Position numbers and translations under genes: made by a program | DNA from: a phage | Reading direction: 5' to 3' (one strand) | Sequence record: PZ452611.1 | Length of the DNA stretch: 64,000 nucleotides | Part shown: positions 1 to 64,000 of the stretch, in pieces | Position numbering within the stretch: position 1 is the stretch's first letter | Layout: every line of letters starts with the position of its first letter | Notes under the pieces: generated by a model | Databases searched by the model: none | What the model saw: the letters and a program-made list of their open reading frames with translations, nothing else | Told to the model about the DNA's origin: nothing

Positions 1-16
1 GAATCCTGTAGGGGTT

Positions 17-361
17 ATGTCCACACTGTGGCGAAAACCTGATTACCGTTTTCATCCTTCGGATTATGGTGGGTATTTACCGGAGGATGATGTAAACCCC
101 TGGTTTCCTGAATTTATAGCTCCACGTGATGCCTATCCAAAAATAACTTGCGGCTGGATAGGCAATGGATTTATAATCCCGGCCACAAAACCTGTCCCGC
201 AAATAGTTGACGCGGTTAGCGGGTATTCCATGCAACACGCCAAGCTGGGTGGAAAGAGTGCAAGAACGAAGATGATCCGAAGCCTCACGCCACGTGGCTG
301 GGCAAAAGCCGTATTCTTAGCAAACGAGCCTGTAGTAAGGAGCAGAATTAATGGGAAGTAA
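17..361 (+). CDS. hypothetical protein
   Basis: 114-aa ORF; ATG at 17 after AGGGG; stop overlaps start of next gene (ATGGGAAGTAA); no motif recognised. Confidence 0.4.
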   Translation: MSTLWRKPDYRFHPSDYGGYLPEDDVNPWFPEFIAPRDAYPKITCGWIGNGFIIPATKPVPQIVDAVSGYSMQHAKLGGKSARTKMIRSLTPRGWAKAVFLANEPVVRSRINGK

Positions 362-2429
362 ATTTATGGCATCTGCATACAACCGTTTCGGTGAGCCAAA
401 CCCGAAAGCAACTAAGTATAAAAGTGGGGGAAGTGTGAAACGAGACTATCGTGATGAAAAAGAGGTTGAAACTGTAGAGACTGTTTTAGAAAATACTAAA
501 ATCGTCCCTGTCCCACAACAAAATATCGGTCTGATGGCTGCACAATATTTTGGTGTGCGATCAGCATTGTCCCAAGAAGACGGTGTGACAGTTACTGCAA
601 CATATTTCCCATATTACGACCGCTACGGGAATCTGTCCGGTTTCAAAAAGCGTGACTGGACGATCCCCAAAGAGCAACGTGGGCACTTTACGACGGTTGG
701 GATCGTAAAGGCTAACTCCCAAATGTTTGGGCAAAAGCTGTGTGCATCTTCTAACAACCGTAAGCAGATTAACGTTTGTGAGGGGGAAGGCGATGTTATT
801 GCAGCATGGCAGGCTGCATATCAGATACAAGTAAAAGGGATTCTCACCAACGCTAAAGCCCCGGCAAAGGTGAAACAGTGGGCTAAAGAGGTCCAGGACG
901 GGATCGATGCAGTTATCAACGGGGGTGATCTGGCAGGAAAACCCTGCCTGCCTTTTGTTGGAATTAACTGTGGATGTGCAAACGCAGTAGATACTTTTGC
1001 AAACAATGAGAAATTTATCCGTAGCTACGGAACAGTGGTCCTTGCAATGGACAACGATGCAGCTAACGAGGTAGAGAAGCAAAAACACGTTATCAAAGGT
1101 GTTGAAGCCACACATAATATCGCGGCATTTTTGATGGCGGATAACGTTTACCACGTGGAATACCCCAGTGAGGTAAACGACCCTGACGGTGTAAAAGATA
1201 TCCGTGACATGCTGAAGGCTAAAAAGCTGGAAGATATTGTCAACATGTTCCGTCACCCAGTCAAATATGTGCCCGATGCTGTATCTGATTTAGAAGACTT
1301 CTCCATTGAATCTCTTCGTAAGAAGACTTCTAATGGCGTAGATATCAGCGCGGAGTTCCCTAAATTGCAGAAGATGCTGAAAGGACTCCACAAAGGCACC
1401 TTGATGATGCTGACAGGCCCATCTGGCGGTGGTAAAACAACTGTAGCCAAGAAACTAGAACACTGCATTGCAAAATACTTGATGGATCCGACATGCCCTA
1501 AAGCCGATGATTATGAAGAGGATGATCGCCTGTGTCTGATTCACCTTGAAGAGGACCCTGAGGAAGCAATTAACTCTCTATACGCCAACCAGTTGGGGTT
1601 TGATGTTAAAGAGTTTGTTGAAGACCCTAGTCAGTTCCTGACTGATCAGGAGCATGCTGAGATTCACCAATCTTGGGCCAAGGCTGGAAAAATCAAAGTG
1701 TTCAAGCATTTTGGGTCTATTCCTGTAGATGAGTTGATCACTAAGCTTAAACAAATGGTGTGTCTGTATCACTGCCGTTACATTGTGCTGGATCACCTGT
1801 CCATGGTAATTTCAGGGCTTAATGTTAAGGATGAGCGCAAAGAACTTGACATGGCTATGACGCAACTAGCCGCGTTCTGCAAGCAGTTTAATGTATTTAT
1901 CTTGGTGATCGCTCACCTGAAACGCATAGAGATTGTGCCTCCAAAGGACAAGGATGGGAATCCGTTACCTTTCTGGTATCCTGTACGAAAAGAGAACCTT
2001 CGGGGTAGTGCCGGATTGGAGCAACTTAGCTGGGTAGTTGTTGGGGTGGAGGCAGAAGAGATGGTGGATCGTTCCCGTGGACGTGTCCGACTGGTAGGTC
2101 TTAAAAACCGCCCAGCAAAAACGTTAGGCATTGCGGATACCTTAGTTATGGATCCCCACACAGGTAAGTTCCATGATGCCAGCAACTGGTACTGGGACAA
2201 AGAAATGCAGATGTTCACAGACGGCGAAGGTGGGGAGGTTGTTTGGAGACCTCAAGCTATGTTTGAGGATCAAGGGCACGCAGTTGTAGAAACACCTGTA
2301 GGTAGGGTTGTGGCTGATAAGGTTGTAACTCCTACTGTTAACCCTGTTGACACACAAGAAGACCTCCCGTATGATGATCCGTCCTCTGACCATGTTCCCG
2401 GTTTTGAGGATGATGAAACACCTTTTTAA
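351..2429 (+). CDS. DNA primase/helicase (TOPRIM primase domain fused to DnaB/T7 gp4-like helicase)
   Basis: RBS AAGGAG 8 nt upstream; TOPRIM motifs VCEGEGD and LAMDNDAANE; Walker A LTGPSGGGKTTVAKK; helicase-type C-terminal half; no N-terminal Cys4 zinc finger seen. Confidence 0.85.
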   Translation: MGSKFMASAYNRFGEPNPKATKYKSGGSVKRDYRDEKEVETVETVLENTKIVPVPQQNIGLMAAQYFGVRSALSQEDGVTVTATYFPYYDRYGNLSGFKKRDWTIPKEQRGHFTTVGIVKANSQMFGQKLCASSNNRKQINVCEGEGDVIAAWQAAYQIQVKGILTNAKAPAKVKQWAKEVQDGIDAVINGGDLAGKPCLPFVGINCGCANAVDTFANNEKFIRSYGTVVLAMDNDAANEVEKQKHVIKGVEATHNIAAFLMADNVYHVEYPSEVNDPDGVKDIRDMLKAKKLEDIVNMFRHPVKYVPDAVSDLEDFSIESLRKKTSNGVDISAEFPKLQKMLKGLHKGTLMMLTGPSGGGKTTVAKKLEHCIAKYLMDPTCPKADDYEEDDRLCLIHLEEDPEEAINSLYANQLGFDVKEFVEDPSQFLTDQEHAEIHQSWAKAGKIKVFKHFGSIPVDELITKLKQMVCLYHCRYIVLDHLSMVISGLNVKDERKELDMAMTQLAAFCKQFNVFILVIAHLKRIEIVPPKDKDGNPLPFWYPVRKENLRGSAGLEQLSWVVVGVEAEEMVDRSRGRVRLVGLKNRPAKTLGIADTLVMDPHTGKFHDASNWYWDKEMQMFTDGEGGEVVWRPQAMFEDQGHAVVETPVGRVVADKVVTPTVNPVDTQEDLPYDDPSSDHVPGFEDDETPF

Positions 2430-2487
2430 TGTTTAACCAAGAGTGGGAGGGGTAGTACAACCGCCTCCCCTTTAAGGAGAACTGTAT

Positions 2488-4911
2488 ATGAGCATGTGGT
2501 CTTTCGATTTTGAGTCATCCGGTTTGCTGGAAGACCCAGATCTTTATTATCACTGCGGCCTGTTTAAAGAGTTGAATAAGAACCGTTTTATGCTGTTCCT
2601 TCCTCTGAATGACCGCACACACTACTCCGAGGAGGATATAGAGAAGGCTAAGAACTTTATTCTGGCAAAGAAAACTCTTTATAAGGATTTTGAAGTTCGC
2701 ATAGCAGATTTTTCAGAGTTGGAAGGTTGGCTTACAGGCAATTCTGACTGGTCACCCACAGCTTTGAACTGCCACAACTGCTACAGCTACGACTTTATGC
2801 TGATGGAGAGATTGTCCGGTATTCATTTTGATATGTTCCGTGATCCTAAGTGCATGGGGACTATCAACGACCACCAGGTTAATCTGTTTGATACGTTGGC
2901 GATGAGCCGAATCTTGTGGCCTGATCGCCCTTTACCAAAAGGTTGTCCGGACTCTGTATTCAACCCGGTTACTAAGAAAATGCAGCCTGTTGGTCCTCAC
3001 GGCCTTATGGCATGGGGCTACGCCCTTGGTAACCAGAAAGTTCAAATTGATGACTGGCGCGATCTTCCGTTGTGGAAGTATGTGGATCGTGTATTCGAGG
3101 ACGTTATCATCCAGGAGCTGCTCTGGAAAGAGCTGGTAGCGGAATCAAAAGGTGTATTCTACGGCAAATCTGACATGCAGAACTTTATGTACGATCCAGC
3201 CAAAGAGAAGCCGAAAGGGTTCAAGAAGATCACCTGGAAGAACGCATTACGTCGAGGCATGCTGCAGCACTTCCTGATGGAGCTGCAGGCCCGTCAGGGT
3301 GTATACTTCGACATAGATGGAGCTATTGCTTTACGTGACCGTTGCGATGCGTGGATGAAAGAAATCGCTGATCGTGTTGAACCACAACTACCTTTAAAAG
3401 AGCTGTCAATGTCTCAGCGGCCCAAGTTCCCTGAAAAGCCGTTTAACCAAGACGGGACAATCTCTAATAATGGTTGGAAATGGTTAAAAGATAAGCTTGG
3501 CTATCCTGTAGACATGAGTGCTTTAGAGTTCAAAGCCCCGCCTAAGCGAGCATTTACCTCTACAGGAGATGTCAGCAAGATGGGGATAAAATGGTGTGAA
3601 GAGATGGGCTGCAAAGACCCCGATAAGATGGCTGATTTCTTGAGAGGCTATATTAAGGGCACCTCCACACCACAACCCTTACCTAAAGAGCTGATGGATC
3701 AGGCAATAAGTGATCTGCAGCAGAAGCGAATGCCTGACTGCAAGATACCTATGAAAATCAGCAATCAGGACGACATCAAGCGATACCTAATCAGTGCTGG
3801 TTGGCTCCCAACAATGTGGAGAACTAAAGATGTAACTAAAGACAGCAAGAAGAAAGCTTTACCTGATGCAGATGTTGATGCACGAGTATATGCATATATG
3901 GACGAGCTTTTGGAGTCAGAGTATTGTGACCTAATTATCAACTTCTGGAACAAAACTGATGCTAAGTTCCAGACAACCGTGCACAAGTTCCGAAGCTTTC
4001 CTAACTCCGAAAGGATTAAAAAGGAAGTATTCGGGAAAATACGTAGAAAAGCCAGGGCACTTATTACTTCTCCGCAACTGAAAGATACGTTTGGACACCT
4101 GTGTCCGAATCTTGAAAAATTGAACGGAGAGATGGCTAAAGATATCGTCTTGTGGTTATCATTGCGAAACCGCAGATCGGTCCTTGATCCAATCAAGGAG
4201 GATAAGGTTGATACTGGTCTTCTTAATCACCCACGTTTGAAGATTGACCATAAGCTTCCTGCTAAAAGCTCTGGATTAACAAACACTTCCAGACAGAAAC
4301 ACAGTATTTGTGCAAACATGCCTAAACCATCTCCTAAAGTGGTTATGGGTAAAGAGATGCGTAGTCTGTGGGGTGTTCCTCCGGGATACTTTGAGATCGG
4401 TATTGACGGGTCCAACTTAGAGCAGCTTATCGGGGCTTGGGGTGCCTTTGAGTTCGACAACGGCTTGTATTATGATGTTGTAAGTAACGGAGACGCACAC
4501 CAAAACAATGCTGAGGCATATACAAAAGTAGCAGGCAGAGAGGTGTCCCGTAACGACGGTAAACCTATCACGTATGGGGTTATGTACGGGGCACAAAAAG
4601 ATAAAGTTGCAGATATGCTGGACATCTCCCCAGAGTTGGGACAAAGGGTAATCGATGCACTCTGGGATGCCAACCCAGGTCTTAAGGGGCGCAAAGAGGA
4701 TCTGGAGAAATTCTGGGAAGCAACAGGTAAGAAGTTTATCTACTCTTTTGATGGTCATGCTATCTGGACCCGATCTAAACACTCTTTACTTAATGCATAC
4801 CAACAAAATGGCGGTGCATCGTTGTGTGACTTAGTTGGAATACTCATGCACCACCAGATGGTGAAGCGTGGGTGGTACGATGAAGGTGTTCGTCGTATTA
4901 TTTATTACCAT
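2488..4911 (+). CDS. DNA polymerase, family A (T7 gp5-like), exon 1: 3'-5' exo domain plus polymerase motifs A and B
   Basis: RBS AAGGAGA; exo I motif FDFESSG; motif A EIGIDGSNLEQL...FEFDNG (T7 GADASGLELR...FDNG); motif B ITYGVMYGAQ; frame stops right after His of motif C (IIYYH-K-stop). Confidence 0.85.
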
Positions 4912-5187
4912 AAATAACATTGTGGCTTCATAGAGTAATCTATGTCGAATAACCTCTTTAACTGCGGGAAGCCTAAACCTTATGGCAAGGTAATCCGCAA
5001 CGAAGCGCTCAAAAGAGCGAACGCTCAGAGGCCATTCCGAAAGGAAGTAGACCAGCAAGTGCGGTCGAAATGGGAGGATTCCTGTGGTTGCTTATCATAG
5101 GAATATGAGATGGTCCGATCCTACGTGAAAACGTATGGCTATGCACGTAATGGTGCGGGGTAGCTTAACGACCTACCTGAACTATTG
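4912..5187 (+). ncRNA. putative group I self-splicing intron (ORF-less) interrupting the DNA polymerase gene
   Basis: 276-nt insert exactly within motif C; follows a U (4911) and ends with G (5187); GUGG 4922-4925 can pair with exon CCAU (P1); P/Q/R/S-like elements aactgcgggaag (4960-4971), aatccgcaac (4992-5001), gtagaccagc, gagatggtcc; stops in polymerase frame. Confidence 0.55.
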
Positions 5188-5541
5188 GATGAGTACCAAC
5201 TTCAAGTGCCTGACACACCGAAGTATAAGACTGTGTACACCTTCGACACAATTGAAGAACTGGAAGCATTTAAGGCAGAGCAGGAAGCCAAACTTCATGT
5301 GTTCGACGGTCATAAGTACAAAAAGGCACGCAAGGATGAGGACGGAAACGAAGTGGTTGACAGAGACGGAAACACGGTGTACGATCCTATCCTGAACGAT
5401 AACGGAAAGCTTGAACTTATCTGGAGCCCTGTGGGTGAAATGGTGGTGCATTGCTTCTGGCAAGCTTCTAAAATGATGGGAGTCCCGTTCCAGATCACAG
5501 GTGAATACTTGTGTGGTAGTAACTGGGGTGATTGTCACTAA
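5188..5541 (+). CDS. DNA polymerase, family A, exon 2: rest of motif C (DEYQLQV) and C-terminus
   Basis: Same frame as exon 1; no ATG/RBS of its own (frame opens after stop at 5161-5163); ends GSNWGDCH, matching Pol I-type C-terminus (E. coli GENWDQAH). Confidence 0.75.
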   Translation, partial: DEYQLQVPDTPKYKTVYTFDTIEELEAFKAEQEAKLHVFDGHKYKKARKDEDGNEVVDRDGNTVYDPILNDNGKLELIWSPVGEMVVHCFWQASKMMGVPFQITGEYLCGSNWGDCH

Positions 5542-5590
5542 TGTAAACTATCAGCACAAGGAGGTGCTGTTGAGCAAAGAGGAGACTTTT

Positions 5591-5875
5591 ATGGTAGTAG
5601 AGCCAACAAAAACATTTACATCCATGACCATTCCTGTTATTATGCAGGTGGAGTGTGTTCAGGTATCTCAAGTGTGGCCTGGCACCAAAATCCCAACAGG
5701 GCCTGATTTCTTTCAGGTTGGGAAAGTGTACAATGTCTGGAAGGCACCAGATTGTTACCCTTTCATTAAAGATGAACGTGGGATGCTGTGGTATCTTGGA
5801 AATGACTTGACACTGCACCTTGGGAATGCTATTATTGCAGTATTCAGATTTAACAAGAAGGAGACCGATCAATGA
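5591..5875 (+). CDS. hypothetical protein
   Basis: ATG with GAGGAG RBS 6 nt upstream; track ORF 5501-5875 trimmed to this start. Confidence 0.45.
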   Translation: MVVEPTKTFTSMTIPVIMQVECVQVSQVWPGTKIPTGPDFFQVGKVYNVWKAPDCYPFIKDERGMLWYLGNDLTLHLGNAIIAVFRFNKKETDQ

Positions 5876-6099
5876 CGACTTTGGTTAAAGCTACCTTTGT
5901 AGAAGAAAAGATGACAGACATGTCATTCTTTAAAGAAGGAAAGACCTACGAGGTTTATTACGATAAAGCTCGTGCAAACAAAATGATTAAAGACGAGGAA
6001 GGGGTTGACTGGTATATCTCTCACCTGGCAAACGGTGAGTATCATATCTACGGAACCACTTTGCTTGCCAAGTTTGTAGTTGTTGAAGAGGACCTATGA
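5872..6099 (+). CDS. hypothetical protein
   Basis: RBS AAGGAGA; ATGA start/stop overlap with upstream gene. Confidence 0.45.
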   Translation: MTTLVKATFVEEKMTDMSFFKEGKTYEVYYDKARANKMIKDEEGVDWYISHLANGEYHIYGTTLLAKFVVVEEDL

Positions 6100-6290
6100 A
6101 AGTAAAGTATCTTGCTGAAGGTATGAATAGGTATTTTACCCTTGGTGAAGAATATTGGCCCTTTACAAACAACGGCGATGTCTACGTGAAAGATAATTTC
6201 GGCACGCCGTGGTTTCTGCACTCTAATGGGCTGGGATACTCCATTTACTGCGGTGCAGTGAACAACACAACTCTTGCAGAGTTCGTTTAG
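6096..6290 (+). CDS. hypothetical protein
   Basis: RBS GAAGAGGA; coupled to upstream gene. Confidence 0.4.
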   Translation: MKVKYLAEGMNRYFTLGEEYWPFTNNGDVYVKDNFGTPWFLHSNGLGYSIYCGAVNNTTLAEFV

Positions 6291-6300
6291 AGGAGGTAGG

Positions 6301-6672
6301 ATGTTAGTAAAAGGTACCCACACAGTCAAACAACGTATTGAAGTTGAGATTGATGATTGTGAGCTGAAGCATATTTTACGGTCATGCTCCAACGTTTTGC
6401 TCCTTAGTATTCTTCAGGAGCGAGCGGAGAATGAGTTCTTAAATGCATTGGCAGGCCGTCCCGGTGACTTCTGTGTGCGTAAGCGTGGTGACAACAAGTC
6501 ATGGTTGTGGGAAATCGATGCCGACTGGGATTACCACAAAAATGAGGGTATAGATGAGCCTATTCGTGAACTGACTGAAAACGAAGTTCAGATGTACGAA
6601 GATGTTTGCCAGTGGGCAAAAAGTCAACAAACCTACCTTGATCCTTGGTGGATGATTGAAAATAGTCGTTGA
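6301..6672 (+). CDS. hypothetical protein
   Basis: ATG 6301 after GAGGAGG; track ORF 6274-6672 trimmed. Confidence 0.45.
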   Translation: MLVKGTHTVKQRIEVEIDDCELKHILRSCSNVLLLSILQERAENEFLNALAGRPGDFCVRKRGDNKSWLWEIDADWDYHKNEGIDEPIRELTENEVQMYEDVCQWAKSQQTYLDPWWMIENSR

Positions 6673-6697
6673 CAAGAAGTAAGGTTAGATGTAAGAT
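6669..6697 (+). promoter_or_regulatory. sigma70-like promoter
   Basis: TTGACA-17-TAAGAT. Confidence 0.45.
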
Positions 6698-6748
6698 ACT
6701 CCTCACAAACAGAGTATTGATTGTTAAATAATTAAGGAGACCTCTAAG

Positions 6749-7003
6749 ATGAAAATCATGTTGAAACCAGAATGCGTTGCAAACGACCGAGCTTTTAAAG
6801 ATTGCACACTTGGCGCTACTTATGAAGCAGAGTTTTGTGAGAACCCTTTGGTAAAAGCCCTTTTGGAAGAAGGGGCCCCTCTATCACAAGAAGAGCTTGA
6901 TGAGCTGGAAAACTCAGCACAGTGCCTTACCTTTAAAGATGATGAAGGAGACTCTGTCTGGTGCACTGTTAACGAAGTAGTTTTTGTAAAAACTGAACAT
7001 TAA
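6749..7003 (+). CDS. hypothetical protein (tandem paralogue 1)
   Basis: RBS TAAGGAGA; shares KPE..NDRAFKDCT and GDSVWCT motifs with 7067-7327. Confidence 0.5.
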   Translation: MKIMLKPECVANDRAFKDCTLGATYEAEFCENPLVKALLEEGAPLSQEELDELENSAQCLTFKDDEGDSVWCTVNEVVFVKTEH

Positions 7004-7006
7004 TAC

Positions 7007-7044
7007 TTGACAACAGCGATAGGACCTAATACAATGGTCCTATC
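7007..7044 (+). promoter_or_regulatory. sigma70-like promoter overlapped by 9-bp inverted repeat (operator-like)
   Basis: TTGACA-17-TACAAT; GATAGGACC (7018-7026) / GGTCCTATC (7036-7044) flank the -10. Confidence 0.45.
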
Positions 7045-7066
7045 AAAACGAAAGGGGACCACAGCA

Positions 7067-7327
7067 ATGACCAAACAATATCAACGAATTAAAGCCAAGG
7101 TTAAGCCAGACTACCTAGAGAAGGACTCTGCTTTTCGGGACTGCACAGCTGACAAAGTTTACACAGGGGCCGTCCTGTTGAACGATGAACTTGAAGTAGA
7201 TATTCTGGGTAAAGAGGCCGTTATCGAGGATGACAACGGTGACTGTGTTTTCTGCACCACACGGGAGCTAGAAGTCTTAGAATACTTCGGTGAAATCTTC
7301 AACTCCTTAGACGACGAGGAAGCGTGA
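7067..7327 (+). CDS. hypothetical protein (tandem paralogue 2)
   Basis: ATG 7067 after AAAGGGGA; KPDYLEKDSAFRDCT and GDCVFCT similar to 6749-7003. Confidence 0.5.
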   Translation: MTKQYQRIKAKVKPDYLEKDSAFRDCTADKVYTGAVLLNDELEVDILGKEAVIEDDNGDCVFCTTRELEVLEYFGEIFNSLDDEEA

Positions 7328-7716
7328 TGAAAAATATTTGGGATATTGATATCTTTGAAGCCTCTAAGCTTGACGGTGCTGATGGAGTGATTATGGTGTC
7401 TGATGGCAAGGCAACACTAACTTCCGGAGACATCATCTATGCCTTGGACGAGCTGGCGCTTCTGAAATCTACCGGTAACACTTTAGAGGAGCGTCTTCAA
7501 GGCTTCGCCTTCAAAGAAGGCACAAATACCGCCATGATGTGCACCACACGGACAGTTCAGGTGGGTAACGGTGTCTATATGATCATTGCTGTGTGTCCTA
7601 AATTCAGCAACGTCAACAAAGATGATACTGACGCTGTCAACGATGTGGTTGTTCTCTTCGTTGGTGACGCTATGGCAGATCTGATGAATGCAGGAGAGGC
7701 AGCAAATGAAGACTGA
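7327..7716 (+). CDS. hypothetical protein
   Basis: ATG overlapping upstream TGA; 129 aa. Confidence 0.4.
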   Translation: MKNIWDIDIFEASKLDGADGVIMVSDGKATLTSGDIIYALDELALLKSTGNTLEERLQGFAFKEGTNTAMMCTTRTVQVGNGVYMIIAVCPKFSNVNKDDTDAVNDVVVLFVGDAMADLMNAGEAANED

Positions 7717-8008
7717 AAACATCACCCCCGCAGGGTTCTTAAAAGTATACCGTGAACTGCTATACACTACAGAGGACAGTGTTCTAGAGTATCCAGAATA
7801 TCTTTTGCTGTATAAGTATCTGCAGGAGGCTGGTGAAAATCTGCCAGTTAGTGCAGAAGGTGGTCCGAACTGGATATACAGCGCATGGAGAAAGGTTGAC
7901 ATTCTCCCAGACCCAGGTAAAGATATGGTAGTTTGGCAGCTTATCAACAACATCGGGATTCCAATCTTTGATGAAGCTGTTAAAATCTATTTTGAACTTG
8001 ACGATTAA
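7706..8008 (+). CDS. hypothetical protein
   Basis: ATG 7706 after GGAGAGG; overlaps 3' end of upstream gene. Confidence 0.4.
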   Translation: MKTENITPAGFLKVYRELLYTTEDSVLEYPEYLLLYKYLQEAGENLPVSAEGGPNWIYSAWRKVDILPDPGKDMVVWQLINNIGIPIFDEAVKIYFELDD

Positions 8009-8025
8009 TATCAGGAGACCTTAAG

Positions 8026-8271
8026 ATGGCTGAAGTAGTTGCTCGCGCAGGACAGAAAGTACGTTGTGTGGAAGTAGGTTTTGGTGGCAAAGGGTGTCAA
8101 AACTTGACTCAAGGTAAGGAATACGCTGTTATTTCTGGTGGTGGCGACGAGAGTATTGTGTTCGAGGGCCACATCCTGGATGCTGAAAACTTTGAAATCT
8201 TTGACGACGATGGAGATCCGATCACCTGCCTGCTGGACGGGAATTGGGGAACTTTCGAAGTGATTGGCTAA
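8026..8271 (+). CDS. hypothetical protein
   Basis: RBS AGGAGA; 81 aa. Confidence 0.45.
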   Translation: MAEVVARAGQKVRCVEVGFGGKGCQNLTQGKEYAVISGGGDESIVFEGHILDAENFEIFDDDGDPITCLLDGNWGTFEVIG

Positions 8272-8354
8272 CAAATACCTATTGTAATTTACAGAAGGGG
8301 ATGCTAAAATAGTGTCTCCTTCTATGTTGTTCAAATAAAATCGGAGATTCCATA

Positions 8355-8720
8355 ATGGAACAAATGAACGATCAAGCGTCGGTTGCGATGAACGAGCAAG
8401 AACAACCTCAAGAATTTTTCTTAGGGTTAAGTAAAGATCAAGTGTCTCTTCTGCTAGTGCTTTCTTCTTTCATGGGAAGACTTCAGGAGCTCACACAACA
8501 GCCAGAGGCTGAACAATTATTCCAAGCTTTGCGTGAAGAAGAAAAATATCGTCGTTTGGACTATGCCTTAGGTTGGGTAGCTCAACAACGGGATATGCTG
8601 ATGGCCCTCTCTGGGACCACAAGTTTTGCAATGGGCCTGTTGGCTCAAGTTCAGGACAAATTAATTCAAGCAGGGTTCGCACACACGGCAAGCACTAACG
8701 AAGAACAAGGAGACAAATAA
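8355..8720 (+). CDS. hypothetical protein
   Basis: RBS GGAGA; 121 aa; stop overlaps next start. Confidence 0.45.
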   Translation: MEQMNDQASVAMNEQEQPQEFFLGLSKDQVSLLLVLSSFMGRLQELTQQPEAEQLFQALREEEKYRRLDYALGWVAQQRDMLMALSGTTSFAMGLLAQVQDKLIQAGFAHTASTNEEQGDK

Positions 8721-9991
8721 TGAGCGTTATTCAACAATTCGCTAACCCAATGAATCCGCGTGAAACTGTTTTACTGGCTCACGGCATGATTAAACGTGTT
8801 AGCATCAAGCCTATCAAAGGTGCTGATCCTACAACAGGTATTAAAACCACTGTGTGGCAAGGTAAGAAAATTGAATCCAGCCACACCATCTCTTTACTGA
8901 TTTCTGAACTGGATTCCTCTGATAACCTGCTTCAAGGTGGTGAAGAGGTCTGGATCAGCATGGGTGATAAGCTGCTTAAACCAGGTCATCAAGACTCTGT
9001 CTCTGTTAAGATTGATGACAAGTGGGAAACCGTAACGCCAGGATGGATCGTAAATATCCCTTTGAAGGCAAACGAGCATAACGGTAAGACCTATTACAAA
9101 GGCTCACTGGCTAAGATGGTTAAGCTGGGCGCAGGAGAGGCTCCAGCAGCGACTCAGCAGCAAAAACAGCAACAAGGTGCACAATCACAAGGCCAGAAGC
9201 AGAAACCTCAGCAGAATGCCAATCAGGACGTTTTACGCATCTATGGCGATGTGACTCAGATTGTTGGCAACGTGGTTACTGTTAATGACCACAAGATTGG
9301 CGAAGGTGCCATGGTTGTCACTGATGAGCAGCTTAAAGACCTGGTGGTAGGTGGTCGTGTTGCAGCCATTGTTGACAAAGACACTGGAAACATTATCAGT
9401 GGTTTCAAAGCCTATCCACCTAAGGCAGAGAACGGCACTCAAGGCTCTGGTGGCAAGCGTAAATCCTCTTACGACCCTATCGGTGTGGAAACGGGGCATA
9501 GCATCAATGCGTTGCAAATCATCCTGGATCGCGGGTTTAAGGTAGACGACCCACTAGGAGTGGCTAAAACACTGCACGTAGTCACCATTGAGCTTAAGAA
9601 AGAGTATGCTCAAGCCACCAACCGAACTGAAGATGAAGTAGGTGCCAGTGTCGGTAATGCGGTGTTGAACGCTTGTCGCCGTATTGACAAGAAAACGAAA
9701 GTTGATGATTTTGCAGCGGCAATTACTGCAGAAGCAAAAGATGTCTTGACTAATCTGGCTGAGCCGTTGTACGATTGGATCAAGAACGGTGCTGGGTCAA
9801 CCGACCATCAAGAACCTCAGGCTGCCAAACAGGAAGCAGCTCCACAGCAAAACACTGTAGACGCTCCTCCTGTAAATGATGAGGAAGATGACCCGATGGA
9901 TCAGAATCCGGCGCAGTATGACTTCTGTGATGACATACCTTTCGCTCCGGTAGGTTTGCAATATGGCAAAAGTAGAATCCACGCATTGTAA
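8720..9991 (+). CDS. putative ssDNA-binding protein (SSB-like acidic tail)
   Basis: RBS AAGGAGA; Gln-rich linker; acidic C-terminal region with DDIPF (E. coli SSB ends DDDIPF), here followed by 15 extra residues; located in replication module. Confidence 0.4.
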
Positions 9992-10586
9992 GAGGTGCAT
10001 CAAGTGCGGGGAGGTGAAAGACCTCTCCGAGTTCTACAAACACCAAAAGATGTCTGACGGTCATCTTAATAAGTGCAAAGAGTGTTGCAAGAAGGCCAGT
10101 AGGGAGGCTGACCAATTTTCCTACGACTCTTCAGAAAAAGGTGTAATACGCGTGCTGTACAAGGCTCAAAAGTGCAACAGCAAGCAAAGAGGTCACCCGC
10201 CTCCGACTTACACCAAAAAAGAGTTTAAGGAGTGGCTATACCTAAACGGTTACAAAGAGTTGTATGATCAATGGGTAGCCAGCGGATACGACAAAAGGAA
10301 AAAGCCTTCTTGTGATAGGATAGATGATTTCAAAGGGTACTCTTTTGATAATATCCGTTTAACTACCTGGGGAGAAAATAAAGACAAGCAGACGGAGGAT
10401 ATTCTGTTGCATAGAAGCACCAGCGGTAGACGGTGTAAAAATGTAAGGAGACTGGACATGAATGGCAACGTTCTTAAAGAATGGGTATCCCACAATTCTT
10501 GTAGAAGAGAAACCGGAATATGTGTTGATTACTACATTCATGAAAAAATTCCAGCTCCCGATGGATACCTCTATGAATACTTTTAG
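9963..10586 (+). CDS. putative HNH-family (homing) endonuclease-like protein, possibly degenerate
   Basis: N-terminal zinc finger [19 protein letters not shown]...[10 protein letters not shown]; C-terminal [20 protein letters not shown] resembles HNH_3-type motif but lacks the His; overlaps 3' end of SSB-like gene. Confidence 0.4.
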
Positions 10587-10648
10587 CACCTAACTGACAT
10601 AGCCCTGCCCGAAAGGGTGGGGCATTTTTGTATAAGGAGATCTGAAAA

Positions 10649-11065
10649 ATGACATTAGAAGATATCATTGTTAAACCTGAGAACTATGACCAATACAACC
10701 TGTCAACTCAATCTGTAGACCTCGGATGCGCCACAGTCAGTGCATGGCTGGTTAACGGAAAAGAGCTTGACGAGTGCCTGGAAGCACACATGTCGGTGAA
10801 TAAATTTCTTGATGAAAATACCCACTGGCTAGAGGGTGCAGGAGTATATGCTTCATGGTTGGAGAGTATGGGATTCGACTACCAATCTGAAGAGGGGTGG
10901 TGGAGCTATTTAGCTATCTGCCCAGAGACGCTGCAATGCTTCATGAAATATTCTGAAGATTTGGAGTACCGGGCGGTGGTTGATAGTGCCATTGCCCGTT
11001 ATAGCCGTAAACCTTTTTCCCACGACATTAAAACTGTGGAAGAGTTTGTTGAAGTTTTCTGTTGA
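10649..11065 (+). CDS. hypothetical protein
   Basis: RBS TAAGGAGA; 138 aa. Confidence 0.45.
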   Translation: MTLEDIIVKPENYDQYNLSTQSVDLGCATVSAWLVNGKELDECLEAHMSVNKFLDENTHWLEGAGVYASWLESMGFDYQSEEGWWSYLAICPETLQCFMKYSEDLEYRAVVDSAIARYSRKPFSHDIKTVEEFVEVFC

Positions 11066-11161
11066 CACAGGTTGAAAGGTGTGCAATTATAACTTCATAG
11101 AACGGGAGGACGTGATGAACGAAGAAAACTGGGATGTATAACTAACAGGAGGCCACTGCCC

Positions 11162-11359
11162 ATGATTTATCGAATCCGTGTAAGAGAAGATGCACCAGGC
11201 TGTTACTTTGACTGGCGTGGGTGGTGGTTTCTCCACCCGATGGATGGACTCACAGATAGAATGCTGGATGCTGCCCTTTATACAGATACCGACATAGAAT
11301 ATAATCTCTATCTGAAGGACGGTATAGATAACGGTCTATTTGAAGCAATTCCTGTGTAA
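11162..11359 (+). CDS. hypothetical protein
   Basis: RBS AGGAGG; promoter-like TTGACA at 11062. Confidence 0.45.
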   Translation: MIYRIRVREDAPGCYFDWRGWWFLHPMDGLTDRMLDAALYTDTDIEYNLYLKDGIDNGLFEAIPV

Positions 11360-11427
11360 GAGACTGTGATAGCCATGTTTTATGATCTTCCTGTAGCACC
11401 ACCACCTGTTGAACCTGGAGAACTAAG

Positions 11428-11853
11428 ATGATCTATGAAATTCCAAAACTGATTCGCGACGATGCCCAAAACGCCCACACCTTTATCATGGGCAAGCGCA
11501 TGGATATTATTTGTCATAAAGATTTCTGGGAAAGTAGTTACTTCACAGAGTATTTTGGTAAACTGGACAATGGTCTGCTGATCCAGTTCTACACCGACGA
11601 GGAAAACAATATCTGCTGGGAGTTCGAAACTGAAGATATCCATAAACTTCTCACCTTCCTCGGTATTAAGGTTGAGGCCAAGTTTGAAGAAGGTGAGTGC
11701 GACGATTGTGGATTCTACGAGGTAACAGATTTCTATCTTCCGAGTGGTGAGAACCTTTACTATGAAAGCCACTTCGGTAACTCCAATATGCCACAGTGCT
11801 GGACTGAGTTTTTTGAAATTGCGGAAGAGGAGCTGGCATACCGTGATTATTGA
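11428..11853 (+). CDS. hypothetical protein
   Basis: RBS GGAGAA; Cys-containing (CDDCG) 141 aa. Confidence 0.45.
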   Translation: MIYEIPKLIRDDAQNAHTFIMGKRMDIICHKDFWESSYFTEYFGKLDNGLLIQFYTDEENNICWEFETEDIHKLLTFLGIKVEAKFEEGECDDCGFYEVTDFYLPSGENLYYESHFGNSNMPQCWTEFFEIAEEELAYRDY

Positions 11854-12301
11854 TACTGTAGAGGGAGATCTAATCTCTCTTTTCAAGAAAGGGTCGGGCC
11901 ACATGATCCACGGTTGTAACTGCTTTCACACAATGGGTGCAGGCATAGCGAAAGATATTGCCCGTGAGTTCCCTCAAGCACTGGCAGCCGACAAAGAGAC
12001 TGCCTATGGTAATCTGGACAAGCTGGGTATGTTTTCTTGTTGGGAGCATTTTGCCAAGAACAGGGTCGTATATGGAATCAACCTGTATACCCAGTTCTAC
12101 CCAGGGCCCAATGCTGAATACTTCTCAATAATGAAAGGTTTTGAGCGAGTCAACGAGGTATTCAAAGGTGTGTCATTGCCGTTCTACATTCCTAAAATTG
12201 GATGCGGTATTGGCGGTCTAAAGTGGGAACATGTAGAAGATGTAATTAATCTTGCAACCACAGATATTGATGTGGTTGTAGTAGAGTACAAAAAGTGTTG
12301 A
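11843..12301 (+). CDS. macro-domain-like protein (ADP-ribose binding/processing family)
   Basis: GDL...HGCNCFHTMGAGIAKDIAREFPQ motif typical of one macro-domain subgroup; probable GTG start 11843 after GAGGAG (start uncertain; longest ORF from 11744). Confidence 0.5.
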   Translation: MIIDTVEGDLISLFKKGSGHMIHGCNCFHTMGAGIAKDIAREFPQALAADKETAYGNLDKLGMFSCWEHFAKNRVVYGINLYTQFYPGPNAEYFSIMKGFERVNEVFKGVSLPFYIPKIGCGIGGLKWEHVEDVINLATTDIDVVVVEYKKC

Positions 12302-12355
12302 CGACCATCTTCTGAGGTGATATAGTTTCCACAACAACTAAGAGAGGAGAGCACT

Positions 12356-12526
12356 GTGGAGACTAAAATCTTAATTCTTGCTGTGGTAGATACAACCGAA
12401 GGAGCTATATTCGAATCTGCAGGAGGGTATTTCTACCTACCCTACGGAAAAAGAACTGCCGAACCGGGTAAAGATTCAATCATCAAAGTGTTCCCGTGTG
12501 CTTTCTGGCTGGAGATTCTGGCATGA
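12356..12526 (+). CDS. hypothetical small protein
   Basis: GTG after AGAGAGGAGAG; 56 aa (below track cutoff); ATGA overlap with next gene; downstream of promoter 12298-12326. Confidence 0.3.
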   Translation: METKILILAVVDTTEGAIFESAGGYFYLPYGKRTAEPGKDSIIKVFPCAFWLEILA

Positions 12527-12735
12527 AAACCTGCATGTGTGTGTCCACGCAATCGGATAATCAAGGGCTGTTTGAAGAATATCCAGTAATAGATGGGCCT
12601 AGCATATCCTTGTGCGACTTCCTGACTGGGACACGTGGTGGCTGTACAAAAGTGATGAATATTCAGGCTATTACTTTGCAAAAACATTTACCGGAGAGTT
12701 GGTATTTGTTCTGGAGGACTGAGGAGGGCTTATGA
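12523..12735 (+). CDS. hypothetical protein
   Basis: ATG overlapping upstream stop; Cys-rich N-terminus. Confidence 0.35.
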   Translation: MKTCMCVSTQSDNQGLFEEYPVIDGPSISLCDFLTGTRGGCTKVMNIQAITLQKHLPESWYLFWRTEEGL

Positions 12736-12926
12736 GAAACAAGAAAGAACTTTACTCTGGCGAGTGGATCAACGATCAACAGATTGGAGAGGTAACCTGC
12801 TTCCGATGTTTTACCAGGTACAATATTAAAACTGCACCAAAAAGTGTTCCAAAGACTGATGGTTATTACATAAAAGAACCTTATTGCCCAAAATGTAAAT
12901 GCCGATTATATTGGAGTAACCTGTAA
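12732..12926 (+). CDS. small zinc-ribbon protein
   Basis: CxxC...CxxC (CFRCF...CPKCKC); ATGA overlap. Confidence 0.4.
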   Translation: MRNKKELYSGEWINDQQIGEVTCFRCFTRYNIKTAPKSVPKTDGYYIKEPYCPKCKCRLYWSNL

Positions 12927-12930
12927 AAGA

Positions 12931-12958
12931 TTGACATCTGAAAACTGCAGTGTATAAT
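12931..12958 (+). promoter_or_regulatory. sigma70-like promoter
   Basis: TTGACA-16-TGTATAAT. Confidence 0.55.
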
Positions 12959-12989
12959 ATATGCATAAACTAACAGAGAGTGATGTATT

Positions 12990-13181
12990 ATGGTAATTTT
13001 TAACCGGGATGGTATCATAGTTAGACAGCACCCGTTCCTTGAATACTATCAAATTGAGCAATGGTGCTACGGGGATTGCAGTCACTCCTATGGGCAAAGT
13101 TGGGGATATCGTACAGTTTTTGAATCCACAGACCTTGACAAAGTAAGACAGAAAGTTTTAGAACTTATTAACAACAAGTGA
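12990..13181 (+). CDS. hypothetical protein
   Basis: downstream of strong promoter 12931-12958. Confidence 0.4.
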   Translation: MVIFNRDGIIVRQHPFLEYYQIEQWCYGDCSHSYGQSWGYRTVFESTDLDKVRQKVLELINNK

Positions 13182-13188
13182 GTATGAT

Positions 13189-13521
13189 ATGGTAACATTA
13201 GAAAGACGTAAAGCTATCGCCGCCACACTGGCAGACATCTTTTGGGAGTGCAATTTAAAAGATACTAGATATTGTGGCGCATCTGTAGATGCATTGTTCC
13301 CACGGCCCACTATTGTTGCAATGGGGAACCTGTTAAACGTAGTGTATGGAGCGTGGGACAAAGAAGGTGGATTTTATATCTGGCAACCTGACTACGGGAC
13401 CTGGAAAGAGGTAAGGGGTGCGGATGACTTTGGGCCTGCAGTTGCTAAGATGGATGGCTGGGAAATCTATGTTGGAAACGACATGAAGCTGAAGGGCGAG
13501 ATTGTTTACTGGTTACCTTAA
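13189..13521 (+). CDS. hypothetical protein
   Basis: RBS GTGAG; 110 aa. Confidence 0.4.
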   Translation: MVTLERRKAIAATLADIFWECNLKDTRYCGASVDALFPRPTIVAMGNLLNVVYGAWDKEGGFYIWQPDYGTWKEVRGADDFGPAVAKMDGWEIYVGNDMKLKGEIVYWLP

Positions 13522-13541
13522 GAAAGTGCAGGAGATAAAGT

Positions 13542-13787
13542 ATGAACAAAGGGTGGACATTTGTAGACGGCGTTAAAAACATGCCTCTAGGAAAGTATAT
13601 TGTAGCCATGGCTGATGAGGATGGCAATGTAGATTTCGGAGCTTGCGAGGTTGTTCTTGCAGGATCTGGTAACTATGTGAGTAAAACCGGGATAATTAAC
13701 GGTCAGTTCTACTTTGATCACAACCCTGTTGTAGCGTATATGGCTATGCCAGAGTTTAAGTTCCCAAAGGAGGATGCAGATGTTTAA
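13542..13787 (+). CDS. hypothetical protein
   Basis: RBS CAGGAGA; 81 aa. Confidence 0.45.
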   Translation: MNKGWTFVDGVKNMPLGKYIVAMADEDGNVDFGACEVVLAGSGNYVSKTGIINGQFYFDHNPVVAYMAMPEFKFPKEDADV

Positions 13788-13977
13788 GCTTAAATCTGCA
13801 TGGAACATCGCTGTGGGTGATGAGATCCGTATCCCCGGTGGGAAGACCATTATGAAGATATCTCGTATTGAGTACGAAGGTGACCGTGTATTCCACATCT
13901 TCGCAGAAGATGGTCGAGAAATTTATATACAGGCAGGTTCTCACATTTATATCCGTAAGAAAGGGGACGACAAATGA
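13780..13977 (+). CDS. hypothetical protein
   Basis: ATG 13780 6 nt after AAGGAGG. Confidence 0.4.
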   Translation: MFKLKSAWNIAVGDEIRIPGGKTIMKISRIEYEGDRVFHIFAEDGREIYIQAGSHIYIRKKGDDK

Positions 13978-14303
13978 CAGAGATCATCATTTCAACTGCA
14001 GGGTATGTGTTCCTGACAATCATTGCACTGACTATTTTGGTGACAGTGTATGGGTTTGTTATCCTTCCTATCCTTGAGACATTTAGTTTGTGTCGGTGTT
14101 GGAGAAAAGCTTACGGTCCACAACCATGGAAGGACTGGCCCCACCTAGTGCGCTTAGCGTTCTCTTATGCTTACGATCACTCCAGCAGTGCATGCATAAC
14201 CGGATACCACGCCCACAACTGGAGCTGGGAAGGGTTGAGGAAATGGAATGTTACAAAGACCATACCTCTGCGCATGTACAAACCTAAAAACAAAGACAGC
14301 TGA
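13974..14303 (+). CDS. hypothetical membrane protein
   Basis: RBS AAAGGGGA; N-terminal hydrophobic helix; last gene before repeat region. Confidence 0.45.
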   Translation: MTEIIISTAGYVFLTIIALTILVTVYGFVILPILETFSLCRCWRKAYGPQPWKDWPHLVRLAFSYAYDHSSSACITGYHAHNWSWEGLRKWNVTKTIPLRMYKPKNKDS

Positions 14304-14610
14304 TACTTGAAAATTCCTGGCATATCAAGTATAAGGGGGATTTCTAAAATGGATTTCCTCCTTTTGATATTTCACCGGGCTGGATATTTTAAAATTCTTA
14401 GAAAATCAGAAAATGGATCGAAAACTAAAATGGATTTTTTCAGCACAGGCGCGGAAAATTGTGCCAATCTATCTAGCCGTTTGCACCATATTCGAGATCA
14501 CCGTTCCAGATTTCCCACACATACACACCTCTCCACCATACCTTTCTCCACTCACTCTTAGTGATTTATGACGGAAAACCCATCGCTATCAGTGAGTTGC
14601 GGTACAATTT

Positions 14611-14795
14611 TTCCAGTACTCGATCTACTTTTCATCTCATGGCTTGGATTTTCTGAAAATTTTTCTCGATAAATTTCTCAGTACTCGATCTGTTTTTCGT
14701 TTTCTGAATCGGATTTTCTGGAAATCGTTCCGGAGCTCGACCTGAAATTTTTGGGGACGAAATCGATTTTTCGTTTTCAGAAATGGATTTTTAAA
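14611..14795. repeat. three imperfect tandem ~60-bp repeats in AT-rich non-coding region
   Basis: cagtactcgatct at 14614 and 14679; ggattttctg recurring; third diverged unit to 14795. Confidence 0.5.
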
Positions 14796-15078
14796 ATTTC
14801 TATATGGGAATATTTTATGGGATACTGTTTTATAGGAAATTGTTACGGAGGGTAATTAGCATGCTAACTAAATTTATGAAATGCGAAAAGTTCTCATTTA
14901 GAATTTTGAATGATAATCATTCTCGTTTGCAGAATAACGGGCACCCCCGGTGATTGTCTCCCGGCCCCTACTGCCCCGGCTTGTTATTATAGTAACACAC
15001 AGGACAAAGAAAGCAAGAAGTTTTTGCATAAATTTTTAGACGATAATGATAATCGTTCTCATTTTATGCAGCGCCCAT

Positions 15079-15114
15079 CCCCGGTGGTTGTCTCCCCCGT
15101 CACCGGTGCCTGCC
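15079..15114. repeat. GC-rich ~36-bp element, copy in forward orientation (partial copy 14944-14962)
   Basis: ccccggtggttgtctcccccgtcaccggtgcctgcc; about 33 of 37 positions match reverse complement of 23739-23786. Confidence 0.55.
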
Positions 15115-15318
15115 GTCCTTTCGATAGGTATATTGTGCCACCTGGCGGGGCCGCTGTCAACACTTTTCAAAAAATTTTTCTAACCTGATGCGCTAACCGC
15201 TGCAACCTGGCGGGGCCAGCCTGGCAGGACCTAACTGACCAGGTAGGAGAGAATGAAGGCTTATAATCTGGTGGGCCTGTGCTATAGGATAGGTAACAAT
15301 TGAAGAGGAGGTACAAAA

Positions 15319-15501
15319 ATGAAAGGTAATATGATCCCCCTGGAAAATGTAGCGATTAATGACGCTGAGGCTATCGCCCTGGTTGAAAAGGCTATGGCGG
15401 GAGCGTTGGAACATAAAGAAGAGTACGAAAAATGGTGGTTAACCTGGCGGGGGCGGCGGCTGGAGAATTCTGCCCAAAAAATAATTTTAACTAATGGTTG
15501 A
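15319..15501 (+). CDS. hypothetical protein
   Basis: perfect RBS GAGGAGG; 60 aa. Confidence 0.45.
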   Translation: MKGNMIPLENVAINDAEAIALVEKAMAGALEHKEEYEKWWLTWRGRRLENSAQKIILTNG

Positions 15502-15580
15502 CAGCTCGGACAGTTCTTGTTATTCTTATCCTCGCAAGGTGAACAACACCACACTAATTAACAGAGAGGATAAAAAAATC

Positions 15581-15778
15581 ATGAACGCCTACGGAATCAA
15601 AGTACGTCGCAGCACTCGCCAGGTGGTCACCGATCAAATGGTTTGCCAGGTGGACGTAACCATCAACAACGGGCAAGGCCTTTATAAATTTCGTCGCGGT
15701 CATAGCTATACCCTGCAACAGCTTAATCGTTGCGCCCTGACAAAAGGTCAGATCAACCACTGGTTTAATAAAAAATAA
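15581..15778 (+). CDS. hypothetical protein
   Basis: ATG after AGAGGATAAAAAAATC; promoter-like TTGACA at 15498. Confidence 0.45.
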   Translation: MNAYGIKVRRSTRQVVTDQMVCQVDVTINNGQGLYKFRRGHSYTLQQLNRCALTKGQINHWFNKK

Positions 15779-15782
15779 GTAT

Positions 15783-15811
15783 TGACATATAGTCCGACAC
15801 CAAATACACTA
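15783..15811 (+). promoter_or_regulatory. sigma70-like promoter
   Basis: TTGACA-17-TACACT. Confidence 0.45.
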
Positions 15812-15842
15812 AAAGCACAAAAGACACTAAGAGGATAAAATC

Positions 15843-16241
15843 ATGAAAACCACTACCTTTAATTTTGATAATGCAGACTTTTCTTTTTCTGATGTCAAGA
15901 ACTGCCGCCGTGATCGTGGATTTTACAAGGCTTATAATCTGGTGGGCCTGGACGATGACAATAATTTGCACGAAGTAGCTGAGATCCGGTATTATGCCGC
16001 CGCCAGTGGGAACACTTACTACTGCGTTTTTTGGATACACGACAACAAGAACAATAAGTACGGCTATACTGGCGGCAAGGCAAGCGGTCACGGTTATGAT
16101 AAAGCTAACGCAGCACTTGAGAGCGCATTAAATGCCATGGGGATCACTGCCGACGGCTGGATCTACGAAGAAGAGTTTTTGTCGGCACTTGCTGACCACC
16201 TAGGCTATAAAAAGCACATTGTAACATGCGCCCACGAATAA
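15843..16241 (+). CDS. hypothetical protein
   Basis: promoter 15783-15811; RBS AAGAGGA; contains 24-nt segment duplicated at 15256-15279. Confidence 0.5.
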   Translation: MKTTTFNFDNADFSFSDVKNCRRDRGFYKAYNLVGLDDDNNLHEVAEIRYYAAASGNTYYCVFWIHDNKNNKYGYTGGKASGHGYDKANAALESALNAMGITADGWIYEEEFLSALADHLGYKKHIVTCAHE

Positions 16242-16323
16242 AAATCATTGACACGCTGCAAAATTTAAGTAAACTAGACACAAAAGGCGGGAATGTTTCC
16301 CGCCAGCACAAAGGAAAAAGATC

Positions 16324-16728
16324 ATGAATAAGAACGTACGCCGCATCATGAACGAGTTGGCAAACGATGAAAAAATTATTGACATGCATTTGATCAACAT
16401 TTGCCGCCGTTGTGTAACATATAACAACCGCGCCGCAAAAGCGCGTGAGATGAACGCAAAAGGCACCTTAAAGCCATTCCAGGTGGTGGTAAAGGCCATT
16501 AAAGATGTAACTAATACGGCAAACCAGGTACAGGGGAACACCAACGAGAGTACCAATATTGATCCGGCTTACATCATGAAACGGATCCGGACCTGCAAGA
16601 ACAAAGAGCAAGTGTATAATGTCATAGACTGGTTGGATTCTATGGGCGATGTGGTTTACAATAGGTTTTCTGCAGCTATCGAGATCCAGCTTGACAGGTT
16701 GGACGGTAAAGTACTAAAAACTTACTAA
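16324..16728 (+). CDS. hypothetical protein
   Basis: TTGACA 16248; 5'-UTR hairpin 16286-16304; RBS AAAGGAAAAAG. Confidence 0.5.
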   Translation: MNKNVRRIMNELANDEKIIDMHLINICRRCVTYNNRAAKAREMNAKGTLKPFQVVVKAIKDVTNTANQVQGNTNESTNIDPAYIMKRIRTCKNKEQVYNVIDWLDSMGDVVYNRFSAAIEIQLDRLDGKVLKTY

Positions 16729-16776
16729 GTTTATTTTTAGATGGCCTTGACTCCAGGGCCATCGATAAAGTAAACT
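16729..16776. repeat. ~48-bp intergenic palindromic element, copy 1
   Basis: tttatttttagatggccttgactccagggccatcgataaagtaaac directly after stop codon. Confidence 0.6.
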
Positions 16777-16808
16777 AATCCCAGTTAAGCGAAAAAGGAG
16801 GCTTGAAG

Positions 16809-16927
16809 ATGAGCACTACACGCCAACACACAAAGGTAACGATTATCGTTTGCATCATTGGTTACATCCTGGCGCAAATGTTGATGGGTAGCGCCAATGA
16901 TTTCGCAAAATTTTTCTTAGACTTTTA
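16809..16927 (+). CDS. small hydrophobic (single-TM) peptide
   Basis: 39-aa ORF after AAAAGGAGG; hydrophobic core VTIIVCIIGYILAQMLMG; below track cutoff. Confidence 0.35.
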
Positions 16928-16928
16928 A

Positions 16929-16956
16929 TTGACAAGCTAACTTAAATCAGTATAAT
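16929..16956 (+). promoter_or_regulatory. sigma70 consensus promoter
   Basis: TTGACA-16-TATAAT. Confidence 0.6.
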
Positions 16957-17008
16957 ACTAAGCACATAAACGGGAAAACTTCCCAGAACACCAAAAGGAG
17001 AAAACATT

Positions 17009-17359
17009 ATGAATACTTCCATCACTATGACCGCCGAAGAAAAAGCCCTGCAGATCGCCGCTCTGAAAAAACAGATTGCAGAACTTGAAGACAAGATCGA
17101 CAATTTTGAAATCGACGAAGACAAATACGACGATAAATATGATGAATGGTTGGACGAGATCTACGGCGAAATTATGATCGGAAACATTTCTTTTCTTCCG
17201 TCGCGTATCCTCAAGGAGCTAGATCCTATCGCTTACCGCTGCGGATTTAGCGACTACATCGACAGCCTGGATATTGAGGACGATGAAGAATACCAGGAAT
17301 TACAGACAGAGCTTGAAGAAGTGAAAGAAGAGCTTGCAGAACTGGAAGAAAACGAGTAA
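17009..17359 (+). CDS. acidic coiled-coil protein
   Basis: consensus promoter 16929-16956; RBS AAAAGGAGAAAACATT; very acidic D/E-rich sequence. Confidence 0.5.
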   Translation: MNTSITMTAEEKALQIAALKKQIAELEDKIDNFEIDEDKYDDKYDEWLDEIYGEIMIGNISFLPSRILKELDPIAYRCGFSDYIDSLDIEDDEEYQELQTELEEVKEELAELEENE

Positions 17360-17408
17360 ATTTATTTTTAGATGGCCTTGACTTCAGGGCCATCAATAAA
17401 GTAAACTT
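17359..17408. repeat. intergenic palindromic element, copy 2
   Basis: aatttatttttagatggccttgacttcagggccatcaataaagtaaac after stop codon. Confidence 0.6.
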
Positions 17409-17448
17409 TAGACTGTTAACACTTAACCAATACAGAGGAGTTAAAACC

Positions 17449-17694
17449 ATGGCCGCACTAATTACCAAATATTATGCCCCTACCAACACCAAAAGCGCCC
17501 GTATCATGGTAAAAGGCTTCGGACGTAAAAAGGTGTACACCTGGGATTATTCCCTAGACATGGAAGACAACTACACCAACGCGATGACAGATTTTATTAA
17601 TGAGCTGAACACGCGGATCTTGACAAATTATAAAATTACCGATATTGCCTATATAGGGGAAGGCGGGATCTGTTTTGTCGGTATCGTCAAATAA
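17449..17694 (+). CDS. hypothetical protein
   Basis: RBS AGAGGAG; 81 aa. Confidence 0.45.
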   Translation: MAALITKYYAPTNTKSARIMVKGFGRKKVYTWDYSLDMEDNYTNAMTDFINELNTRILTNYKITDIAYIGEGGICFVGIVK

Positions 17695-17770
17695 ACTGTT
17701 TTTTCGGTGGTCCTGGTAGCAGGGCCATCTATAAAGATAGTTTATCAGCACAATGAAAGGAGAAAGTAAC

Positions 17771-18124
17771 ATGATCAGCGGGGCAAGTTTTATTATTGGC
17801 GCTATTGCTACGGCTTTAATTGTAAACAAGATCCAATCCAAAAACGAAAAAGAGAGCAACGCGCTTACAGAATACCCATTTTGGGTATTCAACGACAATG
17901 AAGACTACATTATCAAGTACAAGGATGAGAAAGGGGACCAGGTAACACCGAGACCGATCCCAGCTTACAAGATGCAAGAAACATTATACCGCTTAAAGGC
18001 TGGCGGCGCAAAAATCGTAGACTTTTGGGGATATGATTGCAAGGATCAGGAGACTATAAAACGTCGTATCCGGGCGATTCAGGCAAATATTGAGATCAGT
18101 AAAGGGGGCGTTTATGAAAATTAA
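17771..18124 (+). CDS. membrane-anchored hypothetical protein
   Basis: ATG 17771 after AAAGGAGAAAG; N-terminal TM helix. Confidence 0.45.
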   Translation: MISGASFIIGAIATALIVNKIQSKNEKESNALTEYPFWVFNDNEDYIIKYKDEKGDQVTPRPIPAYKMQETLYRLKAGGAKIVDFWGYDCKDQETIKRRIRAIQANIEISKGGVYEN

Positions 18125-18311
18125 TTTCGAAAAAATTGTAAAGCGCCCCCACGATTCCGAAGAGCTGCCGGAACGCCGCCAGCGTAACAATAAACTGAAT
18201 AAACCGAAAAGGTTCGGGAAGATCTGGAGAAATCACTATGATCGCAAATTACCGGGCCTGCTTTTGGAACGTGAACGACAGGCGGAACGATACCGCCACA
18301 AAGACAAATAG
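18114..18311 (+). CDS. small basic protein
   Basis: ATG after AAAGGGGG; Arg/Lys-rich; followed by terminator. Confidence 0.35.
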   Translation: MKINFEKIVKRPHDSEELPERRQRNNKLNKPKRFGKIWRNHYDRKLPGLLLERERQAERYRHKDK

Positions 18312-18319
18312 CAACCAAC

Positions 18320-18348
18320 GCCCCGCCATTGTGCGGGGCTTTTTATTT
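18320..18348 (+). terminator. rho-independent terminator
   Basis: GCCCCGC-cattgt-GCGGGGC followed by TTTTTATTT. Confidence 0.6.
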
Positions 18349-18492
18349 CTATCCCGCCGATAGCGCCCCTGGTTGGCCCTACAAGCGCCATAAAGGCCCC
18401 TACCTATGCAATCCCCTTTCTTAACCTGAAAACAGCGTCTAGGGCCGTTTTATGGCGTTAAAAATATTATTGACAGTAATTCTATTTAAAGC

Positions 18493-18521
18493 TTGACACC
18501 TTGGGATAGTCCGGATATACT
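18493..18521 (+). promoter_or_regulatory. sigma70-like promoter (second TTGACA at 18470)
   Basis: TTGACA-17-TATACT. Confidence 0.5.
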
Positions 18522-18556
18522 AACCACATCAAAGCAAGAAGGAAGGAGTAAACGCC

Positions 18557-18817
18557 ATGCGTAAATTAAAAAATTTTGATAAAGTAGATGTTGTCCTGAA
18601 TAATTTTTACTACTGCAATAATAAAGCCGTTTGGTGGCGTGATAGTTCCACCGATAAAGTTAAAGCGCGCTTTCTCCAAGGGCACTGGCAAGGCCGCCCA
18701 GTGATTAAAATCTCGGGGCAATTGGTAGCGTTTAAAAATTGCCGCCGTGTTGATGACGTTGAAGAGATTCTAAACATTTTACGCCACAATAATTTAAAAA
18801 ATAGTGTTGACAAGTAA
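18557..18817 (+). CDS. hypothetical protein
   Basis: promoter 18493-18521; RBS AAGGAAGGAG. Confidence 0.5.
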   Translation: MRKLKNFDKVDVVLNNFYYCNNKAVWWRDSSTDKVKARFLQGHWQGRPVIKISGQLVAFKNCRRVDDVEEILNILRHNNLKNSVDK

Positions 18818-18834
18818 GTCTCAATAAGTATACT
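18807..18834 (+). promoter_or_regulatory. sigma70-like promoter
   Basis: TTGACA-16-TATACT. Confidence 0.5.
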
Positions 18835-18891
18835 TAAACACACAGGCGGGAAAACTTCCCGCCACTAACAAAGAAAATAGGAGAAAATATC

Positions 18892-19515
18892 ATGACCACC
18901 GTTAACATTACCACAGGTTACAATTTAGCTTTCGACGTGCTGACCGACGAACAAAAAGAAAAAGCCGTTGAAATGGTCCGAGAAAGAGAAGAACACAGCG
19001 GGGATAACTTTTTTGCAGAAAGTGTAATTGAAGACTATAAAGAATATGTCTTTCCAGAGTATGGCCTTGAAGATACCAAGGTACATTGGTCCGGCTTTTG
19101 GTGCCAGGGTGACGGCGCGTCAATCAGTGCGGAAAACGTGGATTTAGAAAAATTCTTGCGTAAAGTAAAGGCCCTGACCAAGTTCCGATCAATTCGTCAC
19201 TTGTTCGGCACAATGCACGATGGCGAGCTATCCGCAAGTGTTGAGCGTGATCCATATAGCCGCTATAGTCACGAAAACACTGTAAGCGGGTACATCGATA
19301 CTACATGGCTAGACCTGACCGCCAAACAAGAAAATAAAGTGGAAGATCTGGAAGAGCTGATCACCGAGACGGTACGGGAGCTATCCCGCAAGGTTTACGT
19401 AGACCTGGAGGAGGCCTATCTAGAACAGTTCACTACCGAAAACCTGATCGGCCTTATTGAGGCCAATGATTGGCGGTTTGATGTGGATGAATATGGAGAG
19501 ATGAGTTTTTCATAA
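18892..19515 (+). CDS. hypothetical protein
   Basis: promoter 18807-18834; 5'-UTR hairpin; RBS; 207 aa acidic. Confidence 0.5.
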   Translation: MTTVNITTGYNLAFDVLTDEQKEKAVEMVREREEHSGDNFFAESVIEDYKEYVFPEYGLEDTKVHWSGFWCQGDGASISAENVDLEKFLRKVKALTKFRSIRHLFGTMHDGELSASVERDPYSRYSHENTVSGYIDTTWLDLTAKQENKVEDLEELITETVRELSRKVYVDLEEAYLEQFTTENLIGLIEANDWRFDVDEYGEMSFS

Positions 19516-19523
19516 ATAAAGTG

Positions 19524-19552
19524 TTGCAATAATCTAAAAACCTGCTATATTA
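19524..19552 (+). promoter_or_regulatory. sigma70-like promoter
   Basis: TTGCAA-16-TATATT. Confidence 0.45.
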
Positions 19553-19604
19553 AAACTCAAGGGGCAAGACGTTTGCCCCCACACAAAACAAAGAGGAAAA
19601 CATC

Positions 19605-19985
19605 ATGAAAAACACTACCAAAGCTATTTACACCGTTATGTTTAACCTGGTTACCTTTCGCGAGGATATGAAAGATCTTCCGCGTGAAACAGTGTGCGAC
19701 CATATCGAAAACTATCGCAAACTAATCAAAGAGTTGCCTTTAAAACGTGATCAGTATGCGGCTAACGCCATGCTTAATGCCATGATCAAAAAGATGATCC
19801 AGTGTGATTTAATTCTAGCCTATGATTATGCGGGTGGTCGTTTTGCAGTATACAATCAGCCCGTGCCCGGTATGGGCACCATCGAAGAATTGCACGCGCT
19901 CAATCTAAAACAAGATGTGTGGGATAGTATGCCCCGCGTGGTGGTGTGGGCAGAAAGCGGGAAGATTTACGGCGATAGTTTTTAA
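19605..19985 (+). CDS. hypothetical protein
   Basis: promoter 19524-19552; hairpin; RBS AAAGAGGAAAACATC. Confidence 0.5.
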   Translation: MKNTTKAIYTVMFNLVTFREDMKDLPRETVCDHIENYRKLIKELPLKRDQYAANAMLNAMIKKMIQCDLILAYDYAGGRFAVYNQPVPGMGTIEELHALNLKQDVWDSMPRVVVWAESGKIYGDSF

Positions 19986-20049
19986 TCAGGTAACAGGCGG
20001 CATATTTGCCGCCTTATTGTTAAACAAAACTGCAAAAGAGGTACATAGA

Positions 20050-20421
20050 ATGGAATTTATTATTTTGGCTGTATTGGTTGCCTTGTTTAACGCCTGGATC
20101 GCTGGCAAGATGGGCAGATCCGCCTTTTTATGGTTTATTATATCTATTTTCCTGGGGGTGGTTGCAACTATTGTATTGGTTATCCTTGCAATTGTTGACA
20201 AGGGGAATAATAGAAAGGGTAAAGTATTTTCAGACCTGTACGACGCTCAAACGTTTGTCAACGCCTATTATAGTGATCTTCCAGTCTCCCTACGCTGCAG
20301 CTTGGCACAACAGGTTTTTGATGAGGCTAAAACCAGAGATCAAGCCCATGAGATATGTTTAACTGAGGCGGATCGCCTATTTGAGAGGAATAGAAAATAT
20401 GTGGGCCAACCGTTTAAATAA
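20050..20421 (+). CDS. hypothetical membrane protein (2 predicted TM helices)
   Basis: ATG after AAAAGAGG; hydrophobic segments. Confidence 0.45.
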   Translation: MEFIILAVLVALFNAWIAGKMGRSAFLWFIISIFLGVVATIVLVILAIVDKGNNRKGKVFSDLYDAQTFVNAYYSDLPVSLRCSLAQQVFDEAKTRDQAHEICLTEADRLFERNRKYVGQPFK

Positions 20422-20531
20422 TGCCACGTTAATTAATCCCTTTAGTGAAGATTTGAAGCCAGCCGCCTGGCGTGACGGATTCAATAACGAACGCTTTATT
20501 TTCAGGCCTGATCTTGAGGAATTTTATAACA

Positions 20532-20657
20532 ATGGATCGAACAACAGCGGAGATAATTTTTCTTGTGGTGTGTGTCGTGATAGGACTCCTGGGGGCCATT
20601 GTAGATCGCGTCACTACTACCAGAAGGAAAGGGGGAGACGATGACAACCAAGGATAA
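20532..20657 (+). CDS. small single-TM peptide
   Basis: 41-aa ORF; competing overlapping frame from 20399 exists. Confidence 0.25.
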   Translation: MDRTTAEIIFLVVCVVIGLLGAIVDRVTTTRRKGGDDDNQG

Positions 20658-20760
20658 GCCATGCACCGATAAGGTGCGCCGCGTTATGGTATGGCTTGAG
20701 ATTATCGCCCTTGAAATATTGCTAGGCGTAGGGATGTACTTTATCGCTGTAAGTAACTAA
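20641..20760 (+). CDS. small single-TM peptide
   Basis: 39-aa ORF after AAAGGGGGAGACG; followed by terminator. Confidence 0.3.
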   Translation: MTTKDKPCTDKVRRVMVWLEIIALEILLGVGMYFIAVSN

Positions 20761-20764
20761 GAAC

Positions 20765-20792
20765 GGCCCCCGATCATGGGGGCCTATCTTTT
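20765..20792. terminator. rho-independent terminator (possibly bidirectional)
   Basis: GGCCCCC-gatcat-GGGGGCC then TATCTTTT; A-run follows. Confidence 0.55.
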
Positions 20793-20816
20793 AAAAAAAA
20801 ATTTTCTTCCGGGGTG

Positions 20817-20845
20817 TTGCAATCCGGTCCGGAATGTGGATAATA
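20817..20845 (+). promoter_or_regulatory. sigma70-like promoter
   Basis: TTGCAA-17-ATAATA. Confidence 0.4.
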
Positions 20846-20900
20846 ACAATCAACGGGGAGCTAATCCCCACCACCACAAAAACCAGAAAGGAGAAACAAA

Positions 20901-21101
20901 ATGAGCAACAATATCCGCGTTATTAACTTCAAAAAAGAAGAAAAAATTGCCGTGCTGATTGACGGTCAAGAAATCTTCAAGGGCGACTATGAAGATCATC
21001 AAACGGCGATTAGTATCACTCGCGTGATTGGTTACCATAATTTCTACCCCCAAGGCGCTGAGGCAGCAGTTAAACGAATCAAAGAGATTGTAGGCCTGTA
21101 A
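20901..21101 (+). CDS. hypothetical protein
   Basis: promoter-like 20817-20845; hairpin; RBS AAAGGAG. Confidence 0.5.
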   Translation: MSNNIRVINFKKEEKIAVLIDGQEIFKGDYEDHQTAISITRVIGYHNFYPQGAEAAVKRIKEIVGL

Positions 21102-21150
21102 AATTTATTTTTAGATGGCCTTGACTTCAGGGCCATCAATAAAGTAAATT
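21100..21150. repeat. intergenic palindromic element, copy 3
   Basis: identical core to copy 2; after stop codon. Confidence 0.6.
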
Positions 21151-21192
21151 TAAACCCTGTTAAAATAATCAGTGCAAAAAGGAGTAATGATC

Positions 21193-21492
21193 ATGTTTAT
21201 ACCCGCCAATAATCTTTATTTCTTTGATGGTCAGATCGTAGACGGTGTGGAAGTGGAGATCACTGGGTGCCCTGGTGGTCAGGCTATGACTTTTCGGAAT
21301 AATGCCTTTGATGATTCTCGTATCGTTATGAGAATGGAAGTTACAAAGCTGGACGACAAGAAAACGCTCATTGACTATTCCGTGAAAGATCATCCAGACT
21401 ACCACATGATCTATGGTGATTTGTGTATTGTTGACCGTGACAAGGTGGGCGGCATTGTGATCGCTATTGTGAACGATGTTTTCTCTGAATAA
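21193..21492 (+). CDS. hypothetical protein
   Basis: ATG 8 nt after AAAAGGAG. Confidence 0.45.
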   Translation: MFIPANNLYFFDGQIVDGVEVEITGCPGGQAMTFRNNAFDDSRIVMRMEVTKLDDKKTLIDYSVKDHPDYHMIYGDLCIVDRDKVGGIVIAIVNDVFSE

Positions 21493-21631
21493 TTCCGGCA
21501 AATGATGCAAAATAAGGCCCCTAGCAGGGCCTGCAGCGATATAATCACATAAAGGCTATGCGGTTGCATGGCCTTTATTATTTTAGCGTTACAGCGTCCC
21601 CAAGGCGCTTAAAAAATTTTTAAAGAAGTAC

Positions 21632-21660
21632 TTGCATCAAGTCCTACAATATGGATAATA
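21632..21660 (+). promoter_or_regulatory. sigma70-like promoter
   Basis: TTGCAT-17-ATAATA. Confidence 0.4.
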
Positions 21661-21716
21661 GGACGTGTCAGGGGGGCGGCCCCCAATCATTAACCGGATA
21701 GATAGGAGTTAAAATC

Positions 21717-22001
21717 ATGGCTATTGTCACCGTTGGCGATGTAGTGGAAATGGAAGCAAAATACTTAAAAGCGGGTATGCATATCCTACGGAATGATCAA
21801 GAATTGTTATTAACGATGGTAGACTATAATCCCGGCCAGGATTATCCAAGCATCGACATACTTTTTGAGTATGTTGATGAAGAATTGAAAGAGGATGAGG
21901 CTTATCAGGGTGAATTCTGCAATTTCTTTTGCCCTGATGAGGTTGTAAAAGTTATCTATCAACCTGGCGTACCTTTCCCGCTGCACGCTATCAATAAATA
22001 A
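21717..22001 (+). CDS. hypothetical protein
   Basis: promoter 21632-21660; hairpin GGGGGCGGCCCCC; RBS ATAGGAG. Confidence 0.5.
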   Translation: MAIVTVGDVVEMEAKYLKAGMHILRNDQELLLTMVDYNPGQDYPSIDILFEYVDEELKEDEAYQGEFCNFFCPDEVVKVIYQPGVPFPLHAINK

Positions 22002-22055
22002 ACCTGGCGGGGCCGAAAAGGCCCCAATTATGAAAATAAAGAGAGGTAAATCATC

Positions 22056-22289
22056 ATGATGGAACAAATTAAACGCGCTGAGGCTATTAATGGCAATGTG
22101 ATCTATTTTGTCAGCAAAAACGAAAAAGGCGTACCATATGCGGCGGTAATAGTACAACCTGACGGCGATTATTGGTTTACTGTATACGGATCTTATTCTT
22201 TCGGGCGTCCGGTTCATGATAGAATTTTGAAAGTAGCGAATCCGACCGGGAAAAATATCACAGCAGAAAAATTTTTTGAAAATAGTTGA
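22056..22289 (+). CDS. hypothetical protein
   Basis: hairpin; RBS AAAGAGAGG. Confidence 0.45.
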   Translation: MMEQIKRAEAINGNVIYFVSKNEKGVPYAAVIVQPDGDYWFTVYGSYSFGRPVHDRILKVANPTGKNITAEKFFENS

Positions 22290-22314
22290 CATGACCATAT
22301 AAGACTGTAATATA
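22286..22314 (+). promoter_or_regulatory. sigma70-like promoter
   Basis: TTGACA-16-TAATAT. Confidence 0.5.
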
Positions 22315-22365
22315 TAAATCAAAGGGGGGCAACAAGCCCCACCAACCACAAAGAGGATAAAAATC

Positions 22366-22545
22366 ATGGCTATTATTGCAAAGACTGAGATCGTAGGCTT
22401 AGATTCTATTCTCCTCGCATATGAGGAAGCTATAGAAATGTATGTGGTTTCCTATGGTGAATATATCCGTGAATATAAATCTATTGATCTGGCTTTTGAA
22501 TGTTATATTCGCCAGGTTAATAAAGCGTACGATGATTATCGTTAA
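22366..22545 (+). CDS. hypothetical protein
   Basis: promoter 22286-22314; hairpin; RBS AAAGAGGA; 59 aa. Confidence 0.4.
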   Translation: MAIIAKTEIVGLDSILLAYEEAIEMYVVSYGEYIREYKSIDLAFECYIRQVNKAYDDYR

Positions 22546-22635
22546 AATAGCTTGACAACAAACAACCATCTAACAAAGCATAATACATAAGGCGGTGGAA
22601 TGGTCCGCCACCTGGAACAAGAAGAGGAAAACAAG

Positions 22636-22740
22636 ATGAAACAGAAATTAATTGATGCGGTGATCCTGGTTATTGCCCTGGGTATTGGCCTGATTGCAAC
22701 CATGTCTAATATGATCTTGTCTTCCAACGGTATCGGGTGA
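22636..22740 (+). CDS. small single-TM peptide
   Basis: 34-aa ORF after hairpin and AAGAAGAGGAAAACAAG. Confidence 0.3.
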   Translation: MKQKLIDAVILVIALGIGLIATMSNMILSSNGIG

Positions 22741-22749
22741 GGTTGGCAA

Positions 22750-22965
22750 ATGATCACTAACAAAACAGGCAAAACAGAATTTTTACGCAACTTACAGATC
22801 GGCAAGCCTGAGATCTGGTATTGCACTAAAACACCACGTGACGAAATGAAAGACTTCACCGCCACGCTGCAACGGGTAAAGATATCCATCACGCAGAAAA
22901 AGGCCTTATTAGTGGTGGAAGGTGAGATCCCCCAAACCGTTGTTATAGTTGAGCGTACAGCATAG
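22750..22965 (+). CDS. hypothetical protein
   Basis: ATG after GAGG; 71 aa. Confidence 0.4.
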   Translation: MITNKTGKTEFLRNLQIGKPEIWYCTKTPRDEMKDFTATLQRVKISITQKKALLVVEGEIPQTVVIVERTA

Positions 22966-23056
22966 TTTAATTTATACCGATACCCGAAAATTAACCAACA
23001 AAGCATAAACAGGCGGTTACCGCCGCCTTAAACGTAGCAGAAAGAGGATAGACACA

Positions 23057-23341
23057 ATGAAAAAGATGATCGCAGTGGTTGCCCTGGTTGTTGGACTTAA
23101 TGCGCCTGTAATGGCTAAAGAGCTGGCAAAAGAGGTTAATCTAACGGATATTCATGCCGTCAATCAAATCGGGGTTACTTATCGCTTATGCCTTGCCGCT
23201 AAAACTTTTAATGACGGTACAACAGAGTACTACGGATTCGAGGGTATCCGGTGCGGTGAGCTTGCTCGCGACCTTAAGGAAGATTCAGACCTGGAGGATC
23301 TGCCCATAACCGTGAACGGGAAAACTTACGTGAACCGTTAA
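23057..23341 (+). CDS. secreted/periplasmic small protein
   Basis: Sec-type signal peptide MKKMIAVVALVVGLNAPVMA; RBS AAAGAGGA. Confidence 0.5.
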   Translation: MKKMIAVVALVVGLNAPVMAKELAKEVNLTDIHAVNQIGVTYRLCLAAKTFNDGTTEYYGFEGIRCGELARDLKEDSDLEDLPITVNGKTYVNR

Positions 23342-23343
23342 CC

Positions 23344-23478
23344 ATGAAAAAGATAATCATCACCTTGGGGATTGTGGTGGCAATATTGGCGCTCTTCCCC
23401 CTTATGGTTAGGTATGTGCTGATCAGTGTTATTCTAGTGGTCAGCGATCTGGTGTTATATATTAACTCATTGTTTTAG
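23344..23478 (+). CDS. small membrane protein
   Basis: 44-aa hydrophobic ORF right after upstream stop. Confidence 0.3.
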   Translation: MKKIIITLGIVVAILALFPLMVRYVLISVILVVSDLVLYINSLF

Positions 23479-23486
23479 GTGCGATA

Positions 23487-23678
23487 ATGACCACTGATGA
23501 AGCTGTAAAAGTGTTGGCGGTATTGAGATATCATAATCAAACAAAGGTTATAAACGATCCTGATTATGTTGACTCAAAGCGTGAAGATGAGACATTGACC
23601 GCAATATGGATTATTCAAGAATTGCTAAAGCGCATGACAGAGAAAAACCGACCGGACTACATAGGCGAAAAAATATAA
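23487..23678 (+). CDS. hypothetical protein
   Basis: 63 aa; followed by terminator-like hairpin. Confidence 0.4.
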   Translation: MTTDEAVKVLAVLRYHNQTKVINDPDYVDSKREDETLTAIWIIQELLKRMTEKNRPDYIGEKI

Positions 23679-23738
23679 TATTTATAAACTACAAAACAGG
23701 GCTTGCAATGGTCCTGTTTTTTGTTATACTTATTCCAC

Positions 23739-23786
23739 GGCAGGCACCTGGCGACGGGGGGAGACAATCACCGGGGGGTGCCTGTC
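23739..23786. repeat. GC-rich element, inverted copy with internal 8-bp stem
   Basis: ggcaggcacctggcgacggggggagacaatcaccggggggtgcctgtc. Confidence 0.55.
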
Positions 23787-23807
23787 ATATAAGAACTATA
23801 AAAACCG

Positions 23808-23836
23808 TTGACATCTGCCAGGGGGTGGGGTAACAT
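23808..23836 (+). promoter_or_regulatory. sigma70-like promoter
   Basis: TTGACA-17-TAACAT. Confidence 0.45.
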
Positions 23837-23890
23837 TTATCTTGAAGGGGCAAAAGTGCCCACACAACAACCAGAAGAGAGGAAAACATT

Positions 23891-24163
23891 ATGTCAAGCT
23901 GGATTAATCAAGAAGTCGAATCACGTTTTAATGCTATTTGGGATCTCATCGAAAAAGAGGACGGAACATCAAGCCCTTACCTCAATAATCTTGAATTCCA
24001 TTTTGTGGAAGCGATGAACGCAGAACATGATCACGAAGGTGGTGCGGACGAGTTCGCTAAAAGGTATGGCTTCAACAATGCCAACGAAATGATCGAGGCG
24101 GTTGTACTCCAGGCTGAGGAAGATTATCAATTAAAAACGCTTGAATTCTGCCGCCGCAAGTAA
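23891..24163 (+). CDS. hypothetical protein
   Basis: promoter 23808-23836; hairpin; RBS GAGAGGAAAACATT. Confidence 0.5.
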   Translation: MSSWINQEVESRFNAIWDLIEKEDGTSSPYLNNLEFHFVEAMNAEHDHEGGADEFAKRYGFNNANEMIEAVVLQAEEDYQLKTLEFCRRK

Positions 24164-24223
24164 TAAGATAATGACACGGGCCAAAAGGCCCACTAATCAG
24201 AACCACACAAAGAGAGAAAGAAA

Positions 24224-24442
24224 ATGACAACCCGTAAAATTAAAGTTGTTTGCATTGAATCTACTGGGGGCGCTTTTGTAGTTGGTCAGGAATATAATGC
24301 GGTTTTAATGGGTACGGATTGGAAGGTTAAAGGCCTTAATGGTTACGAGTACGGCACTACTTGCGGCTTGCGTGGTCGAATCGGATACGTGAGTTTAGAC
24401 AATAAAGAAAAATTTGTTTTCGACACCCTTGTGAGTAAATAG
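24224..24442 (+). CDS. hypothetical protein
   Basis: hairpin GGGCCAAAAGGCCC; RBS. Confidence 0.45.
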   Translation: MTTRKIKVVCIESTGGAFVVGQEYNAVLMGTDWKVKGLNGYEYGTTCGLRGRIGYVSLDNKEKFVFDTLVSK

Positions 24443-24519
24443 CATGAATTGCTAAAGACTGATCTGCGAACTGCTGTATTATCAACTAATCAAAACGAAC
24501 CACATAAAGAGGAAACATC

Positions 24520-24783
24520 ATGAAACGTCTGGATCAGCTTAAATTAGTTCAGTACATGGCCTACAGAATTCTTGAAGTCCAAAAAGGTAGCAAAAAAGAG
24601 GTTTGCGAGAAAGCTTATAAGATCTTTACCCGCAAAAAAGATGACTGGATGCTACGCCAGACCAAAAAGGCTGACATCTTGGGGTACCTGGAAGAAGAGA
24701 TCCGACTTGAAGAGCAAGAAGAGATCCGCCGCAGTGAGGCAGATTATCAGGCAGCTTGGGAAAACTGGATGAGTAACAAATAA
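24520..24783 (+). CDS. hypothetical protein
   Basis: RBS AAAGAGGAAACATC. Confidence 0.45.
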   Translation: MKRLDQLKLVQYMAYRILEVQKGSKKEVCEKAYKIFTRKKDDWMLRQTKKADILGYLEEEIRLEEQEEIRRSEADYQAAWENWMSNK

Positions 24784-24851
24784 TACAACAAGTTGCACGA
24801 TCAGGGGGGCAATAAAGCCCCTTGATCACATAAAAATTATGCTATCCTTGG

Positions 24852-24880
24852 TTGACAAGGATCGGCAGTTTTGCTATATT
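24852..24880 (+). promoter_or_regulatory. sigma70-like promoter
   Basis: TTGACA-17-TATATT. Confidence 0.55.
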
Positions 24881-24929
24881 CTTTTTTGAAGGGAAGTTGT
24901 AAGAAAATTAACTAAGAGGTAAAAACACC

Positions 24930-25349
24930 ATGAACATTAAATCTAATAATCCGGCATATAGCTTTGATAACGCTTTTTGTCACGGTCCGGCGGCGAAAGG
25001 ATTCGAAATCGATGGTAAACTAATTATTGTCAATGTTGACGGGGAAGAGGTTGCAGTATATCCGGTGGCAGACGTTAAAAGCCGTTTGCAATGCCGCATG
25101 GATGTTACCGCCTACCAGCTTGATCCGGTCCGCATAGTTGCCCTGGTCCTGGAGGAAGAGATCAAAGCCATGCATCATAGCAATAAGTTTATCGGTGACG
25201 CGCAAGATAATATGAAGGTATGCCGCTATAAAGTTAATGAAGTGCTTAAAGAATACGGCTTCAAAGATCTGATGATCAAGCGTGATGAAAAATTCCGTTA
25301 TCGTAACGACCTGGCAAATCGAATCTATGAAATATACGAATCATTATAA
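24930..25349 (+). CDS. hypothetical protein
   Basis: promoter 24852-24880; RBS AAGAGG; last plus-strand gene, followed by terminator. Confidence 0.5.
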   Translation: MNIKSNNPAYSFDNAFCHGPAAKGFEIDGKLIIVNVDGEEVAVYPVADVKSRLQCRMDVTAYQLDPVRIVALVLEEEIKAMHHSNKFIGDAQDNMKVCRYKVNEVLKEYGFKDLMIKRDEKFRYRNDLANRIYEIYESL

Positions 25350-25367
25350 TTTCTTAACTAAACTATC

Positions 25368-25395
25368 AGGGGCTTTAAAAGGCCCCTTTCTTTTG
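25368..25395 (+). terminator. rho-independent terminator ending plus-strand arm
   Basis: AGGGGC-tttaaaag-GCCCCT then TTCTTTTG. Confidence 0.55.
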
Positions 25396-26347
25396 TCTGT
25401 ATTTCTCCTACCACAAACGGCCCAGCCTGGCAAGTGGAATAATTGACTAGCCAGCAATTACCAACACTGTACAAATATACATATAAAATAACTATTGCAT
25501 AATCTTTCATCTTGTGGTAGCAGGGCCATTTTTACACGTTTTCCTTCCAAAATTGCACGTAATGCAGCTATTGCATAAAATTTAACCTGATGCACATCTT
25601 CAATAGCTTGTCAACAACTAAAAATCTTTATAAGTCATACACTTACATAACCACAAAAGCGTGTTCTACGTGAAAAATCGAGTATAACTATAGCCGCCAG
25701 ATCTCAGAATTTACGTACGCTCACCATTCTATAGTCTGCTAAGTATTTATTCCAACCATAGAATAACAGAATAGTCAATACCTGCATAAAATAATTATTC
25801 GTGTAAACTGCATAACATAAATCAGCCGGGGTGTCAACATTTTTCGTAAACGGCTCGAAATTATCACTGTGAGCTATCATAAACAGAGAAATCTTTAGTC
25901 GTCTAATGTTTACTGTACGTTACTATACTAACTGGAATCATTAGATGACTAATAAAAAGATAAGAAATCATTAACAATGCAATTGTTTTATTCATAACAA
26001 TAAGGCAACTATGCAAACGAATGGCATGGCGCGACGGAGTCGCGACATAATATAAAAGCAGTAACCATCACCCCCGTGATAGTTTGTCTGCAAACTATTA
26101 ATCAGATCATAGTTGCCTTGTATTTAGTTAATCATGACATAAACTCAGGCATAGCCTTCGTCTCGAGGATGTTAACAAGCAAGGCAACTATAGATCTTCT
26201 AATAGTTGCCCTGCTTTTATATTATGTCATAGAAACACCCGAAGGGGTGACCAAAGGTCACCTGGCATAGCCAGTGAAATATTGTAAACAAGTTAATTAT
26301 TATCATGCAAACGAATGGCATGGCTTATCATCTCTGTGTAAATAGTT

Positions 26348-26511
26348 TGTTTGTAAACAGTTTATACGTGAACAGTTAGCTGTGTAAACTATCAGGCATG
26401 TAAGCTATTGAGCATGTAAACAGTAAAGGTCGTGAACAGTAAGCGAGCGAATAGTAATGGCGTGAACAATGACAGCGTAAACAGTCAGGCATGTCAATTA
26501 TGTTCAGTGTG
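26348..26511. repeat. tandem array of 11 units, 15-16 bp period, consensus n6-GTRAACAGT (iteron-like)
   Basis: 9-mers start at 26348, 26363, 26378, 26394, 26410, 26426, 26442, 26457, 26472, 26487, 26503. Confidence 0.7.
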
Positions 26512-27953
26512 TCACCATTATGTCATATTGTGTCAGACAAGTTTTTCTCCTCTTTGTCAAGTGCTGCATGAAAAATTTACAATCTGGTATGGTAGCATTT
26601 TTGCGGCCCTGTTTACATTCAGTACTGTATGTATAAGCCTTGTTGTGTGGGCGCTTAGACGTCTAGACGGTTGGAAGTCTGCAGGTCAATATCTAATCTA
26701 TTGGTTGCTAACTATATCCCACACAAATAGTAAGAAATGCAATTGTTATATGCGTAAACTGTAACTCATGTTATCAATCCCTGTATGGATCGCCAGTGGT
26801 GCGCATAATAGGTATTATGTTAAATTGCCAGTAATGATAACTATTCTCACAGTGATAGGTATTCTCATTCAACCCCACAAGATAGGTTGCAAATGTTGTG
26901 CCACTGTGTGAACGGCCTCGCCTATTAATTTGCCTCACTGCCTCGATATTTGAGAATTATTATAAGAATGAGAAGTATTCCCATTTCGTCCGCCTGGCAG
27001 CACTCCTGTAGGTCAGGTCAAAATCGGGAGAGAACTGGACCTGTTCAGATATTTCTGGCTGGCTCTTCAGGTCTGTGTGGGAAAAGCCGACCCCTCCGGC
27101 GGCGGGGAGGGGGTCAATTAAAAAATTTACGGGGCATATGAAGCGCTCTTCAGGTAAGGCATGTATTATGGGATGAAACCCTCTTCAGGAAATGATATTT
27201 GTGGGTGTGATATTTGCTGGAAAGCTAGATATGACTGGACTCCTGGCGGGGCAGGGGTAGTACAGACAGGGGAAATATGGGGGATGTAGTTGGGTAAATT
27301 GATCAGGCAGGTAGAGTATGGAATATGTTACGAGTATGTTAAATATGGAGGGTGAATATCTGCAGGATTTGTGTGTAAAATCAAAGACTTAAGTGGTGTT
27401 GTGGTATTTTCTATAAATAATTCAAGTTTAATAGGTGATATTTGTCCCTATCCACTTTGTGTGGTAAACAGATTCAGATGAGATTGGTTTACGAGTGTAT
27501 ACATAATATACAAATTAAAGATACAAGAAACCCCCCTCCCCCTTCGGCTACCATTCACCTTTTCCTCTGACTGGTACTTAAACACTTATTCAGACTCTTC
27601 AGGTTATCACCCATATATCATATGGCAGTGACTGGTGTCCTCCGGCCCCTCTTTCGTCACCCGTCCGCTTCGCCATGCTAATGCCATAGCCAATGGTTCG
27701 GTTGTTCACCCTGTTCACTCAGGTGTATCTCCATACCCCTTCAAACCGAAGAGAACAGAAAACCCGAATTACTCGGTAAAAGAAAAGAGAAGAACTTAAT
27801 TTTATCAGGATAAGCAAGAATGTCAAGGCATGACTGCTCACTAAACAAGCAAACAGTCATGTGTGGGAGGTAAGTGATTGTGGTGGTAGGAAATTTAGTT
27901 GAAAGATGTGTTATAGGTGCTCCCAGCACTTTAGCCGGGTAGCTAATTGTGTG

Positions 27954-28169
27954 TCAGTCCAGCGGTTCATCCTCTACTTCACTGAAATCAATGTTCATGG
28001 TCTCTTCCCAACCATCGATCTCAGCACAAGAGTGAAGTTCTTTAGGGTTTACTCCCAAAGCCTCAGCAACAGAGTCTATATTTAACACCTCTGGCAGGTA
28101 TGATTCATCGAATTCAAGGTAAATCAGGCCACGAGTGTTGTCAGCCCCACCAAATATTTCTATCTTCAT
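27954..28169 (-). CDS. hypothetical protein
   Basis: ATG (MKIEIFGG) 5 nt after GAGGAG; track ORF trimmed. Confidence 0.4.
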   Translation of the reverse strand: MKIEIFGGADNTRGLIYLEFDESYLPEVLNIDSVAEALGVNPKELHSCAEIDGWEETMNIDFSEVEDEPLD

Positions 28170-28289
28170 GAAATCTCCTCTGGAAATGAGAGTGTGAACA
28201 GGGTTTATACGTTCCAATGCACTGGAATTATGCACGTTTGCCTCTTCAGGCCATGCTTTAGCATGAGGAACCTGTGTGGGCTCGGTGCT

Positions 28290-28595
28290 TCATAGTCTAC
28301 CACCCCTGAACTCTTCGTGCTCAGGCATAATAGAGAACCAGATATCTACGATGTCCTCCCACGTCAGGTCATCAGCCTCAGGATCTATCTGGAGCGAAGA
28401 TGGAGAATCTTCAGAATCGAAGTTTTCCTCTTTCGCTGGCTCAGCCAAGGGACATATAGTCACTCCTTTGGATGTCTCTTCAGATGCATGTGTGTTTATC
28501 ATGTTCCACCCGTGAGTATTCCTGCAACAGCTGCTATGGACGTAATGATCATCAGGATCACCACCAAAACTTCGGACAATGTTTTCATTGTGCAC
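28290..28595 (-). CDS. hypothetical protein
   Basis: ORF only; start uncertain. Confidence 0.35.
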   Translation of the reverse strand: MHNENIVRSFGGDPDDHYVHSSCCRNTHGWNMINTHASEETSKGVTICPLAEPAKEENFDSEDSPSSLQIDPEADDLTWEDIVDIWFSIMPEHEEFRGGRL

Positions 28596-28862
28596 TCCAT
28601 ATTCTCTAGACTATGTGTTGATACTATCACTGGAGCGGTAATGTGTCAACAGAAACGCCGCGAGGGTTTGGTTAAAATCCGAGCGTATGGTGATTTGGGT
28701 CAAAACGGACGTGCGTTCTCGCTACGCTCGAAAGAGAGATTTGTTTGTAGACCGTCCTTAAACGCTCTGTAACGAGATTATCTGTCCAAGGTATGCAATC
28801 GTGCACCAGATAAAGAAAAGGACGCCACAGAGCGTCCTAGGTGTCTTAAATTTGATATTTTG

Positions 28863-29174
28863 CTATACCCATGAGGGTTTATCAAGGTTGGAGTAGCTGA
28901 AAGGTGTCAAAAGGTGATTGTCAAAATCTCTCAAACTATCCAGATCTTTTTCCTCGTCCTGGCACCATCTGTGCCTACATTTATTGTTGTAGTGCATAGA
29001 ATGCATAGCGTTCTGCAACTTAACAGGTACAAGTGATTCAGGAGTAGATAGTATTGTTGGGTATGCCAGAACCACCTCAAACAGTGGAAACACATCGAAA
29101 CTAAAGTCTACCTCTGCAGAGGTTGATGGCATATAGGAGTATTTAGCCGCCTTTGTAGACATAATCCACCTCAC
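28863..29174 (-). CDS. hypothetical protein
   Basis: ORF; coupled to upstream gene. Confidence 0.4.
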   Translation of the reverse strand: MRWIMSTKAAKYSYMPSTSAEVDFSFDVFPLFEVVLAYPTILSTPESLVPVKLQNAMHSMHYNNKCRHRWCQDEEKDLDSLRDFDNHLLTPFSYSNLDKPSWV

Positions 29175-29503
29175 ACAGGTTTGATAATACCTTTACCGAA
29201 TAACTCTTCGTATCTAATCCTATCCGGATCCCACTCCTGGATAATTTCGAAGACAATATCCAACCCTGGGATGATCACTTCTCCAGTGTCAAGCTTAGCA
29301 AGAACAAAACCGGAAGGTTGAATGGTTTCCCAGTTACGGCGATCAGAGTAGAGTACTTCGAAAATATCACCAACCTCAACCCGTTTCTGTTGCTCAAGAT
29401 GCTCCAGGTTCTCTTTCATGCGGATGCAGCGGATTTTTCGTGCAGGCCATAGACCGCCTGCATCACGTTCATTTAGCTCTTTTACAGTAATCGGTATACC
29501 CAT
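29171..29503 (-). CDS. hypothetical protein
   Basis: RBS GAAGGAG; preceded by terminator hairpin. Confidence 0.45.
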   Translation of the reverse strand: MGIPITVKELNERDAGGLWPARKIRCIRMKENLEHLEQQKRVEVGDIFEVLYSDRRNWETIQPSGFVLAKLDTGEVIIPGLDIVFEIIQEWDPDRIRYEELFGKGIIKPV

Positions 29504-29523
29504 CCCAAATCTCCTTCATAGAT

Positions 29524-29552
29524 AGTAAAAAGAGGGGCCCAAGCCCCCCTCT
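29524..29552 (-). terminator. rho-independent terminator (minus strand)
   Basis: AGAGGGG/CCCCTCT stem; T-run on minus strand. Confidence 0.5.
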
Positions 29553-29558
29553 TTGTCA

Positions 29559-29864
29559 TTATTCTACAGAGCGTTTGAACAGAATGTCTGCCTCGGACAT
29601 GTGCTCAACCTCTTCTTCGATTTTAGCTCGACGTTTTTCAGCCTCATAGCGAATATCGAACTCAGTAGCCACCAGAGATTTGATGAATTTAGGAGAATAC
29701 AGATGATCCTGCTTCTCAACGAGAATGATATCCTTAATGGCATCTTTCAGATCTTTAATCTGAAGTTGGAGTTCCACCAGTTCTTCGATTGTTTTGCGAA
29801 GGCGATCACGCTCTGCAGTGTCAGAAGGAAGAGAGGTGAACAGTTCAACTTTAGATTTAGCCAT
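29559..29864 (-). CDS. coiled-coil protein
   Basis: charged helical sequence; terminator downstream. Confidence 0.45.
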   Translation of the reverse strand: MAKSKVELFTSLPSDTAERDRLRKTIEELVELQLQIKDLKDAIKDIILVEKQDHLYSPKFIKSLVATEFDIRYEAEKRRAKIEEEVEHMSEADILFKRSVE

Positions 29865-29892
29865 AGTAAGAGTCTCCTTATGTTGTTTTAAA

Positions 29893-30144
29893 TTAACGTT
29901 CTACAAAAATACCGTTCAGTTCAATAACCAGGAATTTCTGGTCTTCACTATCGTCTCGTGCCAGCACCTCACAGACGTATCGGTCATCTCCATCATCATC
30001 GCAGTCAAATACAAGACTGAGAACTTTATCATGATAAACCTTCGCCACTACCGCCTCGTAAGTATTGCCGATTGTGAATCCAAGATAATCTCCAATGCAT
30101 TTGACAACAACATGATCGCCAGCATTCAAGTCAATCTTCGTCAT
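29893..30144 (-). CDS. hypothetical protein
   Basis: ATG (MTKIDL) 7 nt after AAGGAG; track ORF trimmed. Confidence 0.4.
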   Translation of the reverse strand: MTKIDLNAGDHVVVKCIGDYLGFTIGNTYEAVVAKVYHDKVLSLVFDCDDDGDDRYVCEVLARDDSEDQKFLVIELNGIFVER

Positions 30145-30299
30145 TACTGCGCTCCTTGGGTAATAATATTGTATGTAAAACTTTAACCAGAGATGTGAAT
30201 AACGCCCCAAAACACACCGATAGCGCTAAAACAGACAAGGCCATCATTAAAGCTTCAGTAAAATCAGTCACTCCTCACCTCTTGTTAGTCACTATACTG

Positions 30300-30563
30300 T
30301 CATTTATCCTTGCCGTCAAGAACTTTTTTAAATCTTTCAGGGATATCGCCTGTTCTTAGATAGCTCATGACCTCACAAGGTTCCCACTTGAATTTCTTAC
30401 AAAGCAGGGCGGCTGAGATTGTTTCATTGCGAAAAGAAAGGATATTAATATCCCATTCTGAGAACCCCAACTTCCGAAGGGTAGCTACAGAAATCCTCAC
30501 CGCAACCCAGCAGCAAAAACATGCAACAAACGCCACTGCTATAACCCACATCAGGATGTTCAT
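30300..30563 (-). CDS. membrane protein
   Basis: N-terminal TM helix. Confidence 0.4.
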   Translation of the reverse strand: MNILMWVIAVAFVACFCCWVAVRISVATLRKLGFSEWDINILSFRNETISAALLCKKFKWEPCEVMSYLRTGDIPERFKKVLDGKDK

Positions 30564-30652
30564 ATAAGCACCTTACTGAAATACAAGACACAGTGTTAAG
30601 GTTACTGACCAGCAAATAATTAATAGTGCCGTTGCAACCTTGGCAAGATTTA

Positions 30653-30940
30653 TCATAGTGCCTCTAAGATTTCATATCCTTCTGGTCGGAATACAAGCCA
30701 CTCCGTGGCTCCGTTTGGTCGATACGCTTTATACAGAACAACCTGATCTCGGCACATGCACATGGCTACATAGTTTTCATCCACACCTGCAGCCTGCATT
30801 GCATCTTCTTCTCCGGCAACTGCTTTGCTTACAACTTCCTTGGTAGGCAGGTGTGCGATCAGCTCGTCACCATCATTAATTCCAAAATGGCGGAGTTCTC
30901 CATTGGTATCTTTAATCTTAATCTTAACCAGATCTTTCAT
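30653..30940 (-). CDS. hypothetical protein
   Basis: ORF in tightly packed array. Confidence 0.4.
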   Translation of the reverse strand: MKDLVKIKIKDTNGELRHFGINDGDELIAHLPTKEVVSKAVAGEEDAMQAAGVDENYVAMCMCRDQVVLYKAYRPNGATEWLVFRPEGYEILEAL

Positions 30941-31269
30941 TAGTCTTCCTCCAGGTTCAAAGGCCCTAAGATTTCATATGCCAGATTAGAAGTTACCAGA
31001 GGGTCTTCTGCATCTTTAGTATTATACCACCCGTGGATAACTAGAGCTCCACCACGCTGCATGTCAAACTGGAACTGTTTTGCCATGTACTCATCAATCT
31101 CTAGGATTTCCATGAGGTATTTAATGTTTGGAAGATACGCAGTCACTACAGTTCCTTCCACCAATCCTTCAGGCCAACCCACGTCCGGATGACAATCTGG
31201 AACTAGAGTGGTCAGCTTAATGGTGTACGCTTTTTCTGCACGAGCCTTCAGTAACGGGTCAATCTTCAT
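30940..31269 (-). CDS. hypothetical protein
   Basis: ORF; start/stop overlaps. Confidence 0.4.
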   Translation of the reverse strand: MKIDPLLKARAEKAYTIKLTTLVPDCHPDVGWPEGLVEGTVVTAYLPNIKYLMEILEIDEYMAKQFQFDMQRGGALVIHGWYNTKDAEDPLVTSNLAYEILGPLNLEED

Positions 31270-31619
31270 TATTCGTCCTCCTCTTCGGTGCCTGCTTCCA
31301 GTAATAAGTTAAGAATATCTTCTGCACAAGGCTCATAGAACTCTTGACCTTCATTATCGATGATTTTGTAGTCATCCCCGCGAATAATCAGAGGATCACT
31401 CTCAAAATTATCGAGACCTTTAACAACGACAACACGATCGATTGCCATCATTGTAAGAACTTTATCGACATCTTCCTCTGCTACACCATACTGCAGTAGA
31501 ATGTCTTTGGTAGGAGGAACAGCATCTACCACAACACCGTTACCAAAACCTTCCGGCAAGTTAGCTAAAATATCTTCCGGAACCACACTAACATCAAAAC
31601 CAGTAATTTCTACTTTCAT
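31269..31619 (-). CDS. hypothetical acidic protein
   Basis: ORF; acidic. Confidence 0.4.
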   Translation of the reverse strand: MKVEITGFDVSVVPEDILANLPEGFGNGVVVDAVPPTKDILLQYGVAEEDVDKVLTMMAIDRVVVVKGLDNFESDPLIIRGDDYKIIDNEGQEFYEPCAEDILNLLLEAGTEEEDE

Positions 31620-31880
31620 TTACAGCACCTCTTCGTCAACTACTTCATAAAAATGGCCTGGGATTGCAATAGCGTTCTCACCTTCACCTACAAACACAGT
31701 TCCGTCAAGAATCAACATCATAAGAATTTCTGGAATATCCTCTTCCGGAACGTTGCCAAAACCTTTAATCAGTGTGTAGGTTGGAAGATTTACCTCTAAG
31801 ATGTCACCATCTTTAGAGCGGAAATCAACACCATCCTGAATCTCTGCCATTTCAAGGTTTTTCAGTTTAATCTTCATCAA
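31620..31880 (-). CDS. hypothetical protein
   Basis: ORF. Confidence 0.4.
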   Translation of the reverse strand: MMKIKLKNLEMAEIQDGVDFRSKDGDILEVNLPTYTLIKGFGNVPEEDIPEILMMLILDGTVFVGEGENAIAIPGHFYEVVDEEVL

Positions 31881-31956
31881 TCAGTCTCCCGTCTTGTTAA
31901 GATGAAGGTATTATTTCACACAGGGTTGGTGTTGTCAACACCTGTGTGCAAGAAAA

Positions 31957-32352
31957 TTACTGAAACAGTGCAGATAAATTACCTTCTGGTGGGAACTTAT
32001 CTGCCAAAAACGGTGTTAGCACAGTAGCCTTCTGAAGATCTGGGGTCCACTCGTTGTTCAGAACATCCCAGTAGTACGCAATGTTGCTGTGTGGGTGCCG
32101 CATTACGAACTTTTTCCCTTCGTAGTCATCTGAAACCTCTACAGAAGAAATAACAACAGAATCTTCAAGGGTTTCTTCATAGAAAGATCCGCCTTCAAAT
32201 TTCCAACGAGATGCAAGAGCCCCTGCCTTGAACGCTGCAGATAACGGACTGTCGGCAAGAACATACATTTCTTGCACTCTGTCGCTGCGATCTTTGCTTC
32301 TTACGTTGTACACAGTATCTGAGCTATACTCAACACGGTATAGGCTTACCAT
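31957..32352 (-). CDS. hypothetical protein (paralogue of 34159-34557)
   Basis: shares HP.S...YW....N.WTP......PL motif with 34159-34557. Confidence 0.45.
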   Translation of the reverse strand: MVSLYRVEYSSDTVYNVRSKDRSDRVQEMYVLADSPLSAAFKAGALASRWKFEGGSFYEETLEDSVVISSVEVSDDYEGKKFVMRHPHSNIAYYWDVLNNEWTPDLQKATVLTPFLADKFPPEGNLSALFQ

Positions 32353-32684
32353 TACCGCACCTCCTCAATAACTTCCACATCTGAACCCACCACAAATGCA
32401 AAAGGACAGGTTTCATGAAAGACATCCGGATCGCCGCCAAGCTTGCTAACAATTTCTCCACCACTAATAAACACAAGCTCACCGATATTCATCAGATTGC
32501 TGAAATAGTATCCATAATGATTAAAGAATGCAGCAGGGTCAGGTAGACTAGTAGCCTCAAGTTCTACATCGGTTGAGATTACTTTCTTATCATAACCTCT
32601 CGCCTTCTGAGATGCAAGATCTGCAGAATCTTCAGGCGACCGGAGATGCACAGGAATTGTTTCACCAATAAAGCGTACTTTCAT
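32352..32684 (-). CDS. hypothetical protein
   Basis: ATG (MKVRFIGE); track ORF trimmed. Confidence 0.35.
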   Translation of the reverse strand: MKVRFIGETIPVHLRSPEDSADLASQKARGYDKKVISTDVELEATSLPDPAAFFNHYGYYFSNLMNIGELVFISGGEIVSKLGGDPDVFHETCPFAFVVGSDVEVIEEVR

Positions 32685-32688
32685 ATTA

Positions 32689-32952
32689 TCACCCAACAAC
32701 CATAGCTTCAAAAGGGGTCATGAACGAATAAACGGCATCATCATCTGCTTCAGGGAATGCTCCCAAAGACTTCATGTCCGAGCCCTTGACAAATACAAGG
32801 TTTTGATCAAAAGCTTCTTGGGGGTCAATCCGATACATATTTCGTAGAATATCACCTACCTCTTCATCAAGAGGTGAGTATGCTGTGCACGTTTTTCCGA
32901 TCAAGCTTTGAGAATCAGGGTATCCACCTGAAGTTTTAAAATAAACAATCAT
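32689..32952 (-). CDS. hypothetical protein
   Basis: ORF. Confidence 0.35.
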   Translation of the reverse strand: MIVYFKTSGGYPDSQSLIGKTCTAYSPLDEEVGDILRNMYRIDPQEAFDQNLVFVKGSDMKSLGAFPEADDDAVYSFMTPFEAMVVG

Positions 32953-33043
32953 ATAGTATCACCTCTGGTAAGAGATTGGGATTCCTTTCCCACAAATAAT
33001 TACAAATCTTCCTTATCGAGGAAGTATGCTAATCCAAGCAGGA

Positions 33044-33313
33044 TTATTCCTCTACAATCTCATACACATCAGGAGTTACAATCAACTCTTCTCCGTTACC
33101 CGGTGCAACAAACACCACCAAACCTTCAGGTGTGTGCTTTTTAGCCATCTCGATAACATCTTCGCGCAGAGCTGGCTCCATCAGATCAAAACCTTCACCC
33201 AGGGCATCACGAACCACCTTCATATAGTCCACTGGTTGTGCTTCAACAATCATGCCTTCAACCAGTCCACAGTTTTTGTCTGCCAGCTCAGTTTTGAATA
33301 ATTTAATTTTCAT
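33044..33313 (-). CDS. hypothetical protein
   Basis: ORF. Confidence 0.4.
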   Translation of the reverse strand: MKIKLFKTELADKNCGLVEGMIVEAQPVDYMKVVRDALGEGFDLMEPALREDVIEMAKKHTPEGLVVFVAPGNGEELIVTPDVYEIVEE

Positions 33314-33450
33314 TTAGAGGTCTCCTCAATTATTTGATATTAATAGCCGTAACCTAACACATTAACTACAATTGCGATTGCAAACATAATTTCAAAGCAT
33401 GCAATCTCTACATTTGGGACTAATTTCTTAATCACACCCATTGTAGCACC

Positions 33451-33768
33451 TCATTCTCCAAAGTCAATCTTTACTTTGCCTTTCCCCTTACCTTTCTTTC
33501 CACCACATTTAGCCAGCTGACGTGCTGCAACATCTACCATACGGTCAGTTGCCTCGTAAGCATCACTGCCTTTAGCTTTGGCAATAACTTCTTTTCCAGA
33601 ATTGTCAAAAATGAACGCCATAACTTCCTGGTGATCATTTTCAACTTTTACACTCACACGTGCATAGTTGGCAGAGGGGTGCAAACGCTCCAGCTTAGAC
33701 ATTTTGTGGGAAATGAAAGACACCATACCTTCAGTGATTTCTACGTTGCCAGTGATTTCAATTTGCAT
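33451..33768 (-). CDS. hpf: ribosome hibernation promoting factor / RaiA (YfiA) family homologue
   Basis: MQIEITGNVEITEGM...KLERL...VKVEN...GKEVIAKAKGSDAYEATDRMVDVAARQLAK aligns along its length with E. coli HPF (MQLNITGNNVEITEA...KLEQY...KVEK...GGEIHASAEGQDMYAAIDGLIDKLARQLTK); own promoter 33816-33844 and 5'-UTR hairpin. Confidence 0.7.
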   Translation of the reverse strand: MQIEITGNVEITEGMVSFISHKMSKLERLHPSANYARVSVKVENDHQEVMAFIFDNSGKEVIAKAKGSDAYEATDRMVDVAARQLAKCGGKKGKGKGKVKIDFGE

Positions 33769-33815
33769 AACGTGTTCCTTTTAAAGAAGAGGGAACCAAA
33801 CCCTCTTTGAAAACA

Positions 33816-33844
33816 ATGATACTAAATCTGAAGCGTTGTGTCAA
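33816..33844 (-). promoter_or_regulatory. sigma70-like promoter upstream of hpf-like gene
   Basis: minus strand TTGACA-17-TATCAT, then hairpin AAAGAGGG...CCCTCTTT and RBS. Confidence 0.5.
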
Positions 33845-33850
33845 CAGTTT

Positions 33851-34141
33851 TTACAGCTTGTTGTCGATAGTTTTTAAAATATCTACAGCAAGATCTGCCA
33901 TTTTTCGAACATACTCTGCAAACTCAACAGGATCCTTGATCAAAGAATTCACAGGGTCGTACCCTAGAGCGTTCAAAATGGCTGCAGCATCTACAACCTT
34001 CTCATCATTTGCGAAGATCTCTCCGTCAAACTTGTAGGTCCATTTTGAGTCAACCTTAGCAGAGCAGGGTTTGTCCATGCTTGTTACACCATCGTCTTTA
34101 AACTCTCCTGCGTTATCAATATTCAGAACTAAATCCATCAT
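33851..34141 (-). CDS. hypothetical protein
   Basis: ORF. Confidence 0.4.
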   Translation of the reverse strand: MMDLVLNIDNAGEFKDDGVTSMDKPCSAKVDSKWTYKFDGEIFANDEKVVDAAAILNALGYDPVNSLIKDPVEFAEYVRKMADLAVDILKTIDNKL

Positions 34142-34158
34142 AGTGGTACCTCACTGTT

Positions 34159-34557
34159 TCAGTTTAGCTTTTCTTCAACAACCCCATAGCTTGGGACAGA
34201 ATCAAGAGCTTTCTGGTTTAAAAGTGGTGTAGCAGAATCTGCAAACGGTGTCCAAGTTTTTGTTCTGGAATTCCAGTAATGCTTCACTCTGGAATCTGGA
34301 TGCACTATAACAAAAACTTTTTCACTTGTCAACACATTAATTTCTTCTACACCCTTGCTGATAATTTCTCCGTCATAGCCCCCAGTCTGGTATCCTTCGT
34401 ACCAGGTTCTTGCATAGGCATAGCCAGCCTGCCAGCATGCAGCCTCCTCCGAGGTGGAGATTACGTAGAAGTCCTTCTCAAATTCCGGAATACGCCCTTG
34501 CTTTACGCTCCAAGCTCCGCGAATTTTCATTGTAACTTTGAACAGTTTATTTTTCAC
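34159..34557 (-). CDS. hypothetical protein (paralogue of 31957-32352)
   Basis: sequence similarity to 31957-32352. Confidence 0.45.
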   Translation of the reverse strand: MKNKLFKVTMKIRGAWSVKQGRIPEFEKDFYVISTSEEAACWQAGYAYARTWYEGYQTGGYDGEIISKGVEEINVLTSEKVFVIVHPDSRVKHYWNSRTKTWTPFADSATPLLNQKALDSVPSYGVVEEKLN

Positions 34558-34569
34558 AACGGTTACCCA

Positions 34570-34824
34570 TCACAGCTCTGCAATATCTGCATCTGACCCT
34601 ACCCCAAAGGCATAATAGGACTCTTCCCCGAAATAATATTCAGGTGCACCAGCGGTGATCAGGTCTGATCCTAAGATAAACACCACGTTGTGGCCTACAT
34701 AACTGTGATGTTGCCGCACAGGATCATCCCACGGCAACCCTTCAAAGTATACCGCAGGAACGACCTTTCCCTTCAGGAAGGATTGTCCCAAGTAGACGTT
34801 AGAATCAAGAATTTTAACCTTCAT
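34570..34824 (-). CDS. hypothetical protein (MKVK.LD family paralogue)
   Basis: MKVKILDSNVYLGQ...DLITAGAPE shared with 34814-35041 and 38469-38702. Confidence 0.45.
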   Translation of the reverse strand: MKVKILDSNVYLGQSFLKGKVVPAVYFEGLPWDDPVRQHHSYVGHNVVFILGSDLITAGAPEYYFGEESYYAFGVGSDADIAEL

Positions 34825-35041
34825 GATCGTCCTCCACTACCTCTACATCCTCGCCTAGGGCAAAGTTGTAGGTCCACTGACTGTCAAAGCAGTCCTGAGG
34901 TGCACCAGCGGCAATAAGATCTGCTCCTTTTATTTTTAAAAGGTCAGGGTAATCTTCGTTAGGGACAGCAGTAAACACTTTTCCTACTAAAGGCTCCTGA
35001 CCAATATAGAAGCTTGAATCTAAAACTTTAACTTTCATCAA
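34814..35041 (-). CDS. hypothetical protein (MKVK.LD family paralogue)
   Basis: MKVKVLDSSFYIGQ...DLIAAGAPQ. Confidence 0.45.
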   Translation of the reverse strand: MMKVKVLDSSFYIGQEPLVGKVFTAVPNEDYPDLLKIKGADLIAAGAPQDCFDSQWTYNFALGEDVEVVEDDHEG

Positions 35042-35325
35042 CGGTCTCCATCAGGTGGTTGTGGGACGTAAACACTGTTACGAATATCGTCCGCAGTATA
35101 GTAATAAGTGTCTCCAACCCTATCTCTGGCTGCAATGTACTCTGCTATGCCAATAAGTGCCATTGATTTGGTGGCGTATCTTCCCAACTCGTTAGCTCCC
35201 CAGTAGAATTTAGACCAATAGGGAATAAGACCGAACAAATATACCTTTTGACGAACTTCCCAGTAAGTGCCTTTCCCGACAAGTTTAAACTCGACTTCAC
35301 CACTGTTAATCTTTTTCATTATCAA
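35038..35325 (-). CDS. hypothetical protein
   Basis: ORF. Confidence 0.4.
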   Translation of the reverse strand: MIMKKINSGEVEFKLVGKGTYWEVRQKVYLFGLIPYWSKFYWGANELGRYATKSMALIGIAEYIAARDRVGDTYYYTADDIRNSVYVPQPPDGDR

Positions 35326-35618
35326 TCTCCCTCCACCGTGGTCGGATTGTCAGTAAGAAATTGAGCATTAGCTGGAGGCACACCTGACATTTTCCACACA
35401 ACCATAAGTTTGTAACCAGGCACTCTATTAAGTGCAGATCGAGTAGAGTTTGTGCACGTATATTTTCGCTTTCCAAACCCGTTCTCAAGCATGATCCAGT
35501 ATCCCGTGTCTTTATCACCTGGAATTGGTAATCCCTCATCGTCCACCCATTGAATGGACCATGGCACGATGGCTACAGCTTTATATTTAAACTTTTTAAA
35601 CCACTCAAAAAGTTTCAT
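35322..35618 (-). CDS. hypothetical protein
   Basis: ORF. Confidence 0.4.
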   Translation of the reverse strand: MKLFEWFKKFKYKAVAIVPWSIQWVDDEGLPIPGDKDTGYWIMLENGFGKRKYTCTNSTRSALNRVPGYKLMVVWKMSGVPPANAQFLTDNPTTVEGD

Positions 35619-35713
35619 AATTCAGCCTCGCATAGACATAATCACTATAAACAGGCAAACAATGAATCCGAATGCCACGCCACCCATAAACGTTAATATT
35701 GATGCAATCATAG

Positions 35714-35899
35714 TCAATCAGCCTCGCTTGGCAACTCTTCCACCTTAACATGCCGAAAAGTGTTACCGTAATGGTTGATCCATGACATCAGCTCACTTTC
35801 TTGCTCTTCCTCTGGGATGAACTCTCGAATACTGACAAGTTTTAAGAAAACCCAATCACAATCTGCACCCATTCTACCAGACAGACAATAGTGCTTCAT
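35714..35899 (-). CDS. hypothetical protein
   Basis: ORF. Confidence 0.3.
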   Translation of the reverse strand: MKHYCLSGRMGADCDWVFLKLVSIREFIPEEEQESELMSWINHYGNTFRHVKVEELPSEAD

Positions 35900-35918
35900 A
35901 AAAACCCTCCATCCTGGT

Positions 35919-36119
35919 TTAGAATACTGCCTCTTTTAATGATCCAAGGAGCAGCAGGTGTGAAATCTGATCCACATCCATGGTAGATTCAATCTCCTCT
36001 TTTTTGAAAGGTTCTCGGCAAAACAGTACTACATTTGGGTTTTCGCTACGCACTATATAATACAGATCGTTCAAATCATTCTCATAGTAGGTATTAAATT
36101 TAAGAATTTTGTCACTCAT
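35919..36119 (-). CDS. hypothetical protein
   Basis: ORF. Confidence 0.35.
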   Translation of the reverse strand: MSDKILKFNTYYENDLNDLYYIVRSENPNVVLFCREPFKKEEIESTMDVDQISHLLLLGSLKEAVF

Positions 36120-36403
36120 TTTCTAATCCTCTTCTTAGATTTTTGTGCAGAAACGCTTTCTGCAATACGAGACAGGCGTTCTTCTGAAGCTTTACCTACC
36201 CCAGGTTTCTTGAGCGGGTTATCTTTATGACCGCAATCCAATTGGATGCTAGATACCTCCCCAACCTTGTAAGTCAATTCTAACAAAAGGTTGTCGTCCT
36301 TGTCAAATGTTTTTACGATAAATTTTTTATCGTCCTCCTGAACTTCATACCTAGTACCTGCAGTATACAGCATGGTGCCATCAGTGTAGGATATCCAAAT
36401 CAT
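36116..36403 (-). CDS. hypothetical protein
   Basis: ORF. Confidence 0.4.
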   Translation of the reverse strand: MIWISYTDGTMLYTAGTRYEVQEDDKKFIVKTFDKDDNLLLELTYKVGEVSSIQLDCGHKDNPLKKPGVGKASEERLSRIAESVSAQKSKKRIRK

Positions 36404-36747
36404 TGCACCTCCTTCTGCTGCAACAGCATTAACTCTTTGTTGGAAATCTTTACTGCTGTCTTTATTGTTCCATCTTCACGGAACCACGACCAGAATTCTA
36501 CAGTGTCACCACTATCAAGCAAGGCATGACCATGGTAAAAATCCTTGTCCTTAGACAGTTTCTCATCTATATCTGCATCGACACATTCGTGATCCATAGC
36601 ATTTTGCCTGAATGCATCGGTTATGCCAATGCATGCCTTGCTCTCAAGACTGGTATATCCGATATCTTTTAATTCAGTTTCCCAAGTCCAGTATCCTACA
36701 AAAGCCACAACAGCTACCCACATTAATATCGATTTAATCTTTGACAT
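36400..36747 (-). CDS. membrane-anchored/secreted protein
   Basis: N-terminal hydrophobic segment MSKIKSILMWVAVVAFVGYWTW. Confidence 0.4.
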   Translation of the reverse strand: MSKIKSILMWVAVVAFVGYWTWETELKDIGYTSLESKACIGITDAFRQNAMDHECVDADIDEKLSKDKDFYHGHALLDSGDTVEFWSWFREDGTIKTAVKISNKELMLLQQKEVQ

Positions 36748-36807
36748 TCTCTCTACCTCTTTCTTAATTTGTTTAATTATGGCACATCCTTTGTGCCTTG
36801 TTGCACA

Positions 36808-37269
36808 CTACTTAAACAACAGTTCAAAATAGTGCAAAATTAACAGAAGTTGAATTACGCCTAGCACAACAGCAAGTATGTTAATCTTAGAATCAAAAAA
36901 CTTCTTAACTTTTACCCTAAAAGGTTCCTTAATGTCCTTTACGATCCTATCTATAGATGACCTCATATCCCTGATTACCATCCTGAACATTAAAGACGGA
37001 TGATCCCTCTCTGTAACGGAATCGAAAACATACTCTCTTTGATCACAAGGGCCGCCAGCTCTGCGTATTAACCTCTCCACAGAGACCTCGTACGACACAC
37101 CTGTAACGTAATCATCTATGACAAGGAGTGACGGGTCTTTATCGTCCAAGGGTATCAAAGTTATCTTTCCAGATTTTGTTAAAATTTCTCCTTTTTCAAG
37201 TAAGGTGTACCAATGCTCTCTGCCAAGACTGTTGAGGCACGTTTTTACATATTTAACAAACATCGTCAC
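36808..37269 (-). CDS. hypothetical protein
   Basis: ORF; C-terminal hydrophobic segment. Confidence 0.4.
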   Translation of the reverse strand: MTMFVKYVKTCLNSLGREHWYTLLEKGEILTKSGKITLIPLDDKDPSLLVIDDYVTGVSYEVSVERLIRRAGGPCDQREYVFDSVTERDHPSLMFRMVIRDMRSSIDRIVKDIKEPFRVKVKKFFDSKINILAVVLGVIQLLLILHYFELLFK

Positions 37270-37469
37270 CCCTCATCGCACGTCTGATATAACCACTCTA
37301 TAAAATCTTGATACCATTCGCCCTCTGAGCGCTCCGTAGGCCAATAATCTTCACCCTCTCGTGCATTAAAATCTGAGTATTCAACTTTCCACTCCTTTAC
37401 CAGCTCGTGGAGAAGGTTTTCAGCCTGCTCTAAAGATTTATTTTTTGCCATTGCTGTCTCCTTTTTCAA
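37266..37469 (-). CDS. hypothetical protein
   Basis: ORF. Confidence 0.35.
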   Translation of the reverse strand: MKKETAMAKNKSLEQAENLLHELVKEWKVEYSDFNAREGEDYWPTERSEGEWYQDFIEWLYQTCDEG

Positions 37470-37670
37470 GATAGTTATACATCAGAACTGCACCACCTAA
37501 GATGGCTACCAGTAACAATACCCCAGATAGCATCTCAATAAACATGGCTTGAAACACTGGAAGGTCTCCCTAAATTAACGCACCATTTTAAATACATGCT
37601 CTTTTCCCATAAAGGTGCCTGGCTAAGATCTGCGTAGAACGCAATCTCTTTAAGAACAGTATAAACAGTT

Positions 37671-37907
37671 TTAGGTGCGGTCTCCATCCCTACTCTCCTT
37701 TTTCTCCTTACGGATATTCTTGTAGTAATCAACTAGGCACATTATTACAATGAAGATAACAATAGGCCAAAAAGGTGCAGCAGTGATGATGGTGATAAAA
37801 TCATCAAACTTCACCTTTCGTCTAGCTACGATGCATACACCTGTCAAGAATACCGCTGTTATAACGGCTATTACCAGGTAACCTATTAGCACAGCATTTA
37901 TACTCAT
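37671..37907 (-). CDS. membrane protein (2 TM)
   Basis: two hydrophobic helices. Confidence 0.4.
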   Translation of the reverse strand: MSINAVLIGYLVIAVITAVFLTGVCIVARRKVKFDDFITIITAAPFWPIVIFIVIMCLVDYYKNIRKEKKESRDGDRT

Positions 37908-37938
37908 TAGTCCTCCCTTTTGTAGGTTAAATTATATA

Positions 37939-38472
37939 CTACAGATGGTTGCTTATGGTGTCAAGAAAATTATCTCGTTCTTTCTCGGAGTTTTCACAGG
38001 TGTAGCTGAAAAACATATCTAGAATAACCTTATTGATATATTCCAGCTCCTCTGTGTTCAGGTACTTAGCAGGATCTACAATGACATCCCAAATATCATA
38101 CAGACCACACTCATGATATCCATAACGCCACTCAATTGTCAAGCTGAGCGGCAAATCTTTACCGTCACAAACAACCTTCCATCTACATATGTTGGTATCT
38201 GGGCGTATCTGTGCACGGTATACCTGTACAAAATCCAATTTGAATTTGAGGTATTCGTCATGCAATTTAAGCACAAAGCTCTCGATTTGTGGAGACACTT
38301 TTGCAGCAAACTGTGCGTATTTGTATTTGCACTGGATGATCTTTCTGCGTTTTGCAGTTAAATTTTTTGCCGCCAGTTGTTCTTCAGTGTATCTCCACCT
38401 ACGATCAACAAACGCAACAGGGTCTTTGTCCCCATAGAGGTCTTCCCAGTTAATCAGAAGCATACCTGTCAC
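37939..38472 (-). CDS. hypothetical protein
   Basis: 177-aa ORF. Confidence 0.45.
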   Translation of the reverse strand: MTGMLLINWEDLYGDKDPVAFVDRRWRYTEEQLAAKNLTAKRRKIIQCKYKYAQFAAKVSPQIESFVLKLHDEYLKFKLDFVQVYRAQIRPDTNICRWKVVCDGKDLPLSLTIEWRYGYHECGLYDIWDVIVDPAKYLNTEELEYINKVILDMFFSYTCENSEKERDNFLDTISNHL

Positions 38473-38702
38473 TCCTCCACAACTTCAAGGCCTTTGCCGC
38501 CTCGTTCTGGTAGATTACTTAAAGACAGGTAATACGTATAGTCAGGAGAGATCCTGCCAGACTCTGCACCTGCAGCTAATAAATCTTTTCCCTTAACCAT
38601 GACAACATTATCGTTTGCAGATAACCGTTTTGCTTCCACAATTTTACCAATGCAGTCAACCAAGGAAGGGTATCCTAAATCTGTAAGAAATTTAACTTTC
38701 AT
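38469..38702 (-). CDS. hypothetical protein (MKVK.LD family paralogue)
   Basis: MKVKFLTDLGY...DLLAAGAESG. Confidence 0.45.
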   Translation of the reverse strand: MKVKFLTDLGYPSLVDCIGKIVEAKRLSANDNVVMVKGKDLLAAGAESGRISPDYTYYLSLSNLPERGGKGLEVVEE

Positions 38703-38741
38703 GCTACCTCCTACTTCTACCGTCCCTGGTAAGATAAATTA

Positions 38742-39140
38742 TTACTGAACAGAGCGCGGAGCTGGGAAGGATAACTCTTCTAAAGAGAAGATTTCATTTC
38801 CCACAATCCATGTTGCCGGATCATCTGGGTTGACTGGATAGATAATCATCACCTCGTCCGTGTTACATACCCGCTTTTTACCTGTGAGGTTATCAGCAAC
38901 CCGCATGCGCGGTTCTTCAGAAATACACAGGTAGCCTCCTCGGCCCACTGTTCCTTCCACAGGATCCTGCCCTTTGATTACAATGATTATCTTCTCCCCT
39001 GTGGCGATATTGCCTTGCACACTAACAGTTTGACCAACTTTAGATGTGCCGAACTTGGTGGTTTCAAACATTAAATCTCGAATTACTGTTGCATAGTCTC
39101 CAGACACTTTCTTACCTTCTTTAGTGATCTCAATCTTCAT
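38742..39140 (-). CDS. hypothetical protein
   Basis: ORF. Confidence 0.4.
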   Translation of the reverse strand: MKIEITKEGKKVSGDYATVIRDLMFETTKFGTSKVGQTVSVQGNIATGEKIIIVIKGQDPVEGTVGRGGYLCISEEPRMRVADNLTGKKRVCNTDEVMIIYPVNPDDPATWIVGNEIFSLEELSFPAPRSVQ

Positions 39141-39409
39141 ACACTGGGCTCCTTAAATGAATCTATGTAATCAATTAAATCCCAAGCATCCCTATGACCT
39201 GTCAGAGGGTATACTTCTCCAAGAGGGATCATAGCAATAAGTCTATCAAAAACCCAATCTGGACGCAACATTTTATGGTGATACTCCCACTCACCTTCTA
39301 CAGACTTTTTCTGAGTGATCAGGATCTCTGTGTAGTGTTTCGCCTGTCTTGAGTAGATTGAGAATGACTTGTACATAAATGACCCCCTCTTGTTGAAAAC
39401 AAAATACAC
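39137..39409 (-). CDS. hypothetical protein
   Basis: ORF. Confidence 0.4.
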   Translation of the reverse strand: MYFVFNKRGSFMYKSFSIYSRQAKHYTEILITQKKSVEGEWEYHHKMLRPDWVFDRLIAMIPLGEVYPLTGHRDAWDLIDYIDSFKEPSV

Positions 39410-39411
39410 TA

Positions 39412-39726
39412 CTACCAGGTCACTGTCAAGTAGGCAACTGTGTTATTTTTCTCCGGAGAGATGCCAACAACATCCACCTGCAGACCTCCTGCCCTCAAAT
39501 CCCCAACAATGTGCGGGAAGTAATCTGAGAGATGCGAGGGTAGATTTATCGAAAATCCGCATCCCAGAAAGCCTGCTAACGCTTTATTTTGTATCTCCCC
39601 TACAATCGCATCATAAATGGAGTTAAGCTCGTCAGGGAGCGTTACAGGACGTTTTAGCGCTAACTGGTGTAATTTGTCCTTAGCACTCATTTTCATTTCA
39701 GGTCTACCTCTGGTGGTGCCAACCAC
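39412..39726 (-). CDS. hypothetical protein
   Basis: ORF; overlaps methyltransferase 3' end. Confidence 0.35.
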   Translation of the reverse strand: MVGTTRGRPEMKMSAKDKLHQLALKRPVTLPDELNSIYDAIVGEIQNKALAGFLGCGFSINLPSHLSDYFPHIVGDLRAGGLQVDVVGISPEKNNTVAYLTVTW

Positions 39727-40226
39727 ATAAATGGCGGCAAGCCTAAACGGTTTTTCTTATCCCACACAAAATATGCATATGCTTGCCCGTCAGTTCTGCC
39801 ATTTGATTGAAATGACGGACGCTTAGATATTGTGATCACAGTGGTAGGTGCATTATCAAGCCACCATTCAAATCTGGCTTTGCTTTCCAGAAAATTAAGA
39901 CGTAAAAGCATAATAACTACGTCAGCATCTTTCAACGCCTTGTCTACAAACTCACGAGCCAAGCTGTATGGTGGGTTGGTGATAATACAGTCAACATGGT
40001 TGTATTCTGTATTCAGATAGTCAACACCTTCTTGGATTTCTCCCCATGCAGATCCTAACGGCATACGGGAGTAGAACACACCTGAGGCACTATTCCTGCA
40101 AGGCTCTAAGTAGGTCCAGTCTTCTGGGAACGGAATAAGGTCATACAGCCCTTCTGCACACCACTCCGGTGTCACATACTCATCGTAGGCGTTACGTTGT
40201 TCATCAGGTTTTCTAGCACAAGTCAT
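39693..40226 (-). CDS. N6-adenine methyltransferase-like protein (probably DNA)
   Basis: motif IV DCIITNPPY; 177 aa. Confidence 0.6.
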   Translation of the reverse strand: MTCARKPDEQRNAYDEYVTPEWCAEGLYDLIPFPEDWTYLEPCRNSASGVFYSRMPLGSAWGEIQEGVDYLNTEYNHVDCIITNPPYSLAREFVDKALKDADVVIMLLRLNFLESKARFEWWLDNAPTTVITISKRPSFQSNGRTDGQAYAYFVWDKKNRLGLPPFMWLAPPEVDLK

Positions 40227-40277
40227 GCAAATCTCCAGATCATAAAAGCCCTCCGAAGAGGGCTTTAGAATTAATGT

Positions 40278-41327
40278 TTAAACTTCTTCGACAATTCCTG
40301 CACCCAGGATTTTTTCATTGAGCTCTTTTGCTGTTTTAATAATATTATCTACCAGACGCTTGCGAGTCTTATCTTTCACCTTAACCTCTTCACCGCCGTT
40401 CAGAGTAGTCTTCAATTGAGACAGAATATCCTGAAGTTCAACGACAGAGAATCTCTGCAGATCTTCTGAAGTAATCTCACCCAGGGCAATTCGGACGGTC
40501 TCGCCACTTTCCATCTGCAGATTCAGGAACACAGTGTGAACATCACCTTTCGAACCACCCGCTTTTGCAGATTCAACAGCATGAACTAACTCATCTAAAG
40601 ATGTGCACTGGTGAATCTCCGGAAGACCTGCTTCACCTAACACGCCTTCTTCATCACCTTTTGCCAGAAGCTTTTTCGGTTTTTGTCCGTTCTGGATGCG
40701 TTGTATGTTGCCTTCATCCAGAATAATAGCTCCAGTGCGTGCTGCCAGCTCTTCTCCGTCCAACCACACTTCGCCACCAGCTGTGATGGATGCGATCTCA
40801 TCTTCTGTCAGCACCCCACCGTAGTATTTTTCGATTAAGCGTTCGAAACGTTTTTTCCAGTAGCTGACCTGAGTATTCATGTTCACACCGTTACCATAAG
40901 TGCCACCTTGGTAGTAGTGGAACATAAACTCTGTGTCCGGAGCCACAGTGCGTTCTTTGCAACCCAGCCATAAGATTGTTCCCGCAGAGCAGCACATCCC
41001 TTCAGCATGTGCAACAACGCTTGCCTGAGACTCGCGGAATGCCTGCAGATAAGCCATTGCAATGTGCACGCAACCCCCAGGACTATTGATGATCACCCGA
41101 ATGCTTTCTTCCGGCTGAGCCATACGGATCGTCTGCAGACGAGACATATGATCTTGTAAGTCTTCCAAATCGTCGATATAAAGAACGTGGTCAACAACTG
41201 GTGTTGGGTAGCTGTATGTTTCCATAATACCACCCGGCATACCGAACATTTTATTACTCATAGGTTCGAAACCGTTCTGTTTTTCTTTCATGCCGTGTAC
41301 CATGGTGCTACGAGGTGTTAAATTCAT
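40278..41327 (-). CDS. ClpP-like serine protease (S14 family) with ~150-aa C-terminal extension
   Basis: VIINSPGGCV...GMCCSAGTILWLGC...FMFHYYQGG parallels ClpP YINSPGG...GQAASMGAFLL...VMIHQPLGG (catalytic Ser/His context). Confidence 0.6.
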   Translation of the reverse strand: MNLTPRSTMVHGMKEKQNGFEPMSNKMFGMPGGIMETYSYPTPVVDHVLYIDDLEDLQDHMSRLQTIRMAQPEESIRVIINSPGGCVHIAMAYLQAFRESQASVVAHAEGMCCSAGTILWLGCKERTVAPDTEFMFHYYQGGTYGNGVNMNTQVSYWKKRFERLIEKYYGGVLTEDEIASITAGGEVWLDGEELAARTGAIILDEGNIQRIQNGQKPKKLLAKGDEEGVLGEAGLPEIHQCTSLDELVHAVESAKAGGSKGDVHTVFLNLQMESGETVRIALGEITSEDLQRFSVVELQDILSQLKTTLNGGEEVKVKDKTRKRLVDNIIKTAKELNEKILGAGIVEEV

Positions 41328-41387
41328 GAGAAATCCTTAATATTGGAAGTTGAAAGCTATTTATTTAAACCTGATTCACATTTACCT

Positions 41388-41699
41388 TTATTTAGCAATC
41401 ACTATAGAGTACTTACGATTGTCAGAAGCATCGCAGCTCAATGATTGCCAGTCTACCACATACCACGTATCATTGTCAACAATCACTTTATCGCCTGTTC
41501 TGTAGCAGGTGCTGCTTTCAATAATCCGAGACTCGATAAAGAATCTGTGTCGGCGCTCACGTAGCAACGCTAAGTTGATTATATTGCCACCACTGTCCTT
41601 GATCCATACATTCTTGGATCCTTTATATGCCAGAATTGTCTCGCCGTTATAGACAAACAGGCAGTATATTTTATTTAGTTTCTCTTGTATTGTGGCCAT
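41388..41699 (-). CDS. hypothetical protein
   Basis: ORF. Confidence 0.4.
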   Translation of the reverse strand: MATIQEKLNKIYCLFVYNGETILAYKGSKNVWIKDSGGNIINLALLRERRHRFFIESRIIESSTCYRTGDKVIVDNDTWYVVDWQSLSCDASDNRKYSIVIAK

Positions 41700-41802
41700 A
41701 CTATCTCCTTCTCCTTGTCTTGTCCGATAATAATATCTAAAGCTTACCTGTTTGTCAACAACTGTTTTAGATATTTAAGGGTGGAATAACCACCCTTCTG
41801 TA

Positions 41803-42591
41803 TTACTCGGAAACAGGGGTCCAAATATGATTTGCACGATCCTCTATAAGATTGAGAGCAATCTGACGACCCAACCCGGAACGAACGACATCGTCTGGAC
41901 TATCAAAGCTGATCATTCCAACCTCGGGATCTGGATGACGAGTAAAGAAATCCGTCACCCATGCAAGGCCAGATTTACCAGGGATGTCACGTTGACTATT
42001 ATCGCCCATAATTACAAGGGTGGCCTGATCAGAGATCCTTGTAATAATTGACAACATTTCTTCAGGGTTAGTTTGCTGTGCCTCGTCAATCAGGACAAAG
42101 CATCGCTCATCGAAACTACGACCACGAATGCTTTCAACTTCACAAATCTCGATACGGCTGTTCTGACCATCTCCCAGCATTGCGGCAAAAGCACCTTTGC
42201 CAACACGACGACAAATAGTGTCCATCATGCTTCGAAGATAGGGCCACAGTTTTTGCATTGCATTCCCTGGTTTAAATCCTGAAGTCTTTCCTGTCTGAAC
42301 GTAAGGACGTGCAACAATGATCTTATCAATCTCGTTCTTACGCAGAAGATCACCTGCATATGCAGATGCCATGAATGTCTTACCGGATCCAAACACACCG
42401 TTTACAATAATAATCTTACGTGACCCTAGATAATCAAGATACTTTTGCTGCTTCTTATTCATTGGTCGGAGAGCTGGAGCAGTGTGCTCTCTTTCGTCAG
42501 CAAATTTCTCAGCAGCCTTACGCAGGCGATCAGATTTGCGAGCCTCTCTAGCTTCATCACGCATGCGTTTTGTTTCTTTAGCTCGACCCAT
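41803..42591 (-). CDS. phoH: PhoH-like ATPase
   Basis: Walker A GVFGSGKTFMASAYA; PhoH-like length and layout. Confidence 0.7.
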   Translation of the reverse strand: MGRAKETKRMRDEAREARKSDRLRKAAEKFADEREHTAPALRPMNKKQQKYLDYLGSRKIIIVNGVFGSGKTFMASAYAGDLLRKNEIDKIIVARPYVQTGKTSGFKPGNAMQKLWPYLRSMMDTICRRVGKGAFAAMLGDGQNSRIEICEVESIRGRSFDERCFVLIDEAQQTNPEEMLSIITRISDQATLVIMGDNSQRDIPGKSGLAWVTDFFTRHPDPEVGMISFDSPDDVVRSGLGRQIALNLIEDRANHIWTPVSE

Positions 42592-42629
42592 GTTGGGACT
42601 CCTTTCAGATTGAGATGTGCCAAGTACTT

Positions 42630-42980
42630 TTACTGCAACAGTTTTTCAATAGCCGCTTCCATGCTGCTTGCAACAGCCTGAACTCGGATATTCATCTCTT
42701 CTTGGTGGATCAGCTCCTTAAGCTCTTTAACGGTAAATTCTTTAGAGAAACCTTCCACCATGATCTTGTGCAAGGCTTCTTGCGTGTCCACTTGCAAGAA
42801 CTTTTCCAGTTTGTTGGCAGAGGCTTCTAAATCAGCCCGAATACGAGGGTCATCTGTGCGATTCAGCATTAGACGTAAGCCATCAAGATTAGTAGAAATA
42901 GCATCTGCATGTTGAGTAACTAACCGTGGCAAAATGAGATCTACAAACTTATTAGCCAAATCGATACGTTCTTGTGTCAC
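42630..42980 (-). CDS. hypothetical protein
   Basis: GTG start overlapping stop of a 37-aa Lys-rich ORF (42977-43090). Confidence 0.35.
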   Translation of the reverse strand: MTQERIDLANKFVDLILPRLVTQHADAISTNLDGLRLMLNRTDDPRIRADLEASANKLEKFLQVDTQEALHKIMVEGFSKEFTVKELKELIHQEEMNIRVQAVASSMEAAIEKLLQ

Positions 42981-43152
42981 TGTTGCACCCCCTCTTCATC
43001 CTCATGATATTTCTTTTCACGCTTGTGTTTTTTCTTAAGCTCAAGCGCAATCTCTTTTTTGTACGCCTTCTTCAAGGCTTTTTTAGCCATTTGGCACCTC
43101 CTCTGCTTTCATTACGACAATTATAACCAACTTAACAAAGCTTTGTCAACGA

Positions 43153-43626
43153 TTAGTCAACCTGAACCCAACCACCTGCTACCTTTTTAAACATTCTTTG
43201 GTTATCACTGCCTCTAAAGGGTTTTTTGGTGGGGTTATCTTTTTCGTACTTACCATCCATAATGTAATCAACACTATCTTTAATGTGATCAGGGACTTCT
43301 TCAAACAAATACCCTGTGTACACCCAGATAGTTTTTGTGTTGCCGAAGCGTTCACGGATAGCACAAATGATTGAATACATACCATCAATATTGTAAGGCG
43401 CTAAAGGCTCGCCACCGCATAATGTAACGCCGGTAATATGGTTTGGTTCTATAGAGCTAAGTATGCTCTCAATTGTGTCATTTGTTAACGGTTCCCCTTT
43501 AGCTGGGGACCAAACACTTTTGTTTTGGCAACCTACGCAGTGATGTGGACAACCAGAACAGAACACTGTTGTCCTAATACCTGGGCCGTCAACCATGCTA
43601 CACTCTATAATATTAACAACATTCAT
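43153..43626 (-). CDS. nrdG: anaerobic ribonucleotide reductase activating protein (radical SAM)
   Basis: CSGCPHHCVGC radical-SAM cluster motif; adjacent to nrdD. Confidence 0.8.
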   Translation of the reverse strand: MNVVNIIECSMVDGPGIRTTVFCSGCPHHCVGCQNKSVWSPAKGEPLTNDTIESILSSIEPNHITGVTLCGGEPLAPYNIDGMYSIICAIRERFGNTKTIWVYTGYLFEEVPDHIKDSVDYIMDGKYEKDNPTKKPFRGSDNQRMFKKVAGGWVQVD

Positions 43627-43859
43627 TCCTTGCCCTCTTTGAGGTAGGGATATTCAGGCCCACAATAATCTCTATCTAAGAAAACAGCTTCTTCCCCTCT
43701 GGAATCAGTAGATTTATAATACCCATCACCCTGGTAACTAACGAACCAGTAGCACCCATCATCGCTTTCTACTGTTGTGGCTCTGTCCGAATGAAAGATA
43801 ATTTCGTAATCCTTACCGAATGTAAACCATCTGTTAGCTTTTACACAGACACCTATCAT
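43623..43859 (-). CDS. hypothetical protein
   Basis: ORF coupled to nrdG. Confidence 0.4.
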   Translation of the reverse strand: MIGVCVKANRWFTFGKDYEIIFHSDRATTVESDDGCYWFVSYQGDGYYKSTDSRGEEAVFLDRDYCGPEYPYLKEGKE

Positions 43860-44188
43860 AAGGAACCTCTCTTCTGTGGTGTGCTTCTATTCAAGATAAG
43901 CTTATAAAAGTCCATTTGATGAAGCCGTATAACTTTTTATACTTACGCTTCAATGCTAACAATTTTATCTTGATTTTCTTGATAGATTTCCGCATTTCGA
44001 CCCCTTATGCTTATAAGTACTCCGCGTCGCATTCAGGACAATGCCAAATAAAATCGTCCAGTGCCTTGCACCAACGAAGATTGCAACGACAACCACACTT
44101 GCAAATTTTATAAATACCTTTAGACATACTGTACCTCCTAGTTCACTGTGCCAACAATATGCCACATCCTTGTGGCTTTTGTCAAGTA

Positions 44189-46312
44189 TCAGCAACCACA
44201 ACTTCCGTAGTGCTTAACCCGTTCTATAACTTCCGCTTGCTTACCTTTATTGTAAGGACGGGAGTTAGGACTGGAAAGGTATCCAGACACACGTCGAATT
44301 ACGCTGATCGTTCCCTCTTCATGGTTTCCACACTCTGGACATACAAAGCCTTTAGCTGTTGCACTGAACTCACCAGAGAAACCACACTTGAGACATTTAT
44401 CCACAGGCTGGTTGATACCAAAATACATAATGTGTTTATATCCGAAATCAACAAGAGCTTCCAAAGCATCTAAGTTGTTTTTCAGATTTGGTGTCTCTAC
44501 GTATCCGATGTTGCCACCAGAAGAGATCATAGCAAAACCTTCCTCATACTCCCACTTATCAAAAGGAGAGCTATTGATCCATACTGGCTGATGGAAACTG
44601 TTGGTGAGATATTCATGCTCGTGCTTCAACACTTCAGGATATTCACGATCCAGACAGGTTGCAGCTTTATAGCATAGACTCTCAGAAGGGGTGCCGTACA
44701 AGCTAAACGCTAGTCTACTTTCCTTCTTGTATCGCTCACAAGCATCTCTCATGTGCTGAAGTATTCCAAGAGCTAAAGCCTTGTCACCCTCCCTGCCCAA
44801 AATCTGACAGGTTTCATACACACCAATATACCCAATACTGATGGAAGCGTACCCGTCATAGAAGAGTTTATCAATACTCTCTTCAGGATCCAGGCGAGCA
44901 AGAGCGCCTTCACACCACATGATAGGGTTCTGCCCTGCCTTTGTTCCTTTTAGACGGTTAACCCTTACAAGGTGAGCTTCATACGCCAAATCCAGATACT
45001 CGTCAAGAACTGCAAAGAAATCAACACCTTCCGTTTTAGCTTTTGCCGCAATCATTGGCAGGTTAAGGCTAACAACGCCTAAGTTAAATCTGCCAAGGTA
45101 TTTCTCCTCGCCTGTTTCCAAGTCATTGTATTTGCTAAGAAAACTCCGGCAACCCATGCTCGTTACTTTACCATCTGTCGAGCCTGTCACTTTACGATTT
45201 AGTGGAACAGAAACAAAGTCAGGATAAATCCGCTCTGCAGAGCATTCCAGAGCTAATCGTTTCAAATCATAGTTAGGATCTCCAGGGTTCATGTTGACAC
45301 CCTCTTCTAGGAAGAACAGCACTTTAGGGAACACAGGTGTGATACGTTCTTCACCAAGACCCATTTTGTGGACTTTCAAGTAGTTTTTGGTAATCATTCT
45401 ACCAAAGACCGAGGTATCCAGTCCTAAACTTAATGTTATGAATGGAGTTTGCCCGTTGACAGAAGTTAACGTATTGATTTGATAGAGCAAAGTCTGCATG
45501 CTGTCAAATACGTCTTTATCTGTCATTTGCATTGCAACAGTCTCAGCATCTGGCAACCAATGTTCCTGGCAAAATTTAAGGTTCTTCTCATAGGTCGCTT
45601 CAGCATACTGTGCCAGATAATGATCAATATGGCTCATAGTCTGACCCCCATATTGAGCACTAGCTACTGCACTAGAGATTTGGCTAAGGATTGTTGTTGC
45701 AACCCCTATTGACTTAGGCTTACTGACATGGGCGTTACCAATGTTGAATCCGTTTTCCAACATATCTGGATAATTTACCAAACAACAGTTTGTTAACGGA
45801 CTGATCAAGTAGTCAAGATCATGCACATGGATGAAGCCTCTATTGTGCTCTTCTGAGACACGGTCTGGCAGGATCTGTGTTGATGCAAGGTGTTTGCTAA
45901 GGATGCCTGCAAGCAGGTCACGATGAGTGTGTACATGATTGGTAGGCTTATTTGCGTTTTCTTTTGTAAATTCATCACAAGTGCGATCCAAGAAGCCACT
46001 AATATCTGCAAGCAGTTTTCCACCTGCCTCTCTGTTATTATCTCTTGTCTGCCTATACTGGATGTATTCTCTGGCTGCACATTTTAAACCCATATCCATA
46101 AGAGCGTCTTCAACAAGGATATGGATATTTTTTACAGAGATCGTGCACTGGTCGGTTGGTAGATTGTTAGCAACAACTTCATTAACCGCGCAGGCGATCC
46201 GGTAAGCTTCTTCTTCAGTATGTCCAGACTCAAGTAAGGCGGACTCTGCCGCCTTGATCACCTTAATTCCGTTATAGAACTCTTCTCTACCGTCCCGTTT
46301 TACAACTTTCAC
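44189..46312 (-). CDS. nrdD: anaerobic ribonucleoside-triphosphate reductase (class III)
   Basis: 707 aa; C-terminal zinc ribbon CLKCG...CPECG and glycyl-radical region RRVSGYL. Confidence 0.8.
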   Translation of the reverse strand: MKVVKRDGREEFYNGIKVIKAAESALLESGHTEEEAYRIACAVNEVVANNLPTDQCTISVKNIHILVEDALMDMGLKCAAREYIQYRQTRDNNREAGGKLLADISGFLDRTCDEFTKENANKPTNHVHTHRDLLAGILSKHLASTQILPDRVSEEHNRGFIHVHDLDYLISPLTNCCLVNYPDMLENGFNIGNAHVSKPKSIGVATTILSQISSAVASAQYGGQTMSHIDHYLAQYAEATYEKNLKFCQEHWLPDAETVAMQMTDKDVFDSMQTLLYQINTLTSVNGQTPFITLSLGLDTSVFGRMITKNYLKVHKMGLGEERITPVFPKVLFFLEEGVNMNPGDPNYDLKRLALECSAERIYPDFVSVPLNRKVTGSTDGKVTSMGCRSFLSKYNDLETGEEKYLGRFNLGVVSLNLPMIAAKAKTEGVDFFAVLDEYLDLAYEAHLVRVNRLKGTKAGQNPIMWCEGALARLDPEESIDKLFYDGYASISIGYIGVYETCQILGREGDKALALGILQHMRDACERYKKESRLAFSLYGTPSESLCYKAATCLDREYPEVLKHEHEYLTNSFHQPVWINSSPFDKWEYEEGFAMISSGGNIGYVETPNLKNNLDALEALVDFGYKHIMYFGINQPVDKCLKCGFSGEFSATAKGFVCPECGNHEEGTISVIRRVSGYLSSPNSRPYNKGKQAEVIERVKHYGSCGC

Positions 46313-46587
46313 TTTTTCTCTCCAAAACCATTTTTAACAAAAGAGATGAAATCGTCGGCACCGCCTATATGGACACTTTCAAGATTGCTTTCTAAGAAGA
46401 TCTGCGGCAACGTTCTGGGTACGATTGGACTGCACTTCTCAATAAGCTCTTCTTTTGTGTAACCCTCGCCAAGTGTCTTATATACAAAAGGCAGACCTTT
46501 ACTGACTGCAAATTCTTTTGCTCTTACACAATGTGGGCAGTTATCTTTACCGTAAATAATAAAGAAAAAAGATTTTTCACAGCTCAT
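46309..46587 (-). CDS. glutaredoxin-like protein
   Basis: CPHC active site, TLPQIF, IGGADD; between nrdB and nrdD. Confidence 0.75.
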   Translation of the reverse strand: MSCEKSFFFIIYGKDNCPHCVRAKEFAVSKGLPFVYKTLGEGYTKEELIEKCSPIVPRTLPQIFLESNLESVHIGGADDFISFVKNGFGEKK

Positions 46588-46590
46588 GTA

Positions 46591-47679
46591 TTAAAACTCC
46601 CAAATTTCTTCTTCAGCGTCGTTAACAGTTGTGTTGACGCGGTAGTCAGTGTTCGACATTTCTTGGTTCGCCGTCTGTTGCAATGAAGGTTTCATCCACA
46701 CCTGCATAAACGGTAGAGGGTCCTTTGTTGGCGGCACAAAGTCTTTGTCGATGCCATAGTAATCATAAATTGGTGAGCAGTTATAGTCAACCCATTCTTT
46801 AAGCAACGGTGAGTTAAGACCTATAATCGCTCTTCCCTCGCTGAAAATATAGTCACTCCAACCGTACTCTTTGGTTCGTACTTCATCAAGAATCTCTTTT
46901 AACTCCCCTTTTATCTCAAGGAAGCTTTTCTCCCATGCCGGATCATTAAGCAGGATATCAATGATGGCAAAATCACCTTTCGAGTGTAGCATTTCGTCAA
47001 GCATGATTTTTTGAACAAGCTGCGCCACCTGAACAAAAATACCCTGTTCAGCTACTGCGAAAGTGCATGCAAAACTTGCAATAAACTCAATACTTTCCAG
47101 GGCTAAAAGTGCAAAAAGCGCTCTAAGAATGCATTTCCGCACAATATCTTCTTTAACACTAGAAGGATCCAGTCGGTATTTTGCACCAATAACCTCAAGC
47201 TCTTGCATGTATTTGACAATAACGCCAGATCTGCTCAGAACGTTTTGGTTTTCCTGAATCTCTTCTATAATCTCACGGGCATTGGGGAGGCATTGTCTAA
47301 CAATCTCTGAGTAAGTTAGTGCGTGAAGAACTTCAATCTCTGACTGTTTCATCAATAGAGTGAAAAGCTCACTATTAGTGATGAATGGTGAAAAGAGGCA
47401 GATGATCGATCTTGCCGCAACGCTATCAGCCTCCCATTGCCACATCAAGGTCTGCACCATCACATCATAAGTTGACTTGGAGCATGTTACAAAATCTGAA
47501 ATAGATTGCGACAAATCAACTTCATCCTCTGCCCAGTCTTGTTCTTTTTGTTTTTTGTATAGTTCAAACAGTTGTGGATATTTTTTGTTGATAGAGTCGT
47601 ACATACCCATTTGCTGTCCTAGAAACAGCGGATAGTCACCAGTTTTATGAGCGGTGTTCTCAGCATTAAATACAGCCAT
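46591..47679 (-). CDS. nrdB: ribonucleotide reductase class Ia beta subunit
   Basis: 362 aa immediately downstream of nrdA; R2-like helical protein. Confidence 0.75.
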   Translation of the reverse strand: MAVFNAENTAHKTGDYPLFLGQQMGMYDSINKKYPQLFELYKKQKEQDWAEDEVDLSQSISDFVTCSKSTYDVMVQTLMWQWEADSVAARSIICLFSPFITNSELFTLLMKQSEIEVLHALTYSEIVRQCLPNAREIIEEIQENQNVLSRSGVIVKYMQELEVIGAKYRLDPSSVKEDIVRKCILRALFALLALESIEFIASFACTFAVAEQGIFVQVAQLVQKIMLDEMLHSKGDFAIIDILLNDPAWEKSFLEIKGELKEILDEVRTKEYGWSDYIFSEGRAIIGLNSPLLKEWVDYNCSPIYDYYGIDKDFVPPTKDPLPFMQVWMKPSLQQTANQEMSNTDYRVNTTVNDAEEEIWEF

Positions 47680-47718
47680 TATTCTAACCTCTAAAATGGG
47701 GCCGAAGCCCCTTTAAAA

Positions 47719-50034
47719 TTATAGTGCACAACTTTCGCAATACGGATCTTCAACTGAACTATCTGCAATCAAAGGATAGTTCTTTCTGGTTTCATCTTCA
47801 GCCTGCTTCTTGGCATGAAGTTCCTCTGCCAAGGAGTCACCAGCACCAACCCTGGAGTTTAAATAATACCATGTCTTCATCCCGAATTTAGTGGCACGGA
47901 TAAGGTACCCTAGCTGCTCCTTCATTGAAATTTTACCATCTTTCAACTTGGTGTAGTCTATGTATAAATCCGCGCTGATTGCCTGACCTGTGAATTTTTG
48001 AATCACAGCATACATATCGATCATGTCGTTAGTATCAACGTCCCAAGCCGAGGTGTAATACTCTTTCAACTCATCATAGTCAGGAACGATAAACAGCACC
48101 TGCCCTTGTGGCGATTTTTTAAAGATAATGTGCTCACGGACAGGATAAACCCCATTAGTGGTGTTTGTTGCCAGCGAAGAGCTTTCATTAGGCATATATG
48201 CTTCAAGAACGCTATTACGTAGCCCACCATTTTCAATGATTTCTTTACGTAACCCTTCCCAATCCTGTTTAAGAGAAGGATCTTTCACCACGCTATCGAC
48301 CTCTTTGTTATAGGTGTCGATTGGTAACCAACCTTCTGGATATTTTGTTTTATGCATCCACTCGCAGACACCACGCTCTTTTGCCAACCGTAAACTTGCC
48401 TTATGCAAGCTGTAGCTGTGAAGTTCTGCAAGATCGTGAACAAGCTGTTTACTTTCAGGAGATCCGTAAGTAACCTTGTGGCTGGCAATAAAATGTGCAA
48501 CATTGGTAAGGCCAACTCCGATGGATCTGCGTTTTTTAACAGTGCTCTCCATATTTTCATACGGATATGTCATGATTTCCATAACATTGTCAATCATAAG
48601 CACCGTGTAATATGCAACATCCTCATACTCCTCTGGGGTAACCCTTCCAGCTACAAGTGATGACAGGAAGCACAATGCAACTTCGCCATCATCAACATCG
48701 TGCTTGAAGATATTACGCATATCTGAATAGCCTTTTGTCGGGAGGGCTATTTCTGCACACAGGTTACTTGAATAGATCACATCTTTAAAAGGTGTATGTC
48801 TATTCATCTCGTCTGTCCAGTATACGAACAGCCTTCCAACCTCAATACGCTGCGTGAGCAGTTCAACAGCAAGATCTCTAGCTCGGATCCATGTTTTAGG
48901 AATACTGTCATCTTTAGCGATACGATCAACCTCTGCATCAAACTCCTCCATAGACATGGTGAAGATACCTTCATGCAGTTGAGGCGCGTGCTTATAAGAA
49001 ACAAGCATCCAATCTAAATTCTTAGCCACACGGTTGATAAACGACCTATTAATACCTATAGAGTAGTCCATGGTGTTGATTCTTTTTGAAGCAACAGTCA
49101 TAGGGTTTCTCAAACGGATTAGCTCATCAATCTGCGGGTCTAGTGCAAGGAATGATACTGTTGCAGAACCGCCACGTGATTGTTGTCTGTTCTCCTTAAC
49201 CCCAGCATCAATACCTCGATAATATGGAATCTTACCCATGTGTTTAATAGTGTTACCACGAACACCATCGCCTGCAGATCTTGATGATAAATAGTAGCCG
49301 ATACCTGCTTGGTTAACCGTCATTGTGTACGCAACTTCACGTGCCACACCAATAGATTTTGCTGTATCATCAGCTTTTATTACACAACAAGATGCATACC
49401 CTGTCTTACCTGTGCGCAGCCCGTTTAAGTACGGTGTCGGGGCATTGATCTTTAAGTCGGACAGATAAGTGTATAATTTTACAACATCGTTGATACGACG
49501 TTCTTTCGGCATATTCTTCATGACAGCCATTGCTATCCCCATAAACATCATCTGGGGAGATTCAAACAAGGTGTCTTTAAGAGTATCCTTGATCCCGTAT
49601 TTGTCGCGAAACTGTTTAAGGACTGCATAGCCATAACCGAGATCTTTACTGTGGTCAATAACAGCGTCTAAAGTGTTTAGCTCGGTAAAGCTATAGCCCA
49701 TATCCTCCCAATACCCTTTCTCAACCATGGTATTGTAAAATGATGGTAAGGAAGGGATCTTTGTAAACCCTCCAAAAGCCTCTTTATAAATCTGACCAAT
49801 AAGAACACGACCAGCCATACGGGAATGTTCTTCGTCTTTACGGCTAACACAGGAGTCTATGATAGCTTGGTTAACTTCTTTGGTTGTACATCCATCATAC
49901 AGTCGTTTGTATGCATCCAGTGCAATATGTGACCAATTGCCGTTACCGTCGTCACCGAAAATAGCTGCCTTATTTAAACGTTCTGGATCGAATGCCACTT
50001 CACATCCGTTGCTTTTAATTACCTTGGTGATCAA
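47719..50034 (-). CDS. nrdA: ribonucleotide reductase class Ia alpha subunit
   Basis: 771 aa; N-terminal ATP-cone; NLCAEI active-site motif; C-terminal CESC tail. Confidence 0.9.
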   Translation of the reverse strand: MITKVIKSNGCEVAFDPERLNKAAIFGDDGNGNWSHIALDAYKRLYDGCTTKEVNQAIIDSCVSRKDEEHSRMAGRVLIGQIYKEAFGGFTKIPSLPSFYNTMVEKGYWEDMGYSFTELNTLDAVIDHSKDLGYGYAVLKQFRDKYGIKDTLKDTLFESPQMMFMGIAMAVMKNMPKERRINDVVKLYTYLSDLKINAPTPYLNGLRTGKTGYASCCVIKADDTAKSIGVAREVAYTMTVNQAGIGYYLSSRSAGDGVRGNTIKHMGKIPYYRGIDAGVKENRQQSRGGSATVSFLALDPQIDELIRLRNPMTVASKRINTMDYSIGINRSFINRVAKNLDWMLVSYKHAPQLHEGIFTMSMEEFDAEVDRIAKDDSIPKTWIRARDLAVELLTQRIEVGRLFVYWTDEMNRHTPFKDVIYSSNLCAEIALPTKGYSDMRNIFKHDVDDGEVALCFLSSLVAGRVTPEEYEDVAYYTVLMIDNVMEIMTYPYENMESTVKKRRSIGVGLTNVAHFIASHKVTYGSPESKQLVHDLAELHSYSLHKASLRLAKERGVCEWMHKTKYPEGWLPIDTYNKEVDSVVKDPSLKQDWEGLRKEIIENGGLRNSVLEAYMPNESSSLATNTTNGVYPVREHIIFKKSPQGQVLFIVPDYDELKEYYTSAWDVDTNDMIDMYAVIQKFTGQAISADLYIDYTKLKDGKISMKEQLGYLIRATKFGMKTWYYLNSRVGAGDSLAEELHAKKQAEDETRKNYPLIADSSVEDPYCESCAL

Positions 50035-50282
50035 TTTGCTTCCTCCACTTCATTAACGTATTTATCAAGGCAGGTATCAGTATCTTGCTGGATAAAGGTA
50101 TCCTCTTCTACAGAGATATTTATAATTTTACCTGTATACTCGTCATAATAAACATCATCATACATTTTAATATCGTTTGTCAGGCCGTTGAACCAAAGCC
50201 AGCCAACATATTCTGCCCGACTTGCAAAACCAAGATCCTTCCACTTGGAGTTATGACTCATCTTCACCACCTTAGCTTTCAA
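50031..50282 (-). CDS. hypothetical protein
   Basis: ORF coupled to nrdA. Confidence 0.4.
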   Translation of the reverse strand: MKAKVVKMSHNSKWKDLGFASRAEYVGWLWFNGLTNDIKMYDDVYYDEYTGKIINISVEEDTFIQQDTDTCLDKYVNEVEEAN

Positions 50283-50772
50283 TACCGAATAATTTTTCTA
50301 GGCGATGCAGATCTTCAAAATTGAAAGGTTCATCAACAATATGAATATCTTCAGCCTTTTCAGATTGTTTTGTATATTTTCTTACATTAACACGATCCTC
50401 TACAGGGATATCATACGGAAGATCTTGAACAAGCATTGCCTCACCAGGTGCTTTATCTACATCTAAAATATCTACACCGTTATACATTTGTGGGTATCTA
50501 AAGTCTGCACGCATGACACCAGCAAATACATCTGCCTTTCGATAATGGGTTGGCTTATTTTTGCATCTAACGTTTTTTCCACGAAGAACATCAATATTTT
50601 TTAAATCAAACCCTACGGCGAAGAGTGCAGCTCGGAGACCGTTTCGTGTGCGAACGTTAAACCCAGGTACGGTAGCTAGGAAATCTAAAGTAACTGAAAT
50701 AAATGTCTTTTTAGGAATCATAACATTACTCATATCTGTCTCCATTTCTGGCTCACCAACAAAGTGAGCCAT
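50272..50772 (-). CDS. hypothetical protein
   Basis: 166-aa ORF. Confidence 0.4.
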   Translation of the reverse strand: MAHFVGEPEMETDMSNVMIPKKTFISVTLDFLATVPGFNVRTRNGLRAALFAVGFDLKNIDVLRGKNVRCKNKPTHYRKADVFAGVMRADFRYPQMYNGVDILDVDKAPGEAMLVQDLPYDIPVEDRVNVRKYTKQSEKAEDIHIVDEPFNFEDLHRLEKLFGIES

Positions 50773-50831
50773 TATTATAGATTATCTGATACTATTAGTC
50801 AACACAAAAGTTACCTATCGCTGTGATAGGA

Positions 50832-51815
50832 TTAACCTTTCACGAAGTGGTTATTAAGCAGTTGTCTGTGCTGAACCCACCCACAAAAGTTGGCAGACCA
50901 GAATTTACCATCACGGTCTTGATGGGTTACACCTTCCTGCCAAGTACTAATGTCTTGTGTGATTTCACATGAAGACAGGTAGTAGTTTAAACGTTCCATT
51001 GCGTTATCGTGATCCATAGGTGTTGCCTGGTGTTCGTAAGGGCTTGCATGAATACGATCCCCACCAATCAATTTTTTAGCCACACTGTCTGCCTTTTCAA
51101 ACGTACTGTCAATATTTCGATAAGATACTTGTGCACAGCAACTAGCACTAATAGACAGAGCTTCTTTAGTATCAAGAATGCAGAGCTTTCCTTCTGTGTC
51201 ACGTACAGCGTAGTTAAACTCTCCGTCCAAATAAACGTGCTCTACATATGGAGTGTGCCATTGACCTGGTTTAAGGATTTCAGGAGTGCTATTCACAAGA
51301 GCTTCCCACATACAATTAGCCAACATCTGAATCGTAGGATCCGCATCGTGCCAGCAACGGAGATGGAAAAAATTATTCCACTCTGTGCTTGTTACAACTG
51401 TTTTCATGCGTTGGAACGGCTCTACTAAGCGGTTACATACTTGTTTATGGTAACCAGCAAGGGCGAACTTCTCTGCATGCCAAGCGGCGTTTTTTGCAGC
51501 TTCTTTCCAAAACTCTTCAGGGGTTAGCTCCATGTCAGTGTACTCTACACGGATCTTTTGATCGTGTTCCCCACCATCTTCCATCCCTTGCTTATTTACA
51601 CCGAAGCGAACTGGCATTGCCGGATTCTCCACAATCTGCTGCAGCATCTTGCCGACAGGCACTGCACGGGAAGACATGGCGTTTCGGCTGAATACTCGAT
51701 GCGTCATAAGCTCTGAGTGAATAATTCGAGGATACTCTAGCTCAAAAGTGGTGATGCGCTTACCTTTCTCGGAAATGCTGTCAGCAATGATCTTTGCAGT
51801 GCACAGTTTTAGCAT
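50832..51815 (-). CDS. thyX: flavin-dependent thymidylate synthase
   Basis: ThyX motif in ELEYPRIIHSELMTHRVFSRNAMSSRA; 327 aa. Confidence 0.8.
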   Translation of the reverse strand: MLKLCTAKIIADSISEKGKRITTFELEYPRIIHSELMTHRVFSRNAMSSRAVPVGKMLQQIVENPAMPVRFGVNKQGMEDGGEHDQKIRVEYTDMELTPEEFWKEAAKNAAWHAEKFALAGYHKQVCNRLVEPFQRMKTVVTSTEWNNFFHLRCWHDADPTIQMLANCMWEALVNSTPEILKPGQWHTPYVEHVYLDGEFNYAVRDTEGKLCILDTKEALSISASCCAQVSYRNIDSTFEKADSVAKKLIGGDRIHASPYEHQATPMDHDNAMERLNYYLSSCEITQDISTWQEGVTHQDRDGKFWSANFCGWVQHRQLLNNHFVKG

Positions 51816-52015
51816 TATTTAGCTCTCCTTGTTTTAATTTTGGAAATTTCGTCTGGGTTTATATTGGCCTTAAATGCAAGGTATCTGTTAAACATATCAG
51901 AGCACATGTCTTGGGTGATCCTGGAGGCATACACTAGCTTACCCCCCAGATCATATACCTCCAGCCAGTCACCGTATCTGACTACAGGATCTCCACCTTT
52001 AGAACATCTGCCCAT
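51815..52015 (-). CDS. hypothetical protein
   Basis: 66-aa ORF. Confidence 0.35.
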   Translation of the reverse strand: MGRCSKGGDPVVRYGDWLEVYDLGGKLVYASRITQDMCSDMFNRYLAFKANINPDEISKIKTRRAK

Positions 52016-52016
52016 T

Positions 52017-52610
52017 TCAAATACCTTCTAAAAACTTTCCTATTTTATACCAACTATTAGCGGTATAGTCAACACTGACCTTTAACTCCTCGAATTGCTC
52101 ATAAGGCGTATCTTTTAGGATTTTAATAACTTCAGGTCGTGAAGCGAATTGGTTAAGGTATTCATGCCTGTCGTCAATTATAACATCTACAGCCACATTT
52201 CCTTTGAAATGTGTGGCGTAGAAGCCGTGACCCTGGGTGTGATCGTCCAGATCCATAAAATCACTGGTCCAACGCTTTAAGAACCTTGATTTAGATGCAA
52301 GGTGACCTTTCTTGCATACCGAGATAAATGCAAGCTTGTGACCACGAGCCACCAAATCTTTCATAACCTCAATAGCCCCCTCTTCAGGCTTAAGAAAGTC
52401 GTAGAGGAATGGGTCACTCCAGAAATCAAAAGGCCCTATGATGTTTTCTTTGGGGCGATCAGGCCAATACTTTGGCAGATCGTAATACATCAGCCCATTA
52501 GAAGGTTTAACGACTGTCTTACTGGCTGGACCATACAAACGCTCCAACCACTCCCACCATGCTGTTCCTGAATCTACCAGTGTCAAATCTACATCAATTC
52601 CGATTAACAT
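52017..52610 (-). CDS. HAD-superfamily phosphatase (putative 5'-deoxyribonucleotidase)
   Basis: motif I GIDVDLTLVD (DxDxT); DD in DVIIDDRHEY. Confidence 0.55.
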   Translation of the reverse strand: MLIGIDVDLTLVDSGTAWWEWLERLYGPASKTVVKPSNGLMYYDLPKYWPDRPKENIIGPFDFWSDPFLYDFLKPEEGAIEVMKDLVARGHKLAFISVCKKGHLASKSRFLKRWTSDFMDLDDHTQGHGFYATHFKGNVAVDVIIDDRHEYLNQFASRPEVIKILKDTPYEQFEELKVSVDYTANSWYKIGKFLEGI

Positions 52611-53221
52611 TCTTCTTGGGCCTCTTTAGCATCAATATACTTGCACACAATCTCCGATGCACATTCCCAAGGTGCACCTTCAGGATTTACAACATCGAAC
52701 TCAATCCCTTTTATTCCGTTCTTTTCCAGACTTAGATAGGTTCTGGAATCATTTCCCCAGTCATATCCGACACGGTGAATACGGAACAACAACAGATCTC
52801 CACCTGTGCTGTATGCGTACTCACTAAGGCATGCCAGCTCCTCTTTGAATCCACCATCGGAGTAAACAACAACCCCTTTACCTTTAGGGAAATCTTTCTT
52901 CAAGGATGTGACTGCGGCCTTACCGAAAGCATCTTCACCAAAGATAGGTTTAATCAGATTTTCACTACAATGGATCATCCATTCTCGCGGAGAAACATGC
53001 TTGCCGTCTATCATTAAGAAAGGGCAAGGCTCTTCTTTGTAGTGGCGGTCATAAAGTGCATTCCAGAGTTGAGGAGTTACACCAGCTGCCTTAATTGCCA
53101 CGCTGAAGAGCATCTCCTTAACCTCACGGTGGTGTGAGTTAGGAATAGCTTCCAACAAGAGATCTGCAATGTGATCCTTACCACTGCTGGGTGGGGCGTT
53201 AAGAACAATAATATCCATCAA
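52604..53221 (-). CDS. deoxynucleoside monophosphate kinase-like protein
   Basis: N-terminus MMDIIVLNAPPSSGKDHIAD resembles T4 gp1 dNMP kinase (MKLIFLSGVKRSGKDTTADF). Confidence 0.55.
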   Translation of the reverse strand: MMDIIVLNAPPSSGKDHIADLLLEAIPNSHHREVKEMLFSVAIKAAGVTPQLWNALYDRHYKEEPCPFLMIDGKHVSPREWMIHCSENLIKPIFGEDAFGKAAVTSLKKDFPKGKGVVVYSDGGFKEELACLSEYAYSTGGDLLLFRIHRVGYDWGNDSRTYLSLEKNGIKGIEFDVVNPEGAPWECASEIVCKYIDAKEAQEEC

Positions 53222-53421
53222 AAACCTCCGTGGTATTCTTCAACTGCATCAATAATACTTTTACACTTATCTACCAGCTCGTTAGCCACTACAGCATCGT
53301 CTTCCCAAACAGCTTCCTCAATCTGATCAAGCAATGATCGCATCTTGCCCATCATTTCTGGGATAAAGTTTTCTGAAAAGCTGTCTGGAATTGTTAACTT
53401 TAGTGTCATTGCGGTCTCCAA
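53218..53421 (-). CDS. hypothetical protein
   Basis: 67-aa acidic ORF. Confidence 0.35.
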   Translation of the reverse strand: METAMTLKLTIPDSFSENFIPEMMGKMRSLLDQIEEAVWEDDAVVANELVDKCKSIIDAVEEYHGGF

Positions 53422-53436
53422 CCATACTATGCGTTA

Positions 53437-53895
53437 TTAGAAGTTTGTTTTTACACGTCCCTTTTCATCGACCTCGTTATTAGCTAAAAGCGTTACAAAG
53501 TCTGTGAAACGGACATGAAGAACTCTTTTCTTATCAAGGTATCCTAAAGCCACCCCTGAGAAATTTAGCATCAAAGGGGCTAAAGAAGCTCTGGCACTGA
53601 AATGCTGTTGTTCTACCCTTCCAACACCCTTAGTGTAGGATGGGTTAAGATTGTAAGTTCTGAATCCTAGTTTTGTTGGAGCTTTAGAATTAAAAACAAC
53701 TTTATAGCGTTTCTTACTCAACTTATGCTCCAGGATAAGCATTCCCTTATCACCCTTGATAAGTTGAAAATCTGTAAAGTGCTCTTTTAAGACGAAAGGT
53801 AGTGCCAGCCCCATCGCCTGCCCCCTTTGTACCGCTGTCTCACCAAAAGCTTTTGCATCAGTAAGTTCTTTGGTCAAGTCTATGCTTTTGATCAT
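53437..53895 (-). CDS. hypothetical protein
   Basis: 152-aa ORF. Confidence 0.4.
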   Translation of the reverse strand: MIKSIDLTKELTDAKAFGETAVQRGQAMGLALPFVLKEHFTDFQLIKGDKGMLILEHKLSKKRYKVVFNSKAPTKLGFRTYNLNPSYTKGVGRVEQQHFSARASLAPLMLNFSGVALGYLDKKRVLHVRFTDFVTLLANNEVDEKGRVKTNF

Positions 53896-54706
53896 ACCTA
53901 GTCTCCAAAATGTATTGTAGTTCTTTCTTACCTATACTCTTCATTCCGGCAGTCTTACCTGCTTCTTCTTGAAAAGAAGAATAGCATTCAGCAAACACTC
54001 TGTCAACACCGTCAACTAAAGATTTTATGAAATATGTTGATTCTTCAGATTTTGGGTCATCATCCCCCAATACTTTTCCAGCATTATACCCAACACGTCT
54101 TACACAGAAGTCGTAGTCATCTGGTGTGCTAAAAGAAAATAACTTATTCTCTCCAATCTTTACAGGATCCCTATTGCACTCCTTTTTCTCCCAAATTTGG
54201 AAAACACATGGCACGTCATAAGGTTTGCCATTAAGTAAAAACGAGTTCTTAGGGCACCTTTCGCTGTAGACAAGGTGCATCGACATGTCCAATTTGTTTG
54301 CAAAAAATATTTTTTCAAATGTCCTCGGCAAGATGAAGGCTATGGCCCCTCCAAGCTCTAGCAATGATGCACAATGGTTGAAGAATTTGCAAGCTAAAGA
54401 TGAATTCTTGCCAAATGGTGGGTTACCTATGAAGACATCTGCCTTGGGGTGCACCTCCAAGAAGTTTGCCTGAATGCACGGTGTTGGCCCTTCAAATTCA
54501 GGATCTGGTACTAAATCGTACGACAGTATCTCTGAAAATAGTTTTGAAAAAGAACCCCTTCCAGCAGAGGGCTCAACGTATGCACAATTCCCATACTTAT
54601 CTTTTACTTTACCAACAAGATATTCTGCATACTCAGGGTTTGTGTAATATTTGTCGTTGGACTCTTTCTTGCTCAAAGTGCCTCCAAAAGGAAAAGGGAG
54701 GCGCAA
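53858..54706 (-). CDS. N6-adenine methyltransferase-like protein
   Basis: AdoMet motif I VEPSAGRGSF and motif IV FIGNPPFG. Confidence 0.6.
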   Translation of the reverse strand: MRLPFPFGGTLSKKESNDKYYTNPEYAEYLVGKVKDKYGNCAYVEPSAGRGSFSKLFSEILSYDLVPDPEFEGPTPCIQANFLEVHPKADVFIGNPPFGKNSSLACKFFNHCASLLELGGAIAFILPRTFEKIFFANKLDMSMHLVYSERCPKNSFLLNGKPYDVPCVFQIWEKKECNRDPVKIGENKLFSFSTPDDYDFCVRRVGYNAGKVLGDDDPKSEESTYFIKSLVDGVDRVFAECYSSFQEEAGKTAGMKSIGKKELQYILETRYDQKHRLDQRTY

Positions 54707-54721
54707 GCCTCCCCATAATTG

Positions 54722-55711
54722 TTAGATTATCTGAATCAGGGTGTTTTTCATTTCTTCTCTGGTACGGATGTTGTTACGGTCACGAACAACAGATCCACAA
54801 CCTTCGCAGCGGTATGTTTTAAATGCACTCAGCTGAGTATATGCCAAAGCTTCTTCCTCGTGAAGGTGTTCTCCACCACAGCGTGGGCAACGAACCTTTG
54901 GCTCCTCGTCCTGGTAGTACAATGACATGTTTGGGTGCTGCTTAGCAAACGGGCGAGCCAGCAAATACAGTCCTTCCAGAGACAGGATATCACCAACATT
55001 ATACTCCCGCATCTGTTTAAATGCCTCAAGATCGCCATGGACACACTTGATCCACATTTCAAATGTGTGGTCAATCAGTTTCTGCCGGGCTAGTTGGAAG
55101 TATTTGCATGCATACTCCAAAGTGTTTGCATTCAAACGAAATGCCTTCTTGATCATTTTAAGGGTGTCAACCTCTTTGTAGGGGCTTGTTGGAGGCAACC
55201 CGTGAAATGCAAATCGTTGGTTGGCCCACCCGCAGTCAAAACCTGAATTGTGGGCTACTGCGACATCGCATTTATCCAGATAATACCACAAATCCTGAAT
55301 CAATTCGAGATCATTGTGAATATCCTCATCCCACATTTTGTAATCGGGAAGAGCGCAGTCAACCACACTAGGGCTGTCTAACCACTTACCTGCGAAAGTT
55401 AGCATATAAGGCATAACTTCAATACCACAGGTTTGAATGTTGGTCTTATAGTGCCCAAAGAACCAGCCGTTTGTTGGGGATGTCTCTGTATCATACACCC
55501 AAACTTTAGCGCCTTTGTGCTCTTCAAGGAAGCGCTCCGTTGCTTCTCCTACAATCTCTGACATATTCTCTTGTGCACGTTTAAGCTGTAGTCGGATCCA
55601 ACTCTCACGTGACTCACGGCCTAAAAATTCACGAGCGATTTGTCTATTAGTGTATCCTTGTTGCTTTAGTGTTAAAATTTGCTCAAGAGTTAACTTTGTC
55701 ATCATCGTCAA
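54722..55711 (-). CDS. DnaQ-like 3'-5' exonuclease (DEDDy) with N-terminal HTH and C-terminal zinc ribbon
   Basis: Exo I VYDTETS, Exo II AHNSGFDCGW, Exo III YNVGD; HTH GYTNRQIAREF; CPRCG...CEGCG. Confidence 0.55.
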   Translation of the reverse strand: MTMMTKLTLEQILTLKQQGYTNRQIAREFLGRESRESWIRLQLKRAQENMSEIVGEATERFLEEHKGAKVWVYDTETSPTNGWFFGHYKTNIQTCGIEVMPYMLTFAGKWLDSPSVVDCALPDYKMWDEDIHNDLELIQDLWYYLDKCDVAVAHNSGFDCGWANQRFAFHGLPPTSPYKEVDTLKMIKKAFRLNANTLEYACKYFQLARQKLIDHTFEMWIKCVHGDLEAFKQMREYNVGDILSLEGLYLLARPFAKQHPNMSLYYQDEEPKVRCPRCGGEHLHEEEALAYTQLSAFKTYRCEGCGSVVRDRNNIRTREEMKNTLIQII

Positions 55712-55717
55712 GATTCC

Positions 55718-55939
55718 TTAGTAAAACTGAAGAATGTCTTTTAAAGCGAAGTCACGATATTCGCCCTTGTCTACATCGAAGGCATGCATCAACCACTGCT
55801 CTTCTTTATGATATTCTGTAGAGCCAAACCATAAATTAGGCTCAGTAACGCAGCGATCTGCAACAACACCTTTCCAGTTACGGTATTTCATCCTGATCAG
55901 AACTGAATCGCAAGGATTGAATACCTTTTTCATCCCCAT
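55718..55939 (-). CDS. hypothetical protein
   Basis: ORF; start uncertain (overlaps upstream gene). Confidence 0.3.
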   Translation of the reverse strand: MGMKKVFNPCDSVLIRMKYRNWKGVVADRCVTEPNLWFGSTEYHKEEQWLMHAFDVDKGEYRDFALKDILQFY

Positions 55940-56483
55940 AGAAATCTCTCTCCTCAGTTTTCTTTATAAACTCCTGCATGTAGAACTCAATAGCCTCATG
56001 CTTGGTGCACTCTGGATTAATGACAAGATTGAGATCTGATTCTGCTCGTGCAATGATCGTAGCTTTAGAGCATCTCCTCAAGAACTTTGTCATATCATCT
56101 CTGTAGTTTTTGTGGAGCGGGAAGTCGCTGTAGTCTTTCTCCAGATAGTCAGCCATCCGGCGCAACGCCTCTGATAAACTGCAATCTGTATACTCGTTAC
56201 AGTATTTCATCCAGTATTTAAGCACATACCCCTCAAAGGTATTAGTGCACTGAGACAAAACACCCCTGCAACGACCAGTCAGATGATCATGATCTAGACA
56301 AGGCTTACGAAGTGGCTCGCACAAGATAGGATCAAGACCATCCTGCTCCTCTGACAATTCTTTTCGAAAGTTGGCTATGTCTTTAGAATCTTTTAGCCAC
56401 CCGTTATGAACGGGTGCTTTGACAGCTTTCTTTCTTATTTTACGCTTTGCGATAATCCCTCCAGATGCGCCCTGCCTATCCAA
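55878..56483 (-). CDS. endonuclease VII-like (T4 gp49-type) nuclease
   Basis: LDHDHLTGRCRGVLSQCTN motif (DHDH.TG..RG.LC..CN). Confidence 0.6.
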   Translation of the reverse strand: MDRQGASGGIIAKRKIRKKAVKAPVHNGWLKDSKDIANFRKELSEEQDGLDPILCEPLRKPCLDHDHLTGRCRGVLSQCTNTFEGYVLKYWMKYCNEYTDCSLSEALRRMADYLEKDYSDFPLHKNYRDDMTKFLRRCSKATIIARAESDLNLVINPECTKHEAIEFYMQEFIKKTEERDFYGDEKGIQSLRFSSDQDEIP

Positions 56484-57064
56484 TAAGCATCTGCAAGATC
56501 GGCCTTACCTTGTACCAAATTGATCCCATCTAGGAACCCAGGTTCAGATACTTCACAGGCCTTAACCATCAACTTTTTATCCATCGTAACAGGTTTCTTC
56601 ACAGTATGCTCTTTACCTGTCTTTTTGTCAAGCTTTTTCTTCTCCTCGAAAGCAAGTTCCTCAGGAAGATGACTACGAGCAAACTTTTTGGCAGTTGTTG
56701 GTGTCACTGTGTGGACCTTAAATAGGCCGTCATTTTCACAATCAGCTAAAGCATCCCAAAGCATAACTTCAAGACCGTAAAACAATCCAGCCAGTTCACG
56801 TGTGGCATCCCCGCGTGATCCAAAGGAAAGCCCTTCCATAACTACGGTGTCAACGCCGTGCGTGTGGATATAATATCTGACCTGTTTGCAGATCCAGTCA
56901 ATACGCTCAGCAGCTGTTGCAAAAGAAACCGTCCCTGGTTTCTTCTCTTTTGCAGATGAGCTTTGAGTTCGTAACACAACCTTATGAACAGGCTTTCCAT
57001 CGTCCCATACAACGCAAGCTGTGTGTGTCAACGACTGGTCTATGGATAATAGACGCTCTCTCAT
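56435..57064 (-). CDS. RuvC-like Holliday junction resolvase
   Basis: LLSIDQSLTHTACVV (RuvC ILGIDPGSRVTGYGV-like), VVMEG, DLADAYWIGRAHL acidic residues. Confidence 0.5.
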   Translation of the reverse strand: MRERLLSIDQSLTHTACVVWDDGKPVHKVVLRTQSSSAKEKKPGTVSFATAAERIDWICKQVRYYIHTHGVDTVVMEGLSFGSRGDATRELAGLFYGLEVMLWDALADCENDGLFKVHTVTPTTAKKFARSHLPEELAFEEKKKLDKKTGKEHTVKKPVTMDKKLMVKACEVSEPGFLDGINLVQGKADLADAYWIGRAHLEGLSQSVK

Positions 57065-57393
57065 ACTTCCTCATCCTCCTCTCCTTCATCAGGAGCATAA
57101 GCCTTATCTTTGAACAAGACGAGAGAGCAAAGCTTAACATCTGTTTCCACACTGGTGAACATGCATAACCGCTCGCCCTCAATCAGTTCACAATCCTCTT
57201 TTAAAACAGCAGACCATACACGGTCATCTGCGTAATCATCCGTGTACAGGATGTATGAAATGGTGTCATCTTCATACAACCGCCACATACCTGTGGCAAC
57301 AACGAATGTATTTTTTGTTTTAAGTGTCCCTGTTGTATGATCATCCTCAAAAACAGCTTCCATAATTGCGTTATCTACAGCATTTTTAGTCAT
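57061..57393 (-). CDS. hypothetical protein
   Basis: 110-aa ORF. Confidence 0.4.
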   Translation of the reverse strand: MTKNAVDNAIMEAVFEDDHTTGTLKTKNTFVVATGMWRLYEDDTISYILYTDDYADDRVWSAVLKEDCELIEGERLCMFTSVETDVKLCSLVLFKDKAYAPDEGEEDEEV

Positions 57394-58532
57394 CAGATTG
57401 CTCCAACATTTCTAAGAACGTTAACAAGTTTTGTCTGGTCATTAAATGTCCGCTTCATATACAAACAGTCAAAAATTATACTCATCCATTGACCTACGGA
57501 AATTCTACGATCAATACCATTGAAGTCAGTATACTTAACAACACCTTTCGGGAACCACTTCTTGTACTGATCAATAATAGCCACCCACATCTCCTTTGGA
57601 GTGCTGCACTGAGACAGTAGGTAGAATGCTGAGGCATCCCCAAACTTACCCTTACCGATAAGTCCTTGATACGGCTTGATGTTGTCAGCAGAGTCACCAC
57701 ACAGCATTTGGTATCCGAAGAACAGCATTCCGTAACCACCAACCTCTCCATTAGGCTTCATGAAGATGTTACCCATACCGTTATCGATCAGCATAGGGGT
57801 TTCCCTTACAAAATCTCCCTTATCGTTTCGCATAGGATCGAACACAAGCCCTGGTAGTGTTCTTTGGTCCTTATCAATAGAGATAATAAACTTGTTGAAC
57901 TTACCTGTTTTTTGGTAGTGGTTCCAACCTTCAAATTGCTGGATAGCTAACCAGTCGTCAGCCTCGATACCGTTGATCACTTGAGCATTATACTGCTTTT
58001 GGAGATACTGTCTTGCATCTCCAAGCAGCAGTGGTCGAAGAGTATTGTTACGGTTGGCTTTATATCTTTCCGGCATTGGAAGATCTAGCCTGAAGTTACC
58101 TGTGCCTCCAAGTACCCCAACGCACCGATCTTCCGGAATACCGAGATAATTAAGGACTGCATTAGCTTTACACTTAATTGTGTGCAAGCAGTTCTCTACA
58201 GGATCAGGGGTTTGGATATCCAAGACATCGAAATCCTCTCGTGTCCACGGAATAAACTCCTTGCCAGCCTTTTTACATGCAGCTTCACGGTTGGTATTCT
58301 CAGCTTTTAACCAACCACCAACGGTGTTCTTCTGCCGCCCCCAGAACTCTGTTCGTGTTTTAAACATCTTCTTACGTCCGGAGGCTTTGTGTGTTACCTC
58401 AATTGTCCTTTTTTCACAACTTGCTGCAGCTTGATATGCAACCTGATCGAAGTCATAATAAACTATAGCGTCAGGTTCAAGAAGATCAGCCAGACAATCT
58501 ATGGACTCAATAAGTGGATATTCTCTACTCAA
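57393..58532 (-). CDS. 5'-3' exonuclease / flap endonuclease (T5 D15 / RNase H family)
   Basis: GIEADDWLA motif (FEN G.EADD); 379 aa. Confidence 0.6.
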   Translation of the reverse strand: MSREYPLIESIDCLADLLEPDAIVYYDFDQVAYQAAASCEKRTIEVTHKASGRKKMFKTRTEFWGRQKNTVGGWLKAENTNREAACKKAGKEFIPWTREDFDVLDIQTPDPVENCLHTIKCKANAVLNYLGIPEDRCVGVLGGTGNFRLDLPMPERYKANRNNTLRPLLLGDARQYLQKQYNAQVINGIEADDWLAIQQFEGWNHYQKTGKFNKFIISIDKDQRTLPGLVFDPMRNDKGDFVRETPMLIDNGMGNIFMKPNGEVGGYGMLFFGYQMLCGDSADNIKPYQGLIGKGKFGDASAFYLLSQCSTPKEMWVAIIDQYKKWFPKGVVKYTDFNGIDRRISVGQWMSIIFDCLYMKRTFNDQTKLVNVLRNVGAI

Positions 58533-58833
58533 AGACCCTCCTGTTAGTTATTCTGCAAGATGGTTGGATGCTGTAATGGAATGCATCATCACTTTCTGCA
58601 ATAAGTGACTCAACATCCCAATACTTTTCAAAAAGGAACGGATTAGAACCCCAGTGATGAGTTATTTTCATCAAGGAGTCTGGTATCAGATAACCAGAGA
58701 TCTTAACTACATCGCCAGGTTGAATTGTGTTTTCATGAAGGTTGCTTGCCTTCTTCAGGATCATACCTTTATGATTCTCGTTTGCATACAACTGGACAAT
58801 ATCTTTATCTTCAACAATAAAAATTTTAAGCAT
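58525..58833 (-). CDS. hypothetical protein
   Basis: ORF. Confidence 0.4.
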   Translation of the reverse strand: MLKIFIVEDKDIVQLYANENHKGMILKKASNLHENTIQPGDVVKISGYLIPDSLMKITHHWGSNPFLFEKYWDVESLIAESDDAFHYSIQPSCRITNRRVFE

Positions 58834-58892
58834 ATCTAGTTCTCCTGGTTTATAAATATCTGAACGATAATATCAGATTAATAACACTTTTG

Positions 58893-59186
58893 TCAAGACT
58901 TTTTAGTCTTTCTTGGAGAGCTTTTTGTTGATCTTTTCCTTTTGTGGTAGATTCCAAGTGCAGCGTTTTCTTGGGCGCACGTTTTAACAGTTCTCAGACA
59001 AGAACTTTCAGCTTTAGGCAGGTTTAACTCCCACCAACCAAGCCAGTAAAGTTCTGATTCAGACAACTGCTCAGATTCAGCCTTCCGATACAAGGTTCGC
59101 ATACCTCTGATGATATCGTCCAGAGGTGTATCGAATACAAAAGCTGTCTTATCGAATTTCTCTTTTACAGGTCTCTTAGCCATCAA
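58893..59186 (-). CDS. hypothetical protein
   Basis: ORF; basic C-terminus. Confidence 0.4.
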   Translation of the reverse strand: MMAKRPVKEKFDKTAFVFDTPLDDIIRGMRTLYRKAESEQLSESELYWLGWWELNLPKAESSCLRTVKTCAQENAALGIYHKRKRSTKSSPRKTKKS

Positions 59187-59640
59187 GGTAACCCTCTATC
59201 CACGAAAAGTCAGTCTTCCATTCTGGAACTTTACTAAGCTCACGCCACTCTGCAAAGCAGTCTCGGTAATACGCCTCTGCCATACCTTTGGTGATCTTAT
59301 TCACCTTAGCCAACTGATTAACTGCCTGAGCATACTTTCCACGGATATTTGCTAACCCAGGATGCACCGATGTGTGACAATCTGGGCACAACGCTATCAG
59401 TCCGACAAGCCGGATCACTCCCTCTTCGAAAGTGTAAAGTTCATGGCACTCCACTGGATGTTTGCTACCTTTACCGCCGCACACCTCACAAGTGTAGTTG
59501 GCTTCTCTATAGCACTTCTTACGGATCTTATCCCACTCACTCTTCTTCACAGCGTTTCGGAGGTTATTATACCAAGCTGTTTCTGGGATCAGTTGCACAA
59601 TAAGCCTGCGTTCAGACTTCATTAAACGTCCGTCTTCCAC
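59176..59640 (-). CDS. zinc-finger HNH-like nuclease-domain protein
   Basis: CEVCG...HPVECHELY...CPDCH pattern. Confidence 0.35.
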   Translation of the reverse strand: MEDGRLMKSERRLIVQLIPETAWYNNLRNAVKKSEWDKIRKKCYREANYTCEVCGGKGSKHPVECHELYTFEEGVIRLVGLIALCPDCHTSVHPGLANIRGKYAQAVNQLAKVNKITKGMAEAYYRDCFAEWRELSKVPEWKTDFSWIEGYLDG

Positions 59641-59649
59641 GTATCCTCC

Positions 59650-59856
59650 TCATTCAAAGAAATGGGTGCGAGGGCAGGAACCTGCCTCACCTTGTTTCAC
59701 AAGTTCGTAGAGCTCACCTTGGCTTGTCTCATAAAGGCAAATACGTTTACCATTGTCCCGATATACATCGACAAGATACGCTGTTTCACCTGCAAACACG
59801 ACACCACAGGCCAGACATGCTGCCATGAACAAAATTGCCAACAGAAAATCTTTCAT
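59650..59856 (-). CDS. small secreted protein, possible lipoprotein/spanin-like
   Basis: N-terminal signal-like MKDFLLAILFMAACLACG (imperfect lipobox); immediately downstream of endolysin. Confidence 0.35.
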   Translation of the reverse strand: MKDFLLAILFMAACLACGVVFAGETAYLVDVYRDNGKRICLYETSQGELYELVKQGEAGSCPRTHFFE

Positions 59857-59919
59857 GGTTAAACCCTCCTAAACATTTTATGAGGTAAAAATACCACGTC
59901 CGTGTGGTTATGTCAATGA

Positions 59920-60390
59920 TCAATCAAGGACAACACCGCCTGCCTTTTTAAACACCTCGATCAACTTCTCAATCTTCTGTTCATGCTGACCATATCCAGC
60001 ACCAGGTAACGAAGCCCAGCGGGAACGGCATTTATGGATAGCCTCGTGGATACGCCCTTCGTCAATGTCAGCGAGAGCCTTGCACTCACGGATCAGTTGC
60101 AACGCAATCTTGTCCTGACTGGCAGGGCCAAAATCTGGTAATCCTAACTGTTTCATATAGTGTTTAGCAAACTTCTCCAAAACCTGGTAACGCCCAGCAG
60201 CGGAGGAGGTAAGTTTAGCATTTAGCTTAACGTAAACACCGGGGTGCTTGCTGTAATCGCTGAACAGCTTGCCGCCGACTATGACATCGTACCCCCGATC
60301 CTTGGTAGGTTGTCTACCATTATCTGTGCCTTCCGAATATGCGATCATATCCAAGAAAGCTTTTCGTTGAACATTTTTATCAAGTTTCAT
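59920..60390 (-). CDS. endolysin, lambda R-like lytic transglycosylase
   Basis: NVQRKAFLDMIAYSEGTDNGRQPTKDRGYDVIVGG...WASLPGAGYGQ nearly co-linear with lambda R (NQRKAFLDMLAWSEGTDNGRQ...GYDVIVGG...WASLPGAGYGQ). Confidence 0.85.
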   Translation of the reverse strand: MKLDKNVQRKAFLDMIAYSEGTDNGRQPTKDRGYDVIVGGKLFSDYSKHPGVYVKLNAKLTSSAAGRYQVLEKFAKHYMKQLGLPDFGPASQDKIALQLIRECKALADIDEGRIHEAIHKCRSRWASLPGAGYGQHEQKIEKLIEVFKKAGGVVLD

Positions 60391-60513
60391 TTTTCATACT
60401 CTCCAGTTTACTCATAACTAACCCGATCAACAACACTGCATAGTGTGGTTATGTAGGTGCCAATTGAAAACCATCATTCAATTGGTTACCGTTACCTACT
60501 AGACCTTCCTACA

Positions 60514-61779
60514 TTATTCCAGCACCTCCCAAGTTTCTGGATTAAGATTGCGGAATGCGATACCCACAGGGAATTGAGGCACACCGTCCACCGTACGCTG
60601 TTGGAATTTTATCGTGATAAATTTGCCAACATATGAGCAGCATTTTTCGTAGTTCCTTACGGCAAAAGTGCCTTTCATTTTGCATTTGCATTGTGTCCCA
60701 TCTTTCTCTTCGCAGATAAGAACACCTTCCCCGTTTTTATCTTTTTCAACACCGATCACTTTTGCTTCAACATCGGTGAACAGTTTCCACTTGAGCAGAT
60801 CAGTAGAGCGTTGACCGTATTCGTAGGTGCCACGGAAGTTACGAATAATAGATCCTTCATAACCTTCCTGCATGTACTGTCCGATGGAGTTGCGAACCTC
60901 TTCCTCGTTGTAGGAGATCTTGAAAGGAACACCCTCGACGTTGGTGAGATGGTTAACTTCACAATAATCAATAACTTCCTGAAGATTTGTGGCCCGATCT
61001 TCCCAGCGATGGATGCAATCAGGAACATCGAACACCATCAGTTTCAGGTCATAAGAGCAGTAACCTCCATACCGATCAGAATCACGGACAGGTTCTTCAT
61101 AAACCGGATGATCAACCTTGTTGAAGTCTTTCCATGTCTCCTCTCCGGCCTTGATCGCTTTCTCACGGCGTTTTATGTCTGCCATGAAATCCTTATCAAT
61201 TTCTTTCTCAATGTCTTCCAGACTACGCCATTTCTTAACGAGGGAGGTTATTTTCTGCAACGGTAAACCGTGAATGTAGAACTCCCCATCAAATTCATCA
61301 AAGCCTGTTTCTTCATGCAGGTCTTGTAGCTCACGGAGGATGTTACCTTTCGGCTCATACACTTTGTTACCGCGAGAGATGAATTTAGGTACACCGTCTA
61401 CGAATTTGACAAAGCAACGGTTCCCGTCAAGTTTGTGTTGCAGGTGGCATGGATACACAATAGCGTGTGGTTTTTTCGAAGCATCTTGCGCCAGCATAGG
61501 TGAAATGTCAATGGCCTCAAGGTCTTCGACATTTTCTTTGTAACCCAGCCGGACTTGCTTTTCCCATTTAGACTGCGCCTCTAAAACAGCTTGTTCTTCT
61601 GCTGTAGTTTCGTTGGATCGCCCGATGTTTTTGGCTTCACATTTTGTGGTTTTTGATTGTACAGCGCCACCAACCCTGCCGAACACAACAATAACCTCGT
61701 TGCCGCTTGTATCTACTTTCCACATCTGGATGGACCCGTCTTTATTGCGAGCATAAAGTGTTGTTTTGAATTGATGCAT
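60514..61779 (-). CDS. ATP-dependent DNA ligase
   Basis: motif I KLDGNR; 421 aa. Confidence 0.8.
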   Translation of the reverse strand: MHQFKTTLYARNKDGSIQMWKVDTSGNEVIVVFGRVGGAVQSKTTKCEAKNIGRSNETTAEEQAVLEAQSKWEKQVRLGYKENVEDLEAIDISPMLAQDASKKPHAIVYPCHLQHKLDGNRCFVKFVDGVPKFISRGNKVYEPKGNILRELQDLHEETGFDEFDGEFYIHGLPLQKITSLVKKWRSLEDIEKEIDKDFMADIKRREKAIKAGEETWKDFNKVDHPVYEEPVRDSDRYGGYCSYDLKLMVFDVPDCIHRWEDRATNLQEVIDYCEVNHLTNVEGVPFKISYNEEEVRNSIGQYMQEGYEGSIIRNFRGTYEYGQRSTDLLKWKLFTDVEAKVIGVEKDKNGEGVLICEEKDGTQCKCKMKGTFAVRNYEKCCSYVGKFITIKFQQRTVDGVPQFPVGIAFRNLNPETWEVLE

Positions 61780-62048
61780 TACTCTACCTCTTCCTTAAAA
61801 ATTTTAAACATCTCTTCTTTACTCATTACCAACCAGTCACCCATAAAATCAACAAGCCAATCACCCTGGTACAAGACTAGGTTACCAAACGGCTCTACAA
61901 GCTCACACATACGACGAAGATCTCTGGTCCGAACAGGTGACGATGTAAACACACCTGTATCAATCCACCGTTGCAGATCAGATACTGATGAAGAGCTTCC
62001 GTCAAACTGGTGTGCTTCTACAGGTTTAGCAAGATTAAATAACGGCAT
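61779..62048 (-). CDS. hypothetical protein
   Basis: ORF coupled to ligase. Confidence 0.4.
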   Translation of the reverse strand: MPLFNLAKPVEAHQFDGSSSSVSDLQRWIDTGVFTSSPVRTRDLRRMCELVEPFGNLVLYQGDWLVDFMGDWLVMSKEEMFKIFKEEVE

Positions 62049-62343
62049 TGCAGTCCTCCTTCTCTAATAGGTCTTTTATCGGGTAAACAAGCAGGTGTGG
62101 ATCGTAATAATTTATAGTTTTATTCTGCCACACTATGAACTTAATTACAACTAAATTTACCACATCTTTATCTCCATGTAGTCCAACACACAGATTTGTC
62201 CATATTTTGTGGTTGAATACTTTGCTGTCGATGTAGATCTTAGTGTCAAACTTATCCTCTATCCTACCTATAAGTTTAACCAATTCTTTCATCTGATCTC
62301 CAAACACAGCATCGTTTTCAAGATCTCTGGAGTGCTTGTACAT
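62035..62343 (-). CDS. hypothetical protein
   Basis: ORF. Confidence 0.4.
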   Translation of the reverse strand: MYKHSRDLENDAVFGDQMKELVKLIGRIEDKFDTKIYIDSKVFNHKIWTNLCVGLHGDKDVVNLVVIKFIVWQNKTINYYDPHLLVYPIKDLLEKEDCNAVI

Positions 62344-62406
62344 AACTTTCTACCTCACTTGCATACTTTCCGAAACAAGTAAAGCCGGGTAATCCCGGCT
62401 ATGTTG

Positions 62407-63120
62407 TTAAATATACTCTGTTACATCCTTGAAGCTCGAAGGCTTCATGATCTTACCTTTACTGTCAAGGAATATGATAACTTTATTACCGTTGTAGAAT
62501 TCTTCCTTGGCAACAAAACCTTCATATCGACCATCAAAGCGTCGTTCAAGATCTTTAATCTCCAACTCGATTAGTTGTTCAGCAGGCATATCTGCACTGG
62601 CACCGTGTGAATACCGTAGATGGTTGACCCGTGCAAACTTGCTGTCATTCGATTTGAGAACCTTACGCATCATCCCGCACACATCGCCGCGAAGCTGGAA
62701 CAGCAAAGCTGTTGACAACTCTGCTAAGCGGTAAGCAGACGCTCTTTGCTTAGAGGTGTTTTTCGCAGCGATCAGTGTATCATAGAACTCGCCGATCTTG
62801 AACTTAAGACCTCGCGGATTATCAAACAGGTTTGACCACTTTTCGTGATTATCATTAACAAGATAAGCGGCATAACTTGTGACAACGTGAAGATCGCAGG
62901 CCTCTTTTAGCAGGTGATCTCCACCATCACCTTTCTCCAGCTCTTCCAAAACCTCATTGAACTCTTCCTCAATGAAGCTAAGCTGTAATTCGAATGGTGT
63001 GTATGATTTTTTCACTTTAGCTGCCACACGGTTCCAGTTTTCCACCCAATTGGCAGACCAAAGGTAGTTTTCAGGCTGAGACAGTTTTTCCAGGTTGTCG
63101 ATCAGTTTAGTATTCAGCAT
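62407..63120 (-). CDS. MazG-like nucleotide pyrophosphohydrolase domain protein
   Basis: FIEEEFNEVLEELEKGD...LLKEACDLHVV resembles MazG E..E..E...D motif. Confidence 0.4.
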   Translation of the reverse strand: MLNTKLIDNLEKLSQPENYLWSANWVENWNRVAAKVKKSYTPFELQLSFIEEEFNEVLEELEKGDGGDHLLKEACDLHVVTSYAAYLVNDNHEKWSNLFDNPRGLKFKIGEFYDTLIAAKNTSKQRASAYRLAELSTALLFQLRGDVCGMMRKVLKSNDSKFARVNHLRYSHGASADMPAEQLIELEIKDLERRFDGRYEGFVAKEEFYNGNKVIIFLDSKGKIMKPSSFKDVTEYI

Positions 63121-63133
63121 TAAAGGTCTCCTT

Positions 63134-63895
63134 TTAAAGTTCCATAAAGTTTTCTACAGTTTCAATAAATGCTTTATCAGAGAAAGCGTCAACAGCACCG
63201 TTAAACCATACAGGGATCCCGCGATCCTCATATTGATAAAGGTCGCTACGTGAAATGCCACTTCCATCTGCACTCTGCGAATCATACTTGTTTACAATCA
63301 GCAGTTTTGTTCCTTTACAAGTAGCAGGAAACAATTCCCAGTTAAAATTAATAACTGTGTTAGAACAACCCACTAGGATCACCATATCATTGCTGGTGAG
63401 AGATGTCAACAGGTCATACATGTCTGTATACTTAGGAGCAACCTCGCCGAAGAACACTACATTGGGCTTAACCCAGGTATACTTGCCTGTATCTACCTCC
63501 GTGTATCCGATATTTTTAATTACATCATTACCTTCAGCATCTTCGTAGGTGATTTCAGGCAAATACCCGTGGACATGTAAAATATCTTCATGTTTTACAC
63601 CAGCACGCTCCAGCAAATCATCTACATTGGTGGTAAGGTTGATCACACGACCAGACCAGCGGGAATACCACTCAGCGATCCGAAGATGTGCAAGGTTAGG
63701 ATCAACACTGCCCAGAGCTACACGACGTGCATTGTAAAAGTCATGCACCTTATAGTAGTTCTTGGCAAAGGTGTGGATGTTGCACACCTCATCGATGCTG
63801 AAATTCTCCCACATTGCAGTGCTACCAGATCGGAAGGTGGGAATACCAGATTCTGCGCTCAAACCAGCACCAGAAATAACAATAAGTCGTCGCAT
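63134..63895 (-). CDS. Sir2-family NAD-dependent deacylase/ADP-ribosyltransferase-like protein
   Basis: GAGLSAESGIPTFR, TTNVDDLLERAG, HG, VVFFGE, VGCSNTV motifs; no Zn-ribbon cysteines. Confidence 0.7.
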   Translation of the reverse strand: MRRLIVISGAGLSAESGIPTFRSGSTAMWENFSIDEVCNIHTFAKNYYKVHDFYNARRVALGSVDPNLAHLRIAEWYSRWSGRVINLTTNVDDLLERAGVKHEDILHVHGYLPEITYEDAEGNDVIKNIGYTEVDTGKYTWVKPNVVFFGEVAPKYTDMYDLLTSLTSNDMVILVGCSNTVINFNWELFPATCKGTKLLIVNKYDSQSADGSGISRSDLYQYEDRGIPVWFNGAVDAFSDKAFIETVENFMEL

Positions 63896-63904
63896 AAATG
63901 TCCT

Positions 63905-64000
63905 TAGTAGATGTTTTGTTTGATCTCTATTCCAAACTTCTTGAATGAGTCAGCAGCAAGCATAAATTTACGAGCTGCCGATGGATTAGAAGTATGCACG
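63905..64000 (-). CDS. hypothetical protein, 3' end only (gene continues beyond window)
   Basis: open frame to window edge ending ...FKKFGIEIKQNIY-stop; AAGGAC RBS of Sir2 follows. Confidence 0.35.

Follow-up and report, generated by a model that had tools for sequence, protein, structure and literature searches.

In phage T7, arrays of short repeats adjoin the terminal repetition, a hairpin intermediate is located near the right end, and pac sequences lie beside the junction. Phage lambda has 12-nt cohesive ends and no terminal repeat. Genome ends of this type, in which a short and exact terminal repeat in direct orientation adjoins arrays of short repeats, are said to have been described by Dunn and Studier in 1983 and in later work on T7/T3 packaging. 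Among the closest described systems are those of other vequintaviruses: 'short terminal redundancies of 458 bp' have been reported for EdH4 and HdK5 (Korf et al. 2019, PMC6563267), and the depositors of Gotham (MT682716) annotate a repeat_region at 1-459 and 136567-137025. In both cases, this is the same 458/459-bp sequence that is described below for rV5, 90-95% identical and with the same boundaries; the respective sources give a length or a feature line only, with no tie to the 'non-coding box' or 'wasteland' of rV5 or to the flanking arrays, promoters and palindromes. A more distant case is Klebsiella phage KPP-1 (Mydovirus), with a 514-bp repeat identified by PhageTerm and twofold coverage, which is filed as T7-type (PMC9862379).

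The stretch of DNA analyzed here, 64,000 nucleotides long (hereinafter the window, in which all positions are given), is the reverse complement of sequence from Escherichia phage rV5 (Vequintavirus). Positions 25396-27953 correspond to rV5 104,014-106,571 on the minus strand with 100% identity, and the GenBank record of rV5 contains no features at all between gp159 (24930-25349, plus strand) and gp158 (27954-28235, minus strand); the stop codon of the minus arm was verified at 27954. The 2013 rV5 genome paper shows a 'non-coding' box drawn over exactly this interval, and phage annotation guidelines cite the rV5 'wasteland with no apparent genes'. The description of the region in an earlier note as some 2.6 kb of gene-free DNA at the convergence of the two transcription arms holds: no ORF is conserved in the relatives, and no match to a protein family, Rfam or tRNA was detected. 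In all likelihood, this 2.6-kb stretch is the junction, made by the assembler, of the two ends of a linear genome that is not permuted and carries a short direct repeat at its termini, that is, T7-type ends. This kind of genome end is already known, and its core, the terminal redundancy, is already published for the genus; no new system is involved.

The similarity to T7 includes fixed, non-permuted ends, a short repeat (160 bp in T7 and 459 bp in rV5), untranslated unique DNA with short-repeat arrays on both sides of the repeat, promoters near the end, and inverted repeats located, in the concatemer junction, on the side of the right end. The replication genes of rV5 are T7-like as well, with a family A polymerase annotated as similar to that of T7 and a gp4-like primase-helicase. 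Unlike T7, rV5 is a 138-kb myovirus without a phage RNA polymerase, and its repeat motifs are unrelated in sequence to those of T7. Furthermore, the genes at the ends of rV5 are transcribed outward whereas the early genes of T7 are read inward from the left end, and the untranslated flanks, about 1 kb each, are much longer than those of T7. The comparison of the candidate packaging elements of the two phages is one of sequence layout.

The terminal repeat and its boundaries

The direct terminal repeat (459 bp) occupies positions 26536-26994 (rV5 104,973-105,431) and is represented in the rV5 record by one collapsed copy. In GenBank, at least 11 independent records from relatives (90-95% identical) start or end exactly at 26536 or 26994; most of the 122 records are opened at other positions. 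The record of HdK5 ends at 26536, those of Pr121LW, Aya and ECP2303 begin or finish at the same base, and four 'bov' records begin at 26994. Four deposited relatives bear the 458/459 bp at both record ends, including ECP2309 (459 bp) and YN3 (458 bp), in which the exact repeats map to 26536-26994. The shared end positions occur in both orientations and come from laboratories in China, Hungary, USA, Germany and others. The 34-bp 'repeat_region' features annotated in magaca and naswa do not correspond to this repeat.

Both boundaries of the repeat are centers of small palindromes. The left one falls between ...TGTCA and GACAAG, in the center of TGTCAGACA, and the right one between ...CGTCCGCC and TGGCAGC, in the center of GCCTGGC. 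In the alignment of 14 genomes, both boundaries are invariant, with indel hotspots just outside each. Among the first unique bases of the other genome end (26995-27050), about 20 nt (TGGCAGCNCTCC) are conserved and are followed by an insertion/deletion hotspot with 102 alignment columns per 50 reference bases. In the close relatives, the same sequence is found in direct orientation at both ends; identical boundary sequences suggest that the ends of rV5 itself are the same. Deposited records, as opposed to reads, point to fixed, non-permuted termini.

The virion chromosome would start at 26536 and proceed rightward via the minus-arm genes and round the map; it would then pass the plus-arm genes and the left flank of 1.14 kb before ending at 26994 with the second copy of the repeat. 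The genes at both ends would therefore be read outward, and the last gene on either side is separated from the repeat by about 1 kb of untranslated DNA. By analogy with T7-type phages, replication would produce concatemers in which each junction has a single copy of the repeat; the packaging enzyme would cut at both boundaries, and DNA synthesis would duplicate the repeat. A packaging site, which had been among the suggested roles of the region, follows from the terminal repeat, whose two boundaries would be the terminase cut sites; the repeats considered below are putative recognition elements. Both flanks are untranslated DNA rich in likely binding sites, and the roles proposed for these end-proximal cis elements are predicted from their position, phasing, conservation and analogy.

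Promoters, candidate operators and the right flank

The repeat contains a terminal promoter, TTGTCA-18-TACAAT (26554-26583, plus strand; 10/12 matches in the scan), which reads inward, with its -35 element starting at a distance of 18 bp from the end of the genome; neither hexamer varies among the 14 genomes. A near-consensus sigma-70 promoter, TTGACA-16-TGaTAAAAT, with 11/12 matches and an extended -10, is present on the minus strand (27799-27826), downstream of the last minus-arm gene. This orphan promoter is aimed at the genome end, has no ORF behind it and is invariant save one spacer base. Only 18 promoters of such near-consensus quality are found in the 64 kb, all 18 oriented with their transcription arm, and all the others drive genes. 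At the genome ends, a hairpin terminator would halt the plus arm, and the terminal and orphan promoters would face each other across the right flank.

Three 19-bp Fur-box-like palindromes with the consensus AATGAGAATnATTCTCATT, identified by a consensus scan, are located in the repeat (26833-26851, 26851-26869 and 26967-26985), the last one 9 bp from the right repeat boundary. The E. coli Fur box has the consensus GATAATGATAATCATTATC, with the 7-1-7 form TGATAATnATTATCA; the phage consensus differs from it at a symmetric position (G/C for T/A), and the palindromes in the repeat match 11-12/14 of the 7-1-7 form. All six matches of at least 14/18 to AATGAGAATnATTCTCATT in the window are in the repeat or at 14880-15063 (0.9 expected), and four reach at least 15/18 (0.0 expected). 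This consensus is partly derived from phage sequences, a circularity that is lessened but not removed by an independent scan with the Fur 7-1-7 form, in which six matches of at least 12/14 were found compared to 0.37 expected. The boxes at 14909 and 15041 match the Fur box at 15/19 and 17/19, respectively. Similar boxes are present in or beside the repeats of KPP-1 and BME3, one of those in BME3 matching the 7-1-7 form at 14/14; the record of BME3, a phi92-like phage with a published 342-bp repeat, contains two repeat copies about 860 nt apart, Ns and off-end annotation, and was used for motif content only. These palindromes can be considered candidate operators at which a dimeric protein, either host Fur or a regulator of the phage, would bind DNA; because the palindrome is conserved across phages of different hosts, a phage-encoded regulator fits equally well. 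The three palindromes in the repeat probably bind such a regulator. The conserved module at 14.9 kb was also considered as a Fur-regulated small RNA, and this was rejected given that a six-sequence cross-genus alignment yields no consensus fold; the module is now read as a DNA regulatory module.

Beyond the first unique bases, three conserved copies of CTCTTCAGG (27063, 27146 and 27181) flank a GC-rich imperfect hairpin in the segment 27063-27189 (plus strand), and two of them are embedded in a 20-nt repeat, ATGAA(G/A)C(G/C)CTCTTCAGG(T/A)AA. Together with the copy at 27595, these are the four occurrences that had been noticed previously. A fifth non-coding copy is located at 28242 and three more are inside genes, reading CCT-GAA-GAG on the minus strand, which brings the window-wide count to 8 compared to 0.55 expected. 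The four reported copies of GATATTTG are confirmed as well (26945, 27194, 27209 and 27437); the window-wide enrichment of this motif is not significant (6 compared to 3.0 expected, with 7 of 100 shuffles reaching 6), and only its clustering and conservation in relatives are notable. The GC-rich palindrome previously placed at 27088-27113 is indeed present; it actually spans 27089-27115, with one more G, and is imperfect. In the relatives, its stem varies with partly compensating changes, and on the minus strand, where it is followed by CTTTTCC, it would be a weak terminator at best.

Positions 27160-27480 (plus strand) form an extreme G-rich, C-poor tract (70 G and 17 C in 27200-27399) that contains a G-quadruplex motif at 27248-27283. 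Over 200 nt, the GC skew is nowhere in the window as extreme as here (+0.62, compared to a mean of -0.04 with an sd of 0.17). For the minus strand of the tract, the folding energies per 120 nt lie between about 0 and -5 kcal/mol. Judging from the composition, the minus-strand RNA of this tract would be C-rich, G-poor and unstructured, resembling a Rho-utilisation site, and probably ends the minus-arm transcripts via Rho; the plus-strand RNA would be R-loop-prone.

The tract is followed by an ultra-conserved untranslated block (27520-27870, minus strand) that shows no detectable RNA structure, host homologue or conserved ORF signal. A 381-nt query (27500-27880) is 97-100% identical in 119 of 119 records, compared to 90-95% for the whole region, and the local bins reach 98-100%, compared to 90-97% for the neighboring genes. 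The block has no match in 5,426 E. coli genomes and hence is not host-derived. It is a candidate for the body of a non-coding transcript or for a DNA cis-element.

The former option implies that at least one functional non-coding RNA is encoded in the right flank, the main candidate being a transcript of about 270-700 nt that starts from the orphan promoter (27826-27799) and crosses the ultra-conserved block. This transcript might have a regulatory or decoy role, or might pair as antisense RNA with the terminal-promoter transcript. Such an RNA could coexist with the joined genome ends, and we consider it less likely than not. It would account for a near-consensus promoter with an extended -10 and no ORF behind it, when other such promoters drive genes, and for the even conservation of the block with no codon pattern; in addition, the convergent conserved promoter in the repeat would yield overlapping antisense RNA. 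However, the Rfam scan that the earlier note had proposed yields no match at the gathering score and, even at E <=5, none in the region, with just two chance-level matches on the gp159 terminator. Folding of the block is no better than that of shuffled sequence (z of -0.36 and -0.13 for the two strands of 27500-27795), the alignment-level structure signal is absent on both strands across 27140-27680, and the putative orphan-promoter transcript lacks an intrinsic terminator. In the 14-genome alignment as a whole, the alifold and column-shuffle scan detects a signal only at 25880-26300, equal on both strands, with windows of 3-4 usable sequences in the indel-rich part being unreliable. Nor does nhmmer find a homologue in KPP-1 and BME3 with profiles of five sub-blocks, and no Vequintavirus transcriptome was found in the literature; ARAGORN detects no tRNA in the region. 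Rfam and the structure tests lend no support to the suggestion that the region contains non-coding RNA genes; an RNA would nevertheless fit the orphan promoter, which faces a 97-100% conserved untranslated block.

A more elaborate scheme, which we consider improbable, treats the genome end not as passive spacer but as a site of active and regulated control. Transcription from the terminal promoter would pass through the repeat with its Fur-box-like operators, common to at least three genera of rV5-like phages, into the G-rich tract, the most G-skewed and G-quadruplex-prone one, where a stable R-loop would prime replication by the T7-like polymerase and helicase; the convergent promoter and the block would supply antisense or insulating RNA, and the start would be gated by host iron or a phage repressor. 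Such a region would resemble the T7 primary origin, T4 oriF/oriG, ColE1 and mitochondrial CSBII.

The left flank

An intrinsic terminator closes the plus arm after gp159 (stop at 25349). Located by a scan at 25368-25395 (plus strand), it consists of a stem-loop, AGGGGCTTTAAAAGGCCCCT, at 25368-25387 and a T-run. The AT-rich untranslated spacer that follows at the plus-arm genome end (25396-25994) shows 87-94% identity among relatives and no conserved ORF; the ORFs 25704-25880 and 25458-25595 are disrupted in most relatives.

The spacer borders on a cluster of inverted repeats and hairpins (25995-26230) delineated by the repeat finder, motif count and folding. The motif (C)AAGGCAACTAT is present here in four copies of alternating orientation (26002, 26109, 26181 and 26202) and is counted 7 times compared to 1.4 expected. 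The cluster also includes a perfect 18-nt inverted repeat (26044-26061 and 26211-26228) and hairpins at 26030-26044, 26063-26084 and 26079-26100, of which the first is the GC-rich palindrome CGCGACGGAGTCGCG previously noticed at about 26031. An exact 20-nt direct repeat, ATGCAAACGAATGGCATGGC, is found at 26011 and 26305. Positions 26001-26100 are 98-100% identical in relatives. The folding signal of 26000-26119 (z of about -4.4) does not differ between the strands, which is what a DNA palindrome, rather than a strand-specific RNA, would show. The cluster may form a cruciform or hairpin at which concatemers are processed.

Next to the cluster is the tandem array that had been described before, an iteron array of 9 cores, GT(A/G)A(A/G)(C/T)N(A/G)T, with the typical copy GTAAACAGT (26338-26485, plus strand; TRF period 16 and repeat finder). 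The cores are mostly 15-16 nt apart (15, 15, 16, 16, 16, 16, 30 and 15 nt), that is, about 1.5 helical turns, and GTRAACAGT occurs 7 times compared to 1.3 expected. The array appears to be dispensable because it is hypervariable among relatives, with 1 to 9 pattern matches. FFH2, Aya, bov10K2 and V18 have only 1-2 core matches, and in V18 and bov10K2, where these are degenerate, the array itself is deleted; the relatives that lost the iterons are still deposited as complete genomes.

The array raises the question of an origin, one of the roles proposed in the earlier note: the iterons, the adjacent inverted repeats and the AT-rich DNA could represent a replication origin of the iteron type, to which an initiator of the phage would bind. 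This appears unlikely. The nine regularly spaced direct repeats at 26338-26485, with AT-rich DNA and palindromes close by, are compatible with such an origin, and the authors of the rV5 genome paper sought an origin by skew analysis and list 104,425-105,475 as a skew change. However, the iterons are not conserved, being reduced to 1-2 core matches or deleted in intact relatives, and there is neither an initiator gene next to the array nor any conserved ORF in or beside it. The GC skew turns from positive to negative here, where the cumulative skew peaks, which is the sign change of a terminus or of converging transcription and not of an origin; the rV5 authors themselves linked skew changes to transcription orientation. 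No Chi site or DnaA-box cluster was seen by eye in the sequence. Within the joined genome ends, the 16-nt iteron array would be a slippage-prone accessory.

Between the iterons and the repeat is a helically phased array of (A/T)NT(G/A)TGTCA units (26493-26535, plus strand) with a spacing of 9-11 nt, identified in the 14-genome alignment. The spacings are mostly 9-11 nt or multiples thereof, and the copy number varies from 1 to 7 across the 14 genomes. The final TGTCA copy directly abuts the left boundary of the terminal repeat, and GTCA is always at -4 in the 14 genomes. This array may be what the end-cutting enzyme recognizes; together with the inverted-repeat cluster 300-540 bp further in, it is likely to provide the recognition and processing sites. 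Phased repeats beside the cut site are also a feature of lambda cos/cosB, in which a bending or regulatory protein site may likewise lie near the cut; unlike in lambda, rV5 has a terminal repeat, and its putative recognition array lies outside this repeat.

Packaging mode, coding potential and implications

Circular permutation with headful packaging would make the region a pac site or a plain intergenic gap, with the record ends of the relatives being copied conventions. We regard this as highly unlikely. The rV5 genome is called 'circularly permuted' in its genome paper, a statement resting on 3.6-fold Sanger coverage, and the passages available contain no mention of terminus mapping. For BpE1AUH, a Vequintavirus from a phage cocktail, PhageTerm called headful packaging with partial permutation in one paper, although direct terminal repeats were flagged by CheckV in that genome; as stated above, the majority of the 122 records open elsewhere. 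Against permutation, independent records share the same two end bases in either orientation, and in four of these the exact duplication is found at both ends, which a copied convention would not produce. The published 458-bp redundancy (PMC6563267) and the annotated repeat_region of Gotham agree with fixed ends, and KPP-1 shows twofold coverage across its own repeat (PMC9862379). Headful packaging implies variable, permuted ends with redundancy of variable sequence, whereas the records share two ends and one repeat. Thus, the proposal of a joined genome end in an assembled permuted genome is essentially correct as to the joined end and incorrect as to the permutation, the ends being fixed and the 459-bp direct repeat collapsed to one copy.

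The existence of unannotated small protein genes, such as the 47-codon ORF 26768-26911 with a hydrophobic stretch, 27635-27799 or 27741-27929, is very improbable: the first two ORFs are open in 14 of 14 and 13 of 14 genomes, respectively, and several depositors annotate 'hypothetical proteins' in the region, but these are inconsistent in place and strand between records, the variable sites of 26768-26911 are evenly distributed over codon positions (8/9/10), with no third-position bias, a reading of the sequence shows no Shine-Dalgarno sequence upstream of 26768, ORFs inside the invariant block stay open trivially, and the larger ORFs are disrupted in relatives. As reported previously, exactly four ORFs of at least 60 aa (64, 110, 63 and 62 aa) are found inside the region. 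Pfam and PHROG scans of eight ORFs yield no match, and the 110-, 64-, 63-, 58- and 45-aa ORFs have stops or frameshifts in most of the 13 relatives.

Among more distant phages, blastn searches with the repeat and flanks and with the ultra-conserved block find only Vequintavirus, and an IMG/VR search with gp159 retrieves only three close relatives, which add no divergence for covariation. Small-word blastn of rV5 against KPP-1 gives weak, partly collinear matches (E 0.005-0.1), and the use of these was restricted to the promoter and to element order. The 514-bp repeat of KPP-1 lies exactly in the equivalent convergent gene-poor gap. As in rV5, a promoter-like TTGTCA-18-TACAAA is located 16 bp from one repeat boundary, Fur-box-like palindromes are present in and beside the repeat, and a G-rich tract of the same sense with a G4 motif lies about 130 nt past the repeat, at the other boundary. 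In contrast to rV5, the gap is shorter (1.8 kb) and lacks the GTAAACAGT iterons, and alignable DNA similarity is limited to short motifs.

With the joined ends, the rV5 'wasteland' would be explained as the terminal region of a genome once described as circularly permuted. The genomes of rV5-like phages, which are widely used for therapy and typing, should accordingly be opened at rV5 105,431, with the 459-bp repeat at both ends; this would make the genomes collinear and remove spurious 'hypothetical proteins', which matters for engineering and rebooting. The anatomy of the region also provides targets for the study of how a large myovirus with T7-type ends recognizes and cuts concatemers, namely the TGTCA array and the cluster of inverted repeats on the left, the palindromic operators in the repeat, and the G-rich tract and ultra-conserved block on the right. 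Because the terminal repeat has its family of palindromic operators in common with another conserved regulatory stretch of the genome and with other genera, this family is a lead to a regulator, host Fur or phage-encoded, that may act at phage ends.

Terminal repeat and probable chromosome ends of rV5

The 2,558-bp gene-free stretch at 25396-27953 is 100% identical to positions 104,014-106,571 of Escherichia phage rV5 (V5), a Vequintavirus, on the complementary strand (rV5 position = 131,967 - w, where w is the window position). The GenBank record of rV5 contains no features between gp159 (24930-25349, plus strand) and gp158 (27954-28235, minus strand). In the 2013 rV5 genome paper, the stretch is presented as a grey 'non-coding' box without an assigned function, the GC-skew change points include 104,425-105,475, and the genome is described as 'circularly permuted'; a later phage annotation guide uses rV5 as an example of 'wastelands with no apparent genes'.

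The region is present in 122 phage records, a subset of which start or stop within it, and these record ends always fall on one or the other of only two positions. The records of the Vequintavirus genomes ECP2309 and YN3 each begin and end with an exact direct repeat of 459 or 458 bp, the two copies of which map onto window 26536-26994. Position 26536 is the record start in Pr121LW and Aya and the record end in ECP2303 and HdK5; position 26994 is the start of four 'bov' records in the opposite orientation; and the depositors of the Gotham record annotated repeat_region features at 1-459 and 136567-137025. These shared record ends and end duplications in relatives indicate, at the level of sequence comparison, that the rV5 chromosome is linear and non-permuted and that the 'wasteland' is its collapsed end junction. 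The terminal repeat corresponds to window 26536-26994 (rV5 104,973-105,431), and the ends of rV5 itself would be located at the same two positions, given boundary sequences identical to those of the relatives. Untranslated DNA extends from the repeat for 1,140 bp towards the plus arm and for 959 bp towards the minus arm, and the end genes point outward at both chromosome ends. Repeat-bearing non-coding zones at the genome ends are familiar from such phages. For Vequintavirus, a terminal redundancy has been both annotated and published, with a length of 458 bp given for EdH4 and HdK5 (PMC6563267). What appears to be new is that the rV5 'non-coding box' is connected with this repeat, that the description as 'circularly permuted' is corrected, and that the ends are described in anatomical detail.

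The anatomy of the ends was read from an alignment of 14 genomes. On the left, the repeat is directly adjoined by an array of (A/T)NT(G/A)TGTCA units at 9-11-nt spacing, the last of which always stops at the cut between TGTCA and GACAAG, midway through the palindrome TGTCAGACA. On the right, the cut between CCGCC and TGGCAG likewise lies in the middle of a small palindrome, GCCTGGC, and is followed by an indel hotspot. All 14 genomes share, without variation, a promoter-like element (TTGTCA-18-TACAAT) that starts 18 bp from the end. Three 19-bp palindromes within the repeat match AATGAGAATnATTCTCATT; matches of at least 14/18 to this sequence number six in the 64-kb window, against 0.9 expected, and all are in the repeat or at 14880-15063. 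The same sites were recovered independently when the window was scanned with the external Fur 7-1-7 consensus (6 vs 0.37 expected).

A similar organization is found in the Klebsiella Mydovirus KPP-1, for which PhageTerm and twofold coverage yielded a 514-bp T7-type direct terminal repeat at 116,316-116,829 (PMC9862379). This repeat is located exactly in the gene-poor gap where the two arms of KPP-1 converge, the same promoter-like element as in the rV5 repeat lies 16 bp from its boundary, and a G-rich tract of the same sense, with a G4 motif, is found just past it. In the phi92-like phage BME3, the published repeat length is 342 bp and the repeat is in a gene-free gap of roughly 3 kb, in an untidy record. 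The Fur 7-1-7 scan detects Fur-box-like boxes in or next to the repeats of both phages. The BME3 record (PP239276, ~146.1-147.3 kb; 1726-2067 and 2586-2927 of the extracted stretch) contains, close to one of its ends, two 342-bp repeat copies ~860 nt apart, with Ns in one copy and a 'DTR-L' feature off the record end; a fault of assembly or annotation is the probable cause.

Flanks of the repeat and alternative readings

In the right flank, the segment 27160-27480 shows the most extreme GC skew in the window (+0.62) and contains a G-quadruplex motif; its minus-strand RNA is predicted to be C-rich, G-poor and unstructured, resembling a Rho-utilisation site. Across all 119 records, identity is 97-100% for the block 27520-27870 and 90-95% for the region as a whole; neither a fold signal nor a host homologue was found for it. 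This block is preceded by an orphan promoter (TTGACA-16-TGaTAAAAT), one of 18 near-consensus sigma-70-like sites (at least 11/12 matches) in the window. Each of these sites reads in the direction of its arm (8 at 2347-24852 on the plus strand and 10 at 27826-58896 on the minus strand), which supports reliance on the host RNA polymerase throughout, as proposed by the rV5 authors. The orphan promoter might drive a non-coding RNA, a possibility compatible with a collapsed chromosome junction; such an RNA is supported by neither structure nor family membership. Non-coding RNA genes had been suggested in the earlier note, and the Rfam check produced no match; ARAGORN likewise found none in the stretch.

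The short repeats reported in that note are largely real. All four CTCTTCAGG positions (27063, 27146, 27181 and 27595) are correct, and the window contains 8 copies vs 0.55 expected; three of the remaining four are intragenic and read Pro-Glu-Glu on the minus strand. Conserved CTCTTCAGG copies flank a variable GC hairpin. A fifth non-coding copy (28242-28250; CCTGAAGAG on the minus, coding strand) is found outside the gene-free stretch, in the small gap upstream of gp158, so that the motif may belong to minus-strand transcripts rather than to the genome end as such. The four positions of GATATTTG (26944-27440) also hold, but its window-wide count is not significant, and a GC-rich palindrome is present but imperfect, with the true coordinates 27089-27115, a small slip of the first reading.

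The left flank is conserved at 25400-26050 and rich in insertions and deletions at 26050-26535. A cluster at 25995-26230 contains four copies of AAGGCAACTAT in alternating orientation, a perfect 18-nt inverted repeat and several hairpins; because the folding signal is equal on both strands, this is a DNA palindrome, not RNA. The tandem array noticed earlier is genuine and consists of nine cores, GT(A/G)A(A/G)(C/T)N(A/G)T, spaced 15-16 nt apart (26338-26485). An iteron-type replication origin, which such an array could represent, is nevertheless unlikely since core matches of the 16-nt iterons among relatives range from 9 down to 1-2, an adjacent initiator gene is absent and the GC skew has the wrong sign; the loss of the array itself in V18 and bov10K2 further disfavours an essential origin. 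In V18 (KY683736), a 129-kb record marked circular, a 12-T run replaces the array in the part matching window 26290-26470, either through natural deletion or through assembly collapse across repeats.

The stretch is non-coding. It contains the four ORFs of at least 60 aa counted in the earlier note, and the verdict that none is convincing is borne out by family searches and ORF conservation: no ORF of the stretch matches Pfam or PHROGs, and in the 14-genome Vequintavirus alignment the 110-, 64-, 63-, 58- and 45-aa ORFs are interrupted by stops or frameshifts in most relatives. Only one small ORF (26768-26911) stays open throughout; its variable sites number 8/9/10 per codon position. The 'hypothetical proteins' annotated by depositors of related genomes are inconsistent in position and strand between records. 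Small proteins encoded here are thus not supported. The adjacent gp158 is annotated in rV5 as 93 aa from a GTG start; its counterparts are annotated as 71 aa in every relative, from an internal ATG at ~28169 (MKIEIFGG...) with a GGAGA ribosome-binding site, and the start chosen in rV5 probably lies too far upstream. Headful packaging of a permuted genome, the wording of two papers, is contradicted by the exact ends common to the records of relatives.

Proposed processing of the ends

What is established is where the terminal repeat lies and what its sequence is, that the stretch is non-coding, and how it is conserved; a tentative scheme can be added by analogy with T7-type phages as generally understood. 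Concatemers would carry one repeat copy per junction, and cutting at both boundaries, together with DNA synthesis, would restore a repeat copy to either end. Recognition and processing would probably take place at the phased TGTCA array and the inverted-repeat cluster; the iterons could be an accessory prone to slippage. The hairpin terminator at 25368-25395, the presence of which was confirmed, would end the plus arm, and the minus arm, which has no hairpin terminator, would stop at the Rho-type site before the repeat. The terminal and orphan promoters might produce convergent untranslated transcripts, and either host Fur or a phage regulator is a candidate ligand of the repeat palindromes. 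About 1.6 kb away lies rV5 gp153, whose annotation is that of a transcriptional regulator.

Observations elsewhere in the window

A second gene-poor stretch, at 14560-15250 (rV5 ~116.7-117.4 kb), consists of two tandem units. In each, GC-rich DNA and a -10-like element come after a very good Fur-box-like palindrome; the palindromes match GATAATGATAATCATTATC at 15/19 (14909 region) and 17/19 (15041 region) positions. The core of this module (14869-15019) is present in 216 phage records from at least five genera (Vequintavirus, Certrevirus, Mydovirus, Phapecoctavirus, plus a Salmonella phage), and in a six-sequence alignment the box AATGA.AATC.TTCTC.T is invariant. As neither a consensus RNA fold in that alignment nor an Rfam match was found, the stretch resembles a conserved operator/promoter module.

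A group I intron (Rfam RF00028, 64.7 bits, E 4e-14) is located at 4902-5137 (rV5 126,830-127,065), overlapped by small 'hypothetical' ORFs. It separates ORF 228 and ORF 225, both annotated 'DNA polymerase', so that the T7-like DNA polymerase gene of rV5 appears to be intron-split; the accessible text of the 2013 rV5 paper mentions introns only for the terminase gene. Finally, the gene-free E. coli Vequintavirus region (25396-27953) is found at 93-95% identity in 19 unannotated MG0656xx records of 35-143 kb ('Campylobacter phage A135, A147, C15, ...', host C. jejuni), which look like coliphage genomes deposited under the wrong host.

Follow-up and report, generated by a model that had tools for sequence, protein, structure and literature searches.

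Bacteriophage T7 carries a terminal repeat of 160 bp, and directly after it, starting 14 bp from the repeat, the heptamer CCTAAAG and close variants occur about 13 times with a 13-bp period (positions 175-340), an E. coli promoter (A0) lying inside this left-hand array. A looser and weaker repeat set precedes the right-hand terminal repeat. We know of no established function for these flanking arrays, which we take to be those named SRL and SRR; the question dates back to publication of the T7 sequence, and a part in recognizing or processing the concatemer junction is suspected. In phage lambda, which has cohesive ends, cosB lies next to cosN and contains three 16-bp sites for the small terminase subunit (R1-R3) together with an IHF site, and these small-terminase sites load terminase. 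The 'a' sequence of herpes simplex virus, a virus with a related terminase, holds between its cleavage/packaging signals a variable number of ~12-bp repeats (DR2) that are not required for cleavage. Origin iterons, a further class of short-repeat array, usually measure 17-22 bp, with a classical period of ~22 bp, are in helical phase and lie near an AT-rich unwinding region, DnaA boxes and an initiator gene.

We analyzed a window of 64,000 nucleotides (sequence record PZ452611.1), the whole stretch of phage DNA under study, which represents phage rV5. Positions 25900-27000 show 100% identity with E. coli O157 typing phage 5 and 99.9% with rV5 (NC_011041), the alignment being in reverse orientation; the region is common to ~120 Vequintavirus records. 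The rV5 array described here belongs with the known kind of short-repeat array that stands beside terminal repeats. As in T7, a short exact terminal repeat (placed by homology in rV5) is accompanied by about a dozen same-strand cores of 7-10 bp with dissimilar spacers, and in both phages the array has a period of 13-16 bp, spans ~165 bp, starts no more than tens of bp from the repeat edge and lies in gene-free DNA. However, the cores (CCTAAAG and GTRAACWRT) have no sequence similarity, T7 has arrays on both flanks whereas rV5 has one on a single flank, TGTCA units form a second tier, at the predicted cut site, in rV5 only, and the lineages differ, T7 being a podovirus and rV5 a myovirus. Lambda cosB resembles the rV5 locus in having repeated sites, putative in rV5, right beside a terminase cut site, and it serves as the model for the mechanism proposed below, although rV5 has 11 sites, terminal repeats instead of cohesive ends, a dispensable array and no IHF consensus that we could find near it. 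Herpes DR2 shares with rV5 a variable-number short-repeat array at the genome end, but it belongs to a eukaryotic virus and consists of GC-rich, perfectly tandem units without spacers.

Anatomy of the repeat array

Exact matches to GTRAACWRT occur at seven plus-strand sites (26353, 26368, 26384, 26416, 26432, 26462 and 26477), and those at 26338 and 26400 join them when one mismatch is allowed, giving nine same-strand matches within 170 bp, compared with a maximum cluster of four in 200 dinucleotide shuffles. With the degenerate in-register units GCGAATAGT (26447) and GTCAATTAT (26492), the array comprises 11 units, which start at 26338, 26353, 26368, 26384, 26400, 26416, 26432, 26447, 26462, 26477 and 26492 and are separated by mutually dissimilar spacers of 5-7 bp. 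These counts confirmed that the array is far above chance expectation and bore out the eleven tandem repeats of 15-16-bp period reported in the first-pass annotation, whose coordinates (26348-26511) were about 10 bp too high. Tandem Repeats Finder, which had been suggested as a check on the statistics, scored only 2.4 copies of period 16 (26383-26421), owing to the dissimilar spacers; as it is too strict for cores of this kind, the significance of the array was judged by the motif-cluster test against shuffles. Across the 64-kb window, 13 matches to GTRAACWRT were found on both strands versus 5.3 expected, only 2 matches to the 10-mer core occur in the remaining 61 kb, and the 7-mer GTRAACW is ~6-fold enriched on both strands over the rest of the terminal zone.

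The array is built in two tiers (Table 1), in which the GTRAAC units (type A) are followed by TGTCA-type units (type B) that reach the predicted cut. The last type-A unit ends 35 bp before the edge of the terminal repeat, and the type-B units, present in 4-5 copies with a period of 9-11 bp, are spaced by approximately one helical turn. The TGTCA units at 26510-26535, with 10-11-bp spacing, recall the direct-repeat layout of PhoB Pho boxes, a Pho box being CTGTCAT plus an AT-rich 4-mer.

Table 1. Features of the terminal zone in window coordinates, and the corresponding repeat edges in two other genera. A slash within a sequence marks the repeat edge.
Feature	Position	Strand	Description and basis
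Gene-free terminal zone	25350-27953		2.6 kb, between convergent gp159 (+, ends 25349) and gp158 (-, ends 27954); rV5 annotation
Left anchor: 20-bp direct repeat ATGCAAACGAATGGCATGGC, second copy	26305-26324	+	First copy at 26011-26030
Type-A array	26338-26500	+	11 same-strand units, core YGTRAAYWRT, 15/16-bp period; position kept in 19 relatives
Type-B short repeats TGTCA or TGTTCA	26492-26535	+	Starts 26492, 26501, 26510, 26521 and 26531; up to terminal-repeat edge
Predicted direct terminal repeat (DTR), 459 bp	26536-26994		Homology: ungapped Gotham alignment, position 1 = 26994, position 459 = 26536
Array-proximal boundary motif GACAAGTTTTTCTCCTCTTTGTCAAG	26536-26561	+	Likely terminase cut-site context
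Sigma-70-like promoter match TTGTCA-18-TACAAT	26554-26583	+	18 bp inside DTR; consensus match only
Four 15-bp 7-1-7 palindrome-like sites (TGAKAATnATTMTCA, Fur-box-like)	26835-26983	+	Distal half of DTR
Distal boundary GTCCGCC/TGGCAGCAC	26986-27003	+	Gotham alignment; KPP-1 comparison
Schickermooser repeat edges			Array-proximal AGCAAGTTCTCTT; distal not clearly similar to rV5
KPP-1 repeat edges			Array-proximal AACACAATTCTCTCTCCTTGTCAAG; distal GTCCGTC/TAGCACC, same offset as rV5

A CRISPR array had been argued against in the first reading, and the dimensions agree: the core measures 9-10 bp and the spacers 5-7 bp, compared with CRISPR repeats of 23-50 bp and unique spacers of similar length, and the phage is lytic, with no Pfam match, to cas or any other family, among the nine nearest neighbouring proteins. 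An open reading frame that runs through the array (26432-26764, 110 aa) was rejected as a gene because relatives vary here by unit indels of 16 and 31 bp. Scanning 24500-28500 against Rfam at permissive thresholds gave two weak matches, both at the gp159 terminator and none at the array.

The gene-free zone and the genome end

The array had been placed in a non-coding convergence zone, and this description holds, as the zone is gene-free in the rV5 annotation and gp159 and gp158 converge on it; what it missed is the predicted physical genome end. The rV5 paper draws the zone as a grey 'non-coding' box, ascribes the change of skew there to transcription direction and mentions neither repeats nor genome ends in it. 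Gp158-gp160 and their neighbours gave no Pfam match, the nine proteins nearest to the array being covered, and belong to PHROG families of unknown function; Pfam and PHROG scans of the proteins neighbouring the array yielded no DNA-binding candidate. The label 'FtsK translocase', which some records attach to gp160 homologues, has no Pfam support and was set aside. Gp153 (phrog_639), 3 kb from the array, is a predicted transcriptional regulator. Gp159 (24930-25349; 139 aa, no Pfam match) has ~92% protein identity between Vequintavirus and Phapecoctavirus, is the last gene before the genome end in both rV5 and Schickermooser, and is followed by a terminator-like hairpin at 25368-25387.

Terminal repeats have been measured by two groups in relatives that are >90% identical to rV5. 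Gotham has 459-bp terminal repeats (PMC7471380), annotated in its record as a repeat_region at 1-459, and Korf et al. reported 458-bp terminal redundancies for HdK5 and EdH4 (PMC6563267). A database search with the array returned several related records that begin a few hundred bases away, some of them with a repeat_region feature there. The Pr121LW record ends in ...TATGTCA and starts with GACAAGTTTTTCTCC, and was thus opened exactly at TGTCA/GACAAG; position 1 of the YN3 record corresponds to window position 26994, in all, three other records were opened at exactly these repeat-edge bases. Taken by homology only, these alignments place the DTR at 26536-26994 and would make the zone the physical genome end, so that the array would form the last ~200 bp of unique DNA before the DTR. 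Contrary to fixed ends, the genomes of BpE1AUH and of four bovine isolates came out as circularly permuted when PhageTerm was run with its defaults. When IMG/VR was scanned for contigs ending at the boundary motif, two contigs matched and neither ended there.

Both edges of the predicted repeat could be compared with those of more distant phages. Schickermooser (Phapecoctavirus) has a 328-bp terminal repeat (PMC6563267), and KPP-1 (Mydovirus) has a 514-bp repeat at 116316-116829 with T7-type packaging according to PhageTerm. Motifs related to the rV5 boundary motifs recur at the reported repeat edges of these two other genera (Table 1), and on sequence comparison the boundary motifs look like conserved cut-site contexts.

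The DTR and its surroundings hold further repeated elements. Sites of the form TGAKAATnATTMTCA occur nine times in the window at up to two mismatches, versus 1.4 expected, four of them inside the DTR; we call them Fur-box-like after what we take to be the Fur consensus. A repeated intergenic unit at 14.9-15.1 kb contains two near-perfect copies (14911-14925 and 15047-15061; e.g., GATAATGATAATCGTTCTC), and similar palindromes are present in the terminal zones of Schickermooser (256-270 of the piece compared), KPP-1 (~2456 of its piece) and ICP1 (~938). Also inside the DTR, TTAGACGTCTAGACGGTT at 26653-26670 resembles two tandem MetJ 'met boxes', assuming the met box to be AGACGTCT, and may be due to chance. 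To the right of the DTR, the gene-free zone contains four of the eight window copies of CTCTTCAGG (27063, 27146, 27181, 27595, 28242, 44879, 51513 and 52380), all on the plus strand and compared with 0.55 expected; KPP-1 carries this 9-mer within its own terminal repeat, ~85 bp from one edge.

A non-coding block further right, 27500-27800, is 98-100% identical across 11 relatives, exceeding the terminal repeat and the left flank, and was found in this genus only, where 119 records show 96.6-100% identity. A strong sigma-70-like promoter on the minus strand (27826-27799, TTGACA-16-TAAAAT with TG) would transcribe this block, for which Rfam gave no match, and the predicted RNA fold of 27500-27795 is ordinary (z = -0.36).

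Left of the array, 25995-26230 forms a dense inverted-repeat system, with four copies of AAGGCAACTAT that alternate in orientation, together with GACATAATATAAAAGCAG, an 18-nt inverted repeat whose arms, at 26044 and 26211, match perfectly and are 149 nt apart. It is followed by a segment of ~45 bp (26231-26275) with two GC-rich hairpins, CACCCGAAGGGGTG and GGTGACCAAAGGTCACC; rV5, Murica, nimi, C15 and APCEc02 share this segment, whereas Gotham, slur16, isim and ev156 carry different sequence in its place. The second of these hairpins had been reported as a perfect palindrome at 26246-26262; its position is correct, but it is a 7-bp inverted repeat around AAA and no strict palindrome. A 20-bp direct repeat had likewise been noted upstream of the array, with its first copy correctly at 26011-26030 and its second at 26315-26334, which should read as in Table 1.

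Variation among relatives

We compared 19 Vequintavirus sequences, and measured segment length and the distance of the last unit in 14 of the genomes. In all 19, a variable segment lies between the same two anchors, ATGCAAACGAATGGCATGGC on the left and GACAAGTTTTTCTCC on the right. The segment ranges from 106 to 237 bp, and between 15 and 121 bp separate the end of the last unit from the repeat edge (14 genomes in each case). In-register GTRAAC units number ~11 in rV5 and JES2013, 4-8 in most genomes, ~3 in FFH2, 2 in WM and 0 in V18, where the absence of the array rests on a single assembly. The changes between genomes are of whole units, 15, 16 or 31 bp in length. Since the unit number falls from ~11 to 0 among relatives, the array cannot be essential. 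The TGTCA-type units also vary in number and are never absent. Conservation of the array in related genomes, which had been put forward as a check, therefore applies to its position, kept in nearly every relative, and does not extend to the number of its units.

At the level of single columns, the array is the least conserved part of the terminal zone, with 40-60% column identity compared with 91-97% in the terminal repeat. Within it, the cores are better kept than the spacers: in orthologous units aligned with rV5, core columns are 90.8% and spacer columns 75.8% identical (Mann-Whitney p = 0.017). Across 72 units, information content is 0.7-2.2 bits in the 9-mer core, values that are inflated because the units were chosen by their core, 0.65-0.9 bits at the two bases 5' of the core and 0.1-0.6 bits in the spacers.

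The flanking DNA varies as well. In FV3, ~294 bp are missing between the first and second copies of ATGCAAACGAATGGCATGGC, the 20-bp direct repeat, as if recombination between them had deleted the intervening DNA; it follows that the segment between them, the large inverted repeats included, is dispensable. Beyond the genus, KPP-1 has no such array and Schickermooser has only four AATAATTA units at 12-16-bp spacing, and both share the boundary motifs, so the array is specific to the genus. Among the database records, 18 labelled 'Campylobacter phage' (MG0656xx) are >90% identical to rV5-type coliphages at this region; the one that we examined, C15, is marked UNVERIFIED, and these records are probably mislabelled or contaminants.

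Proposed role in packaging and alternative readings

The comparisons show the array to be a subterminal repeat array standing in front of the DTR as predicted by homology. Conserved cores, variable spacers and the near absence of the motif elsewhere in the window support the general idea, already voiced in the first-pass annotation, of an array that binds many copies of one protein. Four functions had been offered there, and packaging at a terminus has gained from the finding that the array abuts the inner edge of the DTR of close relatives, while the other three, an origin initiator, a partition protein and a transcription regulator, gained no evidence. For a partition centromere in particular, parA/parB-type genes were not found adjacent to the array, and the neighbouring proteins have no Pfam match.

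We consider it an even chance that the array is a set of accessory protein-binding sites for recognizing or processing the concatemer junction beside the DTR. The array and the TGTCA units end at the predicted cut site TGTCA/GACAAG and would thus form one flank of the concatemer junction that is cut by terminase. The type-A cores would be putative sites for a single protein with sequence specificity (the small terminase subunit or else an accessory end-processing protein), and this candidate protein would load in many copies beside the cut site and aid recognition or processing of the junction. The role of the array would be accessory, not essential. Compared with what defines a terminase site, the array adjoins the predicted cut site and is not required for packaging, V18 having no units and WM two. 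With as few as 0-2 units sufficing in V18 and WM, it is more probable that the essential signals reside in the boundary motifs and the TGTCA units. The regular array occupies one flank of the DTR only; right of 26994 we found no partner array, only dispersed repeats. A spacing of 15.5 bp per unit would rotate neighbouring sites by ~170 degrees and place them on opposite faces of the helix, arguing against simple ring wrapping and equally against phased iterons.

The variable unit number can also be read without any function, the array being a harmless and therefore persistent by-product whose units are gained and lost by slippage or unequal recombination where the DTR duplicates. Consistent with this are the range of 0 to ~11 units among phages >90% identical, the whole-unit changes, the lack of an array in V18 and the similar arrays beside the DTR of the unrelated T7, which would be expected if end formation itself generates arrays. 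However, units of the same genome differ from one another, as cores are kept and spacers are dissimilar (91% versus 76% identity between orthologous units), whereas recent slippage would yield homogeneous units, and extra copies of the motif are dispersed on both strands of the terminal zone. We therefore regard a functionless by-product as unlikely.

Repeated sites in gene-free DNA are also typical of origins, and the array might be part of a late origin, of the rolling-circle or sigma type, beside the packaging end, with the units as putative initiator sites. The rV5 paper counts proteins of the Vibrio phage ICP1 among the nearest homologues of the rV5 DNA polymerase, and late in ICP1 infection read coverage reaches its peak at the end of the genome, within the 1.3-kb gene-free space where the packaging terminus also lies (PMC7145576). 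Like origin iterons, which bind protein, the rV5 units are direct same-strand repeats; unlike them, they have a 9-10-bp core and a 15/16-bp period that is not helically phased. There is no DnaA box (up to one mismatch) in 25350-27953, the sole AT-rich stretch nearby is one modest 40-mer (80% AT, 26277-26316) and not a clear unwinding element, and no initiator-like gene lies adjacent. Cumulative GC skew peaks here instead of reaching a minimum, and changes in skew were attributed by the rV5 authors to the direction of transcription. The array is moreover missing in V18, and no such array was found in the terminal zone of ICP1. On these grounds the 'iteron-like' origin of the earlier annotation falls away, and a late origin appears distinctly unlikely. 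The published PhageTerm peaks of ICP1, at 431 (+) and 891 (-), are 460 bp apart, near the 459-bp repeat of the rV5 type, and ICP1, instead of packaging by the headful, may carry a short terminal repeat.

Alternatively, the array could be an operator, coated by a phage or host regulator that controls promoter-like sites at the repeat edge or blocks read-through over the concatemer junction. Promoter-like sites do flank the right end of the array (26554-26583 on the plus strand and 26526-26497 on the minus strand), a predicted regulator, gp153, is encoded nearby, and T7 has its A0 promoter inside its left-hand array. Promoter matches are, however, no commoner than in shuffled sequence (16 versus 10.7 expected), gp159 is already followed by its own terminator-like hairpin, nothing links gp153 to the motif, and other promoter regions of the window lack it, which makes an operator quite improbable. 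Repeat-rich regions near the end of the T5 genome have been proposed to pause ejection or to protect the end, and the subterminal position and the many tandem sites, which could hold a protein block, would suit a bound protein that shields the incoming end from exonuclease or controls DNA entry, but the array lies 459 bp inside the predicted physical end, behind the DTR, has no candidate protein and is dispensable in V18, so we judge this reading very improbable. Operator or roadblock and end protection are thus possible readings without specific support.

Returning to the packaging junction, it is tempting to speculate that the two-tier layout, with 11 GTRAAC units at 15.5 bp, TGTCA units at the helical turn and a cut-site motif related among three genera, is a loading platform for the terminase with which a large group of myoviruses forms T7-type terminal repeats, and that it arose independently of T7 SRL/SRR. 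We put this forward tentatively, as a possibility that we favor less than a general accessory role. If true, phages that package in this way would appear to need subterminal multi-site arrays quite generally, with the number of units (0 to 11) tuning packaging efficiency. In a bolder variant, modeled on ICP1, the zone would also fire late rolling-circle replication and thereby couple replication to packaging.

The 2.6-kb zone is left blank in the rV5 paper and annotation, and many rV5-type records have been opened at arbitrary points. As the predicted physical end, the zone would fix the map of a phage group that is much used in typing and therapy, and the genome end would combine a terminal repeat of 459 bp with cut-site motifs kept between genera and with a repeat array that varies. 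The natural series of 0-11 units in near-identical phages is a ready-made test of the role of short-repeat arrays.

Follow-up and report, generated by a model that had tools for sequence, protein, structure and literature searches.

The minus-strand open reading frame at positions 33451-33768 of the window (the whole stretch of 64,000 nucleotides of phage DNA that was analysed, record PZ452611.1) encodes a protein that is, practically beyond doubt, a member of the HPF/RaiA family. The first-pass annotation of this DNA had described a phage-encoded homologue of this family with its own promoter, and in this it was correct, as judged from profile HMMs, an AlphaFold model and the annotated sigma70-type promoter P144. 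The role that we favour for the protein, with a probability of about one half, is that it binds and preserves vacant host ribosomes, much as a short HPF or RaiA does. The GenBank deposit of phage rV5 in 2006 already contains the gene with its promoter and an assignment to the family, and the protein has already been highlighted and tested by Mizuno et al. 2019 (PMC6375957). The coding sequence and its distinctive 3' part are the following.

33451..33768, minus strand: coding sequence of 105 codons plus stop, a member of the Ribosomal_S30AE family of short-HPF type, based on the open reading frame, 100% identity to rV5, HMMs, AF2/Foldseek and dN/dS.

33454..33504, minus strand: codons 89-105, the Lys/Gly-rich C-terminal tail GGKKGKGKGKVKIDFGE, based on the model, the pI and the relatives.

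Over 2.5 kb that include the gene, the DNA is 100% identical, in reverse orientation, to Escherichia phage V5 (rV5; DQ832317.1 / NC_011041.1), a virulent coliphage of the genus Vequintavirus in the Vequintavirinae. The frame corresponds to rV5 ORF144 (gene 144, protein ABI79209); it runs from ATG to TGA exactly between the positions given for the 105-residue product in the first-pass annotation, and the residues quoted there match. The product has carried several names: GenBank DQ832317 calls it 'sigma 54 modulation factor', likening it to the probable sigma(54) modulation protein P17161 of Klebsiella oxytoca, RefSeq calls it 'ribosome-associated translation inhibitor RaiA', and related genomes use 'hpf', 'ribosome hibernation factor' and similar labels. 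In several relatives the ORF144 homologue bears the wrong product name 'ATP-dependent protease La type I', and in APCEc02 and nomo 'sigma 54 modulation factor' sits on the unrelated homologue of ORF146, two ORFs downstream; annotation errors touch records OR062525, OR062530, MT884008-MT884010, KR698074 and MN850578.

The rV5 genome was described by Kropinski et al. 2013 (PMC3606486), who reported 33 sigma70-type promoters and a block of 88 mostly small ORFs (92269-121323) that includes ORF144. In five new rV5-like phages, hpf was noted as an auxiliary gene by Mathieu et al. 2020 (PMC6969025). A literature search on Vequintavirus hibernation and on rV5 'sigma 54 modulation' yielded nothing beyond Mizuno 2019 and Mathieu 2020, and the search found no Vequintavirus transcriptome.

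Profile searches place the protein clearly in the family. Pfam PF02482 (Ribosomal_S30AE) matched residues 3-88 over 83 of its 88 profile positions with 48.3 bits (gathering threshold 23.7; E 1.8e-12), and TIGR00741 (HPF/YfiA family) scored 45.9 bits against a cut-off of 40.9, so that the HMM search proposed in the first-pass annotation places both models above their curated cut-offs. The alignment with HPF that it had claimed along the whole length is likewise borne out: the nearest solved structures by sequence are those of E. coli HPF (2rql, 4v8h and 6h4n; E ~5e-12, and 5e-12 for 2rql), aligned over residues 1-89, and the identity to E. coli HPF is 43%. Identity to E. coli RaiA is 25%. Neither of the two equivalog models was reached, with 55.8 bits against a cut-off of 125 for NCBIfam NF007780 (enterobacterial HPF) and 17.6 bits against a cut-off of 158 for NF007654 (RaiA/YfiA). 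Judged by these sequence scores (55.8 versus 17.6 bits), the protein is HPF-like rather than RaiA-like. Given the 25% identity and the 17.6 bits against 158, the RefSeq name 'RaiA' is a family-level label that carries no evidence of orthology. Long HPF of the Gram-positive type, recognised by a second, C-terminal dimerisation domain and by ~180-190 aa in total, is excluded because the protein has no second domain: it has 105 residues and a single Pfam domain, and its residues 89-105 are disordered.

The predicted structure agrees with the profiles. The AF2 model has a mean pLDDT of 85.9, with elements E2-7, H13-29, E33-43, E46-55, E60-67 and H70-89. When it was compared with the PDB by Foldseek, 37 matches were obtained at E ≤ 1e-3, all of them ribosome factors of the HPF/RaiA/pY family, RafH and MPY included. 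The best match is V. cholerae HPF (4hei; rmsd 1.0 Å, TM 0.93), and E. coli HPF as found in the 100S ribosome (6h4n chain x) gives an rmsd of 1.1 Å; the comparison of a predicted structure with HPF, also proposed at first pass, thus ended in superposition at 1.0-1.1 Å. Ranks 38-49, which come after the HPF family, are occupied by double-stranded-RNA-binding domains.

The short Lys/Gly-rich tail pointed out in the first-pass annotation is present and exceeds that of E. coli HPF by 10 residues. The AlphaFold model predicts it to be disordered, with pLDDT <50 at residues 93-100 and no secondary structure, and it lifts the pI from 5.9 (core) to 8.7. The DNA that encodes it is an indel-prone G/A-rich run, AAGAAAGGTAAGGGGAAAGGCAAAG, in which the deposited sequences of APCEc02 and Murica carry indels of +1 and -1, respectively; their tails end early and are shorter, yet still basic. 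These indels may be either real variation or homopolymer sequencing error. The clade with 64% identity has a different basic tail, and the tail is less constrained than the core.

In terms of distribution, tblastn with the rV5 protein matched 119 of 50,697 phage records, all at ≥94% identity except for one mis-filed Salmonella genome contig, which leaves ~118 true records. The gene is present in 119 of the 121 phage records that hold the surrounding DNA, and from these numbers it is a core gene of one genus, Vequintavirus. With E. coli HPF as the query, 130 records matched, ~118 of which are the same Vequintavirus set; the remainder are the Xanthomonas jumbo phage XaC1 and fragments from Listeria, Enterococcus and faecal samples. 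A scan of IMG/VR with one peptide pattern, which has low sensitivity, returned two contigs, both rV5-like. Within PHROGs, the protein falls in a family of its own, phrog_12469 ('unknown function', E 7.5e-71), and it matches a separate phage HPF family, phrog_8990, at E 1.5e-6. A word-indexed protein search returned near-identical proteins and one 64% relative only, and the only further sequences from an exhaustive HMMER scan (1.84 billion representatives) were bacterial HPFs of ≤45% identity, which leaves the phage clade isolated. The second phage clade (P0004) carries an HPF that is 64% identical, on contigs of 125-137 kb and in the same gene neighbourhood. Outside the genus Vequintavirus, to which HPF in phages is essentially confined, only a few unrelated phages carry one.

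Two further observations concern the records themselves. One contig, L002 (Logan ERR6997038; 125.8 kb), represents an rV5-like clade that is absent from the searched phage collection. Eighteen unannotated 'Campylobacter phage' records (within MG065635-MG065690; listed host C. jejuni) share 97-98% identity with rV5 in this region, and look like mislabelled E. coli vequintaviruses or contaminants of Campylobacter phage stocks.

Over codons 1-88 in seven rV5-like genomes, dN/dS is 0.04-0.14, with dS up to 0.75, and in comparison with the 64% clade dN is 0.26, at saturation of the synonymous sites. The low dN/dS, together with the low dN where synonymous sites are saturated, indicates that the gene is maintained by selection.

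Residue conservation was assessed by aligning the ORF144 protein with 19 bacterial homologues from the exhaustive HMMER scan. The rV5 protein is identical at all five columns that are ≥90% conserved among the bacterial sequences, and at 18 of the 26 that are ≥70% conserved. Residues T12, K22, G58, A63, D69, Y71, D75, D79, R83 and K87 are common to rV5 and the 64% relative, and K25 and R28 are likewise kept in the rV5 protein. According to a cryo-EM study of HPF-bound ribosomes (bioRxiv 10.1101/2025.10.07.680626), D75 and R83 are conserved rRNA contacts, and positions 80, 83, 87, 89, 91 and 93 form the basic face of helix alpha2. On this face, rV5 keeps R83 and K87 but has V for K80 and G for K89, and its lysines 91, 92, 94, 96, 98 and 100 fall in the predicted disordered tail. 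At the positions of Y30, T53 and H62 of E. coli HPF, the rV5 protein has L, F and I. Changes at rRNA-contact positions occur in both phage clades (K80 to V/T, K89 to G/S, Y30 to L and T53 to F/R), and the bacterially conserved E50, M70, A72 and I74 are altered in both as well. Given that the departures at E50, M70, A72, I74, K80 and K89 are common to both clades, they are best taken as old, phage-lineage-specific features.

Among known systems, the protein most invites comparison with gammaproteobacterial short HPF (YhbH; 2rql, 6h4n chain x, 4hei), which has the same single S30AE domain in ~95-105 aa and the same N-terminus, MQ(I/L)xITG(N)NVEIT; to the 43% identity with the E. coli protein are added the shared K22/K25, D69, Y71, D75, D79, R83 and K87. 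The differences are that the rV5 gene lies in a virulent phage, behind a sigma70-type promoter and outside an rpoN operon, that K80, K89, Y30 and T53 are replaced, that a longer, disordered Lys/Gly tail stands in place of the helical basic C-terminus KHKDKLKQH of E. coli HPF, and that the rV5 protein was neither recovered with salt-washed ribosomes nor seen to affect 100S (PMC6375957). An extra Asn (ITGNNVEIT), as E. coli HPF has it, occurs in Murica, nomo and V18. E. coli RaiA (YfiA / protein Y) shares family and fold and would share the ribosomal site, and both proteins extend past the domain at the C-terminus, although the RaiA tail is acidic and that of rV5 basic. Should the rV5 protein act on 70S by itself, an outcome similar to that of RaiA would be expected. 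Proteins with an S30AE domain also occur in other large virulent phages, namely Cronobacter phage GAP32, Xanthomonas XaC1 and the members of phrog_8990, but these are separate and much more distant acquisitions, and they were unmatched by the rV5 query in tblastn at E 1e-3. Phage bS21 and bL12 are likewise captured translation-machinery genes; unlike rV5 HPF, they were incorporated into E. coli ribosomes (PMC6375957).

Upstream and downstream of the gene, the following features were recorded.

33816..33844, minus strand: predicted sigma70-type promoter P144 (TTGACA, 17 nt, TATCAT), a match at 11/12 positions, annotated in DQ832317.

~33788..33806 (33787..33807 with an extra A-U pair), minus strand: hairpin AGAGGG / 7-nt loop / CCCUCU, from the minimum-free-energy fold.

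33775..33780, minus strand: ribosome-binding site AAGGAA, 6 nt upstream of the ATG, read from the sequence and conserved in rV5-like phages.

33340..33441, minus strand: 33-aa hydrophobic ORF, rV5 ORF145, from the ORF list and present as a CDS in rV5 and relatives.

The consensus promoter that the first-pass annotation had placed at 33816-33844 is the annotated P144, whose feature at DQ832317 98121-98149 maps exactly to this interval. It is among the two best sites found by a promoter scan of 4 kb, and its -35 box starts 7 nt beyond the upstream gene's stop codon. The -35 region is unchanged in seven rV5-like phages, which differ by up to 0.5-0.7 at synonymous sites, and is also kept in L002, where HPF is only 64% identical. 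The extended -35 box, AAACTGTTGACA, occurs six times in the window versus 0.71 expected. From its sequence and conservation, P144 is a credible promoter. Two other promoter-like elements were observed in the vicinity of HPF genes: a site at 33440-33467 (minus strand; TTGACT, 16 nt, TACAAT, TG extension, 10/12), within the last HPF codons and just upstream of ORF145, and, in L002, a further AAACTGTTTACA box at 4312-4360, directly after the HPF stop codon.

The hairpin in the 5'-UTR, also claimed at first pass, does appear in the minimum-free-energy fold, beginning ~2-3 nt past the predicted transcription start, yet it is unremarkable: the 58-nt leader folds no better than shuffles (z = -0.49), and the 3' arm is absent in L002. 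These same two observations make a conserved regulatory leader a weak interpretation. The rV5-like phages share the stem and differ in the loop, and L002 lacks the rV5 ribosome-binding site along with the 3' arm, its GAGGG serving as the ribosome-binding site. An Rfam scan of 32500-35000 at E ≤ 1, aimed at leader RNAs such as the raiA motif, gave no match. The hairpin was also considered as the intrinsic terminator of the upstream operon, and this was rejected, given that it is unflagged by a terminator scan, its T-run is unconserved, and it lies downstream of the promoter.

ORF145 starts 9 nt past the HPF stop codon, is named 'putative membrane protein' in some records and has no Pfam match; its spacing suggests that it is probably co-transcribed with the HPF gene. 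The small genes around HPF are indeed as unassignable as first described, with a Pfam family found for 0 of the 9 flanking ORFs. No tRNA genes were found in the window. Two pairs of paralogues flank or lie near the gene, ORF149 (31957-32352) with ORF142 (34159-34557) at 28% identity (E 3e-11), and ORF141 (34570-34824) with ORF140 (34814-35041) at 40% identity (E 1e-16), all on the minus strand. Farther away, window positions ~25347-27952 (rV5 104013-106618) correspond to 2.6 kb without ORFs according to Kropinski et al. 2013. GTAAAC-type repeats are clustered in this interval, three of them at a spacing of 16 nt (26368-26424); a perfect repeat of 20 nt occurs at 26011 and 26305, and the extended -35 motif is present twice, at 25832 and 26352. 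Replication may start in this interval, or it may hold a cluster of promoters or of non-coding RNAs.

The published test of the protein bears directly on its role. Table 1 of Mizuno et al. 2019 (PMC6375957) lists ABI79209 as a virus-encoded HPF, and in that work the HPF homologues of E. coli phages fall among gammaproteobacterial sequences. ABI79209 was expressed from pBAD24 in E. coli NM522, the cells were harvested at OD600 = 1 (late-exponential), and the ribosomes were pelleted through a 0.5 M NH4Cl sucrose cushion. Peptides of ABI79209 were detected in the crude extract and none in the 70S or 100S fractions, and the level of 100S, to which enterobacterial HPF helps to convert the 90S dimers induced by RMF, showed no discernible change in expressing cells. 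The authors remarked that the absence from ribosomes may be due to the salt wash or to the growth phase, and suggested that viral HPF may compete with the cellular factor and prevent ribosome dimerisation. Expression was continuous from the overnight pre-culture onward, and the cells still reached OD600 = 1 (PMC6375957), which indicates that the protein is not a strong translation poison. This growth argues against the 'ribosome-silencing' activity named in the first-pass annotation, in the sense of a strong silencing role. The ribosome binding that it expected is partly contradicted: the protein was absent from 70S and 100S washed in 0.5 M NH4Cl, and salt and growth phase are the explanations offered by those who performed the test. 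The wash used in the 'high-salt-washed ribosome' preparations of the Wada laboratory reportedly also strips cellular RMF, HPF and YfiA, and washing at high salt is the usual means of removing these factors. Hence, we regard a negative ribosome result obtained with a 0.5 M NH4Cl wash and late-exponential cells as not decisive.

On the reading that the protein binds and preserves vacant ribosomes, a Vequintavirus ancestor would have captured the gene from a gammaproteobacterial host, and the genus has kept it as a core gene. Host RNA polymerase would transcribe gene 144 from P144, inside a block of small genes typical of early functions, and the product would sit on vacant 30S or 70S at the place used by cellular HPF and RaiA, the A/P-site channel of the small subunit. 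Contact with the ribosome would be made via the retained K22, K25, R28, D75, R83 and K87, and the flexible Lys/Gly tail would substitute for the basic C-terminal end of helix alpha2. Given that RMF is not produced in growing cells, the outcome would be RaiA-like, with idle 70S parked and no 100S formed. On the parked 70S, the decoding centre and the 16S 3' end would be shielded from nucleases, and the ribosome pool would be kept intact for phage late protein synthesis, with no host shut-off. [quoted passage not shown] The normal growth of expressing cells to OD600 = 1 fits a factor that occupies vacant ribosomes only. Counting against a ribosome-preserving role are the negative ribosome test, the altered rRNA-contact positions, and the 55.8 bits obtained where the equivalog cut-off is 125.

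The residues of the binding surface would serve equally well a protein that works against hibernation, holding the HPF/RaiA site while its longer basic tail blocks the binding of RMF and the formation of 100S, or displacing host factors, so that phage mRNAs would find ribosomes that can soon be put to use even in slow-growing or stressed hosts. Proposed by Mizuno et al. 2019 (PMC6375957), this hypothesis gains from the 10 additional tail residues relative to E. coli HPF and from the finding that the longer C-terminal tail of RaiA runs towards the RMF site (bioRxiv 10.1101/2025.10.07.680626). We consider it unlikely, given that expressing cells had no discernible change in 100S and stable ribosome binding was unseen (PMC6375957), that the tail sequence is unconserved in the 64% relative and truncated in two deposited isolates, and that the protein resembles HPF far more than RaiA (55.8 versus 17.6 bits). 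The absence from purified ribosomes despite good expression (PMC6375957) speaks instead for an HPF fold that has acquired a new function off the ribosome, where it would bind other phage or host RNA or protein, with the basic tail as a nucleic-acid anchor. The derived changes that both phage clades share at K80, K89, E50, M70, A72 and I74, the isolation of the phage clade (nearest bacterial homologues ≤45% identical among 1.84 billion representatives) and the double-stranded-RNA-binding domains that follow the HPF family as its next structural neighbours point in the same direction. Yet strong purifying selection has preserved the most conserved residues of the family, R83, K87, D75, K22 and the D69/Y71 motif among them, and the negative binding test was made with a 0.5 M NH4Cl wash and late-exponential cells; on balance, a new function away from the ribosome seems an unlikely explanation.

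Far less probable is that the protein acts as a sigma-54 modulation factor, altering RpoN-dependent transcription of the host. In its favour stands the historical name only, copied from Klebsiella ORF95 (P17161) of the rpoN operon, whereas the HPF/RaiA family is now understood to act in ribosome hibernation, each of the 37 significant structural matches is a ribosome-bound protein of the HPF/RaiA/pY family, and the gene's own promoter is of sigma70 type. That the gene is a functionless passenger, a piece of decaying host DNA, might be argued from the frameshifted tails in two deposited genomes and from the lack of a known phenotype, but the selection data, with dN/dS of 0.04-0.14, effectively refute it. 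Moreover, the gene is found in 119 of 121 related genomes, it has stayed intact in a relative so divergent that synonymous sites are saturated, and a promoter and a ribosome-binding site of its own are conserved with it.

Besides the preservation of vacant ribosomes, which remains our preferred reading, the altered alpha2 surface and the floppy poly-Lys/Gly tail common to both phage clades raise the idea of a Vequintavirus HPF that has been re-tuned, either into a weak-binding, fast-exchanging shield against host nucleases or ribosome-targeting abortive-infection toxins, or into a decoy that excludes RMF, HPF and RaiA. We hold this to be quite doubtful. If it were true, the protein would be a phage counter-measure against host ribosome hibernation or destruction and not a hibernation factor of the cellular type, and, as a shield, it would cover the decoding centre and the 3' end of 16S rRNA during infection.

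Vequintaviruses are virulent coliphages, some of which are used in phage-therapy and biocontrol collections, and a hibernation-factor homologue is kept throughout the genus. Its role in infection bears on whether phages manage the idle-ribosome pool of their hosts.

Follow-up and report, generated by a model that had tools for sequence, protein, structure and literature searches.

A ClpP-fold serine protease of phage rV5 that is encoded with metabolism genes and probably stands apart from head assembly

A gene for a ClpP-like serine protease lying between a methyltransferase gene and phoH, in a block of metabolism genes, raises the question of whether its product matures phage heads or acts elsewhere in the infected cell. 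The gene occupies positions 40278-41327 (including the stop codon) on the minus strand of a 64,000-nucleotide stretch of phage DNA (sequence record PZ452611.1; the whole stretch is referred to here as the window) and, according to the list of open reading frames, encodes 349 amino acids. A sequence-only reading had recognized in it a ClpP-like protease with a long C-terminal extension, far from any structural genes, and had suggested either a prohead protease-scaffold fusion with an unusual placement or a regulatory protease. The 4-kb region around the gene is 100% identical, in reverse complement, to that of Escherichia phage rV5 (V5; DQ832317 / NC_011041) and 95-99% identical to those of about 100 further rV5-like genomes, and a window position x converts to position 131965 - x of the rV5 record. 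The gene is rv5_gp117 (gp117 hereafter), 100% identical to NC_011041 90638-91687, and direct reading of the sequence places a ribosome-binding site, AAGGA (41334-41338, minus strand), 6 nt 5' of its ATG. It is a known gene, present in the public record under the same basic assignment as that of the sequence-only reading: RefSeq calls it 'ATP-dependent protease', and GenBank and Table S3 of the rV5 genome paper call it 'ClpP ATP-dependent protease subunit'.

Profile searches assign gp117 to a large family of phage proteins. The Pfam CLP_protease domain matches residues 59-168 (E = 2.1e-12; 47.7 bits over a cut-off of 20.2), PHROG 5410 'ATP-dependent protease' matches over the full length (E = 4.9e-155, residues 24-345 aligned to positions 4-322 of the 323 in the profile), and the match to PHROG 1827 is confined to the core (E = 2.6e-40). 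gp117 is a member of this PHROG 5410/1827 family, alongside ICP1 gp211, Cronobacter phage CR9 gp221 and the KVP40-type ClpP, and we find no difference that would set it apart, the long forms of the family having the same non-structural position, phoH-linked block and C-terminal extension. It is conserved in about 120 rV5-like genomes and in several related genera. The PADLOC defence-system models gave no match to gp117.

An AlphaFold monomer model computed from 30 family sequences begins with an N-terminal tail (residues 1-44; 41196-41327, minus strand) that is predicted to be disordered in the monomer (pLDDT <50 at residues 1-43). The tail carries an F28-G29...Y40-P41 motif that is conserved in the family alignment, and it neither resembles nor aligns with the axial-loop or N-terminal gating-loop sequence of ClpP. 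It leads into a ClpP-fold catalytic core (residues 45-215; 40683-41195, minus strand; pLDDT about 85-94), for which Foldseek retrieves dozens of ClpP entries among solved structures, the top matches all being ClpP (E ~1e-9, probability 1.0, target TM 0.64-0.72, about 20% identity); a phmmer search against the PDB also returned ClpP, with E down to 7.5e-8. The oxyanion-loop motif of the core, INSPGG, is the same as in ClpP, and residues 150-169 form a handle-like helix. By alignment, the catalytic nucleophile is Ser114 (codon at 40986-40988, minus strand), which lies in CCSAG and is equivalent to Ser97 of E. coli ClpP, and His137 (codon at 40917-40919, minus strand), in MFHYY, is equivalent to His122. 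Both are invariant in all 37 aligned relatives, which include the ICP1, Pakpunavirus, KVP40-like and T5-like proteins. The position of the third triad residue, Asp171 of ClpP, as mapped by alignment to P. aeruginosa ClpP2 and across the family, is held by Glu186 in gp117 (codon at 40770-40772, minus strand) and is not conserved (Gln in 27, Glu in seven and Asp in three of the 37 relatives), Asp being limited to ICP1-like proteins and short forms. Judged by its sequence, gp117 is real and looks active as a ClpP-type serine protease.

Downstream of the core, a linker (residues 216-243; 40599-40682, minus strand), modelled with low confidence and gapped in the alignment with variable length and sequence, connects to a family-specific C-terminal domain (residues 244-349; 40281-40598, minus strand) that consists of a helix, a β-hairpin and three helices. 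Its folded part, about 100 amino acids at about residues 244-342, is modelled with moderate confidence as a small acidic alpha/beta domain (net charge -5), with conserved residues at F293, E297, L298, G311 and R322. The domain is not a long coiled coil and has no match to known scaffolds. With the C-terminal 140 residues as query, a search of 1.84 billion representative proteins found family members only, plus two long repetitive proteins, which we rejected as relatives of the domain because the match is a low-complexity artefact. We also rejected a nested scaffold gene of the lambda C/Nu3 type, as there is no in-frame Shine-Dalgarno start near the beginning of the domain; codons 305 and 317 offer weak sites only, and Met272 varies among relatives. 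Up to this point the sequence-only reading is borne out: the open reading frame and its motifs IINSPGG, MCCSAG and FMFHYY are all present, the protein is ClpP-like by Pfam, PHROG 5410, the AlphaFold and Foldseek comparison and its invariant Ser and His, and the long C-terminal extension is resolved into a disordered linker (pLDDT <50 at residues 222-240) and a folded domain.

We next consider whether gp117 works as its annotation says, that is, as a canonical ClpP subunit whose rings would enlist ClpX or ClpA of the host, or mix with its ClpP, and redirect ATP-dependent proteolysis during infection. The likeness to bacterial ClpP (MEROPS S14; E. coli ClpP, PDB identifiers 1TYF and 6WR2) in fold, Ser and His positions, INSPGG loop and handle-like helix is in keeping with this, as are the Pfam match above its cut-off and the fact that phage ClpXP systems exist, but several differences make it unlikely. 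Only the broad Pfam ClpP domain model passes its cut-off for gp117, and the NCBIfam ClpP models (TIGR00493, PRK) all failed, scoring 20-39 bits against cut-offs of 228-361. Relative to bacterial ClpP, gp117 has about 20% identity, Gln (in most of the family) or Glu in place of Asp171, an unrelated N-terminal loop in which no gating-loop sequence can be recognized, an additional linker and domain of ~135 amino acids, and a docking pocket made up mostly of invariant charged residues. The ClpAP cryo-EM study (bioRxiv 10.1101/820209) lists L23, L48, F49, A52, Y60, Y62, F82, I90, M92, F112, L114 and L189 as the residues of the pocket into which the IGF/IGL loops of ClpX/ClpA bind. The pocket positions of gp117 read P43, R77, I79, E99, H107, E109, T127 and A129, with three of the 12 hydrophobic; the equivalents of Y60, F82, I90 and M92 are R77, E99, H107 and E109, none of which varies in the close family. 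Over the part of the pocket that belongs to helix B, there is a deletion or the alignment is poor. Across the gp117 clade, two to four of the 12 positions are hydrophobic.

As a control, we examined an environmental phage contig (L085) on which a clear ClpX gene (E = 1.5e-87) lies immediately 5' of a short ClpP-like gene. The ClpP-like protein of this contig keeps Asp171 and six of the 12 pocket positions, with hydrophobic residues at L23, Y62, I90, M92 and F112, and one prohead-type relative has eight of the 12 hydrophobic. Because the ClpX-linked control keeps just six and a prohead-type relative has eight, we rejected the idea that the pocket count cleanly tells ClpX-dependent proteins from others and downgraded the test, and we take the docking-pocket residues as suggestive, pointing away from canonical ClpX/ClpA docking. 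No Clp-type ATPase or unfoldase is annotated among the 233 rV5 genes, and three small 'ATPase' genes that we scanned are not Clp-like. The 'ATP-dependent' part of the gp117 label is unproven, and the name of the PHROG family is an annotation by homology. There are also ClpP-fold peptidases that act with no docked AAA+ partner, namely the SDH-type proteinases (PF01972), the NfeD/STOPP N-domain (PF25145), SppA (S49) and B. subtilis TepA, and gp117 may work likewise. The matches of gp117 to SDH_protease (15.7 bits, cut-off 31.3) and NfeD1b_N (18.8 bits, cut-off 40) are weak and far below the cut-offs, and the catalytic residues of these peptidases are Ser-Lys or come in another order, unlike the ClpP-type Ser/His arrangement of gp117.

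The other role to be weighed is in the head. The best-scoring families outside gp117's own are ClpP-related head-maturation proteases (NF045542; PHROGs 1684, 94, 2976 and 133; protease-scaffold or protease-MCP fusions), which have in common with gp117 a Glu at the Asp171 position and which often carry C-terminal extensions. The best NCBIfam match of gp117 is NF045542 (Clp_rel_HeadMat), at 60.4 bits and below its cut-off of 120. gp117 could, on this basis, be a second, displaced head-maturation protease with a scaffold-like or capsid-targeting C-terminal domain, acting alongside or instead of the protease of the head module on capsid or internal proteins, and its protease-linker-extension layout is like that of protease-scaffold fusions. 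We regard such a role as very unlikely, since rV5 has a complete head module with a predicted protease and a scaffold-like gene of its own. The module lies at 53.4-60.9 kb of the rV5 record, outside the window, on the other strand and about 30 kb away from gp117, which itself sits in a phoH-conserved block. It runs, in order, terminase gp065, gp064, gp063, gp062, gp061 and gp060, where the profile scan identifies gp064 as a Mu-type portal (Portal_Mu), gp063 as a predicted protease (Peptidase_S78_2 / XkdF, E = 1.1e-17), gp062 as a 325-residue protein of no Pfam family in the scaffold position, gp061 as a head decoration protein and gp060 as an E-type major capsid protein. gp063 is placed between the portal and the scaffold-like gene, a protein identical to it in the BASEL phage RudolfGeigy is annotated 'prohead protease', and it has ~40% identity to the ICP1 'capsid protease'.

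The same arrangement is seen in ICP1. The distantly related rV5 and ICP1 lineages each keep an XkdF-type protease in the head module as well as a phoH-linked ClpP-like gene, which argues strongly against gp117 being the prohead protease. Moreover, the ICP1 transcriptome table assigns the head genes gp122-128, including the Peptidase_S78_2 gene gp125, to the 'Late' class and gp205-211, including PhoH gp208 and the ClpP-like gp211, to the 'Middle-late' class, so that the ortholog of gp117 belongs to another temporal class than the head genes. 'Middle-late' expression in ICP1 does overlap the onset of assembly. When made in E. coli, the coat, decoration and scaffold proteins of ICP1 assemble into procapsid-like particles (PMC10002752), which also counts against a head role for gp117. 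In virions, none of six gp117 tryptic peptides appears in the rV5 mass-spectrometry table. Prohead proteases usually leave the capsid, and this table lists 19 proteins only, so the absence of gp117 is weak evidence. Among the proteins listed for Certrevirus CB7 virions is a 21-kDa 'prohead core protein protease', whose gene is flanked by those of the portal and of a 40-kDa structural protein; none of the listed proteins has the size expected for the ClpP-like protein. Taken with the small, acidic C-terminal domain, which has neither a coiled coil nor an internal start for a nested scaffold, these data indicate that gp117 is almost certainly not the head-maturation protease.

The placement of the gene across its relatives leads to the same answer. 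Within rV5, the conserved upstream neighbour is gp115, a PhoH-like ATPase (41803-42591, minus strand; PF02562, E = 3.6e-47), with one small ORF between it and gp117, and the conserved downstream neighbour is gp118, a putative N6-adenine DNA methyltransferase (39693-40226, minus strand) with weak Dam and EcoRI_methylase Pfam matches below the cut-offs; orthologs of gp118, 60-66% identical, lie directly 3' of the ClpP-like gene in three other genera. The block to which these genes belong starts with those for ribonucleotide reductase and continues with phoH, (DprA-like) and one or two small ORFs to the ClpP-like gene, after which come the methyltransferase and a tRNA nucleotidyltransferase. rV5 shares this order with a Seunavirus-like Salmonella phage, Klebsiella Mydovirus VLCpiM5a and Cronobacter Certrevirus CR9, and ICP1 has it in reduced form. 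We collected 79 related loci from IMG/VR and searched the ORFs in them with small HMMs. Among the 17 long-form loci (308-349 aa), a gp118-like methyltransferase gene lies directly 3' of the ClpP-like gene in every one, phoH is found 0.5-2.1 kb 5' on the same strand in 16 (as also in ICP1), and a DprA-like gene is present in 13. Prohead-type relatives adjoin portal and terminase genes, whereas none of these 17 loci has an rV5-type portal, MCP or XkdF gene within 10 kb of the ClpP-like gene. The short forms (about 185-200 aa) occur among T4-like replication and metabolism genes, and those annotated in Pakpunavirus, a KVP40-like Vibrio phage and a T5-like Klebsiella phage are in non-structural regions. 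More distant long forms (344-672 aa), by bulk Pfam annotation of their neighbours, adjoin lambda-type portal, terminase gpA/Nu1 and cement genes; these loci are genuine head modules and count in favour of a head role for gp117. PHROGs 5410 and 1827 are categorized as 'other', and for the family they define a non-structural position is the rule.

The proposals of the sequence-only reading concerning function and placement fare unevenly in the light of these results. Its position between a methyltransferase gene and phoH in a metabolism block is as described. Its distance from 'any structural genes' is right for the head-assembly genes and too broad as worded, given the virion protein gp128 encoded nearby, which would also count for a head role. 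Of the outcome that it had named as refuting, half holds: the full genome contains head genes with their own protease, far away and not directly upstream of gp117. A prohead protease-scaffold fusion does not fit the separate gp063 in the head module, the absence of a coiled coil from the C-terminal domain and the lack of a nested start, and the placement that had been called unusual is the usual one for the PHROG 5410/1827 family. The regulatory alternative gains in so far as the evidence favours a non-structural reading.

It may also be asked whether gp117 cleaves anything. That it is a ClpP-fold protein with a mainly non-proteolytic role, either as a decoy that poisons or caps host ClpP or ClpX or as a crotonase-like enzyme, with Ser and His kept for other reasons, is an idea to which the unconserved third triad residue, the known inactive ClpP paralogs (ClpR) and weak crotonase/enoyl-CoA hydratase matches within a common ClpP/crotonase fold lend something, but which we set aside as the least likely of all, for those matches are insignificant (E 0.003-0.12, far below cut-offs) and an active serine protease would be expected to keep Ser114, His137 and the oxyanion-loop Gly residues, all of which are invariant in relatives as distant as about 25% identity.

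Based on the above, we favour, with somewhat more confidence than doubt, the interpretation that gp117 is a serine protease of ClpP fold with a non-structural role, which is produced along with the nucleotide-metabolism genes and has no part in head assembly. As such it would form rings enclosing the active sites, as other ClpP-fold enzymes do, and would cleave cytoplasmic proteins of the host or the phage in mid-infection. The C-terminal domain, borne on its flexible linker, may serve as a module for targeting, for assembly or for the recognition of substrates or partners. Canonical docking of ClpX or ClpA through the IGF/IGL pocket is probably absent from gp117, from which it may follow that the enzyme dispenses with an unfoldase or relies on some other partner. 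The link to PhoH may reflect a functional partnership or merely an inherited gene order, and we do not lean on a partnership because no such link exists in the more distant short forms. As to its origin, profile scores place gp117 somewhat closer to the ClpP-related head-maturation proteases (NF045542, 60 bits; PHROG 1684, E = 8.7e-22) than to cellular ClpP, and these closer scores, along with the Glu at the Asp171 position that is common with prohead-type relatives, suggest that it probably descended from a capsid protease. A morphogenetic role could have been retained.

A more far-reaching proposal is that the ClpP-like proteins of the long, phoH-linked form in rV5-like phages and ICP1 constitute a distinct protease class, in which the surface for ClpX/ClpA docking was lost and a C-terminal targeting domain was newly acquired. 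Such proteases would act in mid-infection, either unaided by an unfoldase or together with a partner of another kind than Clp, for instance the neighbouring PhoH ATPase, on specific host proteins whose destruction would aid takeover or counter-defence. We offer this proposal as speculation and think it rather improbable. A search of the literature found no experimental work on the substrates or the ATPase need of any family member. Proteases of this kind are carried by hundreds of large lytic phages of Escherichia, Klebsiella, Salmonella, Cronobacter, Vibrio and Pseudomonas, and if it is true that a gp117-type protease degrades host regulators or defence proteins, this would be relevant to phage therapy candidates (Vequintavirinae) and to the biology of ICP1 and Vibrio cholerae. 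The result mostly corrects an interpretation. gp117 has been annotated as ClpP-like since publication of the rV5 genome and belongs to a large phage family usually found among metabolism genes, and it would not surprise a specialist in large lytic phages.

Some observations on neighbouring and related genes may be added. The small ORF between phoH and gp117 in the ORF list, gp116 (103 aa; 41388-41699, minus strand), has no Pfam match. It has a BLASTP match (E = 5e-7) to the ORF that takes the corresponding place in a related Salmonella phage (L004:4183-4491), and we rejected it as a conserved partner of gp117 because this sole match is weak and comes from one related genus. gp116 and gp117 share a predicted sigma-70-type promoter 5' of both genes, TTGACA-17-TATTAT (41730-41758, minus strand), which is a consensus match only, at 11 of 12 positions, and which corresponds to P121 of the rV5 record (RefSeq regulatory feature, record 90207-90235). 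The gene for rv5_gp128 (ORF133 in the paper), whose product was found in virions by mass spectrometry, is about 3 kb downstream of gp117 on the same strand. Finally, the RefSeq name of gp063, 'DNA methyltransferase', has been carried over from PHROG 1530, of which gp063 matches only the C-terminal 160 profile positions; going by its profile matches and position, the label is an annotation error that has spread through RefSeq, and gp063 is a predicted head protease.

The rV5 gene rv5_gp063, which lies outside the window on the minus strand (positions 55883-56455 of the rV5 record, or 7883-8455 of L002, the stretch of that record carrying the head genes), is flanked by a portal gene and a scaffold-like gene, and from its sequence its product is a predicted XkdF/Peptidase_S78_2 prohead protease, despite the RefSeq label 'DNA methyltransferase', which is also carried by several related genomes. 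The source of this label appears to be PHROG 1530, whose match to rv5_gp063 is limited to the C-terminal 160 positions of PHROG 1530.

Within the metabolism/early block and approximately 3 kb downstream of the ClpP-like gene gp117 lies rv5_gp128 (window 36808-37269, minus strand; ORF133 in the rV5 paper), encoding a protein of ~151 aa. This protein was reported in the rV5 paper among the predominant proteins of the virion mass-spectrometry data, with 15.9% coverage, and its C-terminal segment is hydrophobic; it could be either a true virion component or a membrane contaminant.

A search of representative proteins with the C-terminal 140 aa of gp117 returned two long proteins (P0040 and P0041) with several matches each to 38 residues of this domain, but both are highly repetitive, low-complexity translations, and these matches are artefacts, not a sign of homology. 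In the environmental phage contig L085 (IMGVR_UViG_3300037634_001516), a clear ClpX homolog (8465-9856, plus strand; E = 1.5e-87 to ClpX structures) is encoded immediately 5' of a short ClpP-like gene (10001-10375, plus strand; 183 aa), and the two apparently form a phage-borne ClpXP pair. The same ClpP-like protein is also present in two similar contigs, L080 and L084.

In the rV5 window and in three related phage loci (L004-L006), the interval from the phoH/DprA-like genes to the ClpP-like gene always holds one or two small ORFs of unassigned function, among them gp116 (window 41388-41699, minus strand) in rV5 and small ORFs at the corresponding place in all three loci. A small ORF of ~150-160 aa is kept in Seunavirus-like, Mydovirus and Certrevirus phages with 31-68% identity, whereas rV5 lacks it and retains only one of ~100 aa.

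A 2.6-kb stretch without annotated genes (window ~25350-27950; rV5 record ~104013-106618) contains short ORFs only, and here the direction of transcription switches and the cumulative GC skew reaches its maximum. The sole repeat found in this stretch is a weak 16-bp tandem repeat (window 26383-26421). It may serve as an origin of replication or have a regulatory role.

A search with window 39000-43000 also matched 19 GenBank records titled 'Campylobacter phage' (MG0656xx; stated host Campylobacter jejuni) with ~97% identity to the E. coli phage rV5 across these 4 kb, which suggests mislabelled hosts or contaminating coliphages.
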